Shown here: positions 1 through 64,000 of the stretch, one piece after another
Position numbering within the stretch: the first letter of the stretch is position 1
Layout of the letters: every line of letters starts with the position of its first letter
Source: a virus
Length of the DNA stretch: 64,000 nt
Strand: one strand, 5' to 3'
IMG/VR virus record: IMGVR_UViG_3300003309_000009
Span: 47,859 to 111,858 of that record
The notes under the pieces: generated by a model
Told to the model about the DNA's origin: nothing
Database searches by the model: none
The model's input: the letters and a program-made list of their open reading frames with translations, nothing else
Translations under genes and position numbers: made by a program

Positions 1-210
1 AATAGCAGTGGCTTCTTCAATTTTACCCATCGTTGCCTTTGCAATGGATTCAAAGCGACTTCTATCCACAGTTTTACTTTTGCCGGGAGATTCTTGTCTA
101 GAACCTTCCTTAGGAACAAGGTCTTTCTTAGGAATTTTATATACTTCCTCCAAACTCTTGCGTTTAATATCGGTATCTTTAATGATACGCGTATTTTTAT
201 CTTTAGCCAT
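1..210 (-). CDS. N-terminus of probable portal protein (phiKZ gp129-like), runs off the window start
   Basis: Not in the ORF track. Manual translation from ATG at 210: MAKDKNTRIIKDTDIKRKSLEEVYKIPKKDLVPKEGSRQESPGKSKTVDRSRFESIAKATMGKIEEATAI, open to base 1, with AAGGA upstream. It is divergent from the gp128-like gene, as recalled for phiKZ. The portal call rests on synteny only. Confidence 0.55.
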   Translation of the reverse strand, partial: MAKDKNTRIIKDTDIKRKSLEEVYKIPKKDLVPKEGSRQESPGKSKTVDRSRFESIAKATMGKIEEATAI

Positions 211-318
211 TTTTCAATGTCCTTAACCTTATATACATGCGGTATAGTTTTTATTAATTGAGCTTTTAAATTAATATAAGCTATTACCAAAAAATACTTT
301 TACTGCTCGGAGTAACTC

Positions 319-3300
319 ATGCTAACTAACGATTATAAACTTTATGTCGATAGCATTATCCTACTAACCCGCAGTCTTGTAATTAAATCTACACAGACTA
401 TTGACGCCCTAAATAGATATTTACAAGATCGTAACGAATTTGTTGACCTAAATGACCCCACCAGCTGGAAATATTATTTAAATTTATCAGGTGAGTATCA
501 TTACTCCGATACTCCGATGGAAATTCTATCATTAGATACCCCCGGAGTTACAATACCATTTGATAAAGATTTAAAAGTTAATCATCCATTAACCTATAGT
601 GAATATTTAACCTATGGGCGCTTTTATAATGAGCTGGTAGATAAATACCCTGAACAAGAAGAACTCATTAATGGTATCTTAAAACCGATTGATATTAATG
701 AAGCCATAGATGCTAAGGATTACACTATCCTACAGTATGATAGTCGCTATGTTGGTGCGGGTGAGACTTCGCTAATCAACGACTTACAGGAATGGATATG
801 GTCTTATGAAGCCCGCTGGGATAACAAGGCTTATAATGAGACGGACCCGCTATATGGTGCAACCATCATTGGTATCCTTTATAGTCATATCCCTGGTAAA
901 ATCATTAACCTACGATTAGCTAGTTGTAAAACCCCACAGGCCCATGAATATCATATTTGGAATTACCTCAGTGGTTATTATAACCTAGGGGATTTTAAAG
1001 ATAGGATCCACCACGCGCAGGCCCTGTGGTTATACCGCAACATGGAATTCTTAGTTAATAATGCTGGTTTAGAATCTACGCTGGATTTATTACATGAAGA
1101 CTTCTGTAAACCTTATGGGTTAACACTAGATCGCATTACATTACAAAAGTCTAATGATACGCTATTAAGTACATTAAAACATGAGCCAATCGCCAGTATC
1201 ACAGCACTTAATGATGATGGTGTCATCACTGATGCTTCAAATAGCATTGAGATTGATGATTTACTTAAGCGTATGCGTAGTGAAGCACTGCTGAATAGTG
1301 AAAATGAAGAAGCGCATGTTAAGCTATTAAAGAACCGTATTCTTCAATCCGAAGCCACGGCTATTCCAACAGGTATAATGGAGGCTAATGTAACAACTGC
1401 TGCATCGGCCCTTTATGTCGATAGTGTTGATGAACATTTTGCTCACTGGTTTTATCTATCGAGCGTTGGTTTATTTCCTTATAAATTTACCATTGAGATC
1501 CCGGGTAGGGATGCGGTTGTAGTAAGCTCATCTGAAGCAATTGCTATTTTGCTATTTTGTGCAATGCGTTACCAATCGATTCCCCTTAACACCATCCCAG
1601 TTATTCAAGTAAAGGATATCATGCGTACCCCTGCAGGTATTACGGATGCTGACTTAACCGGATTGGTTGAAAAGCACTTCATTAGTCAGGAGCGTATCGA
1701 TGACGTTAAGCGCGATATTGTTGAACCAAAGCAAGTACTTAGTGTACCGGAGTTTAAAGCTCATGTTGATGAAGTATTAAAACGCAAAGTCTTACATCGT
1801 CTATTTGTTACAAATGAAAAGGGATCAACCGGTAGGGCGGAGTTAAGAAGACTCACGGATATGTTCTACTTTAATCATGAATGTAGCTTTACTAGTTTTT
1901 CAGATTACCCTGCATTCTTTTTAAATATTCAAACCGATCTTAATGGATTAAGTGGCGCAGATTATGCAAACTTAGCAGAATCTATTGTTAATCATTTTGT
2001 TGGTCTTGTTCGTGAAGAGAATGGACTGGCAAGTCCGTATTATGAAATGGTTGAGATTGTTAAAATTCTTTCTAGTTACACGGTGAACATTATCCCCGGT
2101 GTAGGTAGTGAATCGTTTGAATCGATAGAGTGGGCTTTCCTATACCCGTGTTTGGAAATTGAAGAGTTAATCCATGACCAAGTTATAACACATAAAACTG
2201 TTGTAACCAATACAGAAGACCATGAGATTGATATCTTAACTGATGACGAAGACGACGGTCTACAACTGGAAGTACTTCAAGAACAGGAAGTAGGTGCTCA
2301 AATGGAAGTGGGTATTGAAATTGGTAATGAGCAGGAAATTGAAAAGGATAGAGTACTGCTAACAAACATTGACCTTAAAATTGAAGAAGAAATTACTGGC
2401 GAATCACTCGGTAATAAATCAGTTGTTCCTGGTCAAACGCATGCGTGGGCTGGTGAAACGAATAACGCAAGTTATTACAGTGCTGGTGCATATCTAACCA
2501 ATAGTGCTAACAGCAGCTATGTGCAAGGTGCGGCAGAAACAACCTTTTTCGATAGCTTTAGTCTATTTGCAACACTATCTCAGCCTGTAGGAGCTGGTCC
2601 GGCACCATTAACAAGTAATGCCTATGTTGGTATGTGTTTTGTTGGGCAGGATCTAGCTAGCCGTACCGCGCCACTACCGCCATATTATTTCAGAGTAAAG
2701 GACACTTCCGAAATAGAAATGCCAGATGGCTCTGGTGGTACAATCGCTATTCCATTAACGGCTGGTCCTAAACATGTTGAAATACATAGAACCATTGACA
2801 CTAGTGGTCCTGAGCCCGTAGTTAATGTAGAGTACATTGTAGATGATAATGTCGTTAATCAGTACACCGATGAATTAGCGTTGCCTGCACGATTGATCGT
2901 ACATGGATGGGATGGACTCTTCATCGGAGGACTATATGTGGTAGGAAGTGATGCTACTGAAAGTTCTGCTGGTCCTTATGATGCTATTATTATTCCCGGT
3001 GTTACACATAGTTGGAATACAAGCGATGCACTTGTTCCCGCTAATTACATGGCGGGCTCTGTTGACATTGGTGCATCAGGGTCAGTTTATAACTGGTGGC
3101 GCTACGGCGGTCGTGTTGATGATCCAGAAGCCATTCTCTATGGAGACTTTGAATTATCATTTAAGGTTGCTGATGATGGTATTGTATCACCCACAGGTGT
3201 TCGTGCCCATGTAGGTTTGCAAACAGTACCCGATAGAAACAAAGCTAAATTCCATAGTTATAATTTCTTTAACTATTCATTTGTCACAGGTGCTGTTAGT

Positions 3301-4419
3301 GCCGGTAGAGAAGAATATGGTTTGGAGACTGGATCCCCTAGTAATATTCAGATAGCAAGTTCATTCCAGCCATCGGATGTATTTAAGATGCGTAGGACAG
3401 GAACAGTCTATGAATATATTCACAATGGAAATGTAGTTTATAGCTTTGATACCGGTAACCGCTTTTCAGTGACACCGCCATTAATGTTGAACATTGTTTC
3501 TGGTAACGGTATTAAACTTACTGATATGTCAATTAAGACAGTAAGTAAGGATAAGCTTGGAATTACTAATGAACACTGGGAGCCTGGTAACCTATTTAAT
3601 AACGGTGAGAACGGCGCTCTATTAGACATTGCCCTTTCTAACTTCCAGAGTCTACCAGGTAGTGCCAATGATCTTACCTTTGGCTCTATTAGTGTAGTTG
3701 AAGATGCATCGGGTAATAACAACAGTTGGCTACAAAACAACACTAGCTTTAGACCTAATGTTAATCGTAAAGATGGACTATATGGGTATAATAAAAACAT
3801 GCCACATGTAGATATGAATCCTATCGTTAGTAAAAATAGTGATTATACGGTCTGGTGCGTGGGTGAAATTCAACCAGGTTCTGGTGGGTTAAACGACGTG
3901 CAGGCGTTAGTGGGTGGTCGACTAGAGTATACCGTGGGATCTTCACAGGGTCAAGAAACACGTACGAACTTCAATGCTGATTTTGCGCATTTCATTGGCC
4001 TACATGAATCAGGTAGTAGTCCTAGACATTGGGCCGCTGGCAGAATCAACAATACGTTAAGTTATGTAGCTGATTGGGGTACGGGTGTTGGCTTTGAAAG
4101 ACAGTACAATGATGGTACAACAGTCCCATTCTTTGATAACAGAGTGCTTATTGGTTTTAGTATTGATCATACTAACGGCACGCATACTGTCCATATACCA
4201 AGTCATGGTATCAAGGAAGTCTTCCCACTAGACTTAAACCTAGTTGCAAATATTAGGGATCTTAATATCTTCCATGATCCATTGCAGCAGAATATCTCTA
4301 CCGCGGAGCGTAACCGAAATGCACAGGTGCAGCAAGCCGGTGTTATTGACAGAGTTCTAACAGATGCGGAATGGGATAGTCTACTACTTTACGCTAAGCG
4401 ATATTTAGCCATTAAATAA
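319..4419 (+). CDS. Virion baseplate protein (gp128-like N-terminal ~690 aa) with a long beta-rich C-terminal extension
   Basis: N-terminal motif WKYYLNLSGEYH..D..M...SLDT and HEYHIWNYL resemble phiKZ gp128 family members. The C-terminal ~670 aa are G/N/S/W-rich and internally repeated. Confidence 0.75.
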   Translation: MLTNDYKLYVDSIILLTRSLVIKSTQTIDALNRYLQDRNEFVDLNDPTSWKYYLNLSGEYHYSDTPMEILSLDTPGVTIPFDKDLKVNHPLTYSEYLTYGRFYNELVDKYPEQEELINGILKPIDINEAIDAKDYTILQYDSRYVGAGETSLINDLQEWIWSYEARWDNKAYNETDPLYGATIIGILYSHIPGKIINLRLASCKTPQAHEYHIWNYLSGYYNLGDFKDRIHHAQALWLYRNMEFLVNNAGLESTLDLLHEDFCKPYGLTLDRITLQKSNDTLLSTLKHEPIASITALNDDGVITDASNSIEIDDLLKRMRSEALLNSENEEAHVKLLKNRILQSEATAIPTGIMEANVTTAASALYVDSVDEHFAHWFYLSSVGLFPYKFTIEIPGRDAVVVSSSEAIAILLFCAMRYQSIPLNTIPVIQVKDIMRTPAGITDADLTGLVEKHFISQERIDDVKRDIVEPKQVLSVPEFKAHVDEVLKRKVLHRLFVTNEKGSTGRAELRRLTDMFYFNHECSFTSFSDYPAFFLNIQTDLNGLSGADYANLAESIVNHFVGLVREENGLASPYYEMVEIVKILSSYTVNIIPGVGSESFESIEWAFLYPCLEIEELIHDQVITHKTVVTNTEDHEIDILTDDEDDGLQLEVLQEQEVGAQMEVGIEIGNEQEIEKDRVLLTNIDLKIEEEITGESLGNKSVVPGQTHAWAGETNNASYYSAGAYLTNSANSSYVQGAAETTFFDSFSLFATLSQPVGAGPAPLTSNAYVGMCFVGQDLASRTAPLPPYYFRVKDTSEIEMPDGSGGTIAIPLTAGPKHVEIHRTIDTSGPEPVVNVEYIVDDNVVNQYTDELALPARLIVHGWDGLFIGGLYVVGSDATESSAGPYDAIIIPGVTHSWNTSDALVPANYMAGSVDIGASGSVYNWWRYGGRVDDPEAILYGDFELSFKVADDGIVSPTGVRAHVGLQTVPDRNKAKFHSYNFFNYSFVTGAVSAGREEYGLETGSPSNIQIASSFQPSDVFKMRRTGTVYEYIHNGNVVYSFDTGNRFSVTPPLMLNIVSGNGIKLTDMSIKTVSKDKLGITNEHWEPGNLFNNGENGALLDIALSNFQSLPGSANDLTFGSISVVEDASGNNNSWLQNNTSFRPNVNRKDGLYGYNKNMPHVDMNPIVSKNSDYTVWCVGEIQPGSGGLNDVQALVGGRLEYTVGSSQGQETRTNFNADFAHFIGLHESGSSPRHWAAGRINNTLSYVADWGTGVGFERQYNDGTTVPFFDNRVLIGFSIDHTNGTHTVHIPSHGIKEVFPLDLNLVANIRDLNIFHDPLQQNISTAERNRNAQVQQAGVIDRVLTDAEWDSLLLYAKRYLAIK

Positions 4420-4433
4420 GGTTGGGTGATTTT

Positions 4434-4910
4434 ATGCAAACTTCATTATCGGTTTTAATCATTCATAATGATGACGATATCTTAAAGGGGGTGGCTATTA
4501 GATTAGCCACCAAATTCGATCCAAATGAATATTGGAAAATTCCAGGCAATGCTTATAAGGAAAGTGACTTTGCACAATACTGGAGTACCGATGAGATTAT
4601 GGATCTTTCAAAAAATAACACAAGGCCTATCGCATGGGGCATTGCTGCAGAATGTGATGAGATCTTTATTGAATTAGTTAGACGTTTTAAAAGTAATGGA
4701 TTGCAGAATGATCTATTCTTTGCGTACTGGTTAGGAATCGATCTACCTACATGGAAACGTTTTTCTGTTGCTTGTGATATACGGATATTAGAAGATATGG
4801 ATATTACAAAAGATCCCATGGAGGGTCTATTGGAGGGGTATAATTTATCACCACGTCCCATCTACTCTAAAGAAACCTTAGAGCAACTGCATCGCCAGGT
4901 TCTTGGTTAA
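4434..4910 (+). CDS. Hypothetical protein
   Basis: ORF track 4422..4910. The ATG at 4434 (MQTSL) follows GGGTGA, and the gene is packed between 4419 and the next gene. Confidence 0.7.
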   Translation: MQTSLSVLIIHNDDDILKGVAIRLATKFDPNEYWKIPGNAYKESDFAQYWSTDEIMDLSKNNTRPIAWGIAAECDEIFIELVRRFKSNGLQNDLFFAYWLGIDLPTWKRFSVACDIRILEDMDITKDPMEGLLEGYNLSPRPIYSKETLEQLHRQVLG

Positions 4911-4992
4911 TACGACTATCCAATTGTATAATTAATTCCCTAGGTCATGGCTATAAGCCTTGCCATTTATAATTTTATTAAAGAGAAAGAAT

Positions 4993-5835
4993 ATGTCTGA
5001 CAATTCTGTAAAAACTATTCATCATACAAAGCTAGAATTATTAGAACGTCTTAAGATTGCCTTTGCGGTTGATCAGTATTCTACGCTAAATGAAAAGTTT
5101 AATATTTTAACCAGTGAAAGTGTACCTGCTGATGAATATCCTAGCATTGGATACATTGCCATTGGCCGTGGTGGTCATAGAAACGCGGTTGGTGTAGGCG
5201 ATCAAGGTTTAACTGACACAATCGAGCACAGTCCTACTGATGCTGCTTTAAAGGAACATATGCCATTCATCATGCGTGAAGTAGCCAATGATCTTTCAGT
5301 TGCAGAGCGTGAGAAATATAGAGTTCGTGTTGAACAAGATATTAATGGTACAATGTATGCGCTATATTACTTGCGCAAAATGGATTTTGTTTCAAGTAAT
5401 ACAGAAACACGTGTGATCGAAGTGGCGAATGGTGTTATTACTTCAGATGAAGAATATGTACCATCTGTAACTAACTTAGATCCACCTATGGTACTTGTGA
5501 GCAATACGTTGCCTAATGGTACTGATGGTAGATTTATTGTTGTTAAAGCTAATATCTCAATGGAATTAGATTCTTCTGATATTCAAGAGATTATTAATGC
5601 AGTACGCATCCTTCATAACAATGATTTGCGCTATGCTACTATTTCAGAGGTAGGTATTGTATCTGGTTTTGAAAAAGATATCACTGGTGGTTTTAAAGAA
5701 CTTACCCACGCCCAGATTATGAACTTCGTTAGTACCCATCAGCCGCTACAGTTCTCACCTACTCGTGTTAAACTAAGCTACAGCCTATCTAACACATTCC
5801 GCCTATTGCCAACTATTGGCAGTGTTACACCGTAA
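4993..5835 (+). CDS. Virion structural protein (gp127-like)
   Basis: Motifs GYIAIGRGGH, HSPTDAALKEHMPFIMRE and DLSVAEREKYRVR..YALYYLRK are typical of this chimallivirus family. Likely start is MSDNS at 4993. Confidence 0.7.
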   Translation: MSDNSVKTIHHTKLELLERLKIAFAVDQYSTLNEKFNILTSESVPADEYPSIGYIAIGRGGHRNAVGVGDQGLTDTIEHSPTDAALKEHMPFIMREVANDLSVAEREKYRVRVEQDINGTMYALYYLRKMDFVSSNTETRVIEVANGVITSDEEYVPSVTNLDPPMVLVSNTLPNGTDGRFIVVKANISMELDSSDIQEIINAVRILHNNDLRYATISEVGIVSGFEKDITGGFKELTHAQIMNFVSTHQPLQFSPTRVKLSYSLSNTFRLLPTIGSVTP

Positions 5836-5841
5836 TATGGT

Positions 5842-6405
5842 ATGGGTGAAAAAAGAAATATCAGAATCATAGGTCTTGACCCCGGTACTAAAACAACCGG
5901 GGTTGTTATTTTAGATTATGATTTTGATAATCCGTTTGATATTAAGCCTGTGTTTGTAGAAACCATTCAATCTAAATTATCTCTACGTAACCTAAAAGGT
6001 CTTGCTGGATTGAATGGAGAGCGTTTTGGCCTTATAAAGACAGTCGGTGTTCAATTATACCGATTATTAGATATCTATAAACCCGACTTTGTTGTTGCTG
6101 AATCTTCATACAGTGGGAGCTTTGCTACTACGTTTCAGGCATTATCAGAACTAATGTTTGAAATTAAACAAAGTGTATATGACTACAGTCCCATTACTCA
6201 GGTTAATGTTATTGATCCCGCCAGCGTTAAAAAGTTTATGGGCGTCAAAGGTAACTCTAATGATAAGGACCTTATGACAAAAGCGCTAAATTCCTATTTG
6301 AAAAAACTAGGGATAACTTTCAACGTTAATCAAATAGATGAGCATTCAGTAGATGCCTTTTGCATCGCCTTATATCTACATGCACAATTAGTGGGATCTG
6401 AATAA
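5842..6405 (+). CDS. ruvC: Holliday junction resolvase, RuvC-like
   Basis: IIGLDPGTKTTG, VVAES and DEHSVDAFCIA supply the RNase H-fold catalytic D/E/D residues. Confidence 0.9.
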   Translation: MGEKRNIRIIGLDPGTKTTGVVILDYDFDNPFDIKPVFVETIQSKLSLRNLKGLAGLNGERFGLIKTVGVQLYRLLDIYKPDFVVAESSYSGSFATTFQALSELMFEIKQSVYDYSPITQVNVIDPASVKKFMGVKGNSNDKDLMTKALNSYLKKLGITFNVNQIDEHSVDAFCIALYLHAQLVGSE

Positions 6406-6447
6406 GATCCCTTTTATTTAGGACCTTAAAATGAGTACAGAAACAAT

Positions 6448-6627
6448 ATGAATACTTTATCTTTAAATGACCAAGACCATGGTACAAAGACCATGGAGAA
6501 CCATGGTAGCTCTAAACGTGTATTCCCGCATAAAACATATGTATGGGAAAAGATAGGACCTGGATGTTCAGAGAAAATAGGTGCAGGTAGTGGTGATTAT
6601 CCAGCTGAAGGATGGGAGGGTTTCTAA
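6448..6627 (+). CDS. Small 59-aa ORF missed by the track
   Basis: MNTLSLNDQDHGTKTMENHGSSKRVFPHKTYVWEKIGPGCSEKIGAGSGDYPAEGWEGF fills the gap between ruvC and 6628. Its stop abuts the next ATG. Confidence 0.55.
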   Translation: MNTLSLNDQDHGTKTMENHGSSKRVFPHKTYVWEKIGPGCSEKIGAGSGDYPAEGWEGF

Positions 6628-7257
6628 ATGGACTCGCTTAAATCTGAAATTGCCCACATCATGGGACCAGCGTGGGAGATGATTACTCACTTTGCAGGCT
6701 TCTTTGCATATATGGTTTATATCTCAATTGCGTTGTTCATTGATATCGGTAAGCCTTCGATTCTGGCCTCTACGGAAACAGTTCCCTCTGGTAGTTTAAA
6801 ACTTATGGAATTGTTTTCAACAGTTGATGGGCATGTTTATTTCCTTACAGTAAATTTAGAAGATTTACTTAAGATTACTATTCTTGTTATTACTTTTTTA
6901 GCACTGTTAGTTCAGATATCATGGCAGGCTGTTCGCTTTCTAAGAAGAAAGTATTATGAACGTGCTATATGTAATCGAAGGAAGGAAGACAGAAATCAGT
7001 CTAAAATAGACACAGAGGCTATTTTAGAAGAACTTAGTAGACTTAGATCCATTGTCGATAAAAACCAGTCTGAGGGCGTTATAGAGCCTTCTAGAGATGA
7101 AGATGGGAATGTTCTCAAAGATGCATCAGTAAATCATGAAATAGACTCCCCAGAAGTAGAGTATGTCTTCAACGAGGAAGAAGTACCGGAGATAGTAGAA
7201 GTATCTGATGTGGTAGGTGAAAGTGATTCTAGTAAAAAAAAAATAAAGGCACTATAA
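6628..7257 (+). CDS. Membrane protein with two hydrophobic segments and an acidic C-terminal tail
   Basis: Hydrophobic stretches FAGFFAYMVYISIALFIDI and ILVITFLALLVQISW, followed by RRK and an E/D-rich tail. RBS GGGAGG. Confidence 0.75.
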   Translation: MDSLKSEIAHIMGPAWEMITHFAGFFAYMVYISIALFIDIGKPSILASTETVPSGSLKLMELFSTVDGHVYFLTVNLEDLLKITILVITFLALLVQISWQAVRFLRRKYYERAICNRRKEDRNQSKIDTEAILEELSRLRSIVDKNQSEGVIEPSRDEDGNVLKDASVNHEIDSPEVEYVFNEEEVPEIVEVSDVVGESDSSKKKIKAL

Positions 7258-7282
7258 AAGAGAGTCCCTAGGGACTCTCTTT
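7257..7282. terminator. Bidirectional terminator, perfect 26-bp palindrome
   Basis: AAAGAGAGTCCCTAGGGACTCTCTTT lies between convergent genes. Confidence 0.85.
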
Positions 7283-7296
7283 ATGTTTGGAAAATA

Positions 7297-8898
7297 TTAA
7301 AGTTGGAACTCAATAGTTTTAGAAATTGAAGGATTACCGAAGCCCTGCCAGTTCACCATATAAATGTTACCAGCGTTATCTGATAGATAGAAGAAGTCTA
7401 CAATTTCTAACGCTTTATGCAACATCTCTTGCATCAAAGATTTAAACTTATCATTGCTTGAGATAATTTCACAACGGGTTGAAGAATAATGAGTTACTTC
7501 ATCAACATATAAGACCGGCACAGTTTGACCAATGTTAATATGACCAATTTTAGCACTGTCATCTTCGCATAGTAGGCTAACAGTTAATGTTTCCATTAAC
7601 ATAAGGAATCGCTGATAGAAAGCACTACGAGCAGCAGGACCATATTGATCCTGGATGATTTTCATAATCTCAGAATAGGTAGTAAAGAATGATGGTAGGC
7701 TAATTGTAGTATCGCTACCCATCGTTGCCTTAATTGCCATATTCATATGACGAGTAATAATGCGATCGAAAACAGACTGAACATTAACGCCAGATTCAGT
7801 TTGAATATGATTAAGATCAGTGATCAAACCGTCGATAGTTTTAACATCAATATCATCACTACAAATACATTCGCTGATAGCACGATTAATATCATCAATG
7901 GTCTGACTTAAGTCAGTAACCGCATTGTCTTGGTTATCTTTTAACTTAACATAGGGACTGCATAAATTTGATGTAACATAGCGGAACATGTATCCATCAA
8001 ACGGAGGCAGTTCATGTACTTCACCATCAGTAGTTTTTACTTCACTTGTATGAGGAATGAAGTTCACAATGTTATTAAAACAAGGGCGCGCTGTGATACC
8101 ATCGACAATATACTCATCGCCAACAAGACTACCTTCTAATTCAATTGAGAATGCTGGCTGTTCTTCTGCTTCTACAGCCATCTCTTGTTTAATTTCTTCA
8201 ACCACCGGGTCAGCCGGTTTACCTTTGTTAAATGAACCGAAGTAGGGTTTATGATCGGCTTCTTTCATTTCTGTTTCCTTTTCCTGGGTTGTTGTAAAAT
8301 CTGACATATCAAATTCACCCGTCTCCACCGGAGCTTTTCGGTATGCTGTAGGAGCTGCGTTTTGATTTACTACATTAGAGTTGTTATTAGACTGCTGCCA
8401 TGTCTGTTTAGCATGACGATTGTTATTCTGGACATCATGGAAATTGTCATAGAAGTTGCCATTATTAACACCGACTTGCTGACCACGACCACCAGCACGA
8501 ACATCAACATGTTGGCTATTATAGAAGCCACCGCTATTATCTTGAGGAAGACCATAACTTCCGCTATTATGGAACGGTTGATCTGCCTGTACGCCTGCTG
8601 CAATAGCGTGTTCCAGATCCTGAAGTGCATTCATAGCAGCTTGGGTTGTCTGGAAATTAACACCCTGGGGGTGAAGAATTCTATGGAAGAAAGCACTAAC
8701 GATCGCACAGGCATAATTCCCCACTGTATCTGGGGTCATATTCTGAGCGATGCCTGTATAAAACATTCCGTGGATAAGATAATCCCGTACGACCGCCATT
8801 TCATTAGGTAGGGCATTTGCATACCGTTCCATATTTAAATTTCTTACCACCTGTGGTAGAATGCTATCTACCGATCTTGTGACATTTTGAATGTCCAT
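7297..8898 (-). CDS. Conserved hypothetical protein downstream of the nvRNAP subunit, with a Q/N/G-rich linker
   Basis: 533-aa ORF in the same operon as 8919..10514, low-complexity around aa 105-185. Confidence 0.75.
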   Translation of the reverse strand: MDIQNVTRSVDSILPQVVRNLNMERYANALPNEMAVVRDYLIHGMFYTGIAQNMTPDTVGNYACAIVSAFFHRILHPQGVNFQTTQAAMNALQDLEHAIAAGVQADQPFHNSGSYGLPQDNSGGFYNSQHVDVRAGGRGQQVGVNNGNFYDNFHDVQNNNRHAKQTWQQSNNNSNVVNQNAAPTAYRKAPVETGEFDMSDFTTTQEKETEMKEADHKPYFGSFNKGKPADPVVEEIKQEMAVEAEEQPAFSIELEGSLVGDEYIVDGITARPCFNNIVNFIPHTSEVKTTDGEVHELPPFDGYMFRYVTSNLCSPYVKLKDNQDNAVTDLSQTIDDINRAISECICSDDIDVKTIDGLITDLNHIQTESGVNVQSVFDRIITRHMNMAIKATMGSDTTISLPSFFTTYSEIMKIIQDQYGPAARSAFYQRFLMLMETLTVSLLCEDDSAKIGHINIGQTVPVLYVDEVTHYSSTRCEIISSNDKFKSLMQEMLHKALEIVDFFYLSDNAGNIYMVNWQGFGNPSISKTIEFQL

Positions 8899-8918
8899 CC
8901 CATTCTCTCCAATTTATT

Positions 8919-10514
8919 TTATTTACCTAGAGAAATTAAGTTTTGTAAAGACTCAATTTCTTCTTTCATTTGCTCACTTTGTCTAATAACAGATCCGTTA
9001 CTAAGGGTCATGAACGGATTAGCTTTCGCCCTGCTCGTAGGCTCAGCTTTAGACATCATATAAAACGTACCGACTTCTACCTGACTTCCATGTAATAGTT
9101 GTGAAGCTTCCACAGAGGTTTTTGCTTTCTTGGACCCGCGACCTGCCCGTGATGCACGATTGGCTGATACCAGGTTACAAGTTGCCGAATACGGCTTACA
9201 GTCGGTGGCGATACTTTCTGTAGTCAATTCACCATGTCTGTGTGTAGAGAAGATCTTATCCCTACGCAGGACTTGATCGAATTTCTTACGAATTCTATTC
9301 TCATCTAGTCGCTCTGGATTTTCATTTGATAGTTGGAAAAGGAAGGTGAAAATATTAGAACGAATATCAAATAATAGGTGACTTACTGTAGTGAGTTCTT
9401 TGTCATACATACTACCTTCGTCAGTATGAACGATAATGTCCTGGAAATTAGTAATTAAATATCCCAGGAAATCAAAGAATGACTTACAAACAATGCCTTC
9501 GCTCGCTAATAGTTTTCTAAACTCGTTATCCATATAACCTCTAACGGAGTCCATATGCGTTAACATTGTAGAGTAGCTTTTACCTGGGGAATCAGGTACT
9601 TTAAAGATAAAGCGAGAAAGGATACGTGTCCAAAGTTCCGGTTCATCGAAATCATCTGGAGTTACAGTTTCACTACAATTATCAATGATGTAAAAGAGTG
9701 CAGAAAATACAGTGTCTAATTCTTTTACATATTGATCGGCGGGAATAGCAATGCGAATGTCTGAAGGAACATATTGACTGCGACCTTTATTGTTAGGAGG
9801 AAGTCTAACAGATCTAATGACAATATGCTCTCCAGTTTCCATGAGCTGATCTAGCTCCGGCCCACCGTATACTGCATCAACATTAAAATGCTCTTTCATG
9901 ACCTTTGTAAAGGCCTTATCGGCTAATAAATAATGAAGTAGTGTACAGTGTCTAGCTGAACGATCGGTGGCATTTACAATGTTGTAAAGTCGTGTATGGA
10001 CGATCGGTGCATTCACTTGCTGGTTGTTAAGCATGAATCTATAATCATGTTTATCAACAATAAGTCTAGCCCTAGGTACCTGGATGTAAATGCGCTTTCT
10101 TTCAATATTGAAAATACGCCCACCAATAACCGGACTGACCTTATACTGGGTACCATTTAAAAACATTAGACCACCATCCCTAACATAGGGTAGGAGGATA
10201 TAGCGTGTAGTTAAATGTTTACCATGCCAGCTAAAATTAAATTTAGCCATGAAGACATCAGATTTAGCGATAGAAAATTGTCTACGCATTCTAACAGTCT
10301 CCTGGAACTCCTCTAAGGGTGTGCACGGTTTACAGCCAGTATATGCTAGTCCTTCTGGAAAACCTTCAGCTGCAGCCAGCCAATAGCGATTTACCTCTTC
10401 TAGCACGTGTTTGGTCTGTGATACCGCAACACCCTCACAGATAGTTTTATTCATCGTCGGTCTACGACGATTAACAGCTTCTACCATTAATGGATCAAGC
10501 ATTTTCTTCCCCAT
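8919..10514 (-). CDS. Non-virion RNA polymerase beta subunit, N-terminal part (gp123-like)
   Basis: RDGGLMFLNGTQYKVSPVI resembles the beta GxFIINGxERV motif. Size and position two genes after the MCP fit. Confidence 0.85.
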   Translation of the reverse strand: MGKKMLDPLMVEAVNRRRPTMNKTICEGVAVSQTKHVLEEVNRYWLAAAEGFPEGLAYTGCKPCTPLEEFQETVRMRRQFSIAKSDVFMAKFNFSWHGKHLTTRYILLPYVRDGGLMFLNGTQYKVSPVIGGRIFNIERKRIYIQVPRARLIVDKHDYRFMLNNQQVNAPIVHTRLYNIVNATDRSARHCTLLHYLLADKAFTKVMKEHFNVDAVYGGPELDQLMETGEHIVIRSVRLPPNNKGRSQYVPSDIRIAIPADQYVKELDTVFSALFYIIDNCSETVTPDDFDEPELWTRILSRFIFKVPDSPGKSYSTMLTHMDSVRGYMDNEFRKLLASEGIVCKSFFDFLGYLITNFQDIIVHTDEGSMYDKELTTVSHLLFDIRSNIFTFLFQLSNENPERLDENRIRKKFDQVLRRDKIFSTHRHGELTTESIATDCKPYSATCNLVSANRASRAGRGSKKAKTSVEASQLLHGSQVEVGTFYMMSKAEPTSRAKANPFMTLSNGSVIRQSEQMKEEIESLQNLISLGK

Positions 10515-10585
10515 TTCCAGCTTTTGAGTTTTATTTTAAATAATGCAACATAGTCATCAGTTAATCGAATCATATTTTACACAAC

Positions 10586-11863
10586 TCACATTTTTGCTTT
10601 AACACCAGCGATTGTTAATACCACACCGACAAGACCGCCCACTACACGGATAATATCTGTGTAATTCTTGACCTTGCTCAATGCTGCATCTCTCTCAGCC
10701 TGGATTGCATCATGTTTCATTTTAGCAGCTAGCTTAATCTCTTCTGCCTCTGCTTTAGCTTTTCTAAAGTTAGCCTCCGCAACATCAGCAGCTTGTTTAA
10801 GCTCAAACATATCCCTATCATGCTTAAATTTAATTTCCTCGTGTTCCCTCTTAATCGAATCATGGCGTTCTTTATACTCCAGCTCCATCTCTCTAGCTTT
10901 CAACTCAATCATTGGTCGTAAAACATCATTACTGTTAATAGCACTAACAGCTTCTGCTTTAGATGCATAGATTTGAAATGGCTTATTATCCTCTAGAAGA
11001 ATTTCTTCATAAGAATAATGGGTTTCATAACGCCTGTTTTTCTCAGGAATACCATCTAGTTCAAAGAAGCCAAGACAATAAAATCCGTCTTTTTCTTCAG
11101 GTGATTCGATGGCTACGATAGGATAAATTAAATTATTAATAATTGTCCAGTATACATAGCCTGGAAATTTATTATTAACTGCACGAATACTAACTACAGC
11201 ACTGGTATGATCACCATATCTATCAAAGCGATTAAGATCAATGACCTTATTAAACTCTTGACAAAATGGATGACCTAGCCTCTCCGCTTGTTCTTTACTA
11301 GAATAAATGACTGCATCGGCTATAGGAATATAAATCCCATTTGGAGAATGAATAACATCTTCCACTTTATAGCTATGAATAACATCATCACCTCTAATGT
11401 AATTGCGACTAGCCTCTTTAGGGTTAGCGAAATTAGATTCTTTTGGAATCAAATCTTCCCATGGTCCCATATATCGATCACGTGTAGAGCCTGCATAATT
11501 AACTTGAAAATAAATCAAACCAGTATCACTGGCTCCTCTATCAAGTCCATCAATGCTTGGTGTAAGGCTACGTTGATAGGATGCAGTGTTATCGACTACC
11601 TTAGAGAATAAATAGGTAATGACACCATCTCGATTAACCATCCATAGGTCGCACTTACTGTGATTGTGAATATAGAGGTTTCTAGTTGCTACGGCTGTAG
11701 TGTTTTGCTTAATGCGTTTTAATAGAACTTCATTGTTAACATCAATAGTTCTATCCGCTAGATGGTACTTAGGTAGGTTGGTTTTATACACACTGTGTAA
11801 ACCACGACCATCATTAACATCCGAAATAGTTAAAGGTTCCGGTTCCGTTGATGAATTCCTCAT
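10586..11863 (-). CDS. Conserved protein (gp122-like) with C-terminal coiled coil and terminal hydrophobic helix
   Basis: Heptad-rich ELKAREMELE...RDAALSKVK region, then IIRVVGGLVGVVLTIAGV. It lies between the MCP and RNAP genes. Confidence 0.7.
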   Translation of the reverse strand: MRNSSTEPEPLTISDVNDGRGLHSVYKTNLPKYHLADRTIDVNNEVLLKRIKQNTTAVATRNLYIHNHSKCDLWMVNRDGVITYLFSKVVDNTASYQRSLTPSIDGLDRGASDTGLIYFQVNYAGSTRDRYMGPWEDLIPKESNFANPKEASRNYIRGDDVIHSYKVEDVIHSPNGIYIPIADAVIYSSKEQAERLGHPFCQEFNKVIDLNRFDRYGDHTSAVVSIRAVNNKFPGYVYWTIINNLIYPIVAIESPEEKDGFYCLGFFELDGIPEKNRRYETHYSYEEILLEDNKPFQIYASKAEAVSAINSNDVLRPMIELKAREMELEYKERHDSIKREHEEIKFKHDRDMFELKQAADVAEANFRKAKAEAEEIKLAAKMKHDAIQAERDAALSKVKNYTDIIRVVGGLVGVVLTIAGVKAKM

Positions 11864-11906
11864 ATTGTTTTTCTAATTCCTCAATACCTCTAATAGATAC
11901 AACTAG

Positions 11907-11930
11907 ATAATGTACGAATAAGATTTTTTT
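11907..11930 (-). promoter_or_regulatory. Candidate phage promoter, class B (minus strand AAAAAAATCTTATTCGTACATTAT)
   Basis: Near-identical to 62483-62507, with core GTACATTAT also at 23583-23591. All three are upstream of minus-strand operons. Confidence 0.6.
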
Positions 11931-11954
11931 GATTATAAGTTCAATAGTCCGGAC

Positions 11955-11985
11955 AAAAAGCCCCTGCTAATGCAGGGGCTTTTAT
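11955..11985 (-). terminator. Intrinsic terminator after the major capsid gene
   Basis: AAAAGCCCCTGC-TAAT-GCAGGGGCTTTT. Confidence 0.85.
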
Positions 11986-11999
11986 TCAATCAACTAAGA

Positions 12000-14096
12000 T
12001 TAGTTAGTTGTGAAAAGCTTGTCTTGATTAACCAAGTTAATCACACCCAATACTGGAAGTAATGCGTAGTGAGAACTCATTGGAATCATTTGAACAAGTT
12101 TACGAGTAGAACCACCAGATGATACGTTAGCATCGTAAACAACCGAAGGAGCTACAACGTGTGCACCAGAATCTAGTGGATGTGGTTGATCACCACGATC
12201 TTTACGACGTAGAGCAACTAACAACTTATCTTTAAAGAATTTCTCAGAACTAGCAGCGGTTACAGAGTCTGCAACACCACCGAAGGTCTTACCACGATCG
12301 ATGCCTGCGCGTTGTAGGTAGTTACCCATATCACTTGAAGTGATAACAACAACTTCATAGCCGTCTGCAGCGCCAGTAACGTATTCTGCAGCAGCGTCAT
12401 AACCTGATTCAGAAACCATTTGGTTAGCAGTAGATACAACTACAGAAGTCAATAGACCTTCAACGTTAACCAAGTTATCTTTACTGTTGTTACCAACTAG
12501 GTCAGTATCAAAGTCAATCAAATGTTCAACGAAAGTAGGCTTAACAAACGCACGACCAATAGCAGGGCTGTTGCTAGCGAAACCACCTTGTGATTGTAGA
12601 GTAGCAATCATACCTTTGATAGCACGTACAGCGTTAGCACGGTTACGTACAGCAACGATACCAGCAAGACTTTCAACAGTAGCACGAGTTTGCTTATTAA
12701 CAGGTGCAGTAGCGGCGATAGGACCACCACTCTTAATTGCTAGACGATAACCGTTGTTAACATCTAGGTCACTCAAGATACCTAGTTGACGCATGTTGCT
12801 ATTAGTACGACGGATGTCTGGGTCAATACCAACTGCTTCAAGAGTTAATAATGCTACAACTGCATCAAACGCAGCACCAGTAATTTCAACACCATCTTTA
12901 TCAATAACACCAGTTAGTGCTAAAGAACCAGCAGTGAATTCAGCTTCAGCTGTTTCAGTGTTAACTCGAGCAGAAACATTCAGTACAAATTCTAAAGAGA
13001 ATTTATCACCAGCAGCACCACCTAATGCAGAGTTAATTTGGTCTGCGCTAGCAGCTAGATCAACTTCAGATGCATAGATGTGAGTATTTGATACAGCGAT
13101 GTAATCGTGATCAGAACCATCGATAGTTTGAGCAAGTAGTGCACCAAACTGACCTTCAGTATCTTGTGAAAGAACTGAGTTATTACTACCTTCAGTAACT
13201 TTAATGTAAACAGTACCTAGGCCCATTACTGGATCAAGGGTGTCTTCGTGAGTGTAAACATTACCACCTAGTAAAGTTGGAGACTGTGAAACACCTTTAA
13301 GGTTAACTTGACCAAATTTCAAAGGACGAGTTTCAACAGTTACATTACCAACCATTACGTTCTTAGTTGCAACATCAGCACTTGCAACAAGGTATGCCGC
13401 AGTTGCAGTGTCAACGTAAGGTACAACTTTAACTGCACTTTCATCATCGATTAACTCAGAATCGATTAAGCAGTCAATCAAAGAATGCTTCTTATACTCA
13501 CCAGCAGCGCCACCAAGGCTATGCTTGTAACCGCTCCAAATACGAGGAACGTTAGTTTTAATATCGATACCGTTACCAGTGGTAACATACGTTGGGAATA
13601 GTGCTTCCATCCAAGATTCTTGAATAGTAGTACGAGCCGCAACCATCGCTGAAACCTGGGCGTATTTGTTAGCACTTGCAGGATCAAAACCTTCTTGGGC
13701 AATTACGTCGTTGTAGTGACCACCAGCCATTTTTGAAGGATCAACAACAATACCGTTACCACGGCTAGCTGACATTTCTGACATCCAAGCAGAAGCACTT
13801 TCTTCATTACTAGAAATAGCAAGGGCGATTGTGGCAGCTTCAGTAGCCATTGTGATTTGCTCTTCACTAGCACCTGGGAATACTTTGGCAAGAAGGTTGT
13901 CTTGTTCAAGCTTACCGGCAATCTCAGTGAAAGTATTTTGAACAGCTACCGCATCTGAATCAACTAATGCTTCAAAAGCAGGAACACGCTCACCAATCTC
14001 ATTAAGATTGTGGCCGTCATCGGCAAGGATACCAGTAAAGGTTTCAATAGCTACGTCGTAGCTGTTCTTTTTACCGTTTTTATAAATTTTTGACAT
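12000..14096 (-). CDS. Major capsid protein (gp120-like)
   Basis: 698 aa, alanine/valine-rich with biased codon use by eye. Propeptide ends near IAQE|GFD, followed by EALFPTYV and VETRPLKFG motifs. Own terminator; next to gp119-like and DnaB genes. Confidence 0.88.
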   Translation of the reverse strand: MSKIYKNGKKNSYDVAIETFTGILADDGHNLNEIGERVPAFEALVDSDAVAVQNTFTEIAGKLEQDNLLAKVFPGASEEQITMATEAATIALAISSNEESASAWMSEMSASRGNGIVVDPSKMAGGHYNDVIAQEGFDPASANKYAQVSAMVAARTTIQESWMEALFPTYVTTGNGIDIKTNVPRIWSGYKHSLGGAAGEYKKHSLIDCLIDSELIDDESAVKVVPYVDTATAAYLVASADVATKNVMVGNVTVETRPLKFGQVNLKGVSQSPTLLGGNVYTHEDTLDPVMGLGTVYIKVTEGSNNSVLSQDTEGQFGALLAQTIDGSDHDYIAVSNTHIYASEVDLAASADQINSALGGAAGDKFSLEFVLNVSARVNTETAEAEFTAGSLALTGVIDKDGVEITGAAFDAVVALLTLEAVGIDPDIRRTNSNMRQLGILSDLDVNNGYRLAIKSGGPIAATAPVNKQTRATVESLAGIVAVRNRANAVRAIKGMIATLQSQGGFASNSPAIGRAFVKPTFVEHLIDFDTDLVGNNSKDNLVNVEGLLTSVVVSTANQMVSESGYDAAAEYVTGAADGYEVVVITSSDMGNYLQRAGIDRGKTFGGVADSVTAASSEKFFKDKLLVALRRKDRGDQPHPLDSGAHVVAPSVVYDANVSSGGSTRKLVQMIPMSSHYALLPVLGVINLVNQDKLFTTN

Positions 14097-14153
14097 TTTG
14101 TTTTCCTAAGTTAACGTTAACAAAAATAATTAAGCGTTTTTCGAAAAAAGCCG

Positions 14154-14597
14154 TTAGATAACAGCCTGTTTAAACAGCGGCAATGAAATAAGCTCTTTTA
14201 AAGGCATTACTTTTGATAACGCTTTTAAAATCGTACGAAGATTATTCATTTCCTGAGGACTTTGTGAAAGCTCAACATTCGTTTCATAAATAACCAATGT
14301 CTTACTATCAGGACAACAAGCGCCCAACTCTGTGTAAGTGCCAGCTGAGGCCTTGCACGTGTCGTCACATATATGATAACTCCTTACAACATCTTCATCC
14401 TCGTTATAAGACAGATCATACTTACGCAATATCCCACATGAACCTTTATTTTGGTATGCGGTATCTCGTTCTATACCATTAAGTATATTAGCTGGGATTA
14501 AACGTTTGCGATTATGTTTTGTAAAACAGGATAGGGTAGGGTCTAATTCTTGAATGGCTGTAAATTTATCAAATGATAAAAAATAAATATCGAACAT
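14154..14597 (-). CDS. Head-associated protein (gp119-like)
   Basis: 147 aa immediately upstream of the MCP and divergent from DnaB, as recalled for chimalliviruses. Confidence 0.55.
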   Translation of the reverse strand: MFDIYFLSFDKFTAIQELDPTLSCFTKHNRKRLIPANILNGIERDTAYQNKGSCGILRKYDLSYNEDEDVVRSYHICDDTCKASAGTYTELGACCPDSKTLVIYETNVELSQSPQEMNNLRTILKALSKVMPLKELISLPLFKQAVI

Positions 14598-14646
14598 TAT
14601 CTTATACCTGAAAATGGTTTAGTATTAAGCTATAGGATTAAATAAA

Positions 14647-16182
14647 GTGATAGAAAATACAATTTTAACGCTAATCAAAAGTATTGGAATTATGTACTTC
14701 AATAATTTCTCGAAGGATTCCAATCAGAGTATCTATGATGAGGTACGTGATTCGTTAATAGATATTAAAGTTGAAAATAATAACGCGTCTATTGGCTCTG
14801 AAGATTCAGCCATTGATGCATTAAAAAGTACTGCGGAGTGGATGCTAAGTCAGGTTGTAGATACTGATTTTCAATTTAGTAGAGAAAACTTAATCACGCG
14901 ATTAAAAGTTAATTTGGTAGGTAATAACTTTTATATTGACACCGCTATTGAAATGCTGCGTGATGTTTCAATGATTGAGGCAGAAGCTCTAACTCGTGAA
15001 ATGTTAACTGAGTTAAGACATAATGCTAAGAAAGAAAGGTTAAGAAAAGCAATTCAGCAGGCGAATACTGAATTGAACTTTACCCAAAAGGTAGAAGATT
15101 ATAAAGTATTTGCGCAGAACATGATTAATATGCTGGAGGAGCATGCAGTAGCCTCCGGTAATGATGTAGGCGATCTTACCGGAAGTATTAGTACGGATGA
15201 TCCAGAAAGTATTATCCGTGCTTTAGAAAAGTCTCGTGATCAGTTCTCGGATGAGCGTACACTTAAAACCGGTTATCAATATTTAGATAGAGCATGTGGT
15301 GAACACAACGGTGTAGCTCGTGGCTACATGGTTAACTTTGGCGCTTTATCACACAACTATAAGTCTGGTATCCTTATTGACCTGTGTTTAAATATCCCTA
15401 GGTATAATGAACCGGTCATGATTGATGATACGAAGAAACCTTTAATTCTTCGTATTTCATTTGAGAACACAGTTGACCAAGACATTTTGATCATGTACAA
15501 GAAGTTGTATGAGATTGAATATAAGAAACGCATTAACATCCGCGATATTGATCCATATGAAGCGGCTACTTATGTTAGTGAATACTTCTCTAAACTGGGT
15601 TACACATTTAGACTTGAGCACCATGACCCAGGCAGACTATCAGCTTACGATGTAGTAAGCATTGTTGACAAATATGTACAGGATGGCTATGAGATCCATG
15701 CACTTGTTATCGACTATCTAACACTAACAGCAGATAATACCCCTGGGGTTAATCCAGACATTCGAATCATGAATGGCTATCAGATAGTACGTAATTACTG
15801 CCACCCAAAGGCTATTACTTGTTTCACAGCCCATCAATTATCAACTCAAGCAGAGGAAAGAGCGCGAGAGTTTCCAACGACACTAACCAAGGTTGTAAGG
15901 ACTGGTGGTTGGTATCAATATTGCAAAGGTCTTCATCAAAAGCTTGATTTGGAATTTGTAATGCACATTGTTAAACATGGAGATGGTCGGAAATATCTTA
16001 CAGTATCTCGTGGTAAACATCGTGGGGGCGAATTAACACCAGAGGCGCATTTACATTTTGTTTACCCATTTGAGGAATTTGGCGGTATTGTTCCAGATCA
16101 CGGTAAAGAAGAACCTGGTGGCTTAGATAAACTGCCAAGTATAGCAGCAGACAACCTAGATGATGGTTGGGAGGATGAATAA
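14647..16182 (+). CDS. dnaB: Replicative DnaB-like helicase (gp118-like)
   Basis: Variant Walker A GALSHNYKS, ISFENT, Walker B LVIDYL, TAHQLS and SRGKHRG. GTG start. Confidence 0.9.
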   Translation: MIENTILTLIKSIGIMYFNNFSKDSNQSIYDEVRDSLIDIKVENNNASIGSEDSAIDALKSTAEWMLSQVVDTDFQFSRENLITRLKVNLVGNNFYIDTAIEMLRDVSMIEAEALTREMLTELRHNAKKERLRKAIQQANTELNFTQKVEDYKVFAQNMINMLEEHAVASGNDVGDLTGSISTDDPESIIRALEKSRDQFSDERTLKTGYQYLDRACGEHNGVARGYMVNFGALSHNYKSGILIDLCLNIPRYNEPVMIDDTKKPLILRISFENTVDQDILIMYKKLYEIEYKKRINIRDIDPYEAATYVSEYFSKLGYTFRLEHHDPGRLSAYDVVSIVDKYVQDGYEIHALVIDYLTLTADNTPGVNPDIRIMNGYQIVRNYCHPKAITCFTAHQLSTQAEERAREFPTTLTKVVRTGGWYQYCKGLHQKLDLEFVMHIVKHGDGRKYLTVSRGKHRGGELTPEAHLHFVYPFEEFGGIVPDHGKEEPGGLDKLPSIAADNLDDGWEDE

Positions 16183-16185
16183 AAA

Positions 16186-16440
16186 ATGTTTTCGGTTATT
16201 ATTAATAGCAGGATGGAATCAACGCAGAAGCGGGAAGTAACTTCTTTAACCTGTGAGAACTTTAGAATTGTTGAAAAACCAAATGGTTTTCAACTTAACA
16301 TATTAAACGGTAAGAGTTGGGAAACTGTACCGACAAAACGGGGTGATGTTGTTAACATTTACGGGGACGGTTGCTTGGTTTTTTCAAGTGAATCTCAAGT
16401 AAATAAAAATGCCGAAACACCTTCCATAGTCATGCGATAG
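16186..16440 (+). CDS. Small hypothetical protein
   Basis: 84 aa, RBS GGGAGGA, tightly coupled to dnaB. Confidence 0.7.
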   Translation: MFSVIINSRMESTQKREVTSLTCENFRIVEKPNGFQLNILNGKSWETVPTKRGDVVNIYGDGCLVFSSESQVNKNAETPSIVMR

Positions 16441-16452
16441 GAGATCATCATT

Positions 16453-16935
16453 ATGTCAATTAAAGATCAATATAGTCGTCTAGATACCTGGCAGAAAGTT
16501 GTTGCTATTACTGTCGGGGCGATTGTCATCGTCACTAGTTGTTCAGCAGCATTAGGGTTAGAAATATCTAGCCCTGTATCAAAGGTCGAGTTTGAAAAAC
16601 ATGAGCAGGACTCTCGTTTAGATATCGAGGCCCTACAATGGCGTTCTCAAGAACACTACTTTGAGAATAAGCTAAAGAACCTTGAGATGCTTCATCGTAT
16701 TCAAGAGCAAGATCAGTACTATCGTAAAAAAGAAGAACGACAAATACGTAGGGAAATTCATCAGTATGAAAGCGAAAGTGGAAGTATCCCGCAATCCATT
16801 ATTGAAGATCAAGAAGATGCGAAAGCAGCGGTGGAAAAACTTAAGAGAGCTATCGAGTCAACGGAAAGTGAAATTAAAGAAACTAGGAAACAACTTAATT
16901 CCATCAAGATGCACAAATCAATGCCAAAAAAATAA
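16453..16935 (+). CDS. Membrane-anchored coiled-coil protein
   Basis: N-terminal hydrophobic VVAITVGAIVIVTSCSAALG followed by a long charged heptad region. RBS AGGAG. Confidence 0.75.
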   Translation: MSIKDQYSRLDTWQKVVAITVGAIVIVTSCSAALGLEISSPVSKVEFEKHEQDSRLDIEALQWRSQEHYFENKLKNLEMLHRIQEQDQYYRKKEERQIRREIHQYESESGSIPQSIIEDQEDAKAAVEKLKRAIESTESEIKETRKQLNSIKMHKSMPKK

Positions 16936-16977
16936 AGACACTATAAAAGAGAGTCCCTAGGGACTCTCTCTATGTTT
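16926..16977. repeat. Second copy of a 52-nt terminator cassette (50/52 identical to 7237-7288)
   Basis: AAAAAAATAAAG[A/G]CACTATAAAAGAGAGTCCCTAGGGACTCTCT[C/T]TATGTTT, aligned by eye. Confidence 0.9.
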
Positions 16978-17328
16978 AAGATCTGCTACCATCATAACTG
17001 AAATACAAGAGTTATCTTTCTTGGTACACAATCGCACATCGTTCGGTCTATAATACTTAACCACCATTGGATCACCCGGTAGCGCTCCGGTGACATCAAC
17101 GGTCAGATACTCAGCATTAGATGTTGTAATTAATAAAAAACCTAAGCTACTACTGGTATACTTAGAATCAATTTTAACATCTACAAACTTCCCAGCATCA
17201 AATATAACGATAGGCTCTACAAAGTTCTTATCAAATTTGATAAAAACAAACATTAGAAAGATAGCTACTACAGCTATAATTACCTTGATGAGACCCATGA
17301 AGCTTTTATTGTCGGTAAGGTTTTCCAT
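16957..17328 (-). CDS. Small single-pass membrane protein with a C-terminal Cys pair
   Basis: TM segment LIKVIIAVVAIFLMFVFI; C-terminal VRLCTKKDNSCISV. Confidence 0.7.
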   Translation of the reverse strand: MENLTDNKSFMGLIKVIIAVVAIFLMFVFIKFDKNFVEPIVIFDAGKFVDVKIDSKYTSSSLGFLLITTSNAEYLTVDVTGALPGDPMVVKYYRPNDVRLCTKKDNSCISVMMVADLKHRESP

Positions 17329-17674
17329 TATACCCCTCCAGGATATGTTGATAATTAATTACATTTACACAAATGTTAGACACATTGCAAATGGATATAT
17401 TGCTATTGACTCGTTTAACTAACTTTAAGTCTTCTCCTACCTGAAAGACTTCTTTAATACCTTTATTAAGATTCGTTTCAGCAAAGAGCTTATCTGTTAT
17501 TACCGATGATCTGTTCATCAGTTTTACTGAACCAACTGGTATACTCGATACTACACGAGTATCAGTCTTTCGTATGTTGTCAAGGCATACCAAGTTCAAT
17601 GCTATTAGAATGATTAATAATCCTAATATAAAAAGAACACTTTTAAGATTACCGCGTTCTTGATTTTCCCTCAT
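17306..17674 (-). CDS. Small single-pass membrane protein with a C-terminal Cys pair (probable paralog of 16957..17328)
   Basis: TM segment VLFILGLLIILIALNLVC; C-terminal ISICNVSNICVNV. Confidence 0.7.
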   Translation of the reverse strand: MRENQERGNLKSVLFILGLLIILIALNLVCLDNIRKTDTRVVSSIPVGSVKLMNRSSVITDKLFAETNLNKGIKEVFQVGEDLKLVKRVNSNISICNVSNICVNVINYQHILEGYNGKPYRQ

Positions 17675-17704
17675 ATCGATTTCCTATCAATTGATACTTA
17701 TTAT

Positions 17705-17811
17705 ATATCTGGCTCTTTAGTCAGACGCAGATAGTACTTCTCCACCTCCTAACTATATACGGGATGCTATCGCTACGGACAGAGGACCCATGTCGGGTCC
17801 TCTGTTTTTTT
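17705..17811 (+). ncRNA. Candidate small RNA with an anti-SD loop and intrinsic terminator
   Basis: Hairpin TCTGGCT-CTTT-AGTCAGA; stem ATAGT/ACTAT enclosing CTTCTCCACCTCCT; an 11-bp stem plus T7 oriented for the + strand inside a block of minus-strand genes. Confidence 0.4.
17779..17811 (+). terminator. Plus-strand intrinsic terminator with no plus-strand gene directly upstream
   Basis: ACAGAGGACCC-ATGTC-GGGTCCTCTGT followed by a T-run. There is no A-run on the left, so it is unidirectional. Confidence 0.75.
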
Positions 17812-17817
17812 CCGATT

Positions 17818-18561
17818 TTACGATTTTTGCATATGATGATGATTAAGAGTGTTAACGCGATCACAATCGTAAGTGATTAGCTTACCCAGATCAGCCACCA
17901 TTGAATCGAGATGTTCTTTAAAGGATAAGAATGCTTTAGTTAAAACATCTGTTGATAAGTGTGAGACTAATCGGTCATTAAAGAAATTAGCGACGGCTAT
18001 TTGACGGTTTGTACCATTCGAAAGAACAATATCTCGCATCACATTAATATCTTCATCTGAAACTTTATCACCCCAGTATTCTAAAAATGCGAAGCAATAC
18101 CGCTGGCGACCATATTCATTATCAGGACTAATGCAATCCAGATAGTCTTTAAAACAACCTACTCGAATTGCTTCACTAGCAGCGATGTCCACATAATGAC
18201 CTACAGACTTTTGAACAATCAACGCTGTATCTAACGAAATATTTTCCATTAACTTCTTATTGCGCTTAGTAAGGACAGCTACATTTCTTTTAGCAGTTGT
18301 TCCTGGTTCTACCGCTGCAGCGTAAATGGCTTTAGTTTCCGGAAGACTAAGGACATGCTTTTTAATACGCTTAGACAGAGCCTTGTGTCTGGGGAAGTGA
18401 TTAGTGGTATAAGATAGTGGGGATGCAATAAGACCATTATCATTGATAACCCCCTGGATATTATTCCAGGTTGCTTCTCCATCATTAATTAACTTATCAA
18501 TGCTATTTAAAATAACATCAACACGCTCTGCTTGCTTTAGTCGTTGTTCTTTTTTTGACAT
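17818..18561 (-). CDS. Hypothetical protein
   Basis: 247-aa ORF in the accessory operon. Confidence 0.75.
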   Translation of the reverse strand: MSKKEQRLKQAERVDVILNSIDKLINDGEATWNNIQGVINDNGLIASPLSYTTNHFPRHKALSKRIKKHVLSLPETKAIYAAAVEPGTTAKRNVAVLTKRNKKLMENISLDTALIVQKSVGHYVDIAASEAIRVGCFKDYLDCISPDNEYGRQRYCFAFLEYWGDKVSDEDINVMRDIVLSNGTNRQIAVANFFNDRLVSHLSTDVLTKAFLSFKEHLDSMVADLGKLITYDCDRVNTLNHHHMQKS

Positions 18562-18582
18562 GGTTTTTTCCTTACCAGTTAT

Positions 18583-19404
18583 TTATAGGGGGTATTTAAG
18601 ACGAACCTGATATTGGTCCTCGACCGCAGCCAGTGCCGCATCTTCAAAACTATTTTTGTCGTTCATGGCAAATGAGATATCTATATTAGAATTATTATCA
18701 CCACAGTTGTAGTCCATAGTACCTTTGCCGGGTGTTAATACAGGCTCCTCGCTAATGACATGATATCTATAACCTGTTACATTAAACCACCTCGAGTACC
18801 TTAATGTGACATTGTACTTAATTACAGTTAGAGTAACTTCTGTTTCAGGATATTCGTCATGTGCTGGAACAGTGCCAACAATGACCTTCCTACTGTCCTC
18901 TTCAGAAATATATTCATGACGGCCTTTTAACACATCCTCCGGTACAAAGCTATAATCCCACCCACGATGGGTGGAGAAGCCACCCTGGTCATGCCACCAG
19001 TAAAAACCACAGTGTTCCAAAGTTAACCGAAAGCCAAACTCCCGACCATGGTAACCATCTCTTTGAATCCAGCGGTGGAGTCGGGTGACAGGACCATCCA
19101 TTGAGAATCTAAAGCGCACTAACCATGGAATGGCTACGCAAAAGACAAACGTATCTTCAAAATCATCACCAATAACAACCTTGAGAGCAAGGGCATCATT
19201 CTTAGTGGAGAATATATTGAGAGAAACATCAAGGCTCCTACCACTTTGGCTATAATGAAGAATAAGTCGTTCATTTCTTACCATCTGAAACCAGACGCCT
19301 TCACCAAGTTTGCGAAGAGGGATGTTTATCATATTCGCCAGGAATAGAACAACATTAAATAGTCCAGAACGGACTAAGGTAAATGGGTTGATTATTTTCA
19401 TCAA
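18583..19404 (-). CDS. Hypothetical phage protein
   Basis: 273 aa, aromatic-rich, C-terminal PGKGxxxYxCGD motif that I recall from uncharacterised proteins of unrelated phages. Confidence 0.75.
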   Translation of the reverse strand: MMKIINPFTLVRSGLFNVVLFLANMINIPLRKLGEGVWFQMVRNERLILHYSQSGRSLDVSLNIFSTKNDALALKVVIGDDFEDTFVFCVAIPWLVRFRFSMDGPVTRLHRWIQRDGYHGREFGFRLTLEHCGFYWWHDQGGFSTHRGWDYSFVPEDVLKGRHEYISEEDSRKVIVGTVPAHDEYPETEVTLTVIKYNVTLRYSRWFNVTGYRYHVISEEPVLTPGKGTMDYNCGDNNSNIDISFAMNDKNSFEDAALAAVEDQYQVRLKYPL

Positions 19405-19412
19405 ATATTTCC

Positions 19413-20348
19413 TTAAATTAAACTGACAATTTCAGACTCTGCTAATTCTAATAACTCTTTGCGGGTTTTAAGACCGAAGATTTTGGTACTGTACTTATTA
19501 TCTTTGGTAGGCCACTCCCTTCTTAACTCAGTAAAGCCGAAAACTCGATATACTAATTTTACACCCACAAATAAATCTGTACCGGGAACCCACTTTAATT
19601 TTTTACCTTTATATTGAATGGTAATAAACGGATTTTTAAGCTTAGTGGGATTTAATAAATTGTGTAAAGTTAGCTCACGGGGAATTTTTTTATTGGGGCG
19701 ATACTTCTTCAGAACACGTTGTATCACAAAAGGATTGTGTCTGATAGCCAGTTTCATTTCACAGTCATGACTTTTAACTTTATGGATCTTTAACCTACCA
19801 TCATGGATATCAACAACCGTCAATCTACAGATGTTTGTGAATAGACCATCACCAGTATTACCATAAGAGGAGTAAAGTGTTTGAGTGAGTGAGAATTTCG
19901 GACTCTCAAGCCGAACACTGCCGTCTGGAGTAAATCGCTTAATAGGGGATCCATCTGTAAGACGCTGTCCGTTGTTCCAAAATTTCTGGACAATAATGCA
20001 TACTGGGGCAAATCCGGGTGACTTGAATACGTCTCGATAGTGTGGTCTTTTAATACGTGGTCTTTTAATTTTTACCATACCACCGCTAGTCCAGTGACCC
20101 TGAGCGTTGATAGTCGTCACCGTGTCCTTGGAAATCAATTGCCAGTATGGTAGTGTCATGGCAACTTTCCATGGTTCAACTAAAATACTGCCTTCGGGAT
20201 GATTCATTCTAACAAGGCCATCTTTGTTAGGTTTAATTTCCTTACCTGTTCGACCATTATAAATTTGTACTCGGTCCTCGTCTGTATAGGCAAAATAATG
20301 ACTCTTTCTACCATTACGAATAATAGTATTTTCCACTAAATATTCCAT
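19413..20348 (-). CDS. Basic protein, possibly a degenerate NUMOD4/HNH-endonuclease-derived DNA-binding protein
   Basis: K/R-rich. RVQIYNGRTGKEIKPNKDGLVRM resembles NUMOD4/HNH N-termini, but no intact H-N-H motif was seen. Confidence 0.45.
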   Translation of the reverse strand: MEYLVENTIIRNGRKSHYFAYTDEDRVQIYNGRTGKEIKPNKDGLVRMNHPEGSILVEPWKVAMTLPYWQLISKDTVTTINAQGHWTSGGMVKIKRPRIKRPHYRDVFKSPGFAPVCIIVQKFWNNGQRLTDGSPIKRFTPDGSVRLESPKFSLTQTLYSSYGNTGDGLFTNICRLTVVDIHDGRLKIHKVKSHDCEMKLAIRHNPFVIQRVLKKYRPNKKIPRELTLHNLLNPTKLKNPFITIQYKGKKLKWVPGTDLFVGVKLVYRVFGFTELRREWPTKDNKYSTKIFGLKTRKELLELAESEIVSLI

Positions 20349-20370
20349 AAGAATTTAATCCTACATTAAT

Positions 20371-20397
20371 TCACAATATATGTGATTTCAATTTTTT
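20371..20397 (-). promoter_or_regulatory. Candidate early promoter or operator (TCACA-ATATA-TGTGA dyad plus T-tract)
   Basis: Lies between a terminator and the 19413..20348 operon and resembles the 46.7 kb and 55.3 kb motif. Confidence 0.4.
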
Positions 20398-20404
20398 CCA
20401 ACAT

Positions 20405-20430
20405 AAAAGGGATCCGAAAGGATCCCTTTA
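20405..20430 (-). terminator. Intrinsic terminator
   Basis: AAAGGGATCC-GAAA-GGATCCCTTT; the same stem-loop core occurs at 54450-54469. Confidence 0.85.
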
Positions 20431-20802
20431 TAAACAGGCATTAATACCCAATAGCTTCGGAATTAACTGATCATAGACATGTATTAAACACTTGGCATCT
20501 TCTTTAACACCGCGCATAATACAGTACGATCTAACATCAGTAAATCCCGCAATAGTGCATATCGATATTACATCTTCTTTCCTTTCGTAGACATAGATAT
20601 CCAACAGACCTTTATCAGTAAACCGATATTCAACCCGTTGAAGATACACACTACCTATAGACCCAGTCATTTCTACATCGATAATCTCCAGCTCTTTAAA
20701 AATCCAATTATCTCTAAAGAGCATAAGGACAATGAAAAGCCAGGTGATGAACAACTGAACCAATATAGGTCGTTTAACACCCCCTTCCTCAATTGCCTTC
20801 AT
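20428..20802 (-). CDS. Small single-pass membrane protein with Cys residues
   Basis: TM segment ILVQLFITWLFIVLMLF; ISICT motif like 17306..17674. Confidence 0.65.
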   Translation of the reverse strand: MKAIEEGGVKRPILVQLFITWLFIVLMLFRDNWIFKELEIIDVEMTGSIGSVYLQRVEYRFTDKGLLDIYVYERKEDVISICTIAGFTDVRSYCIMRGVKEDAKCLIHVYDQLIPKLLGINACL

Positions 20803-20884
20803 AGCTAATCATCCCGTGCGAGTGTAACCAAGGTAGATAAGAAGAGTCTATCATAGACCACCTATTACCTATAGAATTGGCTCT

Positions 20885-21637
20885 CTACCGTACTAATTCG
20901 TAAATACGTCGCTTAATACCTACGTAAGTATTGCTGCATACATTTCGACAACACAGTGCGATTTGCAAAGCGTGAACCTGCTTCTCGTCACGACCATGCT
21001 TTGAGACATGTTCCTCTGATAATACTCGAGAGATGTTTTTCTCTAAACATAGCCAGTTATCCTCATCAAGATGACGAACACAAGTGATCAGTTGATAGGC
21101 TACTTCAATGGAGAAGTTTAACTCAACGTATTTATTTAAATAGTCTCTAGGGATATCATGGTAGCGGTTGTAAATATCCACAACTCCCTTCCAGCCAAAT
21201 TTTGAGTAGGTATAATCAAGTATCCCAACCAATTCACTTTTATCAATTTGAAGACGAGCAGCATTTAAATAATTCAAAATGTCATTTAACTCGGCACCAA
21301 AAAGCTCTAGGGGTGATGAATTTTCTTTGAAATTAACCCACGGATGTGTATGGTAGCGCTCTAGTATCTTTCTTTCACTATCCGTTGTTAACGGGGAGCG
21401 ATAAAGGTAGTCGATCGCCAACTGACACTCGGTACTTTGTGGGAGGTTATTATGAAGACACTCTTGTGTATTGTTAATGACCATTGAAACCTCAAAGTCA
21501 TTAAGGCGCTCATGTGGCATAAGTTTCCCCATCAGGCCCCGTCTATTTGAGACAGAGACAATTGGAGGACCTAAGGTCTTAAGATACTTTTCCTGCATCA
21601 GTTTGCCATGGATATTCTTATCCTTCATTGCTCTCAC
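20885..21637 (-). CDS. Helical hypothetical protein, paralog of 21618..22325
   Basis: Shares RSPLxT, DY...(K/R)(F/Y)GW..VV.IY and A(Y/F)(Q/H)L(I/L)T.VR.L with its neighbour. Confidence 0.75.
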   Translation of the reverse strand: MRAMKDKNIHGKLMQEKYLKTLGPPIVSVSNRRGLMGKLMPHERLNDFEVSMVINNTQECLHNNLPQSTECQLAIDYLYRSPLTTDSERKILERYHTHPWVNFKENSSPLELFGAELNDILNYLNAARLQIDKSELVGILDYTYSKFGWKGVVDIYNRYHDIPRDYLNKYVELNFSIEVAYQLITCVRHLDEDNWLCLEKNISRVLSEEHVSKHGRDEKQVHALQIALCCRNVCSNTYVGIKRRIYELVR

Positions 21638-22325
21638 CTCTGTCTTCTAAACGCGCATCAACATAAGTAATCATTTTCTCAACTGCTACTTTGTTAAAGC
21701 GACGAATTTCTTGGTTATGAATAAGTGCTAATTTTAAGGACTTTAAGGTCTCTAGGTTTGTACACTCATCTTCAATCACCTGTTCAGCCATTGTATCCAA
21801 CACATCTGTACCTAAAATACGAACACGTGTTAGTAAATGAAAGGCCAATGGTGTTGGACATGTAACATACTTTAGCAAATCTATCAATGGTCTACGGGAT
21901 AACTCGAGGTTCCATTCATAGATTTTAACAACAGTTTCCCAGCCATACCGATCTGTTACATAGTCGATAAATACCTCTAACCGCTCAACATCAACATGAG
22001 GGGTGATGTATGTACCAATCTTTATGCAGTCTTGTTGACTCATGTGAACATGGTCGCTAACTACTGAGGTCAGATCTTCATTTCTCTTTCTATGATCTGG
22101 GAACCCTAGTTCCTCATCCTCAATATCTACAAAGCCAATCTGCTCATGTGTGGTAAATAGCGGCGAGCGGATTATTGCACTAATGATAGATTTGTTGATA
22201 AGGTCCAAAGATACCGCCTTTGGATTAGCTAACATTTTTTCAATGGCAACTGGGTCGAGCTTCCACAGGGCATCTGCTGTTGCATTAGTAAATAGCGTAT
22301 AACGCTCTAAATCTTCAGTCTTCAT
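21618..22325 (-). CDS. Helical hypothetical protein, paralog of 20885..21637
   Basis: Same shared motifs; the two genes overlap by 20 nt. Confidence 0.75.
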   Translation of the reverse strand: MKTEDLERYTLFTNATADALWKLDPVAIEKMLANPKAVSLDLINKSIISAIIRSPLFTTHEQIGFVDIEDEELGFPDHRKRNEDLTSVVSDHVHMSQQDCIKIGTYITPHVDVERLEVFIDYVTDRYGWETVVKIYEWNLELSRRPLIDLLKYVTCPTPLAFHLLTRVRILGTDVLDTMAEQVIEDECTNLETLKSLKLALIHNQEIRRFNKVAVEKMITYVDARLEDRGESNEG

Positions 22326-22350
22326 ACATTCCTTCCAGGGTACAAAAAAT

Positions 22351-22377
22351 AAAAGGGCCCTTAGTAAGGGTCCTTTT
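22351..22377 (-). terminator. Intrinsic terminator
   Basis: AAAAGGGCCCTT-AGT-AAGGGTCCTTTT. Confidence 0.75.
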
Positions 22378-22401
22378 ACTGGTTCATTTTAAATGGAGCT
22401 A

Positions 22402-23514
22402 TTACTGCTCAACACCACCTTCAGTGTCTACAGTACCACCTTCATCTTCTGCGTTTGGATCATCTACCACAAGTGTATCCATGGCACTTGCGTTGGCGGT
22501 ACCCATCGTTGCTTGCTGTTGAATGAATTCTGCACGCTGTTCAGATAAATAAGCTACCACACGCTCAGATTGTAGAACTAACAAGAGTTCATCGATACGC
22601 TCGGCATCACCATTAGATAGCGAGTGAATATTTTGAACCACCACATCAATTTCTTCTTCTTTGGCAGCTTCGTCGTTAGCTACGGTTTCAAGATGCTCTT
22701 CTGTAAGGATCTTAGGGAAGCGCAATGCTAACACCGCATTAGTTAACCACTTATGACGATCAGCAACAGTGGTTACCAGCTCAACAACCGCATTTGGTGA
22801 TAGTAGTGGATTTGAAAACACCACCGTCATCAAAATAGGCGCAATATCAGAAATTTCACAAAGCTCTTCAACAATAGTGTCTTCTGGCAAAGACGCAGGT
22901 GTGCCACAGGCATAGATGTGATTGATTGCGGTCATAACACCACTGAATTCTACTTCGGCAGCCGCAATCTTAGTTTGAAGTTCCATGCTCTCGTTGTTAA
23001 GACGAGTCAATAAGTCCATGTCTTGATTTTCTTGCTCTGGGTTATCTTCAACATGCTTCATCCACTCAGCTTCAATTTCATTGATTCGAGCAGCATGTGC
23101 ATCAGACTCAGTCAAACCACGATCAGCTTCAACCGCCCACTCTAACACGGTATGGCGAAACTTAGCCATCTGTACATCACTGGCGTGACGCTGTAGGTGG
23201 GTGTAAAGGCGAGCAATACCATCGGCATTATGTTCACCGGCCTGAGTAGGTGATACCCACTGAGGCATTTCTTCGGCACTGATATTTGAAATAGCTTCAA
23301 CAATGTGTTCGATTACAAATGGACCACTAACTAACCAACGGGCTTTTTCAGAAATTGGAGCTTCTAACAACATTGTTTCAATTTGGTGTCGCACCGCTAC
23401 GTGATGAGGCTCATCCCAGTTACCAAAGTCAGCAGAGTAATCGCTTAGTAGTGTAGCAAGGATATCTGAAACGTTTGTCTGGGTTGAGATTTTCTCGAGT
23501 AAAAATTCACTCAT
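22402..23514 (-). CDS. Acidic helical hypothetical protein, monocistronic
   Basis: 370 aa with RBS AAGGA, a class B promoter motif upstream and its own terminator downstream. Confidence 0.8.
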   Translation of the reverse strand: MSEFLLEKISTQTNVSDILATLLSDYSADFGNWDEPHHVAVRHQIETMLLEAPISEKARWLVSGPFVIEHIVEAISNISAEEMPQWVSPTQAGEHNADGIARLYTHLQRHASDVQMAKFRHTVLEWAVEADRGLTESDAHAARINEIEAEWMKHVEDNPEQENQDMDLLTRLNNESMELQTKIAAAEVEFSGVMTAINHIYACGTPASLPEDTIVEELCEISDIAPILMTVVFSNPLLSPNAVVELVTTVADRHKWLTNAVLALRFPKILTEEHLETVANDEAAKEEEIDVVVQNIHSLSNGDAERIDELLLVLQSERVVAYLSEQRAEFIQQQATMGTANASAMDTLVVDDPNAEDEGGTVDTEGGVEQ

Positions 23515-23582
23515 GTTTATTTCCTTTTAGAGGGTTTTAATTAAGATCTTAAGTATTGGACATAATGTCCATCACCAGTTAG

Positions 23583-23591
23583 ATAATGTAC
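23583..23591 (-). promoter_or_regulatory. Class B promoter core GTACATTAT
   Basis: Shares TAGATAATGTACGA (plus strand) with 11904-11917. Confidence 0.5.
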
Positions 23592-23635
23592 GATTATCTT
23601 TTAACTGATTACAATAGATTACTGAATTAAATCAA

Positions 23636-23669
23636 AAATAAATAGGATCCTGTTGGATCCTATTTATTT
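23636..23669 (-). terminator. Intrinsic terminator ending the gp98-101-like operon
   Basis: AAATAAATAGGATCC-TGTT-GGATCCTATTTATTT. Confidence 0.85.
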
Positions 23670-25003
23670 TCACGTCTTGCATGGATAAGTAATTTAGTAT
23701 TAGTAACGTAGCGAATATCAGTGGGACTATTCTGGGCCTTCTTAGTTACAGAGTGTTCCCCCAGCAGTGTCCCGTATATTGACCTTAATGTACCAGCCAC
23801 CATATAAAGAATCTTAACTGGCATTCCCGGATATAGTAGATTAGTATTACTATTCTCCCAGAGCACTGATATGGTAGACGCTAATCCTTCAGTAACAATG
23901 CTGGATAACCGGTAAGGGTTATCCGTTTGCAAAGTCTTATCTATGATAAAATTATTTAATCCATCCGGTCTTTTCTCAACAGCTTTACTAACGCGGTTTC
24001 TACCTGCGGTAATAACAGGAACACCTTTATCCTGCTTAAAGAATAAATCGATAAGGTGGGACGCTTTAGTGTAACGATATCCATTACCAATGTTCTGAAG
24101 AAATACTTCAGAGCTATCACTGTGGTTAATACCATCCATTGCTACAACAAAGAGATTATCACCTTCTTCAACATACGAAGCCTCTGAGGATGAGATATCT
24201 TTCGCTGGTAGTCCCAGAATAGTTAGTGTTTTCTTTTCCTTAGCAAACCGAGTATAATCACGTGTAGGAAATATATACCAACAGCCGTTTCTAAAATAGC
24301 GACTAATTCCACTAGAATAAACACCGTATTTATTTTGTAAATATTCTGGAAGATCTGGTAGTTTTATCCCATTAGGGATCACAACAGTCCGATAATCCGT
24401 ATCATTAGATGCATTGAACATTTCGACAGATAGAGATTTACCGCCTAAGGATTTTAATGGCTGTGAGAATAATCCCTGTAATATCGTGTTCATGTTTAAA
24501 GGTATTCGATCACCTCTAAACACTCCAGCAAGTTCAAAGCTAGCAAATTCATCTAACCCAAGTTCAGTTAACTGGAAATCAATTCTAACATTAGAATTAA
24601 TATCCTCCCTAGTCGTCCCTGAATCGCTATCACTGGCCATTGTAATAGAAGGTGATGTAGTTACACTAAGATGTGCTTTAAAGGTCTTAGAGCGGCTTAC
24701 AGAGCTTTCTATGATACGTTCTTGGTCACCCAAAAGAGTTTTGGTTAATCTTAGTCGTAAATTATTACGATTAGGCTCAATGAGTGTTCGAAATGTACTA
24801 AGTGGAAACGTTGTTGTAATAACAATGTTATCCTCCATAGCCTGCCCTGCCCAAGAGCCTGATCTAATCAATTCCAAAACATCTCCAGCGGGCACTACTT
24901 TATCACCGATTAAAATCTCAGCATTAAAATTCCAGAAGACCGGGCGGGTTCCGCGAAAGGTCTTTACCACTCGGTCATAAATTACAGAGTCATCAAGTAG
25001 CAT
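23660..25003 (-). CDS. Virion protein (gp101-like), probable baseplate hub
   Basis: 447 aa; IPNGIKLPDLPEYLQNKYGVYSSG and LYPGMPVKILY motifs; last gene of a four-gene structural operon. Confidence 0.65.
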   Translation of the reverse strand: MLLDDSVIYDRVVKTFRGTRPVFWNFNAEILIGDKVVPAGDVLELIRSGSWAGQAMEDNIVITTTFPLSTFRTLIEPNRNNLRLRLTKTLLGDQERIIESSVSRSKTFKAHLSVTTSPSITMASDSDSGTTREDINSNVRIDFQLTELGLDEFASFELAGVFRGDRIPLNMNTILQGLFSQPLKSLGGKSLSVEMFNASNDTDYRTVVIPNGIKLPDLPEYLQNKYGVYSSGISRYFRNGCWYIFPTRDYTRFAKEKKTLTILGLPAKDISSSEASYVEEGDNLFVVAMDGINHSDSSEVFLQNIGNGYRYTKASHLIDLFFKQDKGVPVITAGRNRVSKAVEKRPDGLNNFIIDKTLQTDNPYRLSSIVTEGLASTISVLWENSNTNLLYPGMPVKILYMVAGTLRSIYGTLLGEHSVTKKAQNSPTDIRYVTNTKLLIHARRENK

Positions 25004-25700
25004 AGAACGAACTCCTTCCCGTATAAATCTCAGCTAGATTATTAAAACTATCTAGTCTGATACCTGGATTAGCATCACTAGGTTTATCCGTTGTTGGATC
25101 ATAAGACGCCTGTGGATTTGCCAAGCTCAATAATTGGTTGAATAATGAACCCGATGTAGAATACCCCATGTATTGATCTGATATTGGTTTTACCCTAGTT
25201 AAAATATCATGGATCTTTTCCATATCATCAGCAGGCGGTGGAGTGTAGTGTGGAGAAGAGTACTTCATATTACTTACCCCGGTTTCATACTCTGAAATTA
25301 TCTCTACAATCCGCACACAGTCTTTAGGATTTGAAATAATAATACTACCAGACTCTTCTAAGATTTGAGCGATTTCCGGTATACTGAAGGTATAACTATT
25401 AAGACTATCATCGGCTAATTCGCTAAATTCCGATTGGTCATAAGTCTCCACAATCCCATGTTGCATCAGACTAAGATGGAATTCATCTTCATTAGTGCTA
25501 ACGTGTTTAATACTTGAACATCGGTTAGATGTAGACACTAATTCCTCCGCCATTGAGCTCTCAGCATCAAATACAGTAGCTTCAACAACATCATGTAAAA
25601 TAACCGCGGATGATAAAGTTGCCCAGCAGGGAAACTTTGTTCTAAACAAAGCCTCCACAGCCTTCGTAAGATCTTTAGCATATATTGATGCTTCTAACAT
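24993..25700 (-). CDS. Conserved protein (gp100-like)
   Basis: Likely start MLEAS at 25700 after AGAGGAA; IIISNPKDCVRIVEII and PPPADDMEKI motifs; synteny. Confidence 0.6.
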   Translation of the reverse strand: MLEASIYAKDLTKAVEALFRTKFPCWATLSSAVILHDVVEATVFDAESSMAEELVSTSNRCSSIKHVSTNEDEFHLSLMQHGIVETYDQSEFSELADDSLNSYTFSIPEIAQILEESGSIIISNPKDCVRIVEIISEYETGVSNMKYSSPHYTPPPADDMEKIHDILTRVKPISDQYMGYSTSGSLFNQLLSLANPQASYDPTTDKPSDANPGIRLDSFNNLAEIYTGRSSFYAT

Positions 25701-25710
25701 AAAACTTCCT

Positions 25711-26916
25711 CTATATGACAATCAGAGCAGCCATCAGAATAGGAATTTGATAAAAACGATCCTTCGAACTAATGGTCTGAAGTGTATTAACAAAGTCCAT
25801 AATTTCAGTAAAGGTAATTGCAGTCTTGTCTATAATTTTCCAAGTAAGTAATTCTAACTCAGATTGATTAGGTTTATCTTTATTATAAAAGGCATCACTA
25901 AAGATATAATTATCACCATCTGTACCAGTCTCAAGTTGTACGCTACCGACTGTAGATGGAAAAATCACACTATCGATTTGTGAAGCCAATAGACTTCTAT
26001 AGACCCAACTGGTACCAAAGATACTGGTATCAATAACATGCATTTGTTTAACACACTGTGGTAACTTCATTACATCCTGATCTGCAATAACATCCCAGAT
26101 AGTCCAAAACTCTTGTCTGAAGATAGTGTTTCTAAGGTCAAACTCTACGACCTCGCTCCAGTCCTTTCTGTATACATCTGGACAGATACGATTCCAAAAA
26201 CCTAGAACAAAGGGATCATAGGTATCATCTAGAGCACCACCATCACTTACTAATATGGTACGCTTATGGATGTTAAAGAACTCTCGGTACCAAAGATCAG
26301 CTAGGCCTTCCATAACTTGTTCTTTTTGGATATTATCGACATGCTGTTGTTCAGACTCTAAACCACCTGTATTTGGATTAAAGTAAAAAGTTAATATCTT
26401 TTTAGTCTCTAATTCCTGTGCAATAGTGGCATCGTCTACTGCTATAAGAGTAAACTCAATTGCAGTGGCAGCGGTTTTAAAATGGTTTAAGCGCCGAGCA
26501 TCGGTAACCGTAAAAATACCCAAGGTACCGTCATCAATCTCCCCAATAAAGGCATCGCCCACCTGTGGCTGTACTGCCGGAGAAACATTAGCTGAACCGG
26601 TAATAGTAACCTGACCTGTTTGAGGATCATTGGTTTGAGATAACTCCCCATCAATCTTTAACTGCATTCCCAGTATTTTAACATACTGCTGTAGGGATGG
26701 ATCATTAATATCCTGTACATTACCTACGGCATCATCCTGACCGATGATTAAGTTGTAATAAGAAACAGACCATGCATTACCTGATAGATTTGGGGTAATA
26801 TCACATTTAACATCTTTGTTTTGATAAACAGAGGCGGTACTTAATGTGGGGGTCTCTGGCTGCCCTGGTGGTGCTACGATACTGACATTATCTTCGTCGT
26901 GATTAAGAAGTGGCAT
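25711..26916 (-). CDS. Virion protein (gp99-like), possible neck/head-closure protein
   Basis: WSVSYYNLIIG, YVKILGMQLKI, PQVGDAFIG and YDPFV motifs; synteny. Confidence 0.6.
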   Translation of the reverse strand: MPLLNHDEDNVSIVAPPGQPETPTLSTASVYQNKDVKCDITPNLSGNAWSVSYYNLIIGQDDAVGNVQDINDPSLQQYVKILGMQLKIDGELSQTNDPQTGQVTITGSANVSPAVQPQVGDAFIGEIDDGTLGIFTVTDARRLNHFKTAATAIEFTLIAVDDATIAQELETKKILTFYFNPNTGGLESEQQHVDNIQKEQVMEGLADLWYREFFNIHKRTILVSDGGALDDTYDPFVLGFWNRICPDVYRKDWSEVVEFDLRNTIFRQEFWTIWDVIADQDVMKLPQCVKQMHVIDTSIFGTSWVYRSLLASQIDSVIFPSTVGSVQLETGTDGDNYIFSDAFYNKDKPNQSELELLTWKIIDKTAITFTEIMDFVNTLQTISSKDRFYQIPILMAALIVI

Positions 26917-28451
26917 TATAATCTCCTAGTGACAACATTTGAATTCATAACTAAGTAAAATCTTTGTGGTGAGAATGTTTCTCGATAATAACGACTCGAT
27001 AGCTTAGTTCGCTGTAATAGATCCTCAACGGTATTCTGATTGACAACGTTATTAGGACCTAGGTTTAAATCTTCCTCAACCACATCGGGATCTAGGGACT
27101 GGAGGATGTATAAGAAATCATCTGGGGAATTTCTTAGACTCTCTAAAATCTCTGGAGATAATTTATCCAGCTGGAATAGTGCTGAAATTCTAAGATAATA
27201 TCTACAGTCTAACTTCATATCAATTGTAGTGGTAACATTCAACTGATCATCCACCTCAATTGGCATCATGACTACAGAATCCGAAACCTCCCAAAGTTCT
27301 AAACGATAGGGGGCAGTATTATTAAACTGTAGTTTATCATGATAAATTTTCATGATATCGCGTACGGGTTGAGGTACCCAATCTAACGAGAAGTCTTCAA
27401 CATTTAAAACCTTTCTATAATCAGTTTCGTCAACAATAATAGGAGCCATGACTATAGTAATACTAGAGCTCTGATAGAAAGGCTTTGGTGGAAGCCAGCG
27501 GTCTTGATTATCAAAGAATGAATCTAATGGACTACGATAGCCAATATCTTTTTCTTTGCTAAACTGCTGGATGCTGCTAGAAAAAGTTCCTACAACATCC
27601 GCACCTAATTCCTCTTTTGCTGGAACTCGCGGTGGGTAAAAATAATTAATGAAGTCTTTACCGATCACCTGGTTATGGACAACCTTTTGGAACTCCAGCT
27701 GTAAGGAGTTAACTAACTCGAACTCTAACTCGTACTCCCACGTGACTTCGTTAATATGTTCTTCACGTTTAGATTCGGGAATACGTGGCTCTGTAGTAAA
27801 CTTACCAAGACAACTTTTATTGAGAACATTAATAGCAGGGGCTATTCGTGTTTCATTTAAATTACTTCTAGTCAACAGACCTTCAGAAAAGTGTGCATAG
27901 AGGTATTCACTTAAGGTACGACCATCAGGTACTTTAGCCTGGGACATGCTGTGAACATCATAGAGGTATGCAATGATTGAATCAGGTAGAGTGTAGTTGT
28001 AGAGGATATCATGGTAGTTGGTTAATTTACGATTAGCCATGTTTCGCTTAATGCGCATTAACCACTGCTTTAATTCGGTATAGCTTTGGTTACGATATCG
28101 GTACTGGAATTTTAACTTGGCCTTGATATACCCAGGGGTGATTCGAATACCTCGTTTTCTGTCAACAAAAATCGGAGGGAATTCCTCCTCAGTAATTCTA
28201 ATATCCATATGCTCTTCATGAGGCTCTTCCTCATAATCAACAAATAGATGATCACTGTTTGAAAGTTCTAGGTGTGTACCCGTTAATGAATTCTTTGCGG
28301 TTTGATTTTTACCAAGATCACCCAGCTCGCCATAACGAATACCTTTTACATCAACACCTGTAAGTTGGACTAAATCATCGGTAACTGATTTTGCTACCAT
28401 TCGTGTTATAGTAGCAAAAACATCATCGATGGGGATAGTAACATGTGGCAT
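26916..28451 (-). CDS. Virion protein (gp98-like)
   Basis: 511 aa, first gene of the operon, starts MPHVTIPI; TATAGC upstream. Confidence 0.6.
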   Translation of the reverse strand: MPHVTIPIDDVFATITRMVAKSVTDDLVQLTGVDVKGIRYGELGDLGKNQTAKNSLTGTHLELSNSDHLFVDYEEEPHEEHMDIRITEEEFPPIFVDRKRGIRITPGYIKAKLKFQYRYRNQSYTELKQWLMRIKRNMANRKLTNYHDILYNYTLPDSIIAYLYDVHSMSQAKVPDGRTLSEYLYAHFSEGLLTRSNLNETRIAPAINVLNKSCLGKFTTEPRIPESKREEHINEVTWEYELEFELVNSLQLEFQKVVHNQVIGKDFINYFYPPRVPAKEELGADVVGTFSSSIQQFSKEKDIGYRSPLDSFFDNQDRWLPPKPFYQSSSITIVMAPIIVDETDYRKVLNVEDFSLDWVPQPVRDIMKIYHDKLQFNNTAPYRLELWEVSDSVVMMPIEVDDQLNVTTTIDMKLDCRYYLRISALFQLDKLSPEILESLRNSPDDFLYILQSLDPDVVEEDLNLGPNNVVNQNTVEDLLQRTKLSSRYYRETFSPQRFYLVMNSNVVTRRL

Positions 28452-28497
28452 CTTCTTTTACCTTTTTAGGACGCTATATACAAAGAGAGTGCGGAAT

Positions 28498-28525
28498 AAA
28501 AGAGTACACTAATGTGTACTCTTTT
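28498..28525 (-). terminator. Intrinsic terminator
   Basis: AAAAGAGTACAC-TAAT-GTGTACTCTTTT. Confidence 0.85.
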
Positions 28526-28535
28526 AAATTTACAA

Positions 28536-29747
28536 TTAAGCGTCTTTAGAAGCCTTCTCAGCAGCTTCTAGTGCTTCTACGTATTGTTTAAGAATCTTAA
28601 ACTCAGCACCACGTACACGTGCTGTTTGGTTAGATACGCGAATGAATAGACCGTAGTGGATTCGAATTGCATTGTTGATGAGGTTAGTGAATCCTGTACG
28701 GAATTTTTCCGAAAGCTTGGCTCCACGTAGTTCCTTATCAATAATATCAGAGGTCATGCGGATAGAATCTTTCCAAAGCTCACTAGAAGATTTAGAAATA
28801 ATTTCTTTAAACATCGAAGTGATGCCTTTATCCTGCTCTTTGATATCTTTAGCTGCGCGTAATACTTCAGCGTGGATTGATTTAAGGTCAGAGGCCTTCA
28901 TGTCCATTTCTTTCATAGCAACCGGCTGGATGTCAACTTTAGAGCTAAAGCCTTCGAGGCGACCATCACGTACCGATAGTTTAAAGTCAGCAGATAGCTT
29001 ACCTTCCAATGTGGTATAGGTATATTGCAAGCCATTACGATTATAGACGGTGGATTCAGCAGCCGCACCTTTAAAAATAGTATCGAGGGCAGCCTCAGTG
29101 CGCTTAATATCAAGGGTAACCGCGCTGATTTCATCCTTTTCACCGAGCCAAGACGTAACGACCGCCTCCATGGTCTTCTTAATTTTACCATTAAAGCGCT
29201 CAATGCTCTTTGATAGATTACCAACCAAAGGAATTTGCTTAGCATCCATATCAGGCATAGAAACTTTAACATCTTTAAAAGTTTCAGGTTTGATAGCTTC
29301 AAGACGTTTAACTAGACCACGACGGTTTTGAATCAAACCATTGATAAATTCTGTAACCGCCTTAGAAACTTTCTTAGCAAAAGCTACAATCTTATCCCAA
29401 GCTTTCTTAATTACCGCCATGACTTTATTATCAGGCTTTTCTTCATCTTTCGCTTCAGTAGCGAAAACAATAGGACCTTCGATTTCAATAGACTCAATGC
29501 CTAAAACCGAAACCGCATTATCAGCAGCCATTTGATAAGCAGCTTTAACATCTTCTTTATCTGTTGCAGTAAAGCCAGCTACCGCTGCCTCAAGACCTGC
29601 TACAACGCCTTGAAGAATATCGATGGTAGCTTCAACTTCGCTATCACCAATAACTGAGTCTAGCTCTTCATTGCTAAACACGTGATCATTATTTACAGCA
29701 TCATCATTAATGCTTTCAAAAGAGTGTTGTAAATCACCAATAGACAT
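28536..29747 (-). CDS. Inner-head/ejection protein, gp93-97 family paralog 1
   Basis: Acidic propeptide ending VFATE, then KKAWDKIVAFAKKV amphipathic helix. Likely start MSIGDLQ. Confidence 0.75.
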   Translation of the reverse strand: MSIGDLQHSFESINDDAVNNDHVFSNEELDSVIGDSEVEATIDILQGVVAGLEAAVAGFTATDKEDVKAAYQMAADNAVSVLGIESIEIEGPIVFATEAKDEEKPDNKVMAVIKKAWDKIVAFAKKVSKAVTEFINGLIQNRRGLVKRLEAIKPETFKDVKVSMPDMDAKQIPLVGNLSKSIERFNGKIKKTMEAVVTSWLGEKDEISAVTLDIKRTEAALDTIFKGAAAESTVYNRNGLQYTYTTLEGKLSADFKLSVRDGRLEGFSSKVDIQPVAMKEMDMKASDLKSIHAEVLRAAKDIKEQDKGITSMFKEIISKSSSELWKDSIRMTSDIIDKELRGAKLSEKFRTGFTNLINNAIRIHYGLFIRVSNQTARVRGAEFKILKQYVEALEAAEKASKDA

Positions 29748-29811
29748 ATTTTTTCTCACAATTGATTTTGAAATAAATTAGTAAAACTAATTAAGTTGCC
29801 TTACTACACAA

Positions 29812-31014
29812 TTAACCCGGGTTATCTTCTAAAGGACCTTTTAACAGCGCATTTGCATACTCTTTTAAGACAGCAAATTCAGCGGCGCGCATACGAGCAA
29901 CTTGAGAGCTAATTTTAGTGAATAAACCCCATACCGTACGTTCTAAAATAATTGAGGTTTCTGCAATAAACGCTGCAGTATACTCTACCCTAGAGTTAGT
30001 TTGTACAACAGCCATGCCTGAGTTTTGACCATTCTTAACAATTTCACCAAAGGAACGATTAGCAACTTCTTTCAGTGTAGATACAATAGTTCCATCACTC
30101 TCATGAAGACCGGTGATAGCCGATCTTAATGCAGTGGTCAGGTTACGAATATCATCCTCACTAAGTTTTTTAACTTTTGATGGCTTAATATTCACATCGA
30201 TCTTAGAAGACATACTGCTAATTCTAGGACCAGTTGCACCCACTGTTAGCGAGATTGAATCCTTAGTTAATTTATCGGTAATTACCAAAGAGCTAGTGTG
30301 GAAGGTAGGGTAGACGAATGCCTTCTCATAGCCATCAGGAACTAGATTAACTAAATCACCAACAACCTTATTCAGTACAAGTTCAGTTAGCTCTTTAGTA
30401 CCAGGATCCGTTTGAGCAATTTCACTATAGATGTTTAATATCTCATAAGGTAACTCTTTGTTCTTACGAATGAATTCCTCTAATAGGAAAGATAGTGTAC
30501 CAATACCGGATACCAGACGGTAGTCGTTTGTAAGATCGGGTATTAAATAATCCCCAGGTTTTAAATCCCCGCTCTCTAACTCTGAAAGCTTCTTAAGAAT
30601 ACGCTTCTTAGCACTAGGAAGCATTCCCAAGAACTTATTCACAGCCTTCATAACTACCTTAGAGAGTGCTTGAATTTTACTCCAGGCTTTCTTTAGGAAA
30701 GATAAGATCTTACCATCAGGGCTGCCCTCAGCTACCTCAGTAGCGATAGTAGGATAGTTATCAACAGAGATACTTTCTAAACCCAGTACAGAAATAGCAT
30801 TATCAGCGGCAAGTTGGAAGGCTTGTTTTACCTCAATATCTTCTGCCGCCTGATAATTCATGGCGGCACCTTCAAAACCGGCAATTGCACCTTGTAAAGT
30901 AGCAATGGTAGTTTCAATTTCAGAGTCTTGTGAAAACTCATTCAACTCCTCTAGAGTAATAGTAGCGATATTGTCGTCTGTTTCTACCACAGTATGTAGA
31001 TCTTGGATAGTCAC
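29812..31014 (-). CDS. Inner-head/ejection protein, paralog 2
   Basis: TIATE site, then KKAWSKIQALSK. Aligns with paralog 1 at both ends. GTG start. Confidence 0.75.
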   Translation of the reverse strand: MTIQDLHTVVETDDNIATITLEELNEFSQDSEIETTIATLQGAIAGFEGAAMNYQAAEDIEVKQAFQLAADNAISVLGLESISVDNYPTIATEVAEGSPDGKILSFLKKAWSKIQALSKVVMKAVNKFLGMLPSAKKRILKKLSELESGDLKPGDYLIPDLTNDYRLVSGIGTLSFLLEEFIRKNKELPYEILNIYSEIAQTDPGTKELTELVLNKVVGDLVNLVPDGYEKAFVYPTFHTSSLVITDKLTKDSISLTVGATGPRISSMSSKIDVNIKPSKVKKLSEDDIRNLTTALRSAITGLHESDGTIVSTLKEVANRSFGEIVKNGQNSGMAVVQTNSRVEYTAAFIAETSIILERTVWGLFTKISSQVARMRAAEFAVLKEYANALLKGPLEDNPG

Positions 31015-31023
31015 TATAAATCC

Positions 31024-32271
31024 TTATTTTGTTTTTAAGTTACTACGTTGTAATTTGATATAGGCTAGATATTGATTCATTAGCGGAATTAATCGTGCAT
31101 CGATAGTTTGTTGAGGTTCAAATAGGAACTTAGAGATCTTAAGAATATTGCCAGTTAATACCTTAGCTTTATTATAAGTCTCACCTAGCGCTTTACGATC
31201 CGCATCTGAGAGGGACATTAACTCTTTAGTCAATCTATCACCTTCTTTAAGATAAGCATCAACCATCTTGTTAGCGTCTTTAATGCCACCTTTATAGTCA
31301 CGCATTTGATTTGCTGCTGATCTTACAGTAGAACAGAGTTTAATAAGATCTCTGGCTTCCATAGCCTCAGCCTCATTATCAAATTTTTGATTAGGGTCAA
31401 CTGGATAGAAATTAAACTTAATAGAGAAGATTTCTTTCTGTTCGGTGCCCGCTACTTCTAATGTCTGAATGGCTGCTACAATCATCTCATCACCAGGCAG
31501 ATTGTCGGTAGATAAATAGATTGTCTTATCAGCATTAAATCGACTGTCTTTTAAGTCACTGAAACCGAGTCGTTTTAAGTTACTAATGTATGATTCAGCA
31601 TCAGCGTTCATTAACTCGGCAGCAGAGCCAAATGATTTCTTGGCCTCTTCTACTGTTTTTACAGAACGAGTCTTATACTTACCTAAGATGTTTTTCATCT
31701 CACGATGGACTTCTTTCTCAACAGTCTTAGCAGACATAATCTTCGATATAGATTTAATCCCACCCTGCGGATCAAGTTTACCTTTGTACGTCATCTTAGT
31801 AGCCATCGTCTCACCCAGTTCTAACTCTTTTAGGGATGGACTAACGGCGTTGTTTTTCTTTAACCACTTTTCTGTAGCTTCACAATAAGCAATAACTACC
31901 TCAAGGTCTCGCGTACGAGCTGCTGAGAATTCATTATACTTTTTAACTAACGCTAGAATTAGTGTGGTTAATTTCTTCCAAGCTTTAGAGATGACCTCTT
32001 TAAAGCCCTCAAGTGCAAATTCAGCAGCTTGTTGAATTTCTTCTTCCTCAAGGCCTTCTGTAGCGAATACGGTTGGATGGTGACCAACCAGCTCCGCATT
32101 TCTACGAATAGTACTTTGTAAAAACTCCATACCGCGCGGAGTGATTTTCTCTTTTTCCATTTGAGCTTTACTCTGCTCAAAGAATACTTCCATGCCGTTT
32201 AAGATGGTTTGAATGTAGTCTATCATATTACCCAGACTATCCATCTCATCACGACTCATTGCATTGTTCAT
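31024..32271 (-). CDS. Inner-head/ejection protein, paralog 3
   Basis: VFATE and FALE|G sites, then SKAWKKL; TDNLPGD motif of the family. Confidence 0.75.
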   Translation of the reverse strand: MNNAMSRDEMDSLGNMIDYIQTILNGMEVFFEQSKAQMEKEKITPRGMEFLQSTIRRNAELVGHHPTVFATEGLEEEEIQQAAEFALEGFKEVISKAWKKLTTLILALVKKYNEFSAARTRDLEVVIAYCEATEKWLKKNNAVSPSLKELELGETMATKMTYKGKLDPQGGIKSISKIMSAKTVEKEVHREMKNILGKYKTRSVKTVEEAKKSFGSAAELMNADAESYISNLKRLGFSDLKDSRFNADKTIYLSTDNLPGDEMIVAAIQTLEVAGTEQKEIFSIKFNFYPVDPNQKFDNEAEAMEARDLIKLCSTVRSAANQMRDYKGGIKDANKMVDAYLKEGDRLTKELMSLSDADRKALGETYNKAKVLTGNILKISKFLFEPQQTIDARLIPLMNQYLAYIKLQRSNLKTK

Positions 32272-32320
32272 AATAGATTCCTATTATTAGTAAATTAGTT
32301 TAGGCTATATGATTCGGGTA

Positions 32321-32349
32321 AAAAGACCTCCCGTAATGGGAGGTCTTTT
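32321..32349 (-). terminator. Intrinsic terminator
   Basis: AAAAGACCTCCC-GTAAT-GGGAGGTCTTTT. Confidence 0.85.
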
Positions 32350-32368
32350 ATGAACTTAGAAAACTACA

Positions 32369-33601
32369 TTAAGCAGCTTCGATGTTCTTCAAGCAAGCAG
32401 CAGCGAATGCGTAAGACTGTTTAACAGTACCGTATTCACGTGAAGCTAGTTGTTGAGTCAAAGAAGTGGTCTTAGTAAGGGCAGTACCCATAGCTTTAAC
32501 CTTAGCCATTGCCGCAGCAACTTTATTTTCTTCTTTAGAAGCTTCTGCATCTCTAGAAGCCTTCTCAAGTGCTTTCAAAACACTCTTTTCATTCTTCTCA
32601 ACAGCTTTACCACCTTCGTGTGCTTTGTCGATAGCATCAAGTGCTTTCTTAGCAGCAGCGGCGACATCCATGATACCTTTCTGATCAAGAGCAGATACCT
32701 TAACACCACCTTTGAACTCACCGTCTTTGGCAGTAGATACAACTTTAACGTCACCCATTAGGACGCCTTTGTCATCAGAAGAAAGAGAAACAACAGTTTT
32801 GTAGTTACCTACTTTAGATTCTTTGGTATGAACAATCTTACCGTCTTCTTCTTTACCGCCTTTTAGGACAGCCTTAGCAACTTCGTTTACGTCGAAAGTT
32901 TTGTCTTCACCAGCAGTTTTACTTGCAGACTCGATGCTTTCCATTAATGAAACACCAAAGCCAACGCCTTCAGAACCACCTAGACTACCTAGTGCTTTAA
33001 CCAGATCAAGTTTACCACCATCAGTAAGAGCCATAGCTTGTGCTTCAGATAGTTCAAGTTGACTTTCTTTAACGCTACCTTCGGTCTCTTCAGCTTTCTT
33101 AGCCAATTTATCCCAAGCTTCAACCTGGCGACCTTTACCTTGTACCACAGCTTTGAAGAAACCTTTGATCTTAGCGATCAATTTATTCATCATTTCTTTG
33201 GTAGCTTCCCACACTTTACGAACACGAGCTTTCATGTCTTCAGTAGCAATTGTGGTCATTTCTAAGCGACCATTGGCCTCTTCGAAAGATTCTAATGCAG
33301 GAGTATCGAATTTCATCTTAACCAATGCACCAGCATTCTCTGCAGCGATGGTTGCCCATACTGCTTCACCATGAGTCATACCGCCGTTTTCTTTGGCAGC
33401 TTCAAGACCTGCGATAACAGTTTGAAAACCAGCAGCAGTAGCTTCTAATACATGGATGTCATTTTTAACATCAGCGATTGCCATTTCAGCAGCAACGATG
33501 TGTTGATCATACTCTTCTACAGAAACAACGTCGTTGCCTTCAGCAGTAGTAGTATCATTTTTTAGTTCTTCGAAAGAATGTTGTAAGTCAGCAATAGACA
33601 T
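32369..33601 (-). CDS. Inner-head/ejection protein, paralog 4 (probably the most abundant)
   Basis: PALE|SF and TIATE|D sites, then KVWEATKEMMNKLIAKIKGFF. Biased codon use by eye and its own terminator. Likely start MSIADLQ. Confidence 0.78.
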   Translation of the reverse strand: MSIADLQHSFEELKNDTTTAEGNDVVSVEEYDQHIVAAEMAIADVKNDIHVLEATAAGFQTVIAGLEAAKENGGMTHGEAVWATIAAENAGALVKMKFDTPALESFEEANGRLEMTTIATEDMKARVRKVWEATKEMMNKLIAKIKGFFKAVVQGKGRQVEAWDKLAKKAEETEGSVKESQLELSEAQAMALTDGGKLDLVKALGSLGGSEGVGFGVSLMESIESASKTAGEDKTFDVNEVAKAVLKGGKEEDGKIVHTKESKVGNYKTVVSLSSDDKGVLMGDVKVVSTAKDGEFKGGVKVSALDQKGIMDVAAAAKKALDAIDKAHEGGKAVEKNEKSVLKALEKASRDAEASKEENKVAAAMAKVKAMGTALTKTTSLTQQLASREYGTVKQSYAFAAACLKNIEAA

Positions 33602-33617
33602 AACGGATATATCCTTT

Positions 33618-34070
33618 TTAATTAAATTTACTATTGATATCAATTAAGACTTTAGCCGCACGAAGCATGTCGTGTAAACCATTAGGCCTTGTTACCCAGT
33701 GGTACATGATACGCCCTTTTGAAGCTTCACGTTTCGGCAGTTTTAACGTCTCACACAATGTGTCAACTTTAGATTGAAATTCACACTGCAGCGCCTCAAT
33801 TTCCCTAGCGGTACATTTTTCAGGATAGGCGTCTAACATAGGAACCCATGATTCCGGTAGATAGCGCCATTTCCCTGTACTTATGTTGTCGACAACATTA
33901 CAAATGAATTCCCAGTAGATTTTAGAATGAGAGGCACATTCATCAAATCTGAAATCCATCGCAGAGATAAGATCTAGAAGATCGCATGGATCCTCTAGAG
34001 TATTGGTTTCAGTATACTCTTTATAAAGAGCATCTACTAATTCTTTACATTCAGGGGTAACAGTCATCAT
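33618..34070 (-). CDS. Conserved hypothetical protein (gp91/92 region)
   Basis: 150 aa, ends HWVTRPNGLHDMLRAAKVL; synteny. Confidence 0.65.
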   Translation of the reverse strand: MMTVTPECKELVDALYKEYTETNTLEDPCDLLDLISAMDFRFDECASHSKIYWEFICNVVDNISTGKWRYLPESWVPMLDAYPEKCTAREIEALQCEFQSKVDTLCETLKLPKREASKGRIMYHWVTRPNGLHDMLRAAKVLIDINSKFN

Positions 34071-34075
34071 AGTGC

Positions 34076-34987
34076 TTATACCCCTTCTTCAAATCGCTCA
34101 ATCTTTTGTTCAATTCGACTAGATTTGTTGGTATAGTATTGAATTGATTTAGCAATGGCTTTCTTACGCTCATCGCTTAAGTCGCCACCTTCATCACGTT
34201 CTTCTTCTAGAGCACGAATCATCAAATTGATACGATTAATATCTTCATGACGCTTTTCATTCATAGCGACACGCCAGCCATTGATAGCAATGCCTACTTG
34301 ATAGAAGATATGACCTAGACCTGGAATCAAACCAGTCTCTAATGGATCAAGTTTACGACCATTGGCTGTGCGGATGGCCTTCCACTCATCTGGGTCATAT
34401 GAATGCCCTTCCAACTTATCAATGCGCTTGATAAAGTCATTAAGTGGGGTAGTGAGCATTTTTACCACACGACCAAATGAGTCAATGTTTACAGGATCTG
34501 AAACATATGCAATTTCACGCTTATCCAACGGCTTTACGATGGCCTTGGCTAATGCTGGAGAATACTCTTGCATAACTAAAGCCGGTAGTAGTTGCATTAC
34601 ATACGTATTGAAAAATGCGATAGCTTCTAAATATCGAATAATATTAATCATTCGATAATCTAATGTTTCTTTTAGAATAGTTTTACCGAAAGACTTCTCA
34701 ATCAGAGTTTCAATCTTCTCTTCATTATCCGCAATGATATCAATAATCATTGCAATAGAAGAATAAAGTTCCCCGGTATAATCGGCAAATCGGCGATTTA
34801 ATGTACGCTCGATACTCTTTGCCAAATCGTTAGTAAAAGTAACACCGTTATCTAAGTTATATAGAGGTCGGATGGTACTATCCAGTGTTTCAAAGTTTGC
34901 CATTGTATCCTGCATCATTTCAGCACGATCAATGGAAGGACGTAGACTTTCAACAAAGCTGCCCAGAGTATCAATTACCTTAGCCAT
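34076..34987 (-). CDS. Inner-head protein (gp90-like)
   Basis: 303 aa; DPLETGLIPGLGHIFYQVG followed by a C-terminal coiled coil; synteny. Confidence 0.65.
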   Translation of the reverse strand: MAKVIDTLGSFVESLRPSIDRAEMMQDTMANFETLDSTIRPLYNLDNGVTFTNDLAKSIERTLNRRFADYTGELYSSIAMIIDIIADNEEKIETLIEKSFGKTILKETLDYRMINIIRYLEAIAFFNTYVMQLLPALVMQEYSPALAKAIVKPLDKREIAYVSDPVNIDSFGRVVKMLTTPLNDFIKRIDKLEGHSYDPDEWKAIRTANGRKLDPLETGLIPGLGHIFYQVGIAINGWRVAMNEKRHEDINRINLMIRALEEERDEGGDLSDERKKAIAKSIQYYTNKSSRIEQKIERFEEGV

Positions 34988-35011
34988 TGAATTTCCTATA
35001 CATTTAAAAGT

Positions 35012-36118
35012 TTATAGTGTTGCAGCAGCGCCGCTGTTGTAAGCCTTAATGATTTCGTTAATGTCCGAACCATTTGCTCGTTTAGCATTATCTTTAACGT
35101 CATCTAACGTGTACATTCCATAGTCTGAAATACCACGCTGATAAATAGTAAAGCGTTCCATTTCAACATCAACCACAACCAACATTGACATTGTGTTATC
35201 ACGGAAGAACTTCTCACGTACTGTTGATTTAGATAACTTACCACGAAGGCTAATTTCTAACTCCTTGGCCGTACGTTTAGTAATGATTGTAAACGCAGCA
35301 ACACGGTTAGGGGTTGGGTTGCGGTTACGAAGCATTGCCATAACGCCTTTTGATTCACGGTTGCGAACTTCTAACAGGGTGCCAGTCTTATCAGCCAGTA
35401 AAGCTTTACGATCTTTTTCGATAAGATCCATGGTTAGAACATAGTCACGCCAGAAACGTAGTTCACCAGCACGCCATTGCCAGTAGCGACCTTTGACAGA
35501 GCGATCAGCGTTACGCATATCCTGGATAGCTAGAAACTCGCTAGATGTGATTTCCTTTGGATACATTGTAACTTTAACTGGGATAATCGTGGTCTGACCA
35601 TTTGAAGTAATTTTAACTTCAATTAATTTACCCACTGCTAGATTCACTGCATCAGTAATACCCGCTTTAAGATCCTTATTAGCAGGGCTGATAGAAACAC
35701 TGTCTTTACGACCTTCTTTACGTTCTTCAGTAGCAATATCATCACCGCTGAAATCTGGAAGAGATGCTGCTTCTGGATCAATTGACTCTAATGCAAGTGT
35801 AGTTTCTTCTAGATGTTCAAAACCAATTTTGCGGCTAGTTGAGAATTGATCCAATAACTGCATTACATTAACTTCGCCTACATTAACTGTTTGGTTAATG
35901 GCACGTAAGTAGTCTGCGGTAAAGATTGATAGTAGGGTCTGTAGAAGACCAGTAAGTAAGACACCGTCTACGGTTCTTACTGAGTTTTCAATTAATACCA
36001 CCGGGGCCAATCTTGTGTTGGCCGTGTATTCAGGAAGCGATGCATTGTTTGCACGCTGGGCGGTGTCTACGGTCTTTGACACCATTTCATAAATAGTATT
36101 TAATTCACTTGTACCCAT
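35012..36118 (-). CDS. Inner-body protein (gp89-like)
   Basis: LAVGKLIEV and RYWQWRAGELRFWRDYVL motifs; ALE|S and ATE|E sites. Confidence 0.72.
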   Translation of the reverse strand: MGTSELNTIYEMVSKTVDTAQRANNASLPEYTANTRLAPVVLIENSVRTVDGVLLTGLLQTLLSIFTADYLRAINQTVNVGEVNVMQLLDQFSTSRKIGFEHLEETTLALESIDPEAASLPDFSGDDIATEERKEGRKDSVSISPANKDLKAGITDAVNLAVGKLIEVKITSNGQTTIIPVKVTMYPKEITSSEFLAIQDMRNADRSVKGRYWQWRAGELRFWRDYVLTMDLIEKDRKALLADKTGTLLEVRNRESKGVMAMLRNRNPTPNRVAAFTIITKRTAKELEISLRGKLSKSTVREKFFRDNTMSMLVVVDVEMERFTIYQRGISDYGMYTLDDVKDNAKRANGSDINEIIKAYNSGAAATL

Positions 36119-36153
36119 TTTAAGTTAATCCTTTCAGTCGGAGTTTATAGGCT

Positions 36154-37278
36154 ATGGAAAACGAGAAAAACAGAGGACCCCTAGTTCTCAAAGAAAACGC
36201 TTATCCTACTGAGGGAGATATCATATCCCGTCAAAATGGTCAGGGTGGCTTGGGGTCTTCAATATATACAATAATGAAGGGTGTTAATATTAATGCCGGT
36301 ATTCCGACTTTACCTCCAAATATTGAGAACCCCGGTTATCTATTCTTTACAAAACCTAGGTTCAATCTAACGCCTCAAAATTGTGACCATGTGAGAAAGC
36401 TTTCATATCTTAAAGATAGAAGTGCTAATAGTTTTTCTAATGCCATACGATGTATGTTAATGCCACCTGGAACCTGGCTAGTAAACGGTGTTGATGTTGA
36501 TAATAGCAGAAGTAACCTAGTGGATGATAATAGCCCGTGGATTACGTTATTAACTGGTAGTTGTCTAACTGTTTCCGGCTGGCCAGTAATCGCGCCAGAA
36601 ACTCATACGAGTGAGCCAGGTATCCGTAAGCAGGTTCAATCGTGGATGGATGCCCCGCCTTGGCACTATGGTGACTTCAATCTTACTGCAACCTTTGTTA
36701 ACATGGCGGGTGATCCAATTAGTCGACTTTTTGATACCTGGGTTGAGTATATGGGTAACCTTGCTCTTGGTACAATTATTCCTACCTTTAAAAATATGGT
36801 TAATCGTCGTATTGACTATAATACAAGAATATATCGATTAGTCATGGATCGTAGTAGAAAATATATTGAAGGTATGGCAATGGTAGGCGCTGCTTACCCA
36901 CTGAATTCTCCCTTGGCTGAGAAGTTTAATTATAACATTGAAACGGCCATCACCCCCGACGTTAATCAGGTAACTGTTGAGTTTAAAGCCATCGGTGCCT
37001 ATTATAACGACCCAATTGTTATTAGTCAGTTTAATAGAACTACCACCAGATTCTTACCTGAGCTAGCTATTTCCGCTAATCGGTATTCTCCTGGGGAAAA
37101 TAATCTATCAAATACTAACTACCCTTTTACAAAACTACCAGATAGCATGAAGTCGCTGTTCGTTGAAGCATACCCTTGGATTGAAGAGGATAAGAATGCT
37201 GGTGGCCGATATGAGCTGGAGTGGTATGTAAAAACAACTGATTATAATGAAATGTTTAACCTTATTAAAGGAAACTAA
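36154..37278 (+). CDS. Virion tail/baseplate protein (gp88-like)
   Basis: GYLFFTKPRFNL and RRIDYNTRIYRLVMD motifs; divergent from the gp89-like gene. Confidence 0.68.
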   Translation: MENEKNRGPLVLKENAYPTEGDIISRQNGQGGLGSSIYTIMKGVNINAGIPTLPPNIENPGYLFFTKPRFNLTPQNCDHVRKLSYLKDRSANSFSNAIRCMLMPPGTWLVNGVDVDNSRSNLVDDNSPWITLLTGSCLTVSGWPVIAPETHTSEPGIRKQVQSWMDAPPWHYGDFNLTATFVNMAGDPISRLFDTWVEYMGNLALGTIIPTFKNMVNRRIDYNTRIYRLVMDRSRKYIEGMAMVGAAYPLNSPLAEKFNYNIETAITPDVNQVTVEFKAIGAYYNDPIVISQFNRTTTRFLPELAISANRYSPGENNLSNTNYPFTKLPDSMKSLFVEAYPWIEEDKNAGGRYELEWYVKTTDYNEMFNLIKGN

Positions 37279-37280
37279 AC

Positions 37281-40157
37281 GTGACAACTGCTACTGAAAA
37301 ATTAATGAAAAACATGTCACTGTACCATAAGAGCCCCGTCTCTGTTAAGCAGAACGTTCTGGATGTTCTTGAGGACGGACTAAATGGTTATGACATTGTT
37401 GATCCTAATAATGCTTTTATATTTGCCATGACGGCAAGTTGTACCCTATCAAGTTCTTGCATTGTAGAATCTGAATCTAGGACCCGTTCACTCTACCCCC
37501 AACTAGCTAAAGACCCAGGTGACATCTATCGTCATATGAGCGATTCCGAATATATCGGTAGATTTTCAACCCCATCGGTATCAGAGTTATCTATTCTATT
37601 ACCATATGAAGCTTTACTGAGGGAGTCTGTATTAAATCCCAATACATCCATTCGATCAGCAGTCATTCCGAGAAATACTCGATTTACTGTGGACGATACT
37701 GTCATGGGTATCCATTATCCTATTCGCATTGATATTCTGCCTCAGGGTAATATTCAAACCACCTACGATACATCACAAATTAGCCCTGCTAAAGCATTGA
37801 CTTCGAATGTGGTGACTACAAACCGAATTAATATCGAAGGTGTTAACTACTTGCAATTAATGGTGCCAGTAGAGCAGTTTGATATTGAGAGTGTTACGCA
37901 CCCACTTGATATCACTGGTACATTTAGACAGTCCATTGGTTTTACCGATAACTTCTACTTCTGTAGAGCCTTTGTTGACCGTGGTAATGGTACCTGGGAA
38001 GAGATTAAAACAACTCACAGCTTACAAGTATATGATCCCAATGAAGTAACTCTGGTACTTGAAGTTGGCGATGGTATTTTAGATGTAAGACTACCTGAGA
38101 TTTACCATAGTACTAATATCGCCGGTGATGTTATTCGAATTGATATTTATACCACAAAAGGTGATGTTACAGAAGTACTACGTAACTTATCACCTAGTAG
38201 CTTTTCAGCTAACTGGCTGGATCTAGATACACTAAATCCTGAGCCCTTGGCAGCGCCATTAAGTAACATCAGCGACTGGCTAATCTTTGCAAATAAAGAT
38301 TTAGCAGGCGGTACTCGGGAAAGAACATTTGAAGAAATGCGTGCTCGTTCAATCAACCGCACCGAAAGACATGATGTCCCTATTACCGAAACGGACATCA
38401 AAAGTAAACTAGAGTTAAATGGGTATTCAGTACAGAAATACATTGATAATGTTACTGACCGTCTTTTTGTAGCTAGTAAGTTACTACCATCTGCCAATCG
38501 ACGTGGTTTGGATACTAAGGTTAAAGCCTCTGTTGAAAATGTGTATCTCACAAATGAAATAGAAGATTACAGTGAAACAATCGTTGATAATGGTGATCGG
38601 TTTACTATTAAGCCGAACGCTTTATTTAGATTTCAAGATGGGCAAATGAAACCACTATTAAATGGTGAGATTCAGGCCATTGAAGGTCTATCTGACGCAG
38701 AGTCATTAGTGGCTACTATAAATTCTAACGATTATTGGTATACCCCATTTTACTATGTTCTTGATGTTAAGAATGATATCTTTAATGTCAGACCATATAT
38801 TTTGGACAACCCTAGTATCACTGCTCGTAGCTTTGAAATGATTAACTCCAAGGTTAATTATGCATTCAATACATCCAACATTAGTGTTAGCTTAATTGAT
38901 GATAAGTACACCATCGTTGTGGATACCATTGCACCTCAAGGGGTACCACAGTCCGAAGTTATCCATTGTCAACTGAAATATACCAGTCCATTTAACGACG
39001 ACATTGTGTTTCAGGATGTCATTGGGACAGCAACTAGTCCAACCGGTGTTAGGTTTACGTTTGAGTTTGAAACTAACTTTGACATTAACCTAGATAACCG
39101 TTTAATGTTAACAAACCTTAAATCGGTTAATGATGTTACACTTCCGTTAGTTGTAGATTTAATTTCTAAATTCGATCTATTTTATCTGGTAGAAGGTGAT
39201 AACACTGGTCTTGAAACTACCATTGATGACCAGCCTTTTGATACAGGAACGGCTGTTGTTCTAGCATCCTATGAAACAGTTACGTTTGAGTTTGCGGATT
39301 TCCAAGATAATCTATACGCACCTGGGCGCAGTATTGTAGGTCTACCTACATACAAAAAACATACTGTTGATGTACCAGCTGTCTATGAGGAGAGAGTCTA
39401 TCAAGAAGGACCATATGGCTACGCCTTTGTTGAGGAAGCTAACGGCTCCATCACCCTTGAAGTAAAACATGAGGTAGGTGATCCTGTTCTAGACTCATCG
39501 GGTAATCCAGTACTTAAACATAGCATCGGCGATGACATGAAGGATTCTTCTGGTAATAAGATCATTGAAACCGAGGCTATGATTGAATATCTAGCAGGCG
39601 TTTGTTTATTTGATGCATCCTATCGATTCGTTACTGCTGAAACTGGCGTAGCATCTAGGGATAAATTCTCAACAGATATTAGACAGTATTTAGAGAATGA
39701 AATCCAGCCTATTGCTAAAGATCTATCTGATAGAACTGAATTGTCCTTTAAGCCAAAAGGCACTGCTAGAAATATCAAGGTTCATATCGGTGGTGGTATA
39801 GAAACAACTATACCAAATGAGCTAACCTTTAACATCAGATATTATCTACGTGAAGCTGGTATTAAAGATCCTAGTTACATAAGTAACCTAGAACTTGATA
39901 CAAGGACCATATTAGGCGAATTGATCGGGGGTAAGGAGTTAGCCCTATCTAATATCAAAGATCGCTTAAAAGAGGCCGGAGGGCCTCTGGTGGCAGATGT
40001 AGATATTGATCGCTTTGGTGCGGATAAATCGATTAGCATCATGACATTATCTGATGAAGGAACATCCTTTAATATTAGAGAATATTTAACTGTGTTAGCT
40101 GATGGTCGTATAGACCTAACTGACTCTGTTGAAATCTCTTTTAATAGAAGTATGTAA
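37281..40157 (+). CDS. Large baseplate wedge protein (gp87-like; T4 gp6/baseplate J-related)
   Basis: 958 aa; GGTRERTFEEMRARSI resembles the baseplate-J GG.D.E...R.R motif; GTG start. Confidence 0.72.
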   Translation: MTTATEKLMKNMSLYHKSPVSVKQNVLDVLEDGLNGYDIVDPNNAFIFAMTASCTLSSSCIVESESRTRSLYPQLAKDPGDIYRHMSDSEYIGRFSTPSVSELSILLPYEALLRESVLNPNTSIRSAVIPRNTRFTVDDTVMGIHYPIRIDILPQGNIQTTYDTSQISPAKALTSNVVTTNRINIEGVNYLQLMVPVEQFDIESVTHPLDITGTFRQSIGFTDNFYFCRAFVDRGNGTWEEIKTTHSLQVYDPNEVTLVLEVGDGILDVRLPEIYHSTNIAGDVIRIDIYTTKGDVTEVLRNLSPSSFSANWLDLDTLNPEPLAAPLSNISDWLIFANKDLAGGTRERTFEEMRARSINRTERHDVPITETDIKSKLELNGYSVQKYIDNVTDRLFVASKLLPSANRRGLDTKVKASVENVYLTNEIEDYSETIVDNGDRFTIKPNALFRFQDGQMKPLLNGEIQAIEGLSDAESLVATINSNDYWYTPFYYVLDVKNDIFNVRPYILDNPSITARSFEMINSKVNYAFNTSNISVSLIDDKYTIVVDTIAPQGVPQSEVIHCQLKYTSPFNDDIVFQDVIGTATSPTGVRFTFEFETNFDINLDNRLMLTNLKSVNDVTLPLVVDLISKFDLFYLVEGDNTGLETTIDDQPFDTGTAVVLASYETVTFEFADFQDNLYAPGRSIVGLPTYKKHTVDVPAVYEERVYQEGPYGYAFVEEANGSITLEVKHEVGDPVLDSSGNPVLKHSIGDDMKDSSGNKIIETEAMIEYLAGVCLFDASYRFVTAETGVASRDKFSTDIRQYLENEIQPIAKDLSDRTELSFKPKGTARNIKVHIGGGIETTIPNELTFNIRYYLREAGIKDPSYISNLELDTRTILGELIGGKELALSNIKDRLKEAGGPLVADVDIDRFGADKSISIMTLSDEGTSFNIREYLTVLADGRIDLTDSVEISFNRSM

Positions 40158-40168
40158 AATCCCGACAT

Positions 40169-40194
40169 ATGAGAGTCCCCTAGGGGACTCTCAT
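40169..40194. terminator. Perfect palindrome terminator, related to the 7.3 kb and 17 kb cassette
   Basis: ATGAGAGTCCCCTAGGGGACTCTCAT at a convergent junction. Confidence 0.75.
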
Positions 40195-41651
40195 TATTTT
40201 GCCTTTTCTTCATCATCAGAATAGGATTTCACTAGTTTAGAAATAGTGTTAAACAGCTTTTCTGCGTTTTGAAGTACTTGCTTAGAACCAGCAATCAGTG
40301 TATACATACTACGAAGTGTAACACGCCCCGTATGAATAATACCAGTTTCAGTATTTACCAATACATTCGGAAAATCATCCTCGATAAGATCCATATAGAT
40401 TGGATCCTTCTTTTTACGGATAGACTCTGGCACCGCTTTAAATGATGCATGTTTAAGATATACATCTAGATTATTAGACATTTTCTTAATTTCACTATCT
40501 ACAGAGCGTTGAATATGGTTATACTTATCCGGATTGATTCGCGCTTGTTCTTTAAGGTATGTGTTAAACTCAGGAACAGTTTTAACAACCGGGTTGTCTG
40601 CCTTACGATCATCGGTAATAAACCATGTGCTATAATCAAAAGGTTCGACTGGTATCCATTTACCACCTTTTTCAATAGAGCGAGCTTTAGCCCAGAAAGG
40701 CTTTTGTCCACTAGAATCTAATGAAGTATCTGAGATATACTGACCATCTTTCATATAAGACTTAACCTGAGAGCTAATATCCGATAGAGTCGATTTATCA
40801 GACTGCCAGGTTTCAAGTACTTTAAATAGCTCAGTGGGATTTCTACCATAATCAATAGCTTGTGGATTAATGCTCTCTAGCATAGAGCGATACTGTTCTA
40901 ATTTATCAAGAAGTAGAGTACCGCCTATTTGCTTCTCAGCCATCTCAGCTGCCACTGTATAAGTCTCAGAAAGTGCCCTTGAGATAGGATCAATAACTGA
41001 ACCAATATGATCAATAATCCCAGCTGCAACTAGAGGATGATTAACGCCCTCACCTAAAATAATACTATTGTATTTTTCTTTAGATAGCATCTCTTCAAGC
41101 TCATCACGCAATTTGATTGTCTTAGAAGATAGATTAGTGTCATCATCGGCTTTGTCAAACAGTTTCGCCCAGTGTAATTTCAGCCACTCTAAATCCGACT
41201 TAAGTTCACCGGCAATACCTTTAAAAGCAAATGCTCCTACACTGCCAAAACCCGCGGCAAGTAGTAACATAATACCAGCAACAATTGTACCTAGAACATA
41301 TTTAATGACTTTAAAGGCACCCTTAACGATAGCCTTACTTGCTTTTGATACAGCCGCTAGGAAGCTTTCCTGAGCGATATCGCTATGAACGTCAGAAGGC
41401 TCTACTGTGAAAAACTCTGGAGCATAATCTAACTCCATATAACCCTCAGTAATATCCTGAAGCTTCTCCATAGCGGTTCTACAAGGTCCATAGGTAACCG
41501 CGTTATTTTGAAGAATGGTAATTTGTCGTAGATCATCTTCTAGTTTAGCGTAGATCCCAATACCCTCTTCAGCTAGACTGAAGATCTTATCGACATCATT
41601 ATCTTCTACAGCTAACTCATAATCGTCTTCTAGTTCTTCTAACGAACGCAT
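40194..41651 (-). CDS. Head/ejection protein (gp86-like) with a hydrophobic segment
   Basis: Acidic propeptide ending IAQE|SF; hydrophobic VLGTIVAGIMLLLAAGFGSVGAFAF. Confidence 0.62.
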   Translation of the reverse strand: MRSLEELEDDYELAVEDNDVDKIFSLAEEGIGIYAKLEDDLRQITILQNNAVTYGPCRTAMEKLQDITEGYMELDYAPEFFTVEPSDVHSDIAQESFLAAVSKASKAIVKGAFKVIKYVLGTIVAGIMLLLAAGFGSVGAFAFKGIAGELKSDLEWLKLHWAKLFDKADDDTNLSSKTIKLRDELEEMLSKEKYNSIILGEGVNHPLVAAGIIDHIGSVIDPISRALSETYTVAAEMAEKQIGGTLLLDKLEQYRSMLESINPQAIDYGRNPTELFKVLETWQSDKSTLSDISSQVKSYMKDGQYISDTSLDSSGQKPFWAKARSIEKGGKWIPVEPFDYSTWFITDDRKADNPVVKTVPEFNTYLKEQARINPDKYNHIQRSVDSEIKKMSNNLDVYLKHASFKAVPESIRKKKDPIYMDLIEDDFPNVLVNTETGIIHTGRVTLRSMYTLIAGSKQVLQNAEKLFNTISKLVKSYSDDEEKAK

Positions 41652-42442
41652 ACGTATCTCCTAAGGATGTCCATGACATCATCAGCACTAGCACCAAATG
41701 AAAAGTCTTCTGGTAGGAAGTCATCAGTAAAGTCAATCCAGTCGAATAGGTAGTCTAGGTAACCGCTGACATCGTCACCGGATAAGATACCTGGTAGACT
41801 CTTTAACTTAGCGCCTTCGGCATAGAATTCAATGTAAAAGAAAAAGGCGTTCCAGATCTTGGTTTGTTCGTCTGAGTCATAGACGTTGCCGAACAACTCG
41901 CGCATTCTATTTTTAAATTCACGAATAAGACCTTGGTCAGTACGCGCTACCTGAGCCTCTTCCGGTGTTTTAATGTGATAACCCTCGCTAGTACGTTCAC
42001 TAGTGCGTTCAAAGAATATATCATCTAAGAAGACTAGTAGATGATTCCACTCTTCTTCATAATTTTTGCGGATATCAGGGTCGTTCATGGCGACGCGATT
42101 TAAAAAGAACAGTGAAATGTAACGGTAACCCCCGGTATCTACTAAGTATTCAAAACCCGCAATGGTCATTTCTAAGACAAAATTAACCGGAAGGGGAATC
42201 GATTGAGAGACCTGGGTTAAGAACTGTTTAACCTCTTGACGATATTTAATATCAAAGATTTCGCGACCAGTAGGACGCTCGCCGTTAGCATACAGAGTTG
42301 GTACAGTTTGACCAATTGGTGCTTTTGGAAGGCCTGATAAAATCAAACCTACCAGGATGGCATTTCTGACATCCGATTTATATGGCTTCAGTAATTCCTG
42401 CACAGAAACTGGATCCATAGTTTTAATCTCAATAACCTGCAT
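41639..42442 (-). CDS. Virion protein (gp85-like)
   Basis: 267 aa between the gp84-like and gp86-like genes; synteny only. Confidence 0.55.
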   Translation of the reverse strand: MQVIEIKTMDPVSVQELLKPYKSDVRNAILVGLILSGLPKAPIGQTVPTLYANGERPTGREIFDIKYRQEVKQFLTQVSQSIPLPVNFVLEMTIAGFEYLVDTGGYRYISLFFLNRVAMNDPDIRKNYEEEWNHLLVFLDDIFFERTSERTSEGYHIKTPEEAQVARTDQGLIREFKNRMRELFGNVYDSDEQTKIWNAFFFYIEFYAEGAKLKSLPGILSGDDVSGYLDYLFDWIDFTDDFLPEDFSFGASADDVMDILRRYVCVR

Positions 42443-42453
42443 GATTAAAATTC

Positions 42454-43740
42454 CTATTCAATAGTTGTTTGAAGACGAGCAGCGGCTTCTGTTAATCGGT
42501 TATTCATAAGAGCCTCTAACTCTTGCTGAATCTTTTGAGCCTTATGATGCTTCTTACCATAAGGTAAGACATACTGCCAAAGAAATTGGTGTAAATCAGG
42601 TGAATCGTTAACACTGTCTTCAAGGGAGTTGATAACATTGATATCTGCTACTATAGCCTTACGCTGTTCTTTTGTAAGATCTTTTTCTTTAAGCTGCATG
42701 GTAAGATTTTCTCTTACTTTACCGTATCGATCCTTAACGCTATCATACCACTGATCCATTGGGTTAATTAGACATTGTAATAGTAAAGTGATCGATCCAG
42801 TTAAAACAGCACCACCTTTACCGCCCCCACCAGCTGAACCGAGTAAAAGAATAGTAATAAACTTAGCAGCCTCTACCAGGTAGAACGACGGAGTACTTAA
42901 AAATCTCTGCGGATCATATTTTCTATGGAGCTTATCCAGGCCGGTCACCAGTGCCTTACCATAACCCATACGTGTTGCATACTGATCTGCCAGTTGTTCA
43001 AAGCCACGATTTGAATAAATGTTATTACCTAACTGATTAGTGGTTTCACGAACACATCCATCGATGATGACTGTGCGATAATAATCTGGTTCCCGGCGAC
43101 GGCTAGCTATGGTCTCAGGCGATTCAATTTTAGCATAGCCTGTAGAATTAATATCACGCAGGATCTTAATACGCTGTTCGGTATCCTGAGCATTCGTTAG
43201 GGCCTTGATGCCCTCATCCAATATGTAATTGGTACTGGTTAACCTAGACAAAACCTCATAGTAGTGAAATATATGTCCAATTTCATGAAGGATAATCGCT
43301 GTAATCTCAGGCACTGTAAAATCAGAACCTGCATAAAAAAGTTTCTGTCCAAAGTAAAATGTTACCGGAGCTTCAGCAAATACGCCGCCAACTTTACCTG
43401 TCTCTAAATCGACAGTTCCCTCAATGTAATCTTTTCGCTTAAGTAGCTTTTTACTATCTTCAGACTTAAAGATTTGTTTACGAAATGAATCTAGCACCGG
43501 GTTATTTTTATCAATATCCGGTGGTAAAACAGCTGCTTGAAAACCATTTTTAAAATCTAATTTACCTTTAATACCAGTGTGGTGTGAAATAACTTTAAAC
43601 AGGCCTGAATCGAGAACTTGTTGTTCGGTAACTTTCTTATGTTTTCTGAGTTTTCTGAGTGCAATTTCAATCTCTTTACCTAGAGTTGGATTTGCATTAA
43701 AGTTGAGTCCTTCAAGACCCATCATAATTGAATCATTCAT
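42454..43740 (-). CDS. Head/ejection protein (gp84-like) with M48-type zinc metallopeptidase motifs
   Basis: AIILHEIGH and EQLADQYATRMGYGKALVTGLDKL; short propeptide MGLE|G; C-terminal hydrophobic hairpin. Confidence 0.68.
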   Translation of the reverse strand: MNDSIMMGLEGLNFNANPTLGKEIEIALRKLRKHKKVTEQQVLDSGLFKVISHHTGIKGKLDFKNGFQAAVLPPDIDKNNPVLDSFRKQIFKSEDSKKLLKRKDYIEGTVDLETGKVGGVFAEAPVTFYFGQKLFYAGSDFTVPEITAIILHEIGHIFHYYEVLSRLTSTNYILDEGIKALTNAQDTEQRIKILRDINSTGYAKIESPETIASRRREPDYYRTVIIDGCVRETTNQLGNNIYSNRGFEQLADQYATRMGYGKALVTGLDKLHRKYDPQRFLSTPSFYLVEAAKFITILLLGSAGGGGKGGAVLTGSITLLLQCLINPMDQWYDSVKDRYGKVRENLTMQLKEKDLTKEQRKAIVADINVINSLEDSVNDSPDLHQFLWQYVLPYGKKHHKAQKIQQELEALMNNRLTEAAARLQTTIE

Positions 43741-43833
43741 TGTTATAAACCTTAGGAGATTATTAAAAAATAATTGATGCTCGCTATAGTATTACTAGCG
43801 GGAATACGTATTTATAATTGAGTGGAGACCACC

Positions 43834-45564
43834 ATGAGTGATCAATCTATACGACGTGAATTTATCCACGGAACCTATGGTCGTAATAGAAACCATAAAC
43901 ATGAAGATGTAGTATTAGTAAAAGAACATTTACACTATCCAGATGGAACCATTAAACCCAACCTTCGGGTCATTAAAAACTACCAAAGGCCTTTTTGGAT
44001 AACCAAACCTGAATTTAGAGACCATAAGGATAAAAAAGAGTTTGAGGTAGTTTCTAAGTTAGAGAAATATACATCTACTCAAGCGGCATTGGCCGACAAT
44101 ATTAAAAGAGCATTGGGAATTCGAGGTCAGTATACCCCCTTACGGGAATTGAGAGAGAACCAATATGTTTACGGCATTGATATTGCTACTCCGGTATTGA
44201 TTGCCAAAGAATATAAGGATCTAGAACCTGATCTTTCTTCGGACTCAACCTTAGCGGTAATGGACTATGAGACCGATGTCTTAAACGGCACTGAGAAGAT
44301 TGTTTCTGGCTCGATTAGCATGAAGGATAAATGTGTAATTGCCGTTACACGGGACTTCATGAACAATCGTACGGATCAGGAGATTATTGAAGGTACCTTG
44401 GCTAAGGCTGAGGAACTGATCCCCACAGAATTAAAAGAGCGTGGGATTAATCTCCATGAGATTATGGATGGTGAGGGTGGTATTGACATCCATGTCTGCG
44501 AAAACAACTTAGAAGTTGTTAGAAAGCTAATGGGGTATGCGCATAAATGGATGCCTGATTACTTATGTTTTTGGAACATGAAGTTCGATATCGGTAAAAT
44601 CATAGAGGCGTGTGAAGAACACAACTATGACCCAGCTCATGTCTTATCCGATCCGAGGGTACCACCAGCATACCGTCACTATAACTGGCTGCCTGATTCT
44701 GATTTTAAAGAAAACCCAGATGGTAACCGAACAACGAAGCATCCCGCGGATCAGTGGCATAAGCTAGAGTCAATGGCAAGCTTTGTCTGTATAGACTTAA
44801 TGTCATTATTTAAGAAAGCTCGTGTAACAGATCAACAAAGACCTTCATATTCATTAGATGCCATCCTTGATGAGATTCTAAAGATTAGAAAGTTAAAGAT
44901 TAAAGAGCTTGAAGGCGTCGTAGGGCTTGATTGGCACATTCGGATGCAACGTAAGTATAAATTCGAATACTTAGTCTATAACGCCTTCGATTGTATCTCT
45001 GTAGAAATGTTGGATGAGGAAACCGGGGACTGCTCTAAAGGCTTTAGGGGTTCATTAGGCATCTCACAGCCAACACGATACGCCAGTAACCCTAAGCGTC
45101 TAGCCGATGATCTCCATTTCGAATATCTTGAGAAAGGTAAAGTAATTGCCTGTACTTCTGCGGATATGACCGATGAGTTATGTAATGAGACCCCTATTAA
45201 GAAAGGATGGATTATTACACTGGCTTCTGAACTGGAGCATAACATCGGTGTGAAATGTCTATTAGAATTCCCGATGATTCGGACAAACATTTCACTACAT
45301 GCATTTGATGTTGATATTAAGTCTGCCTATCCTACCGGGGGTTCTACATTAAATGTTAGTAAGTCTACTAAGTACATGGAACTATGTAGTATCATCGGAC
45401 TTGATGAATATACAACACGTGCAATAGGTATCAATCTTACCAACACACCAGTTAATGCATTAGAGATCGCGGCAGCCGTTTACGACTACCCAGATCCTTT
45501 TGACGTATTAGCTGCGTTTGAGGAAGATATTGCTAATGAACAAGAAAAAAATATAGCGGCATAA
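43834..45564 (+). CDS. Split family-B DNA polymerase, exonuclease-containing subunit (gp82-like)
   Basis: ExoI DYETD, ExoII FWNMKFD, ExoIII YNAFD and polymerase motif A DVDIKSAYP. Motifs B and C are absent, so the partner subunit lies elsewhere. Confidence 0.85.
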   Translation: MSDQSIRREFIHGTYGRNRNHKHEDVVLVKEHLHYPDGTIKPNLRVIKNYQRPFWITKPEFRDHKDKKEFEVVSKLEKYTSTQAALADNIKRALGIRGQYTPLRELRENQYVYGIDIATPVLIAKEYKDLEPDLSSDSTLAVMDYETDVLNGTEKIVSGSISMKDKCVIAVTRDFMNNRTDQEIIEGTLAKAEELIPTELKERGINLHEIMDGEGGIDIHVCENNLEVVRKLMGYAHKWMPDYLCFWNMKFDIGKIIEACEEHNYDPAHVLSDPRVPPAYRHYNWLPDSDFKENPDGNRTTKHPADQWHKLESMASFVCIDLMSLFKKARVTDQQRPSYSLDAILDEILKIRKLKIKELEGVVGLDWHIRMQRKYKFEYLVYNAFDCISVEMLDEETGDCSKGFRGSLGISQPTRYASNPKRLADDLHFEYLEKGKVIACTSADMTDELCNETPIKKGWIITLASELEHNIGVKCLLEFPMIRTNISLHAFDVDIKSAYPTGGSTLNVSKSTKYMELCSIIGLDEYTTRAIGINLTNTPVNALEIAAAVYDYPDPFDVLAAFEEDIANEQEKNIAA

Positions 45565-45591
45565 AAGAGACTCCCATTTGGGAGTCTCTTT
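45564..45591. terminator. Bidirectional terminator
   Basis: AAAGAGACTCCC-ATTT-GGGAGTCTCTTT at a convergent junction. Confidence 0.85.
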
Positions 45592-45610
45592 GTCGAGGTG
45601 TTAGTTAAGC

Positions 45611-46201
45611 TTATTTACTATCAGCAGTAACCATGTTCAATGACAACATAGTGTTACGGACATTGGTGAATGCATCTGTAAATAGAAACTTTTCAACCAT
45701 GTTCAATGACTTACTTTCTACCACTACCGGTTCACCATTATCTGTGGTTTCAAAGTACACCGCGGTAGATTTATCAATAACTAAAGTCTTACCTTCTTCC
45801 AATGGGAACTCAAGCTTGAATGTATCTAACTGCGGAAGGCTACTAGGGTAGATTTTGATATATGCAAATGTACTTAGGATAGCTTCTGTTGGGGTAGCAT
45901 CACCACCACGTACCATTGCTAGACCACGATAGATAGCCGCTAATACACCAAGTGTACCGCAGATGGAGATCAGTGTATATGCAACGAATACTTCCGTACC
46001 ACATACGAATGTATATGCGGCCGCAAATAATCCCGTCAGTGGGGCAATCACACCCTGGTAGTGACTATCGCTAATAGCATTTAGTAGCGAGCCAACGGCA
46101 AACATAGCGGCAATTACGCCAACAGTGTGCATGTCCGATACAAACCATAGTGGTAAAATGCTGATAACAGTACAAGCGTATTTTAATAGATTGTGTTTCA
46201 T
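45611..46201 (-). CDS. Multi-pass membrane protein
   Basis: About four hydrophobic helices in the N-terminal 100 aa; likely start MKHNLL after AAGGA. Confidence 0.72.
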   Translation of the reverse strand: MKHNLLKYACTVISILPLWFVSDMHTVGVIAAMFAVGSLLNAISDSHYQGVIAPLTGLFAAAYTFVCGTEVFVAYTLISICGTLGVLAAIYRGLAMVRGGDATPTEAILSTFAYIKIYPSSLPQLDTFKLEFPLEEGKTLVIDKSTAVYFETTDNGEPVVVESKSLNMVEKFLFTDAFTNVRNTMLSLNMVTADSK

Positions 46202-46244
46202 GATATTATTCCTTTTAAGGGTTTTGAGATTTATCCTACATAAA

Positions 46245-46658
46245 TCATTTTTTGGTTTTGCCAAGTAAACGAATCTTGTACTTAATGCAAAAGATATCTA
46301 TGGCATGTTTATTAGACTCGCTGGTCTTTCCTAAAGCGTCAGCGAAGGCTAAACCGATGGCACTTTTAATTGTATCAATCATTAAACAAGAACCTGCGTC
46401 CTTATCAATGGCAGTTCCAATTAAATCACCAAGGGATTCGTTATAGTAACCTGTGAATACTTGTAGACGTACCGAGGGTACCATTCCACACATATTACAA
46501 GCTACCAGGGATCGAGCATCATAATCTTTCATATCTACATCTAATTCAATATCGCTGATTAATCGCTCGGCATTCTTTTCAAGGTCTGGACCAGACAACT
46601 TCCTAGCCCGCTGAATAAAATTACTATATTTATAATCAATCGAATTCATTTGTATCAA
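46245..46658 (-). CDS. Hypothetical protein, first gene after a class A promoter
   Basis: 137 aa; RBS AGGAG. Confidence 0.72.
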   Translation of the reverse strand: MIQMNSIDYKYSNFIQRARKLSGPDLEKNAERLISDIELDVDMKDYDARSLVACNMCGMVPSVRLQVFTGYYNESLGDLIGTAIDKDAGSCLMIDTIKSAIGLAFADALGKTSESNKHAIDIFCIKYKIRLLGKTKK

Positions 46659-46683
46659 CTCCTGATATCGATTCCAGATCCAT

Positions 46684-46704
46684 TATCACATGAGTAATAT
46701 GTAA
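46684..46704 (-). promoter_or_regulatory. Class A candidate early promoter TTACATATTACTCATGTGATA
   Basis: Exact 21-nt repeat of 55257-55277; contains TATTAC, the reported phiKZ early promoter core. Confidence 0.7.
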
Positions 46705-46739
46705 TTGTTTTTTCATTGATTTTAATAAAAGACCAGCAA

Positions 46740-46768
46740 TATAGAGAGGGCTTAAAACCCTCTCTATA
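46740..46768 (-). terminator. Intrinsic terminator
   Basis: TATAGAGAGGG-CTTAAAA-CCCTCTCTATA. Confidence 0.65.
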
Positions 46769-46786
46769 TTTACCTGGATGTTAGGA

Positions 46787-47497
46787 TTACTTACGAATGA
46801 TTTGACGTAAGTTATTCAACATATTACCACCAACGGGTGTTTTAATTGTCTCAGCAATTACATCCCAGTTGGCATTCTTACCAGCATCTTTACGCTTATC
46901 TTCGCTTGCAGTTTCTAAGATCAAGTTCAAGAACATCTTGTACTCATTAACCTGATTATTGGTTAACTTAGAAATAGCTGGGAAACCACGGAAACGACGT
47001 TTAGCAGAGAAAACACCATCATCTTCAGTCTCAGCTTCAGCATATGTCCAAAATGCAGTGACGAACTGAATCGCAGCTTCTAGATCTTTCGCCAAGGTGA
47101 AAGTCATGATAGAATAAAGTTCAGCCTGTTGATCAGCCCAAAATTGGTCGGGGCGAATAATCTGAGAACCGACGTTTTCAAGGTAGGCAATCATACGACG
47201 TTGTAAATTTGGATTTTTGCTAAACTCAGGGTAAGTGGCTTCTTCAACCACTTCGTCTTCTGGCTTTTCAGCATCATCTACAGCTGGGGCTGCATCACCG
47301 TCTTTGGTGCTATCATCATTGATGGTAGAATCTTCAGATGGCTTAGAATTTTGATCATCAGTCGGATTTAACTGATCATCACCATCTTTAGGATCAGGCG
47401 ATTGCCCATTGGTTACTTTCTCATCAGTGGCGACTGGATTGTCTTCGGTAGCTTTGTTCTGAGTAGCACCTTGGTTATTTTTTCGAGATCTGCCCAT
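46787..47497 (-). CDS. Protein with a disordered acidic N-terminus and a helical C-domain paralogous to 48664..49137
   Basis: D/N/Q/P-rich first ~90 aa; the C-domain shares EY(K/R)...LI...A....R......WD...G pattern. Confidence 0.75.
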   Translation of the reverse strand: MGRSRKNNQGATQNKATEDNPVATDEKVTNGQSPDPKDGDDQLNPTDDQNSKPSEDSTINDDSTKDGDAAPAVDDAEKPEDEVVEEATYPEFSKNPNLQRRMIAYLENVGSQIIRPDQFWADQQAELYSIMTFTLAKDLEAAIQFVTAFWTYAEAETEDDGVFSAKRRFRGFPAISKLTNNQVNEYKMFLNLILETASEDKRKDAGKNANWDVIAETIKTPVGGNMLNNLRQIIRK

Positions 47498-47563
47498 TAG
47501 TAGGCTCCTTTTAACTTAATTGATTTAAAACATGCATGTTGTAATAGTCAACATAACAATGTG

Positions 47564-48094
47564 TTAATTCAATCTCAATTTATTAAAAATATTAGCTTCT
47601 TTAGTTCCACTAATGTTAACTAAACGATCTATCATTGGATTACGATCTTCTGGATCATCAATAGTAGATATGTAATTAACAAATACATCAATGTCATCTG
47701 GGTGTGACAAATACCATAACTTTGCTATTGGCTTTGATCCCATCCTGGTGAACATTACAGCGTCACGAATTCCAGCAAGCGCTTCATTGTAATCATAGTT
47801 GGATATATTAAAATTCGTAGAGGCCACTGCTAATGTTTGAATGAAGTTTGATAGTAGACTAACAGAAGCGTGATTAAATAATAGATGCAATAGAGTTTTT
47901 TGCTCTACGCATATATGACCAATAACACCAAGTAATGCTGTAAGGTTATTACTAACTATAGCCGCCTTAAGAATTTCATCCTTAACCTCCGGCGATCCAT
48001 CATAAATGTAATTCAGCTGGCAAGCTAGTAGGAACCCATCTTGATGTTCTTGAAATCCCGATAGTTCTTTTTCTATGAGGTCTATGTAAGACAT
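47564..48094 (-). CDS. Hypothetical protein
   Basis: 176-aa ORF in the accessory operon. Confidence 0.72.
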   Translation of the reverse strand: MSYIDLIEKELSGFQEHQDGFLLACQLNYIYDGSPEVKDEILKAAIVSNNLTALLGVIGHICVEQKTLLHLLFNHASVSLLSNFIQTLAVASTNFNISNYDYNEALAGIRDAVMFTRMGSKPIAKLWYLSHPDDIDVFVNYISTIDDPEDRNPMIDRLVNISGTKEANIFNKLRLN

Positions 48095-48105
48095 AACGTC
48101 AAACC

Positions 48106-48633
48106 TTATTTAGTATTAAAACCAAATTCGAGATAGTCAAAGAAACTCTTTATTTCATCTTCAAGGTCTTCCTTAGATCCGTTGTTATCGAAAACAAAAT
48201 CCGCATCGCTCTCCACGATATCGATATTACTTACAGGGTCCGTAGTACCTAGTCTAGTAAAGCCATCTACCCAGATAACTATATCAACTAAACCCCTTTC
48301 TCGTAAAGTATTAAGTTCTTTACTATCACAAATCCCTACATAGACATTGTATTCTTCCAAGAGTTTCTTAGCTATTTTAGAACAATCTCCAGACTCATAT
48401 TTACTAACCGATAAATCAAAGTACTGCTGGTGGTTCCGTTTATCCTTTATAGCTTTATTAACAGTCCTATAATCATAGCCATCCAGAACTAATTGGTCGA
48501 ATAGAAACTTTTCATATATGAAGCGTGTCTTAGTTATGCAGGAAAAGCCATGAGCTGATAGTAGCTTAGCGATCTCCATTTTCCCATGACCTGAATACCC
48601 CGCAATAACAACCTTGGGTTTATCATCTGTCAT
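48106..48633 (-). CDS. Deoxynucleoside-monophosphate-kinase-like P-loop protein
   Basis: VVIAGYSGHGKM P-loop, IVIWVD and ADFVFDNNGSKEDL, typical of phage dNMP kinase-like proteins. Confidence 0.65.
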   Translation of the reverse strand: MTDDKPKVVIAGYSGHGKMEIAKLLSAHGFSCITKTRFIYEKFLFDQLVLDGYDYRTVNKAIKDKRNHQQYFDLSVSKYESGDCSKIAKKLLEEYNVYVGICDSKELNTLRERGLVDIVIWVDGFTRLGTTDPVSNIDIVESDADFVFDNNGSKEDLEDEIKSFFDYLEFGFNTK

Positions 48634-48663
48634 AATAAGACTCCTTAGTGATCAGGTTGGAGA

Positions 48664-49137
48664 CTACCCTGTATGTAAATTACCATCATAGGCTACTTCT
48701 AGATATGCCCTAATTCTCTTCATAAGGGTAACACCAATTCGACTAGTAATACCCTTTTCATAATTATCCCACACAGTCTTAGCTAATCTTTCAAGTCTGG
48801 TCTTAGGTGCTGCAAAACCGTTAATAAGGTGCATTAGCAGTCGATACTCCTCAGCGGTAGCGTATTCCAAATTATCATCGCCTGGAAGCTCGACACCATT
48901 AATAAAATGTCGAGGGTTTTCAATATTATCAACCCAAGCTTTAGAAATGGATTCATAATAGTTAGCAAAGTCACATGGTAGGACACGGGCTAGTGTGTCA
49001 ATCAATTCATGTACATATAGAAACGTTTGACCTGGACCTAGGATAGATTGTTGAAATTCACCAGTTGCCAATCTTTCAACTGCAGCATTTATCTTAAACG
49101 CCAATTGTAATTCAGTGTCCAATGTAACATTAGTCAT
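48664..49137 (-). CDS. Helical protein, paralog of the C-domain of 46787..47497
   Basis: EEYRLLMHLINGFAAPKTRLERLAKTVWD...SRIGVTLMKRIR aligns with NEYKMFLNLILETASEDKRKDAGKNANWD...TPVGGNMLNNLR. Confidence 0.7.
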   Translation of the reverse strand: MTNVTLDTELQLAFKINAAVERLATGEFQQSILGPGQTFLYVHELIDTLARVLPCDFANYYESISKAWVDNIENPRHFINGVELPGDDNLEYATAEEYRLLMHLINGFAAPKTRLERLAKTVWDNYEKGITSRIGVTLMKRIRAYLEVAYDGNLHTG

Positions 49138-49140
49138 TAT

Positions 49141-49617
49141 TTAACTATCCTTCTCACTAATAAATTTTTCATAGGCCGGACGATATATCTTGTGATAGAT
49201 ATCTGTTATATTTTTCAAATTATCGATATAATACTCTGGCGTAATATCATAAAGCTCTCTAAGTTTCTGAATAGCTTGGTCAAAAACCTTTGGTAGGGCC
49301 TCTGCGTCAGTGACAATATATGTACTGAAATGTTGCATTCTGGTATTATTAATGGAAATGATTATGGTGAAGTTATTCTTTGAACGCCTTACTCTCATTC
49401 CCGGAATCTTATCCCCAGAGAAAATATCCTTATCTTTAAAATCCTTTTCGAAGCTTTTTAGAGACTGAATCTCTTTAACTTTTTCCTCGGCTTTCCGCTT
49501 ACCTTCCTTTGTAGGTTTAAAATAAAAACACCGTCTTGAACCTCTAATGGTTCCCCTAACTCGATAGCTAACAAGTCTATCTTTATTATAAATAGTTTCT
49601 ACTGGCACCAGTATCAC
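49141..49617 (-). CDS. Basic protein with two possible AP2-like DNA-binding repeats
   Basis: YRVRGTIRGSRRCFYF plus helix, and IPGMRVRR...IIISINNTRMQHFST plus helix DQAIQKLRE; GTG start. Confidence 0.45.
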   Translation of the reverse strand: MILVPVETIYNKDRLVSYRVRGTIRGSRRCFYFKPTKEGKRKAEEKVKEIQSLKSFEKDFKDKDIFSGDKIPGMRVRRSKNNFTIIISINNTRMQHFSTYIVTDAEALPKVFDQAIQKLRELYDITPEYYIDNLKNITDIYHKIYRPAYEKFISEKDS

Positions 49618-49652
49618 CTAAGTCTTTTTAGTTACTACACTATTAAATGAAA

Positions 49653-49679
49653 AAATAGGGGACCATTGGTCCCCTATTT
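49653..49679 (-). terminator. Intrinsic terminator after the -1 frame ORF
   Basis: AAATAGGGGACC-ATT-GGTCCCCTATTT overlapping the stop at 49678-49680. Confidence 0.8.
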
Positions 49680-50145
49680 ATTTTTTACCAGAACCGCTGG
49701 TATCTCGAATAATTTTATCATGTTCAGCATTTTCAATCTTACTCTGCTCGATAGCATTCATCACATGAAATTCTAATTCATAATTTGGAAGATCGAGGAG
49801 TTGGTTGATATCTAAACCAATCAATTCATGGAGACGAAGTTTAGATAACCTCCCCATAGCTATCATCAGTGGTGAGTCGGTTAGAACATCTGTCGACTCA
49901 TTACATGTTACATACGACAGAGGATTTTTACTGTTAACATCTCTTATTCCAGCGACAAGTTCAAAGAAGTTACGACGGGTGATATCAATATCATAGCCAC
50001 TTTTATAATACCTACTCCATAATTCCGTTTGAAGTGCACTAGCGGTATCTTTATCTAAAGTGGCGTGATATCTATTGATAATCTTTTTATTGATTACCTG
50101 CCCGGTCTCCTCATCGTACTCCGCAATTCCAGTATAGTAAAAAAA
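49678..50145 (-). CDS. Reading frame probably reached by -1 frameshift (tail-chaperone T-like domain)
   Basis: Open from 50172 to 49678 with no ATG/GTG/TTG until 49866. Entered by slippage at T TTT TTT. Ends RLHELIGLDINQLLDLPNYELEF. Confidence 0.65.
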   Translation of the reverse strand, partial: FFYYTGIAEYDEETGQVINKKIINRYHATLDKDTASALQTELWSRYYKSGYDIDITRRNFFELVAGIRDVNSKNPLSYVTCNESTDVLTDSPLMIAMGRLSKLRLHELIGLDINQLLDLPNYELEFHVMNAIEQSKIENAEHDKIIRDTSGSGKK

Positions 50146-51767
50146 TAGCTCGGCATATGAATAGGAATAACTTCACCCTCCGAACCATCTAACTCCAATT
50201 GTGGTGATTTACAAGAAGGACATTTATAGTTAGTTAAGCCTGTAATACCTACGGTTGTCCGCTCTTTATAAATCTTTATTGCTGTTAGGAGAAACTCTTC
50301 AGCATCCTCATCACGAGAAAGAATATCAAAGATGGCCATTAGAGACTCTTCGCCATTACTGCCACTACCAATGTGTCTAACTGTACCACTGGCATCGGTA
50401 ATCTTAACATCATGGATCCAATGCATTTCACGCATAAGAAACAAATTACGAGTGTGTTCCAGCTGATATTCATAGCGAGCCTTTAACAGCTCATCCGGCA
50501 TCATGTCTTCAGAGCCAACCGCCATACTCTTCTCTAATGCTGATTCAATCATCGAGATAAACTTATTTGTCACATGCTCATAAACTGTTAAGTTAGGAGT
50601 CTTAAAGAGAAACTCAAGGTTTAAGTCTCCAATATTTATCTTACAACGACGTAGTTCTTCGGGAATAGAATCGCGCACCCGCGCCTGGTAATTAAGAATA
50701 TGATCTTCATCATGCTCACCATCACCTTTAACAGACATATGTCTACGAAGTTCTATAGTTAATAGCTTCGCATCTGTAATTGCCAATTTATCAAAATGCA
50801 TCATGCTATCTGGTAAGATTTTACCCGTAGTAGGATCTCTGTCAATTTCGATAGTATGATTACATTCTTCATTTGTACAAACATGATGAATTGGATAGCC
50901 ACCTGGGTAGATGGTAGCAAGACCGCCTGCCATCATCAACATGATGTCTTGGGGAACAATAAGCTCTCTAAGTTTTTCTTTAGTCCAACCTCTTAAGTTG
51001 CTTTTAATCGTGTGATCAAGAATAAAGTCTACAGTAGCATCATTCATTAAACCATCGTCAGCAGAGTATAACGTACCCGCTGTTGCATATCCCAAGCTAG
51101 TATGCATTCTACGTAGTAAAATGGTGTGTTCTAATAACTCTCGCTCACGGAAAGGTCGGAGTTGTAAAACAATACCAGAGTTATAAAGTAGTACTCTGGT
51201 CGGCATGCCGGTACCGGAGGTTGAAAATAGATACTGAATGGCCTCTGGACCCGTTAAACGATCTGAATCGCCTTTTAACTTAACTGATAATAGACGGGGA
51301 ACCACAGACTTGCCATCTAACATTGGACGATTGCCCCAGATACCATAACTATTGATATCTTGATACATAGGGTCTTGGAAGTCTGTCTCTACCACTGTAG
51401 CAATGGTATCTTGCAATTCATTAAACTTCTGAGTTGCTTCAGCCTTACTATACTTTTCAAAAAGCTTTTTCTTGGCCGCATTTAAAAAATCAATATGATC
51501 CTGTGCACCAGTATTAGAGCCTTTGACGTATAAAAACGGCATCTTGTTTTGGTAATTTTCTGGAAGATCAGAAAATGGTGAATGTTGCGATGTCTCTGCT
51601 ATTTCAACAATCTCATCTTCTAATTCAGCTACTTCCGAACTGGAGATCTCTAGGGTCTCGGTACCCCAGTCATCTTCTATGGGATTCTGACTCTCCTCTT
51701 CTACCTTCGTAGAATCAGGAGCACCAGGCTGATTTTCTTCAGCGTCTTTATATTCTTCGTCTTTCAC
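50094..51767 (-). CDS. Conserved protein (gp77-like), candidate tail/baseplate assembly chaperone
   Basis: Acidic N-tail, HVCTNEECNH and CPSCK Cys pairs, C-terminal IPIHMPSYFF. This resembles T4 gp26-like and tail-chaperone proteins that end in FF. Confidence 0.65.
   Translation of the reverse strand: MKDEEYKDAEENQPGAPDSTKVEEESQNPIEDDWGTETLEISSSEVAELEDEIVEIAETSQHSPFSDLPENYQNKMPFLYVKGSNTGAQDHIDFLNAAKKKLFEKYSKAEATQKFNELQDTIATVVETDFQDPMYQDINSYGIWGNRPMLDGKSVVPRLLSVKLKGDSDRLTGPEAIQYLFSTSGTGMPTRVLLYNSGIVLQLRPFRERELLEHTILLRRMHTSLGYATAGTLYSADDGLMNDATVDFILDHTIKSNLRGWTKEKLRELIVPQDIMLMMAGGLATIYPGGYPIHHVCTNEECNHTIEIDRDPTTGKILPDSMMHFDKLAITDAKLLTIELRRHMSVKGDGEHDEDHILNYQARVRDSIPEELRRCKINIGDLNLEFLFKTPNLTVYEHVTNKFISMIESALEKSMAVGSEDMMPDELLKARYEYQLEHTRNLFLMREMHWIHDVKITDASGTVRHIGSGSNGEESLMAIFDILSRDEDAEEFLLTAIKIYKERTTVGITGLTNYKCPSCKSPQLELDGSEGEVIPIHMPSYFFTILELRSTMRRPGR
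50139..50145 (-). other. Candidate -1 programmed ribosomal frameshift site T TTT TTT
   Basis: TAT TTT TTT ACT in the 0 frame; the -1 frame gives TTT TTT TAC and stays open for 153 codons. Confidence 0.6.
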
Positions 51768-51770
51768 AAC

Positions 51771-52283
51771 TTAACCCTCAGGTTGAATAGATTCAATAAT
51801 GGTAGTAATTCGCTCACAGTTAGGCTGCATAGCGGTATTAACATCCGTTGTTAGTGAAATCACATCACTAAATTGAGCGATGTAATCCGGTAGGTCCATA
51901 GGATCTACATCACCAGATTTACCATCATATCCTTTCTGTAGCTCTTTAGATTTCTTAACAAAATAGTTAGCATCTTCAACCACAGCTTTTTGTAAACCAA
52001 TTAGTTCGTTGGCACGTTCTTTATCACTGGCTAGAAGTTCGCCAACGATACCCATTGACGTAGTTGCAATATTTAAATACTGCTGCACTACAGCCACGCA
52101 GGTAAGATGCATCTGCTCCAACTCTTCCCAACGATCAAAACGCTTTTCACCGTCTTCCGAAGGTTTGATTTTTAAATCTGTATTCTGAAGCTTACGCTCC
52201 AACTTCTTACGCTGAGTCTTCTCTTTCTTCTTACGACGAATATCAGCCTGTGTAATTTTTTTGACTTTTGGCGTGTCAGTCAT
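51771..52283 (-). CDS. Conserved hypothetical protein, basic N-terminus and helical bundle
   Basis: 170 aa, first gene of the operon with the gp77-like gene. Confidence 0.75.
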   Translation of the reverse strand: MTDTPKVKKITQADIRRKKKEKTQRKKLERKLQNTDLKIKPSEDGEKRFDRWEELEQMHLTCVAVVQQYLNIATTSMGIVGELLASDKERANELIGLQKAVVEDANYFVKKSKELQKGYDGKSGDVDPMDLPDYIAQFSDVISLTTDVNTAMQPNCERITTIIESIQPEG

Positions 52284-52391
52284 TTTAAGGTTATCCCTCT
52301 TTTAATTATTTAAAATAGATAGAGTTGACAATTTTATAGGTCACTTATCCAATGGGTGATTTCATTTATTTTTTACGTATATAGGGAACGG

Positions 52392-53219
52392 ATGATGCAA
52401 TCTGAAATCTTCTTAGATGAGTTCCAAAACATACTTTCTGTGGAACTTTTTGATTCCATTAAAAGTATTCATGAAGAGTTATTAAAGCTTAACTATACAA
52501 AACATATTGATGTCCTTGATAACTACTTTGAAGGTATACAGGGCGATACCTCAACTATCAAGGCAGATGCCCTTGTTTTATTCAAAGGGATATGCACTGA
52601 AGTAATAAACCTTCACGGCATACAGCTAATTGATGGGGAATCTATTACTATCCCAATGTATGACAAAATGATTACATCACTAGTGACCCTAGGACAAAAT
52701 AAAATCTATGACATTATTGATCCTAGTATCCTAGAAGATCCTGATGATACTACAGTGTTTACCGCTAGTGTCTTTTCAGCCATGACGGAACTTAACATAG
52801 AAGATTTTCTAGAGATAATCGAAGATGTTGACACCTCACTTGTCGAATTATTGGAAAGTCCTTTTACTGCAGATGAACTGGGTGATTTCATTAATGCGAG
52901 ATTTAGAGAACGATTATTAAATCACATTGGTGATGACCGCAGTGGTTTGGCTATTGCACATATCAAAGAAACTGGCCAATTGGGTTTTAGATTAGATGAC
53001 ACGCTATTTGCCTATCAGGATGAATTAAATGATCTAAAGGACAATGAATTGATTGAAGAGTTGAAGCGGTTTGCATTAGCCAGTTCTTTACCCGAGAAAC
53101 ATTTTGCAGCTGTTATCACTGAAGTCCTCGATGATTTAATTTATAAAAACGAAAGAATCATCCGATTAATGGCGACTATAGTAAGAGAGTTTATGGTATT
53201 TGACAATGAAGATTCTTGA
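52392..53219 (+). CDS. Conserved acidic protein (gp79-like) upstream of the virion RNAP subunit
   Basis: Likely start MMQSEIF after AGGGA; overlaps the next gene. Confidence 0.65.
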   Translation: MMQSEIFLDEFQNILSVELFDSIKSIHEELLKLNYTKHIDVLDNYFEGIQGDTSTIKADALVLFKGICTEVINLHGIQLIDGESITIPMYDKMITSLVTLGQNKIYDIIDPSILEDPDDTTVFTASVFSAMTELNIEDFLEIIEDVDTSLVELLESPFTADELGDFINARFRERLLNHIGDDRSGLAIAHIKETGQLGFRLDDTLFAYQDELNDLKDNELIEELKRFALASSLPEKHFAAVITEVLDDLIYKNERIIRLMATIVREFMVFDNEDS

Positions 53220-54435
53220 GTACATTATTAAATCAATTGAAAATACCGACTACCTTTATCGTAGTTGGTATGATGGAGTGCTATCTATACTTCCAGATAA
53301 CACTACACTAAATGAAACCCAGACTAGAGTTGAAAATGGTAAGTTATTCTTCGGTGATGAAGAAGTCACTGAGTTCACCCTTGGTAAGCCCATCATAGAC
53401 TACAATAGAGTTATCAATCTGCCAGCAGGTTATCTACCAATGATTAAGGAGGATGTCAAAACAACACTTGGCATTCTTCTGGTAAATATTTATTTAAACC
53501 ACTATCCTTATGGTGATAAGGGTGTTTATATCAACGGTAGAAGTACACCAAATACATGGAATGAGTATGCGCTTGCTAAGTTAAACAAATCTTTGGATGT
53601 CACAGCCCATATACGTTTTGAAAATGTAACGGGTGTACTTGATGGAATGGCTGAGATGGCAGTGCCATCAGCAACTCGTAAATCTATGGAGCCTAGTGAC
53701 GCTGTAATCAAATACCGTGATGAATTATTTGAAAAGTATAAGGATCAACTGAATGATCCTGCAATACTTTCTGACATCCAAGCCGAGTTATCTAGATTCT
53801 TAAAAGAAGAATTAAAAGGCGATCCATCACTTGGCTACCTTATTAAAGATAAAAGCTTTGATGTTACTCGCTTACAAACTTATGCGACCTTTGGTGCAGA
53901 GCCTGATTTCTTTGATGAATCTAAAGTATCTCTCGTCAGGCCATCATTAACCGAAGGCTGGGGTGTTAATGAAATGCCTGTACTTGTTAATGGTTCACGA
54001 AGTGGTAGTTTCTGGCGTGGTGCAGGTACTGCCGTAGGTGGGTATAAAACTAAGGTTATTTCGCGTATCTTCCAGAACTATCATATTCGAGGTGAAGATT
54101 GTGGTACTCAACTTGGTAGACTAGTTAAGATCAATGCTGTAAACGCCCCTATGTACGTTGGGCGGTATGTTGTTGGTAAAGCAAACCCACTTACCCTATC
54201 TGAGTTAAAGGCAGCTATCGGCAAGACCCTAGAGATTAGATCTCCCGGTTACTGTAAGCAGTCGCAAACAGATACCTGTAAGCGGTGCGTAGGAGATGTT
54301 GTAGCTAATGCGGCAGGTAGTGTGAACTCTATGGCCATTACTATGACTAGTGCCATTATGTCATCAGCAATGGCCGCTATGCATACAACTGCATTAAGTA
54401 CTAACAAATACTCTTTTAGAGATCGAATCGTTTAA
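53200..54435 (+). CDS. Virion RNA polymerase beta-prime middle subunit (gp80-like)
   Basis: Bridge-helix-like GSRSGSFWRGAGTAVGGYKTK, EDCGT and RSPGYC...TCKRCVG zinc site. Confidence 0.85.
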   Translation: MTMKILEYIIKSIENTDYLYRSWYDGVLSILPDNTTLNETQTRVENGKLFFGDEEVTEFTLGKPIIDYNRVINLPAGYLPMIKEDVKTTLGILLVNIYLNHYPYGDKGVYINGRSTPNTWNEYALAKLNKSLDVTAHIRFENVTGVLDGMAEMAVPSATRKSMEPSDAVIKYRDELFEKYKDQLNDPAILSDIQAELSRFLKEELKGDPSLGYLIKDKSFDVTRLQTYATFGAEPDFFDESKVSLVRPSLTEGWGVNEMPVLVNGSRSGSFWRGAGTAVGGYKTKVISRIFQNYHIRGEDCGTQLGRLVKINAVNAPMYVGRYVVGKANPLTLSELKAAIGKTLEIRSPGYCKQSQTDTCKRCVGDVVANAAGSVNSMAITMTSAIMSSAMAAMHTTALSTNKYSFRDRIV

Positions 54436-54440
54436 TAGAC

Positions 54441-54474
54441 AAAAAAAATAGGGATCCGAAAGGATCCCTTTATT
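54441..54474. terminator. Bidirectional terminator
   Basis: A-run, AGGGATCC-GAAA-GGATCCCT, TTATT at a convergent junction. Confidence 0.85.
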
Positions 54475-54484
54475 CAACGTCCAT

Positions 54485-55096
54485 TTAAATAGCCATTGAA
54501 CCTGTCTTAGAGACTACACCAACATAGCGATCTAAAACATTTTTTGTAACGAATACACCTTCGAATGGACGTAACGTCTTAACGAAAGTTCGAGTTAACT
54601 CGACACCACACTTGTGGTTATCTAAGTGACGGCGAGCATCATCGATTGTATTTAAAATATTCTTTTGACGGAATACGTTAGGAAGTTTAGTAAACTCTAA
54701 CAGTTCTGCCAATTCAGAATCATTTAAATAATCAGATTGTGCACCAACCAGAGATAAGACTAAGTTCTTAAGCTCTGGTGTAGATGTTACTAGGTCCCAG
54801 CCCGTATTCACACTACGCTTGATAACAACAGGTAATAACTTACCGTCTTCAAGTAAACCATCAAACGCAACTTTCATGTCTTTGGTACGGATACCCGTGT
54901 TTAACATGATATGAATTTCAGCACTGCGAGGATCCACACATACGTTTGCAGAACCGTGGTCATAGCTAACGTTACCATCAGCATGCTTAGCAATTTCGCC
55001 ACCATTGCGAAATACCAGATTCATTAACGCAGTTGGAAAATCCACAGTGTCTGTAAACGCTTGTAAGTAAGACATTGGTTTTTTCATTTTATTCAT
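54485..55096 (-). CDS. Hypothetical protein (probable early gene)
   Basis: 203 aa; RBS GGAAGGA; downstream of a class A promoter. Confidence 0.75.
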   Translation of the reverse strand: MNKMKKPMSYLQAFTDTVDFPTALMNLVFRNGGEIAKHADGNVSYDHGSANVCVDPRSAEIHIMLNTGIRTKDMKVAFDGLLEDGKLLPVVIKRSVNTGWDLVTSTPELKNLVLSLVGAQSDYLNDSELAELLEFTKLPNVFRQKNILNTIDDARRHLDNHKCGVELTRTFVKTLRPFEGVFVTKNVLDRYVGVVSKTGSMAI

Positions 55097-55126
55097 TCCT
55101 TCCTGTAAGGGGATTTTTTTTAAATC

Positions 55127-55222
55127 TTAAGCTTCATCAACGCCAGTTCCTAACCACTCTATAAATAAAAAGAGTAAGGTAAAGAAACCAACAACTGCTA
55201 AAACATTTAATATTAATTCCAT
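55127..55222 (-). CDS. Unannotated 31-aa single-pass membrane peptide
   Basis: MELILNVLAVVGFFTLLFLFIEWLGTGVDEA; AGGAG 8 nt upstream; first ORF after the class A promoter. Confidence 0.7.
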   Translation of the reverse strand: MELILNVLAVVGFFTLLFLFIEWLGTGVDEA

Positions 55223-55256
55223 AGCATATTCTCCTATGTTATGATATTTCCTACGA

Positions 55257-55277
55257 TATCACATGAGTAATATGTAA
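55257..55277 (-). promoter_or_regulatory. Class A candidate early promoter, second copy
   Basis: TATCACATGAGTAATATGTAA on the + strand, identical to 46684-46704. Confidence 0.7.
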
Positions 55278-55300
55278 ATAAAAAAATAATGATTCGAAGA

Positions 55301-55323
55301 AAAAAGGGTCCAAGCGGACCCTT
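55301..55323 (-). terminator. Intrinsic terminator ending the RNAP-helicase operon
   Basis: AAAAAGGGTCC-AAGC-GGACCCTT. Confidence 0.8.
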
Positions 55324-55324
55324 A

Positions 55325-55738
55325 TCATGAATAGATTGTTACATTTGTAGGAACCGCAATGTCTAATACCACAGTATCTTTACCAACAGGTCTAGCAGCT
55401 ATAAACTCTACTCCACCGGCAACCGGTATTCCACAGCCAACTAACACGCGCTGTACTTTATCGATATCAGGTAAAAGCGCATGGGCATATCGGTCCATCG
55501 TATCAATAACAGATACATCGTTGGTCTGAAACAGAAGCTCCTCTTGCGTATCTTCAAAATACTCAATGTCATCTTGAAGTAGTGAGCATATTACAGGTTC
55601 AAGAACCGCAGTGTTTTCTCTTAGATTCTCTAAGTGCTTGGCGGCATGTGGTAAATCCACTGCCACCTTAACGATCTTTGAATCATTCATGTTATGGGGA
55701 CTGGGGTCGATAATTTCTCCATGTATATTTTTATTCAT
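55325..55738 (-). CDS. Small acidic protein, tandem array member 4
   Basis: Likely start MNKNIHGE after GAGG; ends in a beta-hairpin-like VEFIAARPVGKDTVVLDI. Confidence 0.68.
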   Translation of the reverse strand: MNKNIHGEIIDPSPHNMNDSKIVKVAVDLPHAAKHLENLRENTAVLEPVICSLLQDDIEYFEDTQEELLFQTNDVSVIDTMDRYAHALLPDIDKVQRVLVGCGIPVAGGVEFIAARPVGKDTVVLDIAVPTNVTIYS

Positions 55739-56105
55739 CTGAATAACCTCTAAATAAACCAACGAGTGCCGTTTGTGAATCAACCATAATAACCTCATCA
55801 ACAATGTAATTAGTAAGACACCGTCTTTTACTCACATCATTAATAGCGGTTGAGAGAGATTCATGAACCGCGTTATACACGTCGATTAGCTCTTGTCTTA
55901 TTTGTCCCATGTGAGAAGCATTTATACCTTCTTGATCTAAGATGGCAGGTAGGAGGGAATAATAAAACGCATCCATGAAACAACTGTCTCTTTGGATGAT
56001 AGAGTTAATCGCCGGTGCGATTGCAGTGGCAATGTAATCTTCACTATTTATAACATTAACGCTGTTAATCTCTGGCATTTCTACAATCATTAAAAAACGA
56101 CTCAT
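55731..56105 (-). CDS. Small acidic protein, tandem array member 3
   Basis: 124 aa; ends YIVDEVIMVDSQTALVGL. Confidence 0.7.
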   Translation of the reverse strand: MSRFLMIVEMPEINSVNVINSEDYIATAIAPAINSIIQRDSCFMDAFYYSLLPAILDQEGINASHMGQIRQELIDVYNAVHESLSTAINDVSKRRCLTNYIVDEVIMVDSQTALVGLFRGYSDE

Positions 56106-56428
56106 ACTGGAGACTCCGATGCTAATGTAATGAACATATCGCCATTTCTCTCTACAGAACTTTCAATGACAAATCCTTGATAATCTTCAAGATTATCAAT
56201 ACCTAATAGTGCTACAACCTTATCATACATTGTGTCAATCCATCCCATAAGGATCTCTGGATCGACTTTATCAAAATAAGCGTCAATTATAGCGGCACGT
56301 AAGGGCTCATCCGGATTGAGGACATTATTTAAAACCTCCTCAAAGATTACCTTTTGTAAAGAGTGGTCTTGAAAGAATGATGACTCGATAGCAATTATTA
56401 GTTTACTTTTTACTGGATCAACTTCCAT
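56102..56428 (-). CDS. Small acidic protein, tandem array member 2
   Basis: 108 aa; ends FVIESSVERNGDMFITL. Confidence 0.7.
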   Translation of the reverse strand: MEVDPVKSKLIIAIESSFFQDHSLQKVIFEEVLNNVLNPDEPLRAAIIDAYFDKVDPEILMGWIDTMYDKVVALLGIDNLEDYQGFVIESSVERNGDMFITLASESPV

Positions 56429-56766
56429 TCTACAATAACCTCATTGATACCTCTGAACTCTACGTCAAATACATAGAATTCTTGTAGCTGATTTATTTCT
56501 ACAGGTGTCATGGCTTTTGTAACGGCAGCAACTACTAAATTAAATGAATCCTCCCAGAAAGATTTTATACGTCTTTCATTCTCTAGTGTTAAATCATTAT
56601 CCTCTACGGCTTCTAAGGCCTCCTCAAGCGTTTTATTAAACATAGCCATACATCCGCCTTTAGCGAACATAAATGCTGCAGGAACAAGCTCCTGCAGCAC
56701 CTCGGCACTTAAATTAAAATTCTCCATCCCAATGAGGGTATGGATAGAAATTTTAGTATCGTTCAA
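56410..56766 (-). CDS. Small acidic protein, tandem array member 1
   Basis: 118 aa; ends FYVFDVEFRGINEVIVEW. Confidence 0.7.
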   Translation of the reverse strand: MNDTKISIHTLIGMENFNLSAEVLQELVPAAFMFAKGGCMAMFNKTLEEALEAVEDNDLTLENERRIKSFWEDSFNLVVAAVTKAMTPVEINQLQEFYVFDVEFRGINEVIVEWKLIQ

Positions 56767-58325
56767 ATGACTACTCCAGTATCGATGAGCTTTCTTTCCT
56801 TCATATAAGCCTGAAAGAGCTCATGTTTGGTATCATGATACCTTTGATGAACGGGAATATTAAGGGCTACAAAATATCCAAAGTTTGGATAAGTATCCTC
56901 ATACCATCTATCAAGTGGGCGCAAACGCCCTGGAACTTGAATGTTTTTCTCACGACTATTAAGCGCATTGGTCATGATAGCAGTTGCTAGTTTCTTGACA
57001 TCCTTACCTGTACCGGCTGACTGTACTGTTGTACAGACAATGTCATTCTCTTTAAGATTCTCCTCAGGATGTTCCCTTGTAAAAGGAACAACACTATAAT
57101 CAGGATATTGCTTAGAAAGAAATTCTGCGGCTCGAGCACACATATCTACACTAGCAAAGAAGATGATACATTTCTGACCTTCTTGGTAACATCTAAAGAA
57201 TAGATAATCAACAACCTTTTTAACAAAGTCATAATACCTAGTCTCTAGATCCGCATTCTCCATAATCGACTGCTCCAATACGTTATGGGAATAGTTACCC
57301 TGTTTGTCCTTATACTTAAGTTTCCTAGGATACTCAAAGGTAAAGGCAATCGCATGTGAGATAATATACTTTTCCCAAGACAATAATTTACATCGATACT
57401 CCAATGGAAATATTGTCTCATAGAGCATATTCTTAAACTTATCGTGAGATTCGATTGTGGCTGAGAGGTATAAGCACTTAGCGACAGATGTTTCAGTATC
57501 TAGTTTGAAGTTGAAGTTAAGGTTCTCATGAGCCTCATCGCCAATTCTAAAACCAACGCCAAGTAGTTTGAATAGATCAATCGGGTTACAACCATAGCCC
57601 GAGGTGCCATTCTTTAAATACTCATTAATATAATCACGCATAGTGTTTACACTAACTAATATAAAACTGCAATCCAACTCACCCATCTGTGCTTCCTTGA
57701 TGAGCTTCTTTAACATTAAACCGCCTCGAATGATACGGATTTGTTTCTCATCCGTAACATCAAAGAGAGATTTTATCTCATCCTGCCAAGTAATAAGGTG
57801 GGATGCGCCCATCACTGCAAGTGTCCTAACTCCCATTTTAGCACAAGAGTATAGTGCAGTAAATGTTTTACCATATCCCGGTTGCGCCGGTAATATATAA
57901 CTCTTCCCAGAATTTAATAGATCCTCAATTACCGGACCTTGTTTATCCCTCGGAGCGACACCCTCCTTTAGTTTGATAGTAACAGGGGTACCTTCATAGG
58001 CCGCATGGTGGGTCATTTTAATCTCAGTATCTAAAACGTTTTTACGTTTTAAATGTTCCAAAATCTTAGGCAATAGATTAGCATGAAAACCAAACGTTCT
58101 GGTCTTAGAATTAAAGGTACCGTAAGTATCCTTTGCCTTTCTCACCCTACCCCTACCAGGCACCCATTGCTGACCATATGATGTTAATGACTTAGAATAC
58201 TCAAACATGATTTCTTTATCATTCTCATAGCATACGCGAATATGGGCACCGTGATTATAAACATCAATTATAAAGCGAACCATTATAATAATTACGGAGG
58301 GTATTATCCCCCCGCCCTCAATCAA
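56763..58325 (-). CDS. Superfamily 2 (DEAH) helicase (gp75-like)
   Basis: Walker A PGYGKT, Walker B DEAH, motif III SAT, TTVQSAGTGKD and QVPGRLR. Confidence 0.9.
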   Translation of the reverse strand: MIEGGGIIPSVIIIMVRFIIDVYNHGAHIRVCYENDKEIMFEYSKSLTSYGQQWVPGRGRVRKAKDTYGTFNSKTRTFGFHANLLPKILEHLKRKNVLDTEIKMTHHAAYEGTPVTIKLKEGVAPRDKQGPVIEDLLNSGKSYILPAQPGYGKTFTALYSCAKMGVRTLAVMGASHLITWQDEIKSLFDVTDEKQIRIIRGGLMLKKLIKEAQMGELDCSFILVSVNTMRDYINEYLKNGTSGYGCNPIDLFKLLGVGFRIGDEAHENLNFNFKLDTETSVAKCLYLSATIESHDKFKNMLYETIFPLEYRCKLLSWEKYIISHAIAFTFEYPRKLKYKDKQGNYSHNVLEQSIMENADLETRYYDFVKKVVDYLFFRCYQEGQKCIIFFASVDMCARAAEFLSKQYPDYSVVPFTREHPEENLKENDIVCTTVQSAGTGKDVKKLATAIMTNALNSREKNIQVPGRLRPLDRWYEDTYPNFGYFVALNIPVHQRYHDTKHELFQAYMKERKLIDTGVVI

Positions 58326-58330
58326 CCCAT

Positions 58331-60316
58331 TTATACTGAGCCGTTAATACCCTCTAAGATAGGGTCCAGCATATGACGCTGGCGTTTAACCGGCATATAC
58401 AATTCGGGTCTGGTTACTGCATTGTGTTGATCCTGGTTGGCCAGCATACTAGACACTGTACGGTTTTGGAGAAGGGTCATGGCATCTTCGAAATAGAAAT
58501 CCATTGATGCTCTAGGTAATCGATAAGCCGTACCTGAAGCTTCCTCAACCATACATGCCGCAACATATATCTCTGCATTAATGATATTGAATTTAAACCG
58601 TTTCTCAAGCAACTGAACAATCTCTGACAATGCTCTACCCGGCGTTCTACATGAAGTAATACCTGTATCGCTATTTTGTTCGGGCATGAAGAATGATTTA
58701 ACCTCCTGTTGATACAAGAAGATATTGTCACCGCGGCGCGGTGTTACCATTAATGGTTTCGTATGATCCCATCCGCTGAGTTGAAACTCAATGTACCGGG
58801 TATGCATCTCCCAACCGTTTTCTTTGAGATATTGTAAAAGTTCAGCAGATAATGCTGAACCACTACCACATACGGTAGTACTGATATCATCATACATCAT
58901 GGTATTCTCACCCTTACGATCAGACGGTGATATCGATAAACCTTTAACATGAGTTACCGCAGCTGGAGATAGTTCTGCCACAGATGTTGTATGAATATTA
59001 CCAAGTTGTTTTACCGACTCAATAGGAATTCTAATCCAAGGATTTCTCCTAGCCGCAGAAGCGGTCATATAAACCTTACCTGGATCTTTGGCATAAAGTT
59101 TTAACCACTTTAAACCAATTGAGTTAAGCTCTAGAACATTATTACTAGCTGAACCCTCATAATGTTTAGTACTTAGCAATAACTGAGATAGAATTGCACA
59201 AATATTGGTGCATAGTGTAAAGCCAAGGTTGGTCCCAGGTGGGATGAAGTATGATGATAACCCAATACAAGTCTTACAACGTGTTTGTGGGTCATGGTTA
59301 TTACATCCCATTAGTGTGCGAAGTTGGATAACCGTACCTTCTTCTAGGGTCTCATCAACCAATACAGCTTTACCATCAACCATGTGGAATTTACCCTCCA
59401 ATAGCCCCATGTGGTTCGGTGGTACAATGTACGGTAATGTTTTAAAGCCTTTACAGGTATCACCCTTAATAGACATGATCGTAGAACAAACTAACTGCAT
59501 CTGGCGGTTAAACCATTCAGACTGCTGTAGTGGAATCATGTTATTCAATAGTGCCCTGGCAGCTGAGCGAGACTCAGTAGCACAATCATAGAGCGATGGA
59601 AAACCCTCGGCATAACCACGGTTGATTGGAGTAGGAAATACTTCACCATTGATATCCTGGAGAAAACCACGGATACCTACCAACTGTAACATACCGCCCT
59701 TACGTGCAATATCGGCCCTACACATCTTCTTTAGGTTATTGGTTTCAGATAACGTACTTTTATTATACAGTACATCGGCCACCTTGTCATTAGCAACGGC
59801 AATGGCCTCTTCTACTTCTCTACCCATGATATCATCGGATGAGATTTTATCATAGTAATCCTGCTTGGCCTTTGTAATAGTCGGGTCACTTAATACTTCG
59901 GCAATATCATGCAGTGAGCCAGTATTACTGTACCTCAACAGATTGTTGTCTACGTAGTTATAAACCAAATTGGTAACTTCATAGATAGCCTTACCAATAT
60001 CAAAGATATCGTACTTATTATCCCAATAATTATCAGGGTTGATACCTGATAGAAAGATTGTCATACGCATACTTTCACAAATAGATCTGTGTGTACCGGC
60101 ATCATATTTACCGATACACGCATGACTTTTCTTTATAGGACAGTCTGGATAAATGCGATGAGGGTGCCAGTATAGGTATGAGATGACTAGCTGCTCTTTA
60201 GTCATCCTAGCCTTACCATCATCAAACTCTACCAGATGGAATCCGGGTTCTAAACCATGGACTTCCTTCTCTGGGGAAAGTGCGAGTTTTTTAGCATTGA
60301 GGACTTTGTTTCCCAT
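58331..60316 (-). CDS. Non-virion RNAP beta-prime C-terminal subunit (gp74-like)
   Basis: QLVGIRGF, bridge helix ESRSAARALL...SEWFNRQMQL, zinc site C..C...CKTCIG and QLLLSTKH. Confidence 0.88.
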   Translation of the reverse strand: MGNKVLNAKKLALSPEKEVHGLEPGFHLVEFDDGKARMTKEQLVISYLYWHPHRIYPDCPIKKSHACIGKYDAGTHRSICESMRMTIFLSGINPDNYWDNKYDIFDIGKAIYEVTNLVYNYVDNNLLRYSNTGSLHDIAEVLSDPTITKAKQDYYDKISSDDIMGREVEEAIAVANDKVADVLYNKSTLSETNNLKKMCRADIARKGGMLQLVGIRGFLQDINGEVFPTPINRGYAEGFPSLYDCATESRSAARALLNNMIPLQQSEWFNRQMQLVCSTIMSIKGDTCKGFKTLPYIVPPNHMGLLEGKFHMVDGKAVLVDETLEEGTVIQLRTLMGCNNHDPQTRCKTCIGLSSYFIPPGTNLGFTLCTNICAILSQLLLSTKHYEGSASNNVLELNSIGLKWLKLYAKDPGKVYMTASAARRNPWIRIPIESVKQLGNIHTTSVAELSPAAVTHVKGLSISPSDRKGENTMMYDDISTTVCGSGSALSAELLQYLKENGWEMHTRYIEFQLSGWDHTKPLMVTPRRGDNIFLYQQEVKSFFMPEQNSDTGITSCRTPGRALSEIVQLLEKRFKFNIINAEIYVAACMVEEASGTAYRLPRASMDFYFEDAMTLLQNRTVSSMLANQDQHNAVTRPELYMPVKRQRHMLDPILEGINGSV

Positions 60317-60333
60317 TTATTTCTCCCAATCTT

Positions 60334-62406
60334 TTATTCTGCATGATCAATGATTTCTGAACCCATAGTACCCAACACATGTCTAGTGAAACCAATTGCC
60401 CGCGACCCACCATAAGGAACTTCCGCTCTACTTACCATATGTGGAAGTTTAGCAGGATGTTTACTGTGGTACATATTTCTAATCGATGCTCTATGTGCCA
60501 CGGGGTTATTAGCAAGGTCCAGTAGGTTTGCTACAACGTCTGTACCTATCGATGCAGACAATAGTCTAACCTCTGTCTCACCCAAAACACGCGTCGCATG
60601 AATCTTACTTGGGTTAGCCGTTCTTGAATTCGGACTACTACTACTAATAAGACCATGATGTTGTAGTACAGCGCTTGACACAGCCATTGGCTTCTGATCG
60701 GATTTCTCTAAAACGATCATATGCTTTTTGCCAACTAAAATTGGATCACGGCTATAGATCTCACGACCATCACGATAGAAAAGTTTCAATGGAGCATATG
60801 TTGGTGGGGCAACTTTCATAATGTCAAAGTATGCTTGTATCCCATGGTGTGGTGACACCGGACTAATTACCAGGTGTAGTTCATTTTCAACGATATGCTT
60901 TATATGTTGATCCTGTAGCTCCGGTGTAGTATGTACCTCCATACATATCTCATAGTTTTCTGGAGCTGCCGCCTTATAATAGCTCATCAAGTAATCCCAT
61001 AACTCGCTATTGGGAACTTTACCATAGCCATCTCTTAATTTTCGCTCTACTGTGCTCATAGACGCTGAGTAGAACTGTTCGTAAAACTGTCCTGGATTAA
61101 GTCGTGAAACGGCACCTTTAACAAACGCCATAACATCAACACGGGTTCCATCAGCAGCCAATGGCATCAGATGTTTTGGAGTAATCTTACAAACAACACC
61201 CTTACCACCAAATAAATCGGTTAGCTTAGAACCAAGGCCCAACTTCTTACGCTTTTGAAAGAATACTTCAACACGGTACTCATCAATAGGAACCTTCTTA
61301 TAATCCCGTCTAACAAGACCTACAGATTTACCGCCAACAAAATTACGCTTATCATTAGGATCGAAACCAAGTGAGTCTACGATAAGTCTTTGTAGGGCAG
61401 GTGTCATACTGGAGTTATGCTCTTTGAAGATTTGCTTATCGAGTTCACGAAGTCCTTCATGATATTGTCTAACATTCTCGATATAATGGCGAGTCTGAAG
61501 AGACATCTTCGGATCCATAACTTCGACAGTTCTAACTTCATTAACACCCGAGTATGCGGTAATGTCATATATCTCTGCACCAGGGATTGATGAGTATACC
61601 CGCTGATCTGTGATCATGTCAACTTTTCGAAGATTCTTAGGTAACATCTCTACAACGTTATAGCGATCGTTATAATCACGAGTTGCAAATAGTAGGCCTG
61701 TATCTGGAATCTTTTCACCAATGTCTGGAAAGACTTTATAGTTATCTTTATCCCCGTGGATATTTAAGGGATAACGTTTTCTACCAAAGCTGAGTACCTC
61801 ACTGCTCATTTCCAGTGGACTCATCTTATCCAAGAATTCGTCGGATACCTCAAAGCCATCTTCAATTACTGCCGAAGCAGAAACATAGGCAACATTAGCA
61901 TTAACACCACCGCCATACATAAAGTTTTCATCGATACTTGGACTTCTAGCTAATACGGTACCCTCTTCGATTGGGAAGCCTTTTCTCAATTGTTTAACAA
62001 TTGGCGAATGAATATATTCGAAACCAAATACCTTATGATTGGATTTAAAACGAGGAATTTCAATGAAATCATATTCACCAGTATCTTGGCGTCTAAACAC
62101 TACAGTGATGATTGGATTTTGACGATTGCCGTTAACAGTTGCAACAGTGCGGTATTTATAATAAACACCAACCACATTACCATTAACAGGCATTACTACA
62201 TTAAATGAATGCTCAGCCAGCTGTGACTCAAAGCCTGGAATTGCCTTGGGTAGATCTGGTTTTTTAACAACCAACTCCTGGCCCTTGTGGGAGGACAGCA
62301 TTTGGATACGAGATGATGAATTAAACATGATCCAAGGCGATAGTGTGGCTGCTAGGCCCAATGCCTCTATGGAGCAGGGGAGCTTTAAATCGTCAGAAAC
62401 TCGCAT
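60334..62406 (-). CDS. Non-virion RNAP beta C-terminal subunit (gp71-73-like), uninterrupted
   Basis: NSSSRIQMLSSH, IEDGFEVS, GSKLTDLFGGKGVV, RLNPGQFYEQ and RVLGETEVR. Confidence 0.9.
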   Translation of the reverse strand: MRVSDDLKLPCSIEALGLAATLSPWIMFNSSSRIQMLSSHKGQELVVKKPDLPKAIPGFESQLAEHSFNVVMPVNGNVVGVYYKYRTVATVNGNRQNPIITVVFRRQDTGEYDFIEIPRFKSNHKVFGFEYIHSPIVKQLRKGFPIEEGTVLARSPSIDENFMYGGGVNANVAYVSASAVIEDGFEVSDEFLDKMSPLEMSSEVLSFGRKRYPLNIHGDKDNYKVFPDIGEKIPDTGLLFATRDYNDRYNVVEMLPKNLRKVDMITDQRVYSSIPGAEIYDITAYSGVNEVRTVEVMDPKMSLQTRHYIENVRQYHEGLRELDKQIFKEHNSSMTPALQRLIVDSLGFDPNDKRNFVGGKSVGLVRRDYKKVPIDEYRVEVFFQKRKKLGLGSKLTDLFGGKGVVCKITPKHLMPLAADGTRVDVMAFVKGAVSRLNPGQFYEQFYSASMSTVERKLRDGYGKVPNSELWDYLMSYYKAAAPENYEICMEVHTTPELQDQHIKHIVENELHLVISPVSPHHGIQAYFDIMKVAPPTYAPLKLFYRDGREIYSRDPILVGKKHMIVLEKSDQKPMAVSSAVLQHHGLISSSSPNSRTANPSKIHATRVLGETEVRLLSASIGTDVVANLLDLANNPVAHRASIRNMYHSKHPAKLPHMVSRAEVPYGGSRAIGFTRHVLGTMGSEIIDHAE

Positions 62407-62482
62407 ATTTTCTCCTATTATATTTTATCATTACACTAGACACTACCTAATTTTAATTACAAATAGTATGCGTAGCATTTTA

Positions 62483-62507
62483 ATAATGTACAAATAAAGA
62501 TTTTTTT
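62483..62507 (-). promoter_or_regulatory. Class B candidate promoter for the nvRNAP-helicase operon
   Basis: Minus strand AAAAAAATCTTTATTTGTACATTAT, near-identical to 11907-11930. Confidence 0.6.
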
Positions 62508-62528
62508 ATTTTAAGGTGGGATTTTACC

Positions 62529-62873
62529 ATGGCAATGTCCATTCAAAAACATCTTGTAAGACCAAAAGAACCGCGTTTTTATACAGATGGCTTTAGACAG
62601 ACCTTTGAAGATCATCTACATGACATTGCTGACAATGGTATCGATCGTTTGGTTGAAGTTGTTAACAACGACATGGTTGTTTACAAAGGGGATTTTTACG
62701 GACTCTTAATCAAACACAATGTACCTGTTGACCTGCATTGGTTTACCTTGCGTTTAAATGGGTTACATAGTCCACTGGATTACCCAGGTACACCTATAAC
62801 TGTAAAGATACCATCTAAAAGCTATCTAGAAAAACTATTAAAGAGATACACGAATCGTACCTCTCAAATATAA
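62529..62873 (+). CDS. Small baseplate-wedge-like protein (T4 gp53/LysM-related)
   Basis: YKGDFYGLL..HNVP..LHWFTLRLNGLHSPLDYPG...IKIPS. Confidence 0.55.
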   Translation: MAMSIQKHLVRPKEPRFYTDGFRQTFEDHLHDIADNGIDRLVEVVNNDMVVYKGDFYGLLIKHNVPVDLHWFTLRLNGLHSPLDYPGTPITVKIPSKSYLEKLLKRYTNRTSQI

Positions 62874-62879
62874 AAAATT

Positions 62880-62903
62880 AAAGGGAGTCTTATGACTCCC
62901 TTT
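62880..62903. terminator. Bidirectional terminator
   Basis: AAAGGGAGTC-TTAT-GACTCCCTTT at a convergent junction. Confidence 0.85.
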
Positions 62904-62915
62904 ATGTCGGGATTG

Positions 62916-64000
62916 TTAGTAATGGTAATGGCTATTTTGCGCAGGTTGAGTATATGAGAAGGAATTATTTTGCATAACCACCGCCTGACGACTCATTGGT
63001 CGACGCTGCTGCGGCTGCCAACCGCCGCCGTGACCACCAAAGCCCATACGACTATGTTGCTGTGGAGGTGGATTATAACCACCATAGCCACCCGCTGGCA
63101 TTTGATTAGCACTTACATCTTTTCTCACAGCCCAACCGCCTTTTGGCAAGGGTTCGTCATTGTGCAACGGAGCATTGTTATGGGCACCAGCAGCATAGTT
63201 ATCCGGATCTTCTTGACCAAACTCTAGAGGTTGTTTCTGACGGGTTCCCGGCACGGAAGTACTTGTGGTAGTGGCACGCTGAACAGGTGTTTTGCTCATA
63301 CCCATGGGTTTAGGCTTTGGTACTTCAGGTGCGGCTGTCTTAGCTGTAGACTTAAGATCAACGCCGATGTTACCTTCACTAGGCATTGGTAGAAACTGCT
63401 TTGAAAGTGCAGGTAGGTCTTTATAAGCATCAACCCAGCTCAAATCAATACGCTTAGTTTCACCTTTATTTTTACCAAGTTGATCATGAATAAGATTCAA
63501 GTGTTCAGCACAAGTTTTATACATCTCAACTAAGGTATCTAGACCAGGCATTGTCTTAGAATTTGACCCAACCGCTGTGGTATCAGGAGCCAACAATGAA
63601 TAAATGTGACGCATTGCTGTATCTGAATTTTTAGACATCTTCACATCACCGAATTTACCTTCCGGTGAATTTAATAACGGGATGTCCATTTTACAAACGC
63701 GGGCATACTTAGTACCATCAATCAAACGACCACGTACCACATTCAATGTGATAGTAGGTGTAGGACGCTTAGCATTTCTAGCCTTACGCTGTACCTTACC
63801 ATAGTCACTAATTGTAGTTTTACTAATAGGAGGTAAGCCATCAATCAGTTTTCGAGTAGCAACACGAGCTTTGTCGTATGCTTCTTTATCTAATGCTAAT
63901 GATAAGATGGTGTAAGTGGTAAGATCCGCAGCCATTGTTAAGCGAATTGTGAATAATTCAATGAGTCGGTTTAATACCTCGGAATTACCTTTAACAACAC
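62916..64000 (-). CDS. Conserved protein (gp70-like), probably N-terminally truncated by the window, with a Q/G/P/Y-rich tail
   Basis: The frame stays open upstream of the track ATG to base 64000 (VVKGNSEVLNRLIELFTIRLT-MAADL). VVRGRLIDGTKYARV motif; low-complexity C-terminus. Confidence 0.7.
   Translation of the reverse strand, partial: VVKGNSEVLNRLIELFTIRLTMAADLTTYTILSLALDKEAYDKARVATRKLIDGLPPISKTTISDYGKVQRKARNAKRPTPTITLNVVRGRLIDGTKYARVCKMDIPLLNSPEGKFGDVKMSKNSDTAMRHIYSLLAPDTTAVGSNSKTMPGLDTLVEMYKTCAEHLNLIHDQLGKNKGETKRIDLSWVDAYKDLPALSKQFLPMPSEGNIGVDLKSTAKTAAPEVPKPKPMGMSKTPVQRATTTSTSVPGTRQKQPLEFGQEDPDNYAAGAHNNAPLHNDEPLPKGGWAVRKDVSANQMPAGGYGGYNPPPQQHSRMGFGGHGGGWQPQQRRPMSRQAVVMQNNSFSYTQPAQNSHYHY

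Follow-up and report, generated by a model that had tools for sequence, protein, structure and literature searches.

Organization of the locus

Two ORFan genes on the minus strand are separated at this locus by a non-coding gap of 143 nt (17675-17817; all coordinates refer to the window, the whole stretch of 64,000 nucleotides that was analysed). As described in the initial annotation, the gap lies between minus-strand genes, here the open reading frames 17818-18561 and 17306-17674, and the other features which that annotation had listed for it are likewise present in the sequence. The first frame encodes a 247-aa protein without a relative among the searched proteins. The second encodes a 122-aa ORFan with an N-terminal membrane anchor; its Shine-Dalgarno (SD) sequence, AGGAAA, lies 5 nt before the ATG. 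A third minus-strand ORFan gene (16957-17328) encodes a 123-aa protein, which also carries an N-terminal membrane anchor and is not a paralogue of the 122-aa protein. The base composition of this membrane-gene module has no clear foreign signature. Two further reading frames were rejected as genes: a 38-aa plus-strand frame in the gap passes through the terminator described below, and a 47-aa minus-strand frame at the gap overlaps the 247-aa gene.

The window belongs to a 128-kb IMG/VR contig from a coral metagenome, with an estimated completeness of 47%. The phage is also covered by two other assemblies from the same coral-metagenome run, one of which spans 221 kb. The locus is base-for-base identical in the three assemblies, all of which come from this one run. 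Judged by its gene content, which is phiKZ-like and includes a PhiKZ_MCP capsid gene, a divergent DnaB-type helicase and head-tail joining genes, the phage is a phiKZ-like jumbo phage. Its capsid protein is at most 30% identical to that of any cultured phage (Vibrio jumbo phages). The closest metagenomic helicases are at most 49% identical, and the accessory genes are not common to them. By these sequence comparisons the lineage is far from the laboratory models and very distant from phiKZ. The window was searched for tRNA and tmRNA genes, and none were found.

Blastn of the locus against the phage database gave zero matches. The 247-aa and 122-aa proteins were absent from the viral contigs searched and returned only themselves from a clustered index of 5.8 billion proteins; for the 247-aa protein, a full HMMER scan of 1.84 billion representative proteins also gave the self-match only. 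Pfam and PHROGs contained no family for the genes neighbouring the gap. The exact hairpin pattern of the gap had zero matches in the viral contigs, and the 143-nt gap has no paralogue elsewhere in the contig. Nothing in Rfam reached the gathering threshold; the best hit was Xoo2, with 19.2 bits against the 45 needed, and it covered the terminator portion only. A 17-nt word from the loop discussed below did match in two unrelated contigs, one of them a giant-virus bin, which was judged to be chance at that length.

A terminator on the plus strand

The gap holds an intrinsic terminator at 17777-17811. Its stem (17779-17789 / 17795-17805) is a perfect GC-rich helix of 11 bp, 7 of them G-C pairs, or of 13 pairs if two G-U pairs are counted. 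The 5-nt loop is ATGTC, and the stem runs into an unbroken T7 (17805-17811), the end of which is separated by 7 nt from the stop of the 247-aa gene. The predicted dG is -19 kcal/mol for the 10-bp core, or lower. On the plus strand the element thus has the composition of an intrinsic terminator, namely a stem of at least five GC-rich pairs, a loop within 3-8 nt and a U-tract directly 3' of the hairpin. Read on the minus strand, A7 precedes the hairpin and TCCGTAGCG follows it (the bases after the hairpin are UCCGUAGCG). Because this side has no U-tract, the terminator is a plus-strand one only, and the claim of the initial annotation that a strong terminator works on this strand alone was borne out by the 11-bp hairpin and the one-sided T7.

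A rule-based terminator scan listed nothing in the gap; our own scan, which folds the sequence before each T-run, does find the terminator. In our reading it was missed by the rule-based scan because the G-T extension of the stem takes two T's and leaves four in the tail window. Among the 29 sites in the 128-kb contig at which a hairpin is combined with a T-run, it is the most stable. Sites of this kind with a dG of -15 or lower occur twelve times in intergenic DNA and not once in about 244 kb of coding strand, and since they are missing from coding DNA we regard the terminator as real and beyond chance. The 107-nt candidate RNA of the initial annotation has a z-score of -4.9 as a whole, which is due to the terminator and not to the part upstream of it. 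The terminator is the sole feature of the gap that is beyond chance.

Orientation relative to the genes

We compared the orientation of all intergenic hairpins in the contig that have at least seven perfect pairs (34 hairpins). A one-sided A- or T-run pointing with the adjacent minus-strand gene was found in 12 of the 34; nine of these have a minus-strand gene on either side, and the other three belong to convergent junctions. About seven hairpins between minus-strand genes are symmetric, with an A-run before the stem and a T-run after it. In exactly one of the 34 hairpins the T-run is directed against both neighbours, and this is the terminator of the gap 17675-17817. Its position, 7 nt past a stop codon, is the usual one for terminators of this phage, but it is mirror-inverted. 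The same rule was seen in four related loci (66 kb), where every intergenic terminator points with the adjacent gene upstream of it and none is oriented against both flanking genes.

The terminator in the gap is thus a clear exception to the rule that the terminators of this phage point with the genes. As the terminators in the contig and in its relatives follow gene direction, T-runs evidently matter in this clade, and the one in the gap is set for the plus strand. That a plus-only terminator breaks this rule makes a plus-strand RNA with its end near 17811 plausible. By geometry, such an RNA would overlap the leader of the 122-aa gene and would be antisense to it. Judged from this arrangement, some antisense RNA probably ends at the terminator.

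The upstream hairpins and the anti-Shine-Dalgarno loop

Upstream of the terminator, the plus strand is predicted to fold into a 7-bp hairpin with one G-U pair (17708-17725) and an imperfect helix of 13 pairs (17727-17773) that has two G-U pairs, one bulge and one internal loop. The latter consists of the helix 17727-17736 / 17765-17773, extended by four further pairs, and its 18-nt loop holds CACCTCCT at 17743-17750. In this predicted MFE fold CACCUCCU is left unpaired in the loop. The initial annotation had described both helices and the loop, and they are what the MFE fold contains; the alternative pairing TATCTG/CAGATA, which it had also noted, exists as well and is the preferred fold on the minus strand. 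Neither helix goes beyond chance. When the 79 nt upstream of the terminator (17700-17778) were shuffled, 20 of 200 shuffles folded as well as the plus strand (z = -1.49), and the minus-strand fold of the same body is at chance, too (z = -0.45). The three G-U pairs of the two upstream helices are possible on the plus strand only.

From these features the initial annotation had proposed a candidate small RNA of about 100 nt presenting an anti-SD loop. Small RNAs that bind SD sites through C-rich loops are RNAIII and RsaE of S. aureus and RoxS of B. subtilis, in which the motif usually occurs in several copies. The candidate in the gap is similar to these RNAs in that an intrinsic terminator follows a loop with CCUCC which is predicted to be unpaired. 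It differs from them in having a single motif, which is at chance frequency, a fold like that of shuffled sequences, no preference for phage targets and no promoter that could be found. It shows neither a non-random, multi-copy C-rich structure nor, as far as phage genes are concerned, complementarity to start regions beyond chance.

The frequency of the motif can be given from both strands. The window has one copy of CACCTCCT where 1.39 are expected, and AGGAGG occurs 22 times in the contig, mostly inside genes, where base composition predicts 35. For the targets, the loop region (17736-17764) was paired in silico with the 121 start regions of the contig, and the duplex energies were compared with those of 60 shuffled loops. 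The mean was -8.2 kcal/mol for the loop and -8.0 for the shuffled loops, 24 of which (of 60) were as good or better, and the number of strong pairings with start regions was the same as for shuffled loops. The best partner of the loop, the start region of 16186-16440, reached -20 kcal/mol, a value equalled by 27 of 150 shuffles. The ribosome-binding sites of the phage are mostly AGGA, AAGG or GGAG, and GGAGG was found in only four of the 121 genes. The idea that the loop acts as a seed on phage ribosome-binding sites is therefore not supported, as its pairing with these start regions is no better than that of shuffled loops. With the body fold and the 8-mer at chance and no promoter found, the proposed small RNA itself fared no better. 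On the present evidence the CCUCC-containing loop is incidental.

The loop bases on the sense strand

The same bases can be read on the strand of the genes. There, GTATATAG is followed by TTAGGAGGTGG (17741-17759, minus strand), 76 nt upstream of the start of the 122-aa gene. The initial annotation had pointed out that AGGAGG has no properly spaced start on this strand, and indeed there is no start codon 4-13 nt after it. In the relative L006, GTATAGGAGGTG is located directly before a gene start, which makes a sense-strand meaning of these bases no less plausible than an antisense one. Two other gaps of the window (28452-28535 and 32272-32368) have the order hairpin, 15-22 nt, (C/T)ATATAG, leader, gene. 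TATAG, which is 3.6-fold enriched in intergenic DNA, was considered as a promoter class and not adopted, its enrichment being equal in both orientations (22 vs 22); for the same reason no strand can be called from it.

Promoters

A scan of the gap for sigma-70-type promoters found none on either strand. As phages of the phiKZ type are expected to use their own RNA polymerases (PMC10914365, PMC8244752), the promoters of the phage itself have to be considered as well. A class of phage promoters (class A) was identified de novo. It consists of an A/T-rich stretch with AATCA, 14-17 nt, [G/T]TACAT[A/T]T and, about 9 nt on, TG; often, [T/C]GTAGGA comes a further 14-24 nt on. The minus strand has twelve intergenic copies, of which eleven precede a called gene of that strand and the twelfth lies at the contig end. 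In relatives the class is conserved as TTTCA[A/G]ATACAT. It resembles the middle promoter of phiKZ, an A-rich repeat with TACT about 22 nt before the start site (PMC8244752). The copies within the window are located at 11884-11913, 20336-20365, 23560-23589, 46673-46702, 55246-55275 and 62460-62489, all on the minus strand, and further copies are present in the contig beyond the window.

An identical promoter sequence of 35 nt precedes two different genes (11884-11931 and, in window numbering though outside the window, 67134-67181). Behind the class A promoter in the 228-nt minus-strand gap 55097-55324 there is an uncalled frame (about 30 codons) that follows TAGGAG and has a hydrophobic core; by its sequence it may encode a small membrane peptide.

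The highest class A matrix scores within the gap 17675-17817 were -3.0 (plus strand) and -2.5 (minus strand), compared with at least 15.8 at true sites. The best plus-strand matrix score anywhere upstream of the terminator was 7.7, at 17343. This class-A-like site is merely among the 39 best-scoring positions of the contig and was not taken as a promoter. As no plus-strand promoter was detected in or next to the gap, a distant origin of a putative transcript is favoured over a self-contained unit. About a fifth to a third of the mapped promoters of phiKZ and 201phi2-1 have no motif (PMC10914365, PMC11512511), and for this reason the negative result weakens a local unit rather than excluding it.

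The accessory island and its convergent junction

The gap is part of an accessory island (16186-23514) between the helicase and a conserved 447-aa gene. In the phage studied here this island comprises eleven ORFan genes; in the relative L009 it has zero genes, and in the other relatives four to nine. Its genes are almost never common to relatives, the sole match being a weak one (E 0.006) for the 124-aa gene. Extra plus-strand genes after the helicase were found in the studied phage only, among the relatives compared.

The helicase operon (14647-16935, plus strand) is convergent with the minus-strand membrane genes. Upstream of it lies a class-A-like promoter on the plus strand (14576-14605, matrix score 14.8), so that the operon has a recognisable promoter. 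The last gene of this operon is the nearest plus-strand gene upstream of the terminator. It ends at 16935, 840 nt away and behind another hairpin, and no nearer plus-strand promoter was found. The hairpin at this junction (16948-16969, 9 bp) has only moderate T-runs on both sides, weaker than the T-tails of its sister junctions, and read-through on the plus strand is therefore possible. None of the other convergent junctions in the contig has a comparable back-up terminator, which counts against the reading favoured below.

The convergent junctions 7257-7282, 16948-16969, 40169-40194 and 45564-45591 reuse a near-identical palindromic hairpin (GAGAGTCCC..GGGACTCTC and close variants). A 50-kb Logan contig ends beside the copy at 16948; perhaps this repeat breaks the assembly graph.

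The corresponding accessory island of L006 contains a gene-less unit (L006:7926-8136, minus strand) with a class-A-like promoter, a GC-rich body of about 170 nt (MFE -79.6, z -4.5) and a terminator made of a long hairpin and U10, the 7-nt apical loop of which is CACCUCC. This unit runs with the genes. A 47-aa ORF called in it looks spurious, and it has no Rfam match. Judged by these sequence features, it is a better small-RNA candidate than the element in the window.

Possible role of the terminator

The reading we favour, with a probability of roughly 0.4, is that the element is a working plus-strand terminator which stops transcription running antisense through the two membrane-protein genes and their leader. 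Plus-strand transcription would cross these genes and the leader and arrive at the terminator, where it would be halted before it meets the long minus-strand operon head-on. Its source would most simply be the helicase operon, assuming read-through past the moderate hairpin at 16948-16969; alternatively, an unrecognised start site could lie within the antisense region. The resulting antisense RNA, up to about 850 nt long, would overlap the messages of the membrane genes and, as in an excludon, could reduce their expression.

Known systems offer partial parallels to such an arrangement. In the Listeria excludon, a long antisense 3' extension of an operon covers oppositely oriented genes. A 3' operon extension over opposite genes that ends at a dedicated terminator would be common to both cases, the difference being that in the studied phage read-through at the junction hairpin is a matter of inference. 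The OOP RNA of phage lambda is a short RNA with its own intrinsic terminator and a defined promoter that overlaps the 3' end of cII. The putative RNA of the gap would likewise have its own terminator, run against two co-directional neighbours and overlap one message. In contrast to OOP, no promoter was found for it, and the overlap would involve a 5' leader instead of a 3' end.

By its sequence the element fits a known kind, the antisense-oriented terminators of phages. Of the terminators mapped by ONT-cappable-seq in six virulent Pseudomonas phages, 9% are oriented antisense to genes, and for phiKZ four antisense RNAs were given a defined TSS (PMC10914365). The terminator of the gap shares with those of phiKZ, PAK_P3 and others that it looks factor-independent, is directed against the local gene direction and belongs to a phiKZ-type genome (PMC10914365). 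The Pseudomonas phage examples have measured 3' ends and mapped starts (PMC10914365), whereas here the element is deduced from the nucleotide sequence and no promoter is recognisable.

Alternatively, the terminator could be a relic. It would once have closed a plus-strand cassette convergent with the 247-aa gene, been orphaned when the membrane genes and their leader were inserted or swapped, and now have no selected role. We consider this rather unlikely, in spite of several points that agree with it: the accessory island between the helicase and the 447-aa gene turns over fast (zero to eleven genes), extra plus-strand genes after the helicase are found in the studied phage alone, all genes around the terminator are ORFans, and the hairpin, at 7 nt from the stop of the 247-aa gene, is in the usual place for a convergent-junction hairpin. 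Yet the perfect 11-bp stem and the unbroken T7 show no decay, and as no relative keeps either state, the event is not reconstructable. A relic would also still stop antisense transcription, so that it differs from the favoured reading only in whether such transcription exists and matters.

The small RNA proposed in the initial annotation can be put in a more general form, as a discrete plus-strand RNA of about 95-110 nt with its own, unrecognised promoter near 17690-17710, acting in cis on the leader or in trans through the CCACCUCCU loop on strong SD sites. A plus-only terminator needs a transcript, CACCUCCU is unpaired in the MFE fold, and the G-U pairs of the upstream helices can form on the plus strand only. 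Chimalliviruses are known to have short promoter-to-terminator RNAs: 201phi2-1 has 11 of them, three intergenic (PMC11512511), and phiKZ has 17 sRNA candidates derived from 5'UTRs (PMC10914365). The gap resembles these as a gene-less stretch of a jumbo phage that ends in a strong terminator, and the unit in L006, gene-less and highly structured with CACCUCC in its terminator loop, is a further precedent. However, most of the chimallivirus RNAs (8 of 11 in 201phi2-1 and all 17 candidates of phiKZ) have the same direction as the gene downstream of them and result from early termination after a mapped promoter (PMC11512511, PMC10914365). The terminator of the gap faces against both neighbours, and neither a class A promoter nor any other recognisable class of promoter is present in the gap. 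Moreover, the body fold has a z-score of only -1.49, the single C-rich motif is no more frequent than expected by chance, the loop pairs with phage start regions no better than shuffled loops do and meets GGAGG in just four of 121 genes, and there is neither an Rfam family nor a paralogue in the contig. A discrete RNA of this kind is unlikely on this balance. Of the earlier interpretation, the plus-only terminator thus stands and an antisense RNA is plausible; the anti-SD small RNA found no support in the tests that were run.

The hairpin could also be an element of the minus-strand mRNA. Lacking U's on this strand, it would allow read-through into the membrane genes and, as a 3' barrier, keep the processed upstream message stable, the T7 being incidental. 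The SD-like AGGAGGUGG behind TATAG would then be a docking and stabilising site for ribosomes in the 5' leader, of the STAB-SD kind. The hairpin is indeed found where the co-directional terminators sit, 2-24 nt past a stop codon. The same order of hairpin, (C/T)ATATAG, leader and gene recurs in 28452-28535 and 32272-32368, TATAG is 3.6-fold enriched in intergenic DNA, GTATAGGAGGTG directly precedes a start codon in L006, and the AGGAGG of the gap is on the sense strand of the genes. What this leaves unexplained is the A7/T7 asymmetry, the exact mirror of that of the co-directional terminators. The TATAG enrichment (22 vs 22) indicates no strand, the minus-strand body folds at chance (z -0.45) and the SD-like site has no start codon behind it. 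The STAB-SD mechanism is one of Gram-positive bacteria. Taken together, we regard a function in the minus-strand message as quite doubtful.

It is highly improbable that the gap encodes a stand-alone phage RNA (about 100 nt) which reproduces the 16S rRNA 3' tail (CACCUCCU) in an open loop and soaks up the strongest SD sites for host shut-off, in which case host messages would be hit harder than those of the phage, as the phage genes mostly have weaker AGGA or GGAG sites.

Implications

The anti-SD 8-mer in the predicted loop is at chance level in the studied phage, and such a motif alone should not be taken as the seed of a small RNA unless a promoter, conservation or target enrichment accompanies it. 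If the favoured reading is true, it would be useful for the annotation of uncultured phage genomes, and the element could serve as a unidirectional terminator part. It would then mean that jumbo phages place dedicated terminators against the gene flow inside their accessory islands, which would not be a new principle. If a plus-strand RNA does end at the terminator, this would be a further case of antisense control or transcriptional insulation in a jumbo phage with its own RNA polymerases.

Follow-up and report, generated by a model that had tools for sequence, protein, structure and literature searches.

The locus is located on the minus strand of the window, by which we mean the whole 64,000-nucleotide stretch of viral DNA that was analysed, and its features are listed in Table 1. 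The zero-frame ORF encodes a 557-aa protein and ends with the stop codon TAA at 50096-50094 (-). Near the 3′ end of the ORF, the sequence AGC TAT TTT TTT ACT contains the heptamer T TTT TTT (50145-50139), which is in the X XXY YYZ register and is the proposed site of a −1 shift. The T-run is followed by the last 14 zero-frame codons, TILELRSTMRRPGR, and then by the stop. The −1 frame read from the heptamer starts with FFYYTGIAEYDEETGQ... and is open for 153 codons up to the TAA at 49680-49678. It lacks ATG, GTG, and TTG for 91 codons, the earliest canonical start being the ATG at codon 91 (49866). Residues 1-543 joined to the −1 extension form a 696-aa long form, with the predicted junction ...MPSYFF/YYTGIAEY..., where the slash indicates the change of frame, and the junction peptide SYFFYYTGIAEYDEETGQVINK. 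The letters of the trans-frame junction are ...IHMPSYFFYYTGIAEYDEETGQVINK. The terminator at 49679-49653, with its 12-bp stem, marks the end of the transcription unit.

Table 1. Features of the locus, in the order of their 5′ ends on the minus strand.
Feature	Position	Strand	Remark
Upstream 170-aa gene, syntenic counterpart of phiKZ gp78	51771..52283	-	Its stop and the start of the 557-aa ORF are 3 nt apart
Short-form ORF, zero frame, 557 aa, GTG start	50094..51767	-	phiKZ gp77 family, phrog_4585
First invariant cysteine pair, C297 and C302 (VCTNEEC)	50862..50879	-	Invariant in 95 sequences
Second invariant cysteine pair, C516-P-S-C519	50211..50222	-	Invariant in 95 sequences; 22 residues before FF
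Slippery heptamer T TTT TTT (X XXY YYZ), proposed shift site	50139..50145	-	Spans codons TAT TTT TTT, conserved Tyr-Phe-Phe
−1 extension, 153 codons (YYTGIAEYDEETGQ...GSGKK) and stop TAA 49680-49678	49678..50138	-	First base 50139 shared with the heptamer
Dual-coding overlap	50094..50138	-	14 zero-frame codons and stop are the first 15 codons of the −1 extension
GAGGAG-N9-GTAATC, SD-like hexamer ahead of the zero-frame stop	50092..50112	-	Candidate weak non-canonical or coupled initiation
Intrinsic terminator, 12-bp stem, 6 GC pairs, loop of 3, T-tract	49653..49679	-	Overlaps the stop of the extension

The initial annotation had described the heptamer 14 codons ahead of the stop of the 557-aa ORF, a −1 frame open for 153 codons with about 90 of them start-less, a terminator at the stop of this frame, and a fusion of about 696 aa beside the 557-aa product. 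All of these agree with our reading of the sequence. It had also reported that there was no internal SD. A GAGGAG hexamer is, however, present at 50112-50107, 9 nt upstream of a GTA and 12 nt upstream of an ATC at the zero-frame stop, and what stands of the claim is that no canonical start follows the hexamer. The zero-frame stop TAA overlaps the GTA, as in GTGA, and the ATC, as in TAATG. This arrangement is not conserved among the relatives.

A run of seven Ts is by itself commonplace, as the window contains 13 runs of T≥7 when both strands are counted. The position and register of the run were correctly identified in the initial annotation, but its length is unexceptional as a signal. The site stands out instead by its frame layout. 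Long ORFs of the window contain 19 in-frame T6N or A6N heptamers; the −1 frame stays open for 153 codons at this one and for 29 codons at the runner-up. The IMG/VR, ENA MEGAHIT, and Logan assemblies of the source run are identical across 2.9 kb, and as they were built from the same reads, they are not mutually independent. When the locus was sought in sequencing runs, the source run alone contained it, and no RNA run was listed with the locus.

The 557-aa protein of this uncultured phiKZ-like giant phage matches phrog_4585 with an E-value of 8.7e-51 over profile positions 44-537 of 551. Judged by sequence similarity, its gene is a deep-branching member of the phiKZ gp77 family (phrog_4585), with identities of 17-23% to isolates and of at most 35% to any metagenomic representative. 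A tblastn search identified 131 jumbo-phage records, and 999 representatives were found at E≤1e-3. In papers on Goslar, PCH45, and PhiPA3, the name gp77 denotes other proteins.

In the window, the neighbours of the 557-aa gene are the 170-aa gene, a divergent phrog_5038 gene, the gene of an RNA polymerase beta subunit (phrog_2962), and four small genes downstream. The initial annotation was right to place the gene away from the tube and tape-measure genes. The order of small gene, gp77-like gene, and extension occurs in every annotated relative, with the RNAP-side genes divergent, and the flanks of the relatives contain RNAP, Clp protease, and helicase genes. The orthologous loci are annotated as two genes, namely phiKZ gp77 and 'gp76.4', PhiPA3 gp074/073, Goslar 00081/00082, and RAY gp267/266, and have the synteny, the T-run, and the −1 extension in common with the window. 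The window is the cleanest case, because the 91 codons without ATG, GTG, or TTG make it impossible to annotate a separate gene that covers the conserved part of the extension.

The extension has weak PHROG matches to small jumbo-phage proteins (phrog_12109 with an E-value of 1.4e-6, phrog_34350, and phrog_7580), and its alignment with the −1 extensions of 11 metagenomic relatives gives identities of 18-28%. Its homology surfaced solely through the PHROG profiles and the synteny-derived alignment. Searches with the extension alone, by tblastn and by a word-based protein search, gave no matches because the extension is too divergent. The structure model of the extension is helical, with a pLDDT of 71.5. 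It matches only annotated small jumbo-phage proteins in BFVD and, among 48,161 PDB chains, only generic long helices (Z≤5.5), which do not assign it a fold.

The site was compared in 34 loci besides the window, from 23 isolate phages, ranging from phiKZ to a Bacillus phage, 6 metagenome contigs, and 5 IMG/VR contigs. The IMG/VR loci were recovered by a search with a closer alignment; the 557-aa protein alone found no related locus, the 14-sequence alignment was too divergent to serve, and a DNA-level search of the phage collection gave no match to the locus. The downstream 'small gene' is in the −1 frame in 34/34 other loci, and each has a run of T5-T9 at the position of the conserved Phe-Phe. 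The T-run and the start-less −1 overlap, the conservation of which had been set beforehand as a check of the initial annotation, are thus kept in all 34 relatives. The canonical heptamer T TTT TTN is present in 29 of them, and the remaining five have the imperfect heptamers G TTT TTC, G TTT TTT, C TTT TTT (twice), and A CTT TTT. In the other loci, 140-172 codons past FF are open in the −1 frame, 8-44 in the zero frame, and 1-88 in the +1 frame. The annotated intergenic gaps span 17-218 nt, and every one of them is 2 mod 3. In phiKZ, Moabite, pEa54, BONAISHI, pVa-21, and the loci L030, L031, L034, and L038, the upstream stop of the −1 frame is positioned 0-4 codons ahead of the run, which makes an upstream start impossible there.

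The nucleotides of the site are more constant than its amino acids require. GC-rich phages, despite a preference for TTC (2 TTT vs 17 TTC in DT01, and 2 vs 18 in RSL2), also have TTT as their first Phe codon, and whichever residue precedes FF (Y, V, G, I, T, L, or S), its codon has T in the third position, against a background T3 frequency of 0.12-0.46. The retention of TTT and NNT points to nucleotide-level selection at the shift site. TTC codons in homologues had been expected to speak against a shift; some homologues indeed have TTC as the second Phe codon, yet T TTT TTC remains a slippery heptamer. An ordinary start codon of the downstream ORF had been expected to do the same. The annotated starts of the small genes are scattered 18-91 codons past FF; most of them are TTG or GTG and lack an SD. 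In the nearest relatives, gene callers take as the start a GTG that is located four codons past FF, where the window has ATT. This GTG is forced by the zero-frame Glu-Trp codons (GAR-TGG), has no SD, and is missing from the window and from most relatives.

The 'spacer' between FF and the annotated starts contains the motifs GH[VI]..FG and LL.RE.Y..FGI, and the dN/dS of the −1 frame is 0.25-0.29 in codons 21-60, ahead of the starts. By this substitution pattern, the 'spacer' is coding sequence under purifying selection in the −1 frame. The zero-frame tail after FF also aligns across homologues (FF[TSA][IL]L...), and in 150/150 best representatives the protein terminates no more than about 15 residues from FF. 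Therefore, the short form is real too, and both forms are expected. In phiKZ, the predicted forms are of 533 and 687 aa, and the trans-frame junction reads FF/YFGGLEVKPDGV. The initial annotation had seen no strong stimulatory hairpin, and no hairpin is conserved after the run. The fold z-scores are 0.14 and -0.6 in the window and range from -3.1 to +1.7 in the relatives, which have no structure in common; nor do they conserve an SD upstream. Because neither stimulator is conserved, the efficiency of the shift may be low.

The comparison of the loci indicates that a programmed −1 frameshift at T TTT TTT very probably gives rise to the short and long forms. Most ribosomes would read TAT TTT TTT ACT in frame and terminate 14 codons on, producing the 557-aa short form. 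A minority would slip back by one base, with both Phe-tRNAs re-pairing with UUU in the −1 frame, and would translate 153 further codons to produce the 696-aa long form. Lacking its own start codon, the helical extension would be produced solely within the long form, as its C-terminal domain, and the frequency of slipping would set the short-to-long ratio.

An identical 696-aa protein would result if the phage RNA polymerase stuttered on its A7 template, where the RNA has U7, so that a fraction of the transcripts gained one U. Polymerases of the phiKZ type are unusual enzymes, and the homopolymers are long in the window (T7), in LucasX, Goslar, RAY, RSL2, and L037 (T8), and in L028 (T9). The lack of a conserved RNA structure, as found at many ribosomal frameshift sites, is consistent with stuttering, as is the RTH11 record, which is one T off its sister phage in the run and shows that the run is length-unstable at some level. 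Transcriptional slippage is nevertheless improbable. The run is only T5-T6 in Noxifer, pVa-21, pir03, Yong, BONAISHI, PhiPA3, AeroD6, L029, and L030, which is short for efficient polymerase slippage, and the conserved X XXY YYZ register, with T as the third base of the preceding codon and TTT as the first Phe codon, matters for the re-pairing of tRNAs and not for stuttering. The RTH11 record, which demonstrates that database runs can be mis-sized, also bears on whether the frame break could be a homopolymer assembly error, a frameshift lesion in a continuous gene of about 696 aa, or a sign of gene decay. The sequence of the window comes from one metagenome run, and no independent run with the locus was found. 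However, independent isolates and metagenomes show the identical break in 34/34 other loci, conservation extends to both the zero-frame tail and the −1 extension, there are no continuous fusions among the 150 best representatives, and three assemblers agree, so that an artefact or lesion is extremely improbable.

It is quite improbable that the downstream ORF is a separate, self-initiating gene and the T-run a mere by-product of Tyr-Phe-Phe in an AT-rich genome. In the window, candidate start codons of such a gene are the ATT at 50127 and, after GAGGAG, the ATC at 50094 and the GTA at 50097; termination-reinitiation might be involved, and some independent initiation may occur. The spacing of 9-12 nt between GAGGAG and the GTA or ATC at the zero-frame stop would suit this, two genes are annotated in 23/23 isolate records, the nearest relatives carry the GTG four codons past FF, and some T-richness is expected from a conserved FF motif. 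However, the position of the start is not conserved, as the first canonical start is located 18-91 codons past FF, and falls after the conserved motifs in phiKZ, pEa54, Ea277G, RAY, Moabite, and the window. In the near relatives, it is the zero frame that dictates the GTG. A separate gene would also leave unexplained why the ORF is in the −1 frame in 34/34 loci and open back to the run, with gaps that are all 2 mod 3, why TTT and NNT are retained in GC-rich genomes, and why the window has 91 codons without a canonical start.

The body of the 557-aa protein contains two invariant pairs of cysteines, of which C297 and C302 form half of a putative four-cysteine zinc site. The region of C516PSC519 has weak zinc-ribbon matches in Pfam and aligns to the CPEC of T4 gp26. 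The AlphaFold2 model of the protein has a pLDDT of 88.3 and a pTM of 0.87. A Foldseek search of BFVD with this model identified about 15 T4-like targets annotated as baseplate hub assembly protein, subunit, or chaperone, with E-values of 1.8e-4 to 5e-2, probabilities of 0.9-1.0, and TM-scores of about 0.45-0.53 by target and 0.2-0.3 by query; there was no match to the PDB at E≤0.001. The collinear motifs of the protein are C297/C302, IGDLNLEFLFKTP, C516PSC519, and YFFTIL, and those of T4 gp26 are CTC, GDIKIKFRYP, CPEC, and EFFELL followed by the stop. The order is alike in both proteins: Cys pair, GD-strand-P, CPxC, FF-x-LL, stop. The similar FF end of T4 gp26, to which the initial annotation had pointed, is thus borne out (...CPEC...EFFELL-stop).

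Profile comparisons with the T4 proteins were less favourable. Local hhalign matches to T4 gp26 fall on the shared motifs, and the hhalign probabilities against gp26 and gp51 are only 3-28%. Neither the 557-aa protein (E≤1) nor 10 relatives (E≤0.1) matched PF12322 (T4_baseplate), the HMM of which has a cut-off of 24.5 bits and gives scores of 216 and 178 bits to T4 gp26 and gp51. A six-frame search of five complete relatives with PF12322 found nothing, and NCBIfam gave no match to any member tested. The single PF12322 match in the genome of the window is weak (18.7 bits, at about 18472-18717 of the window) and runs across the stop that separates two ordinary neighbouring genes; it was rejected as spurious because neither protein matches PF12322 alone. 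The suggested kinship with gp26 and gp51 is therefore backed by fold similarity and motif order and not by PF12322 or hhalign. The model and the motifs suggest, with less certainty than the frameshift, that the body is an alpha/beta, four-cysteine zinc-binding protein with a fold and motif order like those of T4 gp26/gp51.

The initial annotation had interpreted the gene pair as one frameshifted tail assembly chaperone. The pair as one frameshifted gene is upheld by 34/34 relatives, and the chaperone part is not, given the lack of a family match, the length of 557 aa, and the RNAP neighbours. No tail-assembly-chaperone family was found for the 557-aa protein in Pfam, PHROGs, or NCBIfam, and no structural match to one rose above noise in the BFVD and PDB searches. 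The gene resembles G/GT in its nested ORFs with a −1 shift, and differs from it in location, which is not between the tube and tape-measure genes, and in size and family (about 100-150 aa in G/GT). The label 'G/GT tail chaperone' is only an analogy. The gp77 homologue of phage Churi is listed as a non-virion protein and is detectable already 15 min after infection (PMC11849849). The latter is early for a tail chaperone.

Taken as a whole, the locus is probably one recoded gp77-family gene, in which a −1 slip would yield forms of 557 and 696 aa with a likely role as an assembly factor. The structural models and the analogy with known systems suggest, less firmly, that the most likely role of the gp77 pair is that of a non-virion assembly factor, and the extension would then provide a second surface for binding or oligomerisation in the manner of lambda G/GT. 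Alternatively, because the homologue is non-virion and present 15 min after infection, the gp77 pair may function in an early process instead of tail assembly. A more specific possibility, which we consider doubtful, is that the frameshift is the jumbo-phage route to the two hub-assembly paralogues of T4, with a gp26-like short form and a gp51-like long form that would be needed in a fixed ratio for the baseplate hub or tail initiation complex. All public annotation would then have missed a G/GT-like logic that evolved independently for a second time and that is shared by every phiKZ-like and related jumbo phage.

A real frameshift would mean that hundreds of genome records mis-annotate a gene belonging to the core of all phiKZ-like (nucleus-forming) jumbo phages. 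In that case phiKZ gp76.4, PhiPA3 gp073, Goslar 00082, and others would be not genes but the C-terminal domain of a longer gp77 isoform. This would affect the reading of knock-outs, essentiality calls from Tn-seq, proteomics searches, and structural models. No description of this frameshift was found in the literature on phiKZ, Chimalliviridae, SPN3US, gp77/gp077, and PHIKZ077 or in searchable database records. The G/GT paradigm, in which short and long assembly factors are made in a fixed ratio, would gain a deeply conserved recoding site from an unrelated protein family. The site also offers a natural experiment on slippage at bare U-runs that have no stimulators, in cells in which the phage nucleus keeps translation spatially apart from transcription. 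The window carries the conservation into a very divergent marine (coral-associated) lineage.

Phage T4 has a short gp26, which ends just past FF, and a longer paralogue, gp51, with about 45 residues more. The T4 forms derive from two genes and an internal start (26'), with no frameshifting, and the jumbo-phage protein is 2.5 times larger. The −1 frameshift of lambda gpG/gpGT is reportedly conserved in the tail assembly chaperone genes of long-tailed phages, and P2 E/E+E' slips on T TTT TTG. As predicted for gp77, the ribosome slips by −1 in lambda G/GT and P2 E/E' shortly before the upstream ORF ends, the products share their N-terminal body, the extension lacks its own start, and the heptamer is homopolymeric and has no obvious strong stimulator. 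In G/GT-type genes, as in the gp77 family, the layout is kept while the sequences diverge. In contrast to lambda G/GT, gp77 is a 557-aa protein, compared with about 100-150 aa, has a four-cysteine site, and shows no kinship in sequence or fold; it adjoins RNA polymerase subunit genes, whereas G/GT-type genes are located between tube and tape-measure. The classic bacterial −1 frameshifts are those of T7 10A/10B and Escherichia coli dnaX tau/gamma. They belong to families unrelated to gp77 and resemble the predicted recoding of gp77 in yielding two products that differ at the C-terminus, at a fixed ratio, by an X XXY YYZ slip. Unlike the proposed shift in gp77, that in dnaX leads to a shorter product and is strongly stimulated from both sides, by an SD upstream and a hairpin downstream. 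T7 10B is, like the predicted long form of gp77, a minor, C-terminally extended product.

The phage in the window is phiKZ-like, with split RNA polymerase beta-subunit genes and a phiKZ-type major head protein and DNA polymerase. Its 557-residue protein matches phrog_4585 (E 8.7e-51) over profile positions 44–537 of 551, and the zero-frame product is therefore a complete family member. The phiKZ orthologue is PHIKZ077 (gp77). The protein matches 131 jumbo-phage records at 22–27% identity (tblastn) and, in an exhaustive HMMER search, 999 representatives at E ≤ 1e-3, the closest of which is just 33–35% identical. The window thereby adds a very divergent marine sequence to the family. The C-termini of essentially all HMMER representatives lie within about 15 residues of a Phe-Phe (FF) motif. 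A gene of 110–230 residues with no assigned function is always located directly 5′ of the gp77-like start, often overlapping or abutting it, and may encode a functional partner.

The FF motif of the window protein is encoded by a T7 run, which is very probably a recoding site giving rise to the 557-residue protein and a 696-residue form. The −1 frame is open from 9 codons upstream of the run, continues past it as FFYYTGIAEYDEETGQVINKK..., and has its earliest ATG, GTG or TTG at codon 91. The heptamer, the long −1 frame with its late first start, and the terminator at its stop were described in the initial annotation and were confirmed on re-reading. The T7 run by itself is unremarkable, as the window (39% GC) contains 13; the −1 frame extends for 153 codons at this site, compared with 29 for the next longest among 19 in-frame T6N or A6N heptamers in long ORFs. 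Among PHROGs, the −1 ORF has weak matches to families of small jumbo-phage proteins (phrog_12109, E 1.4e-6). Three assemblies of the coral-metagenome source run (IMG/VR, ENA-MEGAHIT, and Logan), all built from the same reads, are identical across 2.9 kb, and the locus was absent from every other sequencing run searched.

Features of the gp77-like locus in the window and of the T4 genes compared with it
Feature	Coordinates	Strand	Remark
Upstream gene, phiKZ gp78 position	51771–52283	minus	counterpart in all relatives
ORF for 557 residues	51767–50094	minus	zero frame
Slippery heptamer T TTT TTT, within AGC TAT TTT TTT ACT	50145–50139	minus	14 codons before TAA of the 557-residue ORF
GAGGAG-N9-GTAATC around zero-frame stop	50092–50112	minus	resembles decayed GTGA or TAATG coupling junction
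Stop TAA ending −1 frame extension	49680–49678	minus	153 codons past T-run
Intrinsic terminator, 12-bp stem	49679–49653	minus	overlaps stop of −1 extension
T4 gp26 (locus L027)	2803–3429	minus	T4 record
T4 gp51 (locus L027)	3480–4229	plus	T4 record

The site was compared with 34 further loci, from 23 isolate phages (of Pseudomonas, Vibrio, Erwinia, Serratia, Ralstonia, Xanthomonas, Salmonella, Escherichia, Aeromonas, and one of Bacillus), six metagenome contigs carrying the nearest relatives, and five IMG/VR contigs. The small downstream gene is annotated or called separately in every record. The conservation of the run and of a start-less −1 overlap, for which the initial annotation had proposed an alignment, is borne out: the FF motif is encoded by a T5–T9 run, and the downstream ORF is in frame −1 relative to the big gene in 34/34 loci. 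The annotated gaps between the two genes (17, 23, 26, 41, 44, 53, 62, 77, 89, 92, 95, 194, and 218 nt) are all 2 mod 3. Measured from FF, the −1 frame is open for 140–172 codons at every locus, the zero frame for 8–44, and the +1 frame for 1–88. The canonical T TTT TTN is present in 29 of the 34 loci; the exceptions are G TTT TTC (Noxifer), G TTT TTT (PhiPA3), C TTT TTT (comparison loci L029 and L030), and A CTT TTT (pVa-21). The codon before FF nearly always ends in T, though its residue varies (Y, V, G, I, T, L, S). TTC codons in homologues, which the initial annotation would have counted against frameshifting, do occur as the second Phe codon in some of them, Noxifer included, but T TTT TTC is still a slippery heptamer. 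The first Phe codon stays TTT, also in GC-rich phages whose other Phe codons favour TTC 4–9 fold and whose third-position T frequency is 0.12–0.16. Selection thus acts at the nucleotide level. The Xanthomonas phage RTH11 (OQ790161.1) was counted by sequence, as its annotated CDS frames are off: at about 2625–2640 its run is T7, versus T8 in the sister phage LucasX, relative to the deposited CDS the normal FFTLLGQR tail is read in frame −1 and the extension in frame +1, and the big CDS itself continues for about 70 codons in a junk frame. Such a layout suggests that either the record has the homopolymer length wrong or the phage carries a genuine 1-nt deletion.

The region that separates the zero-frame stop from the annotated small-gene starts contains the conserved motifs GH[VI]..FG and LL.RE.Y..FGI..H....P.SLV, which in phiKZ, pEa54, Ea277G, Moabite, and others fall 5′ of the start given in the record. 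Its −1 frame dN/dS of 0.25–0.29 (RSL2/RSF1, LucasX/RTH11) is like that of the remaining extension (0.11–0.26), and by these signatures the region is coding. An ordinary downstream start with a ribosome-binding site, another observation that would have spoken for separate genes, is not the family pattern: the annotated starts are dispersed 18–91 codons past FF, and most of them are TTG or GTG codons that lack a Shine–Dalgarno (SD) sequence. The zero-frame tail following FF is also conserved (FF[TSA][IL]L...), and therefore termination of the short form is maintained too. Together, the comparative results are what would be expected of a conserved −1 recoding site and are hard to explain by two independent genes.

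The main alternative for this window is that the extension initiates independently as its own gene. The nearest metagenomic relatives (L028, L030–L033) have a GTG in the −1 frame 4 codons past FF, which gene callers take as the start. However, this GTG lacks an SD sequence and is forced by a zero-frame Glu-Trp (GAR TGG, read one base earlier, gives RTG), and the window has Glu-Leu there, with ATT as the codon. The upstream −1 stop lies 0–4 codons before the run in nine loci, and at locus L038 the extension cannot begin upstream because a −1 stop directly precedes the run. Weak non-canonical or coupled initiation could occur at the GAGGAG-N9-GTAATC of the window, where the GTA/TAA and TAA/ATC overlaps have the geometry familiar from GTGA and TAATG stop-start junctions, as if the G of an earlier coupled start had disappeared; this element is not conserved, however. 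The initial annotation had reported neither an internal SD nor a strong stimulatory hairpin. Apart from this GAGGAG, that description stands; neither a conserved downstream RNA structure nor a conserved upstream SD was found in the window and its relatives. Lambda G/GT likewise shifts, at a few per cent, although it has no strong stimulator.

The lack of RNA stimulators and the long runs of some loci (T8–T9) would also suit transcriptional slippage on the U-run, which would yield an identical long protein, but some lineages retain only T5–T6 and the codon register is conserved, so that we consider slippage improbable. An assembly error or pseudogene as the source of the frame break is excluded by the family-wide pattern. 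Ribosomal −1 frameshifting is the likely mechanism of the recoding: ribosomes would slip on T TTT TTT and produce the 696-residue form beside the 557-residue one.

The AlphaFold2 model of the 557-residue form, based on a 95-sequence alignment, has a pLDDT of 88.3 and a pTM of 0.87, with residues 1–46 disordered. C297, C302, C516, C519, and F542 are invariant in the alignment, which suggests that the four cysteines form a zinc site. Foldseek identified no similar solved structure. Its BFVD matches beyond the orthologues include about 15 models (E 1.8e-4 to 5e-2, probability 0.9–1.0, TM 0.45–0.53 normalised by target) whose annotation reads T4-like baseplate hub assembly protein, subunit or chaperone. 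T4 gp26 has the same motif order as the window protein (C-x-C, GDIKIKFRYP, CPEC, EFFELL-stop), including the similar FF end noted in the initial annotation; local hhalign matches of the family to gp26 and gp51 are limited to these motifs, with probabilities of 3–28%. Pfam PF12322, which scores T4 gp26 at 216 bits and gp51 at 178 bits, matches neither the window protein nor any of 10 relatives. The body thus appears gp26/gp51-like in fold and layout without being a demonstrated family member, and a related assembly-factor role is a possible but tentative assignment. Elsewhere in the window, at 17818–19404 on the minus strand, neighbouring ORFs of 273 and 247 residues share a frame, with just one TAA and a 21-nt spacer between them. 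Searching all six frames with PF12322 gives a sub-threshold match (18.7 bits) across their junction that is probably spurious; neither protein alone matches.

The extension is predicted to form a helical domain with a 30-residue helix at its end (pLDDT 71.5), for which no informative structural neighbour was found. The initial annotation had proposed a G/GT-type tail chaperone pair. Its two-form −1 layout is well supported, but the 557-residue protein matches no tail-assembly-chaperone family, and the gene adjoins RNA polymerase genes and is not located between the tube and tape-measure genes, a distance from the tail genes that the annotation had itself recognised. G/GT is therefore apt only as an analogy of mechanism. 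Churi gp256, the homologue of phiKZ gp077, is reported as a non-virion protein that two proteomic experiments detected 15 min after infection (PMC11849849, Table 1). Its non-virion status fits a chaperone, and its early presence does not fit well with a tail chaperone or a tail or baseplate assembly factor.

In agreement with the initial annotation, no description of frameshifting in phiKZ, Chimalliviridae, SPN3US, or gp77/gp077/PHIKZ077 was found in open-access papers and bioRxiv, and two genes are annotated in 23/23 isolate records. The proposed mechanism belongs to a known kind and would serve here in a new, universally conserved jumbo-phage gene. T4 gp26 stops just past FF, whereas gp51 comprises the core and about 45 more residues; for gene 26 an internal product, 26′, is annotated as well. 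The short and long paralogues of T4 may thus parallel the short and long isoforms of the gp77-like gene, a suggestive likeness that we offer as an idea, not a result; T4 makes its two forms by other means.
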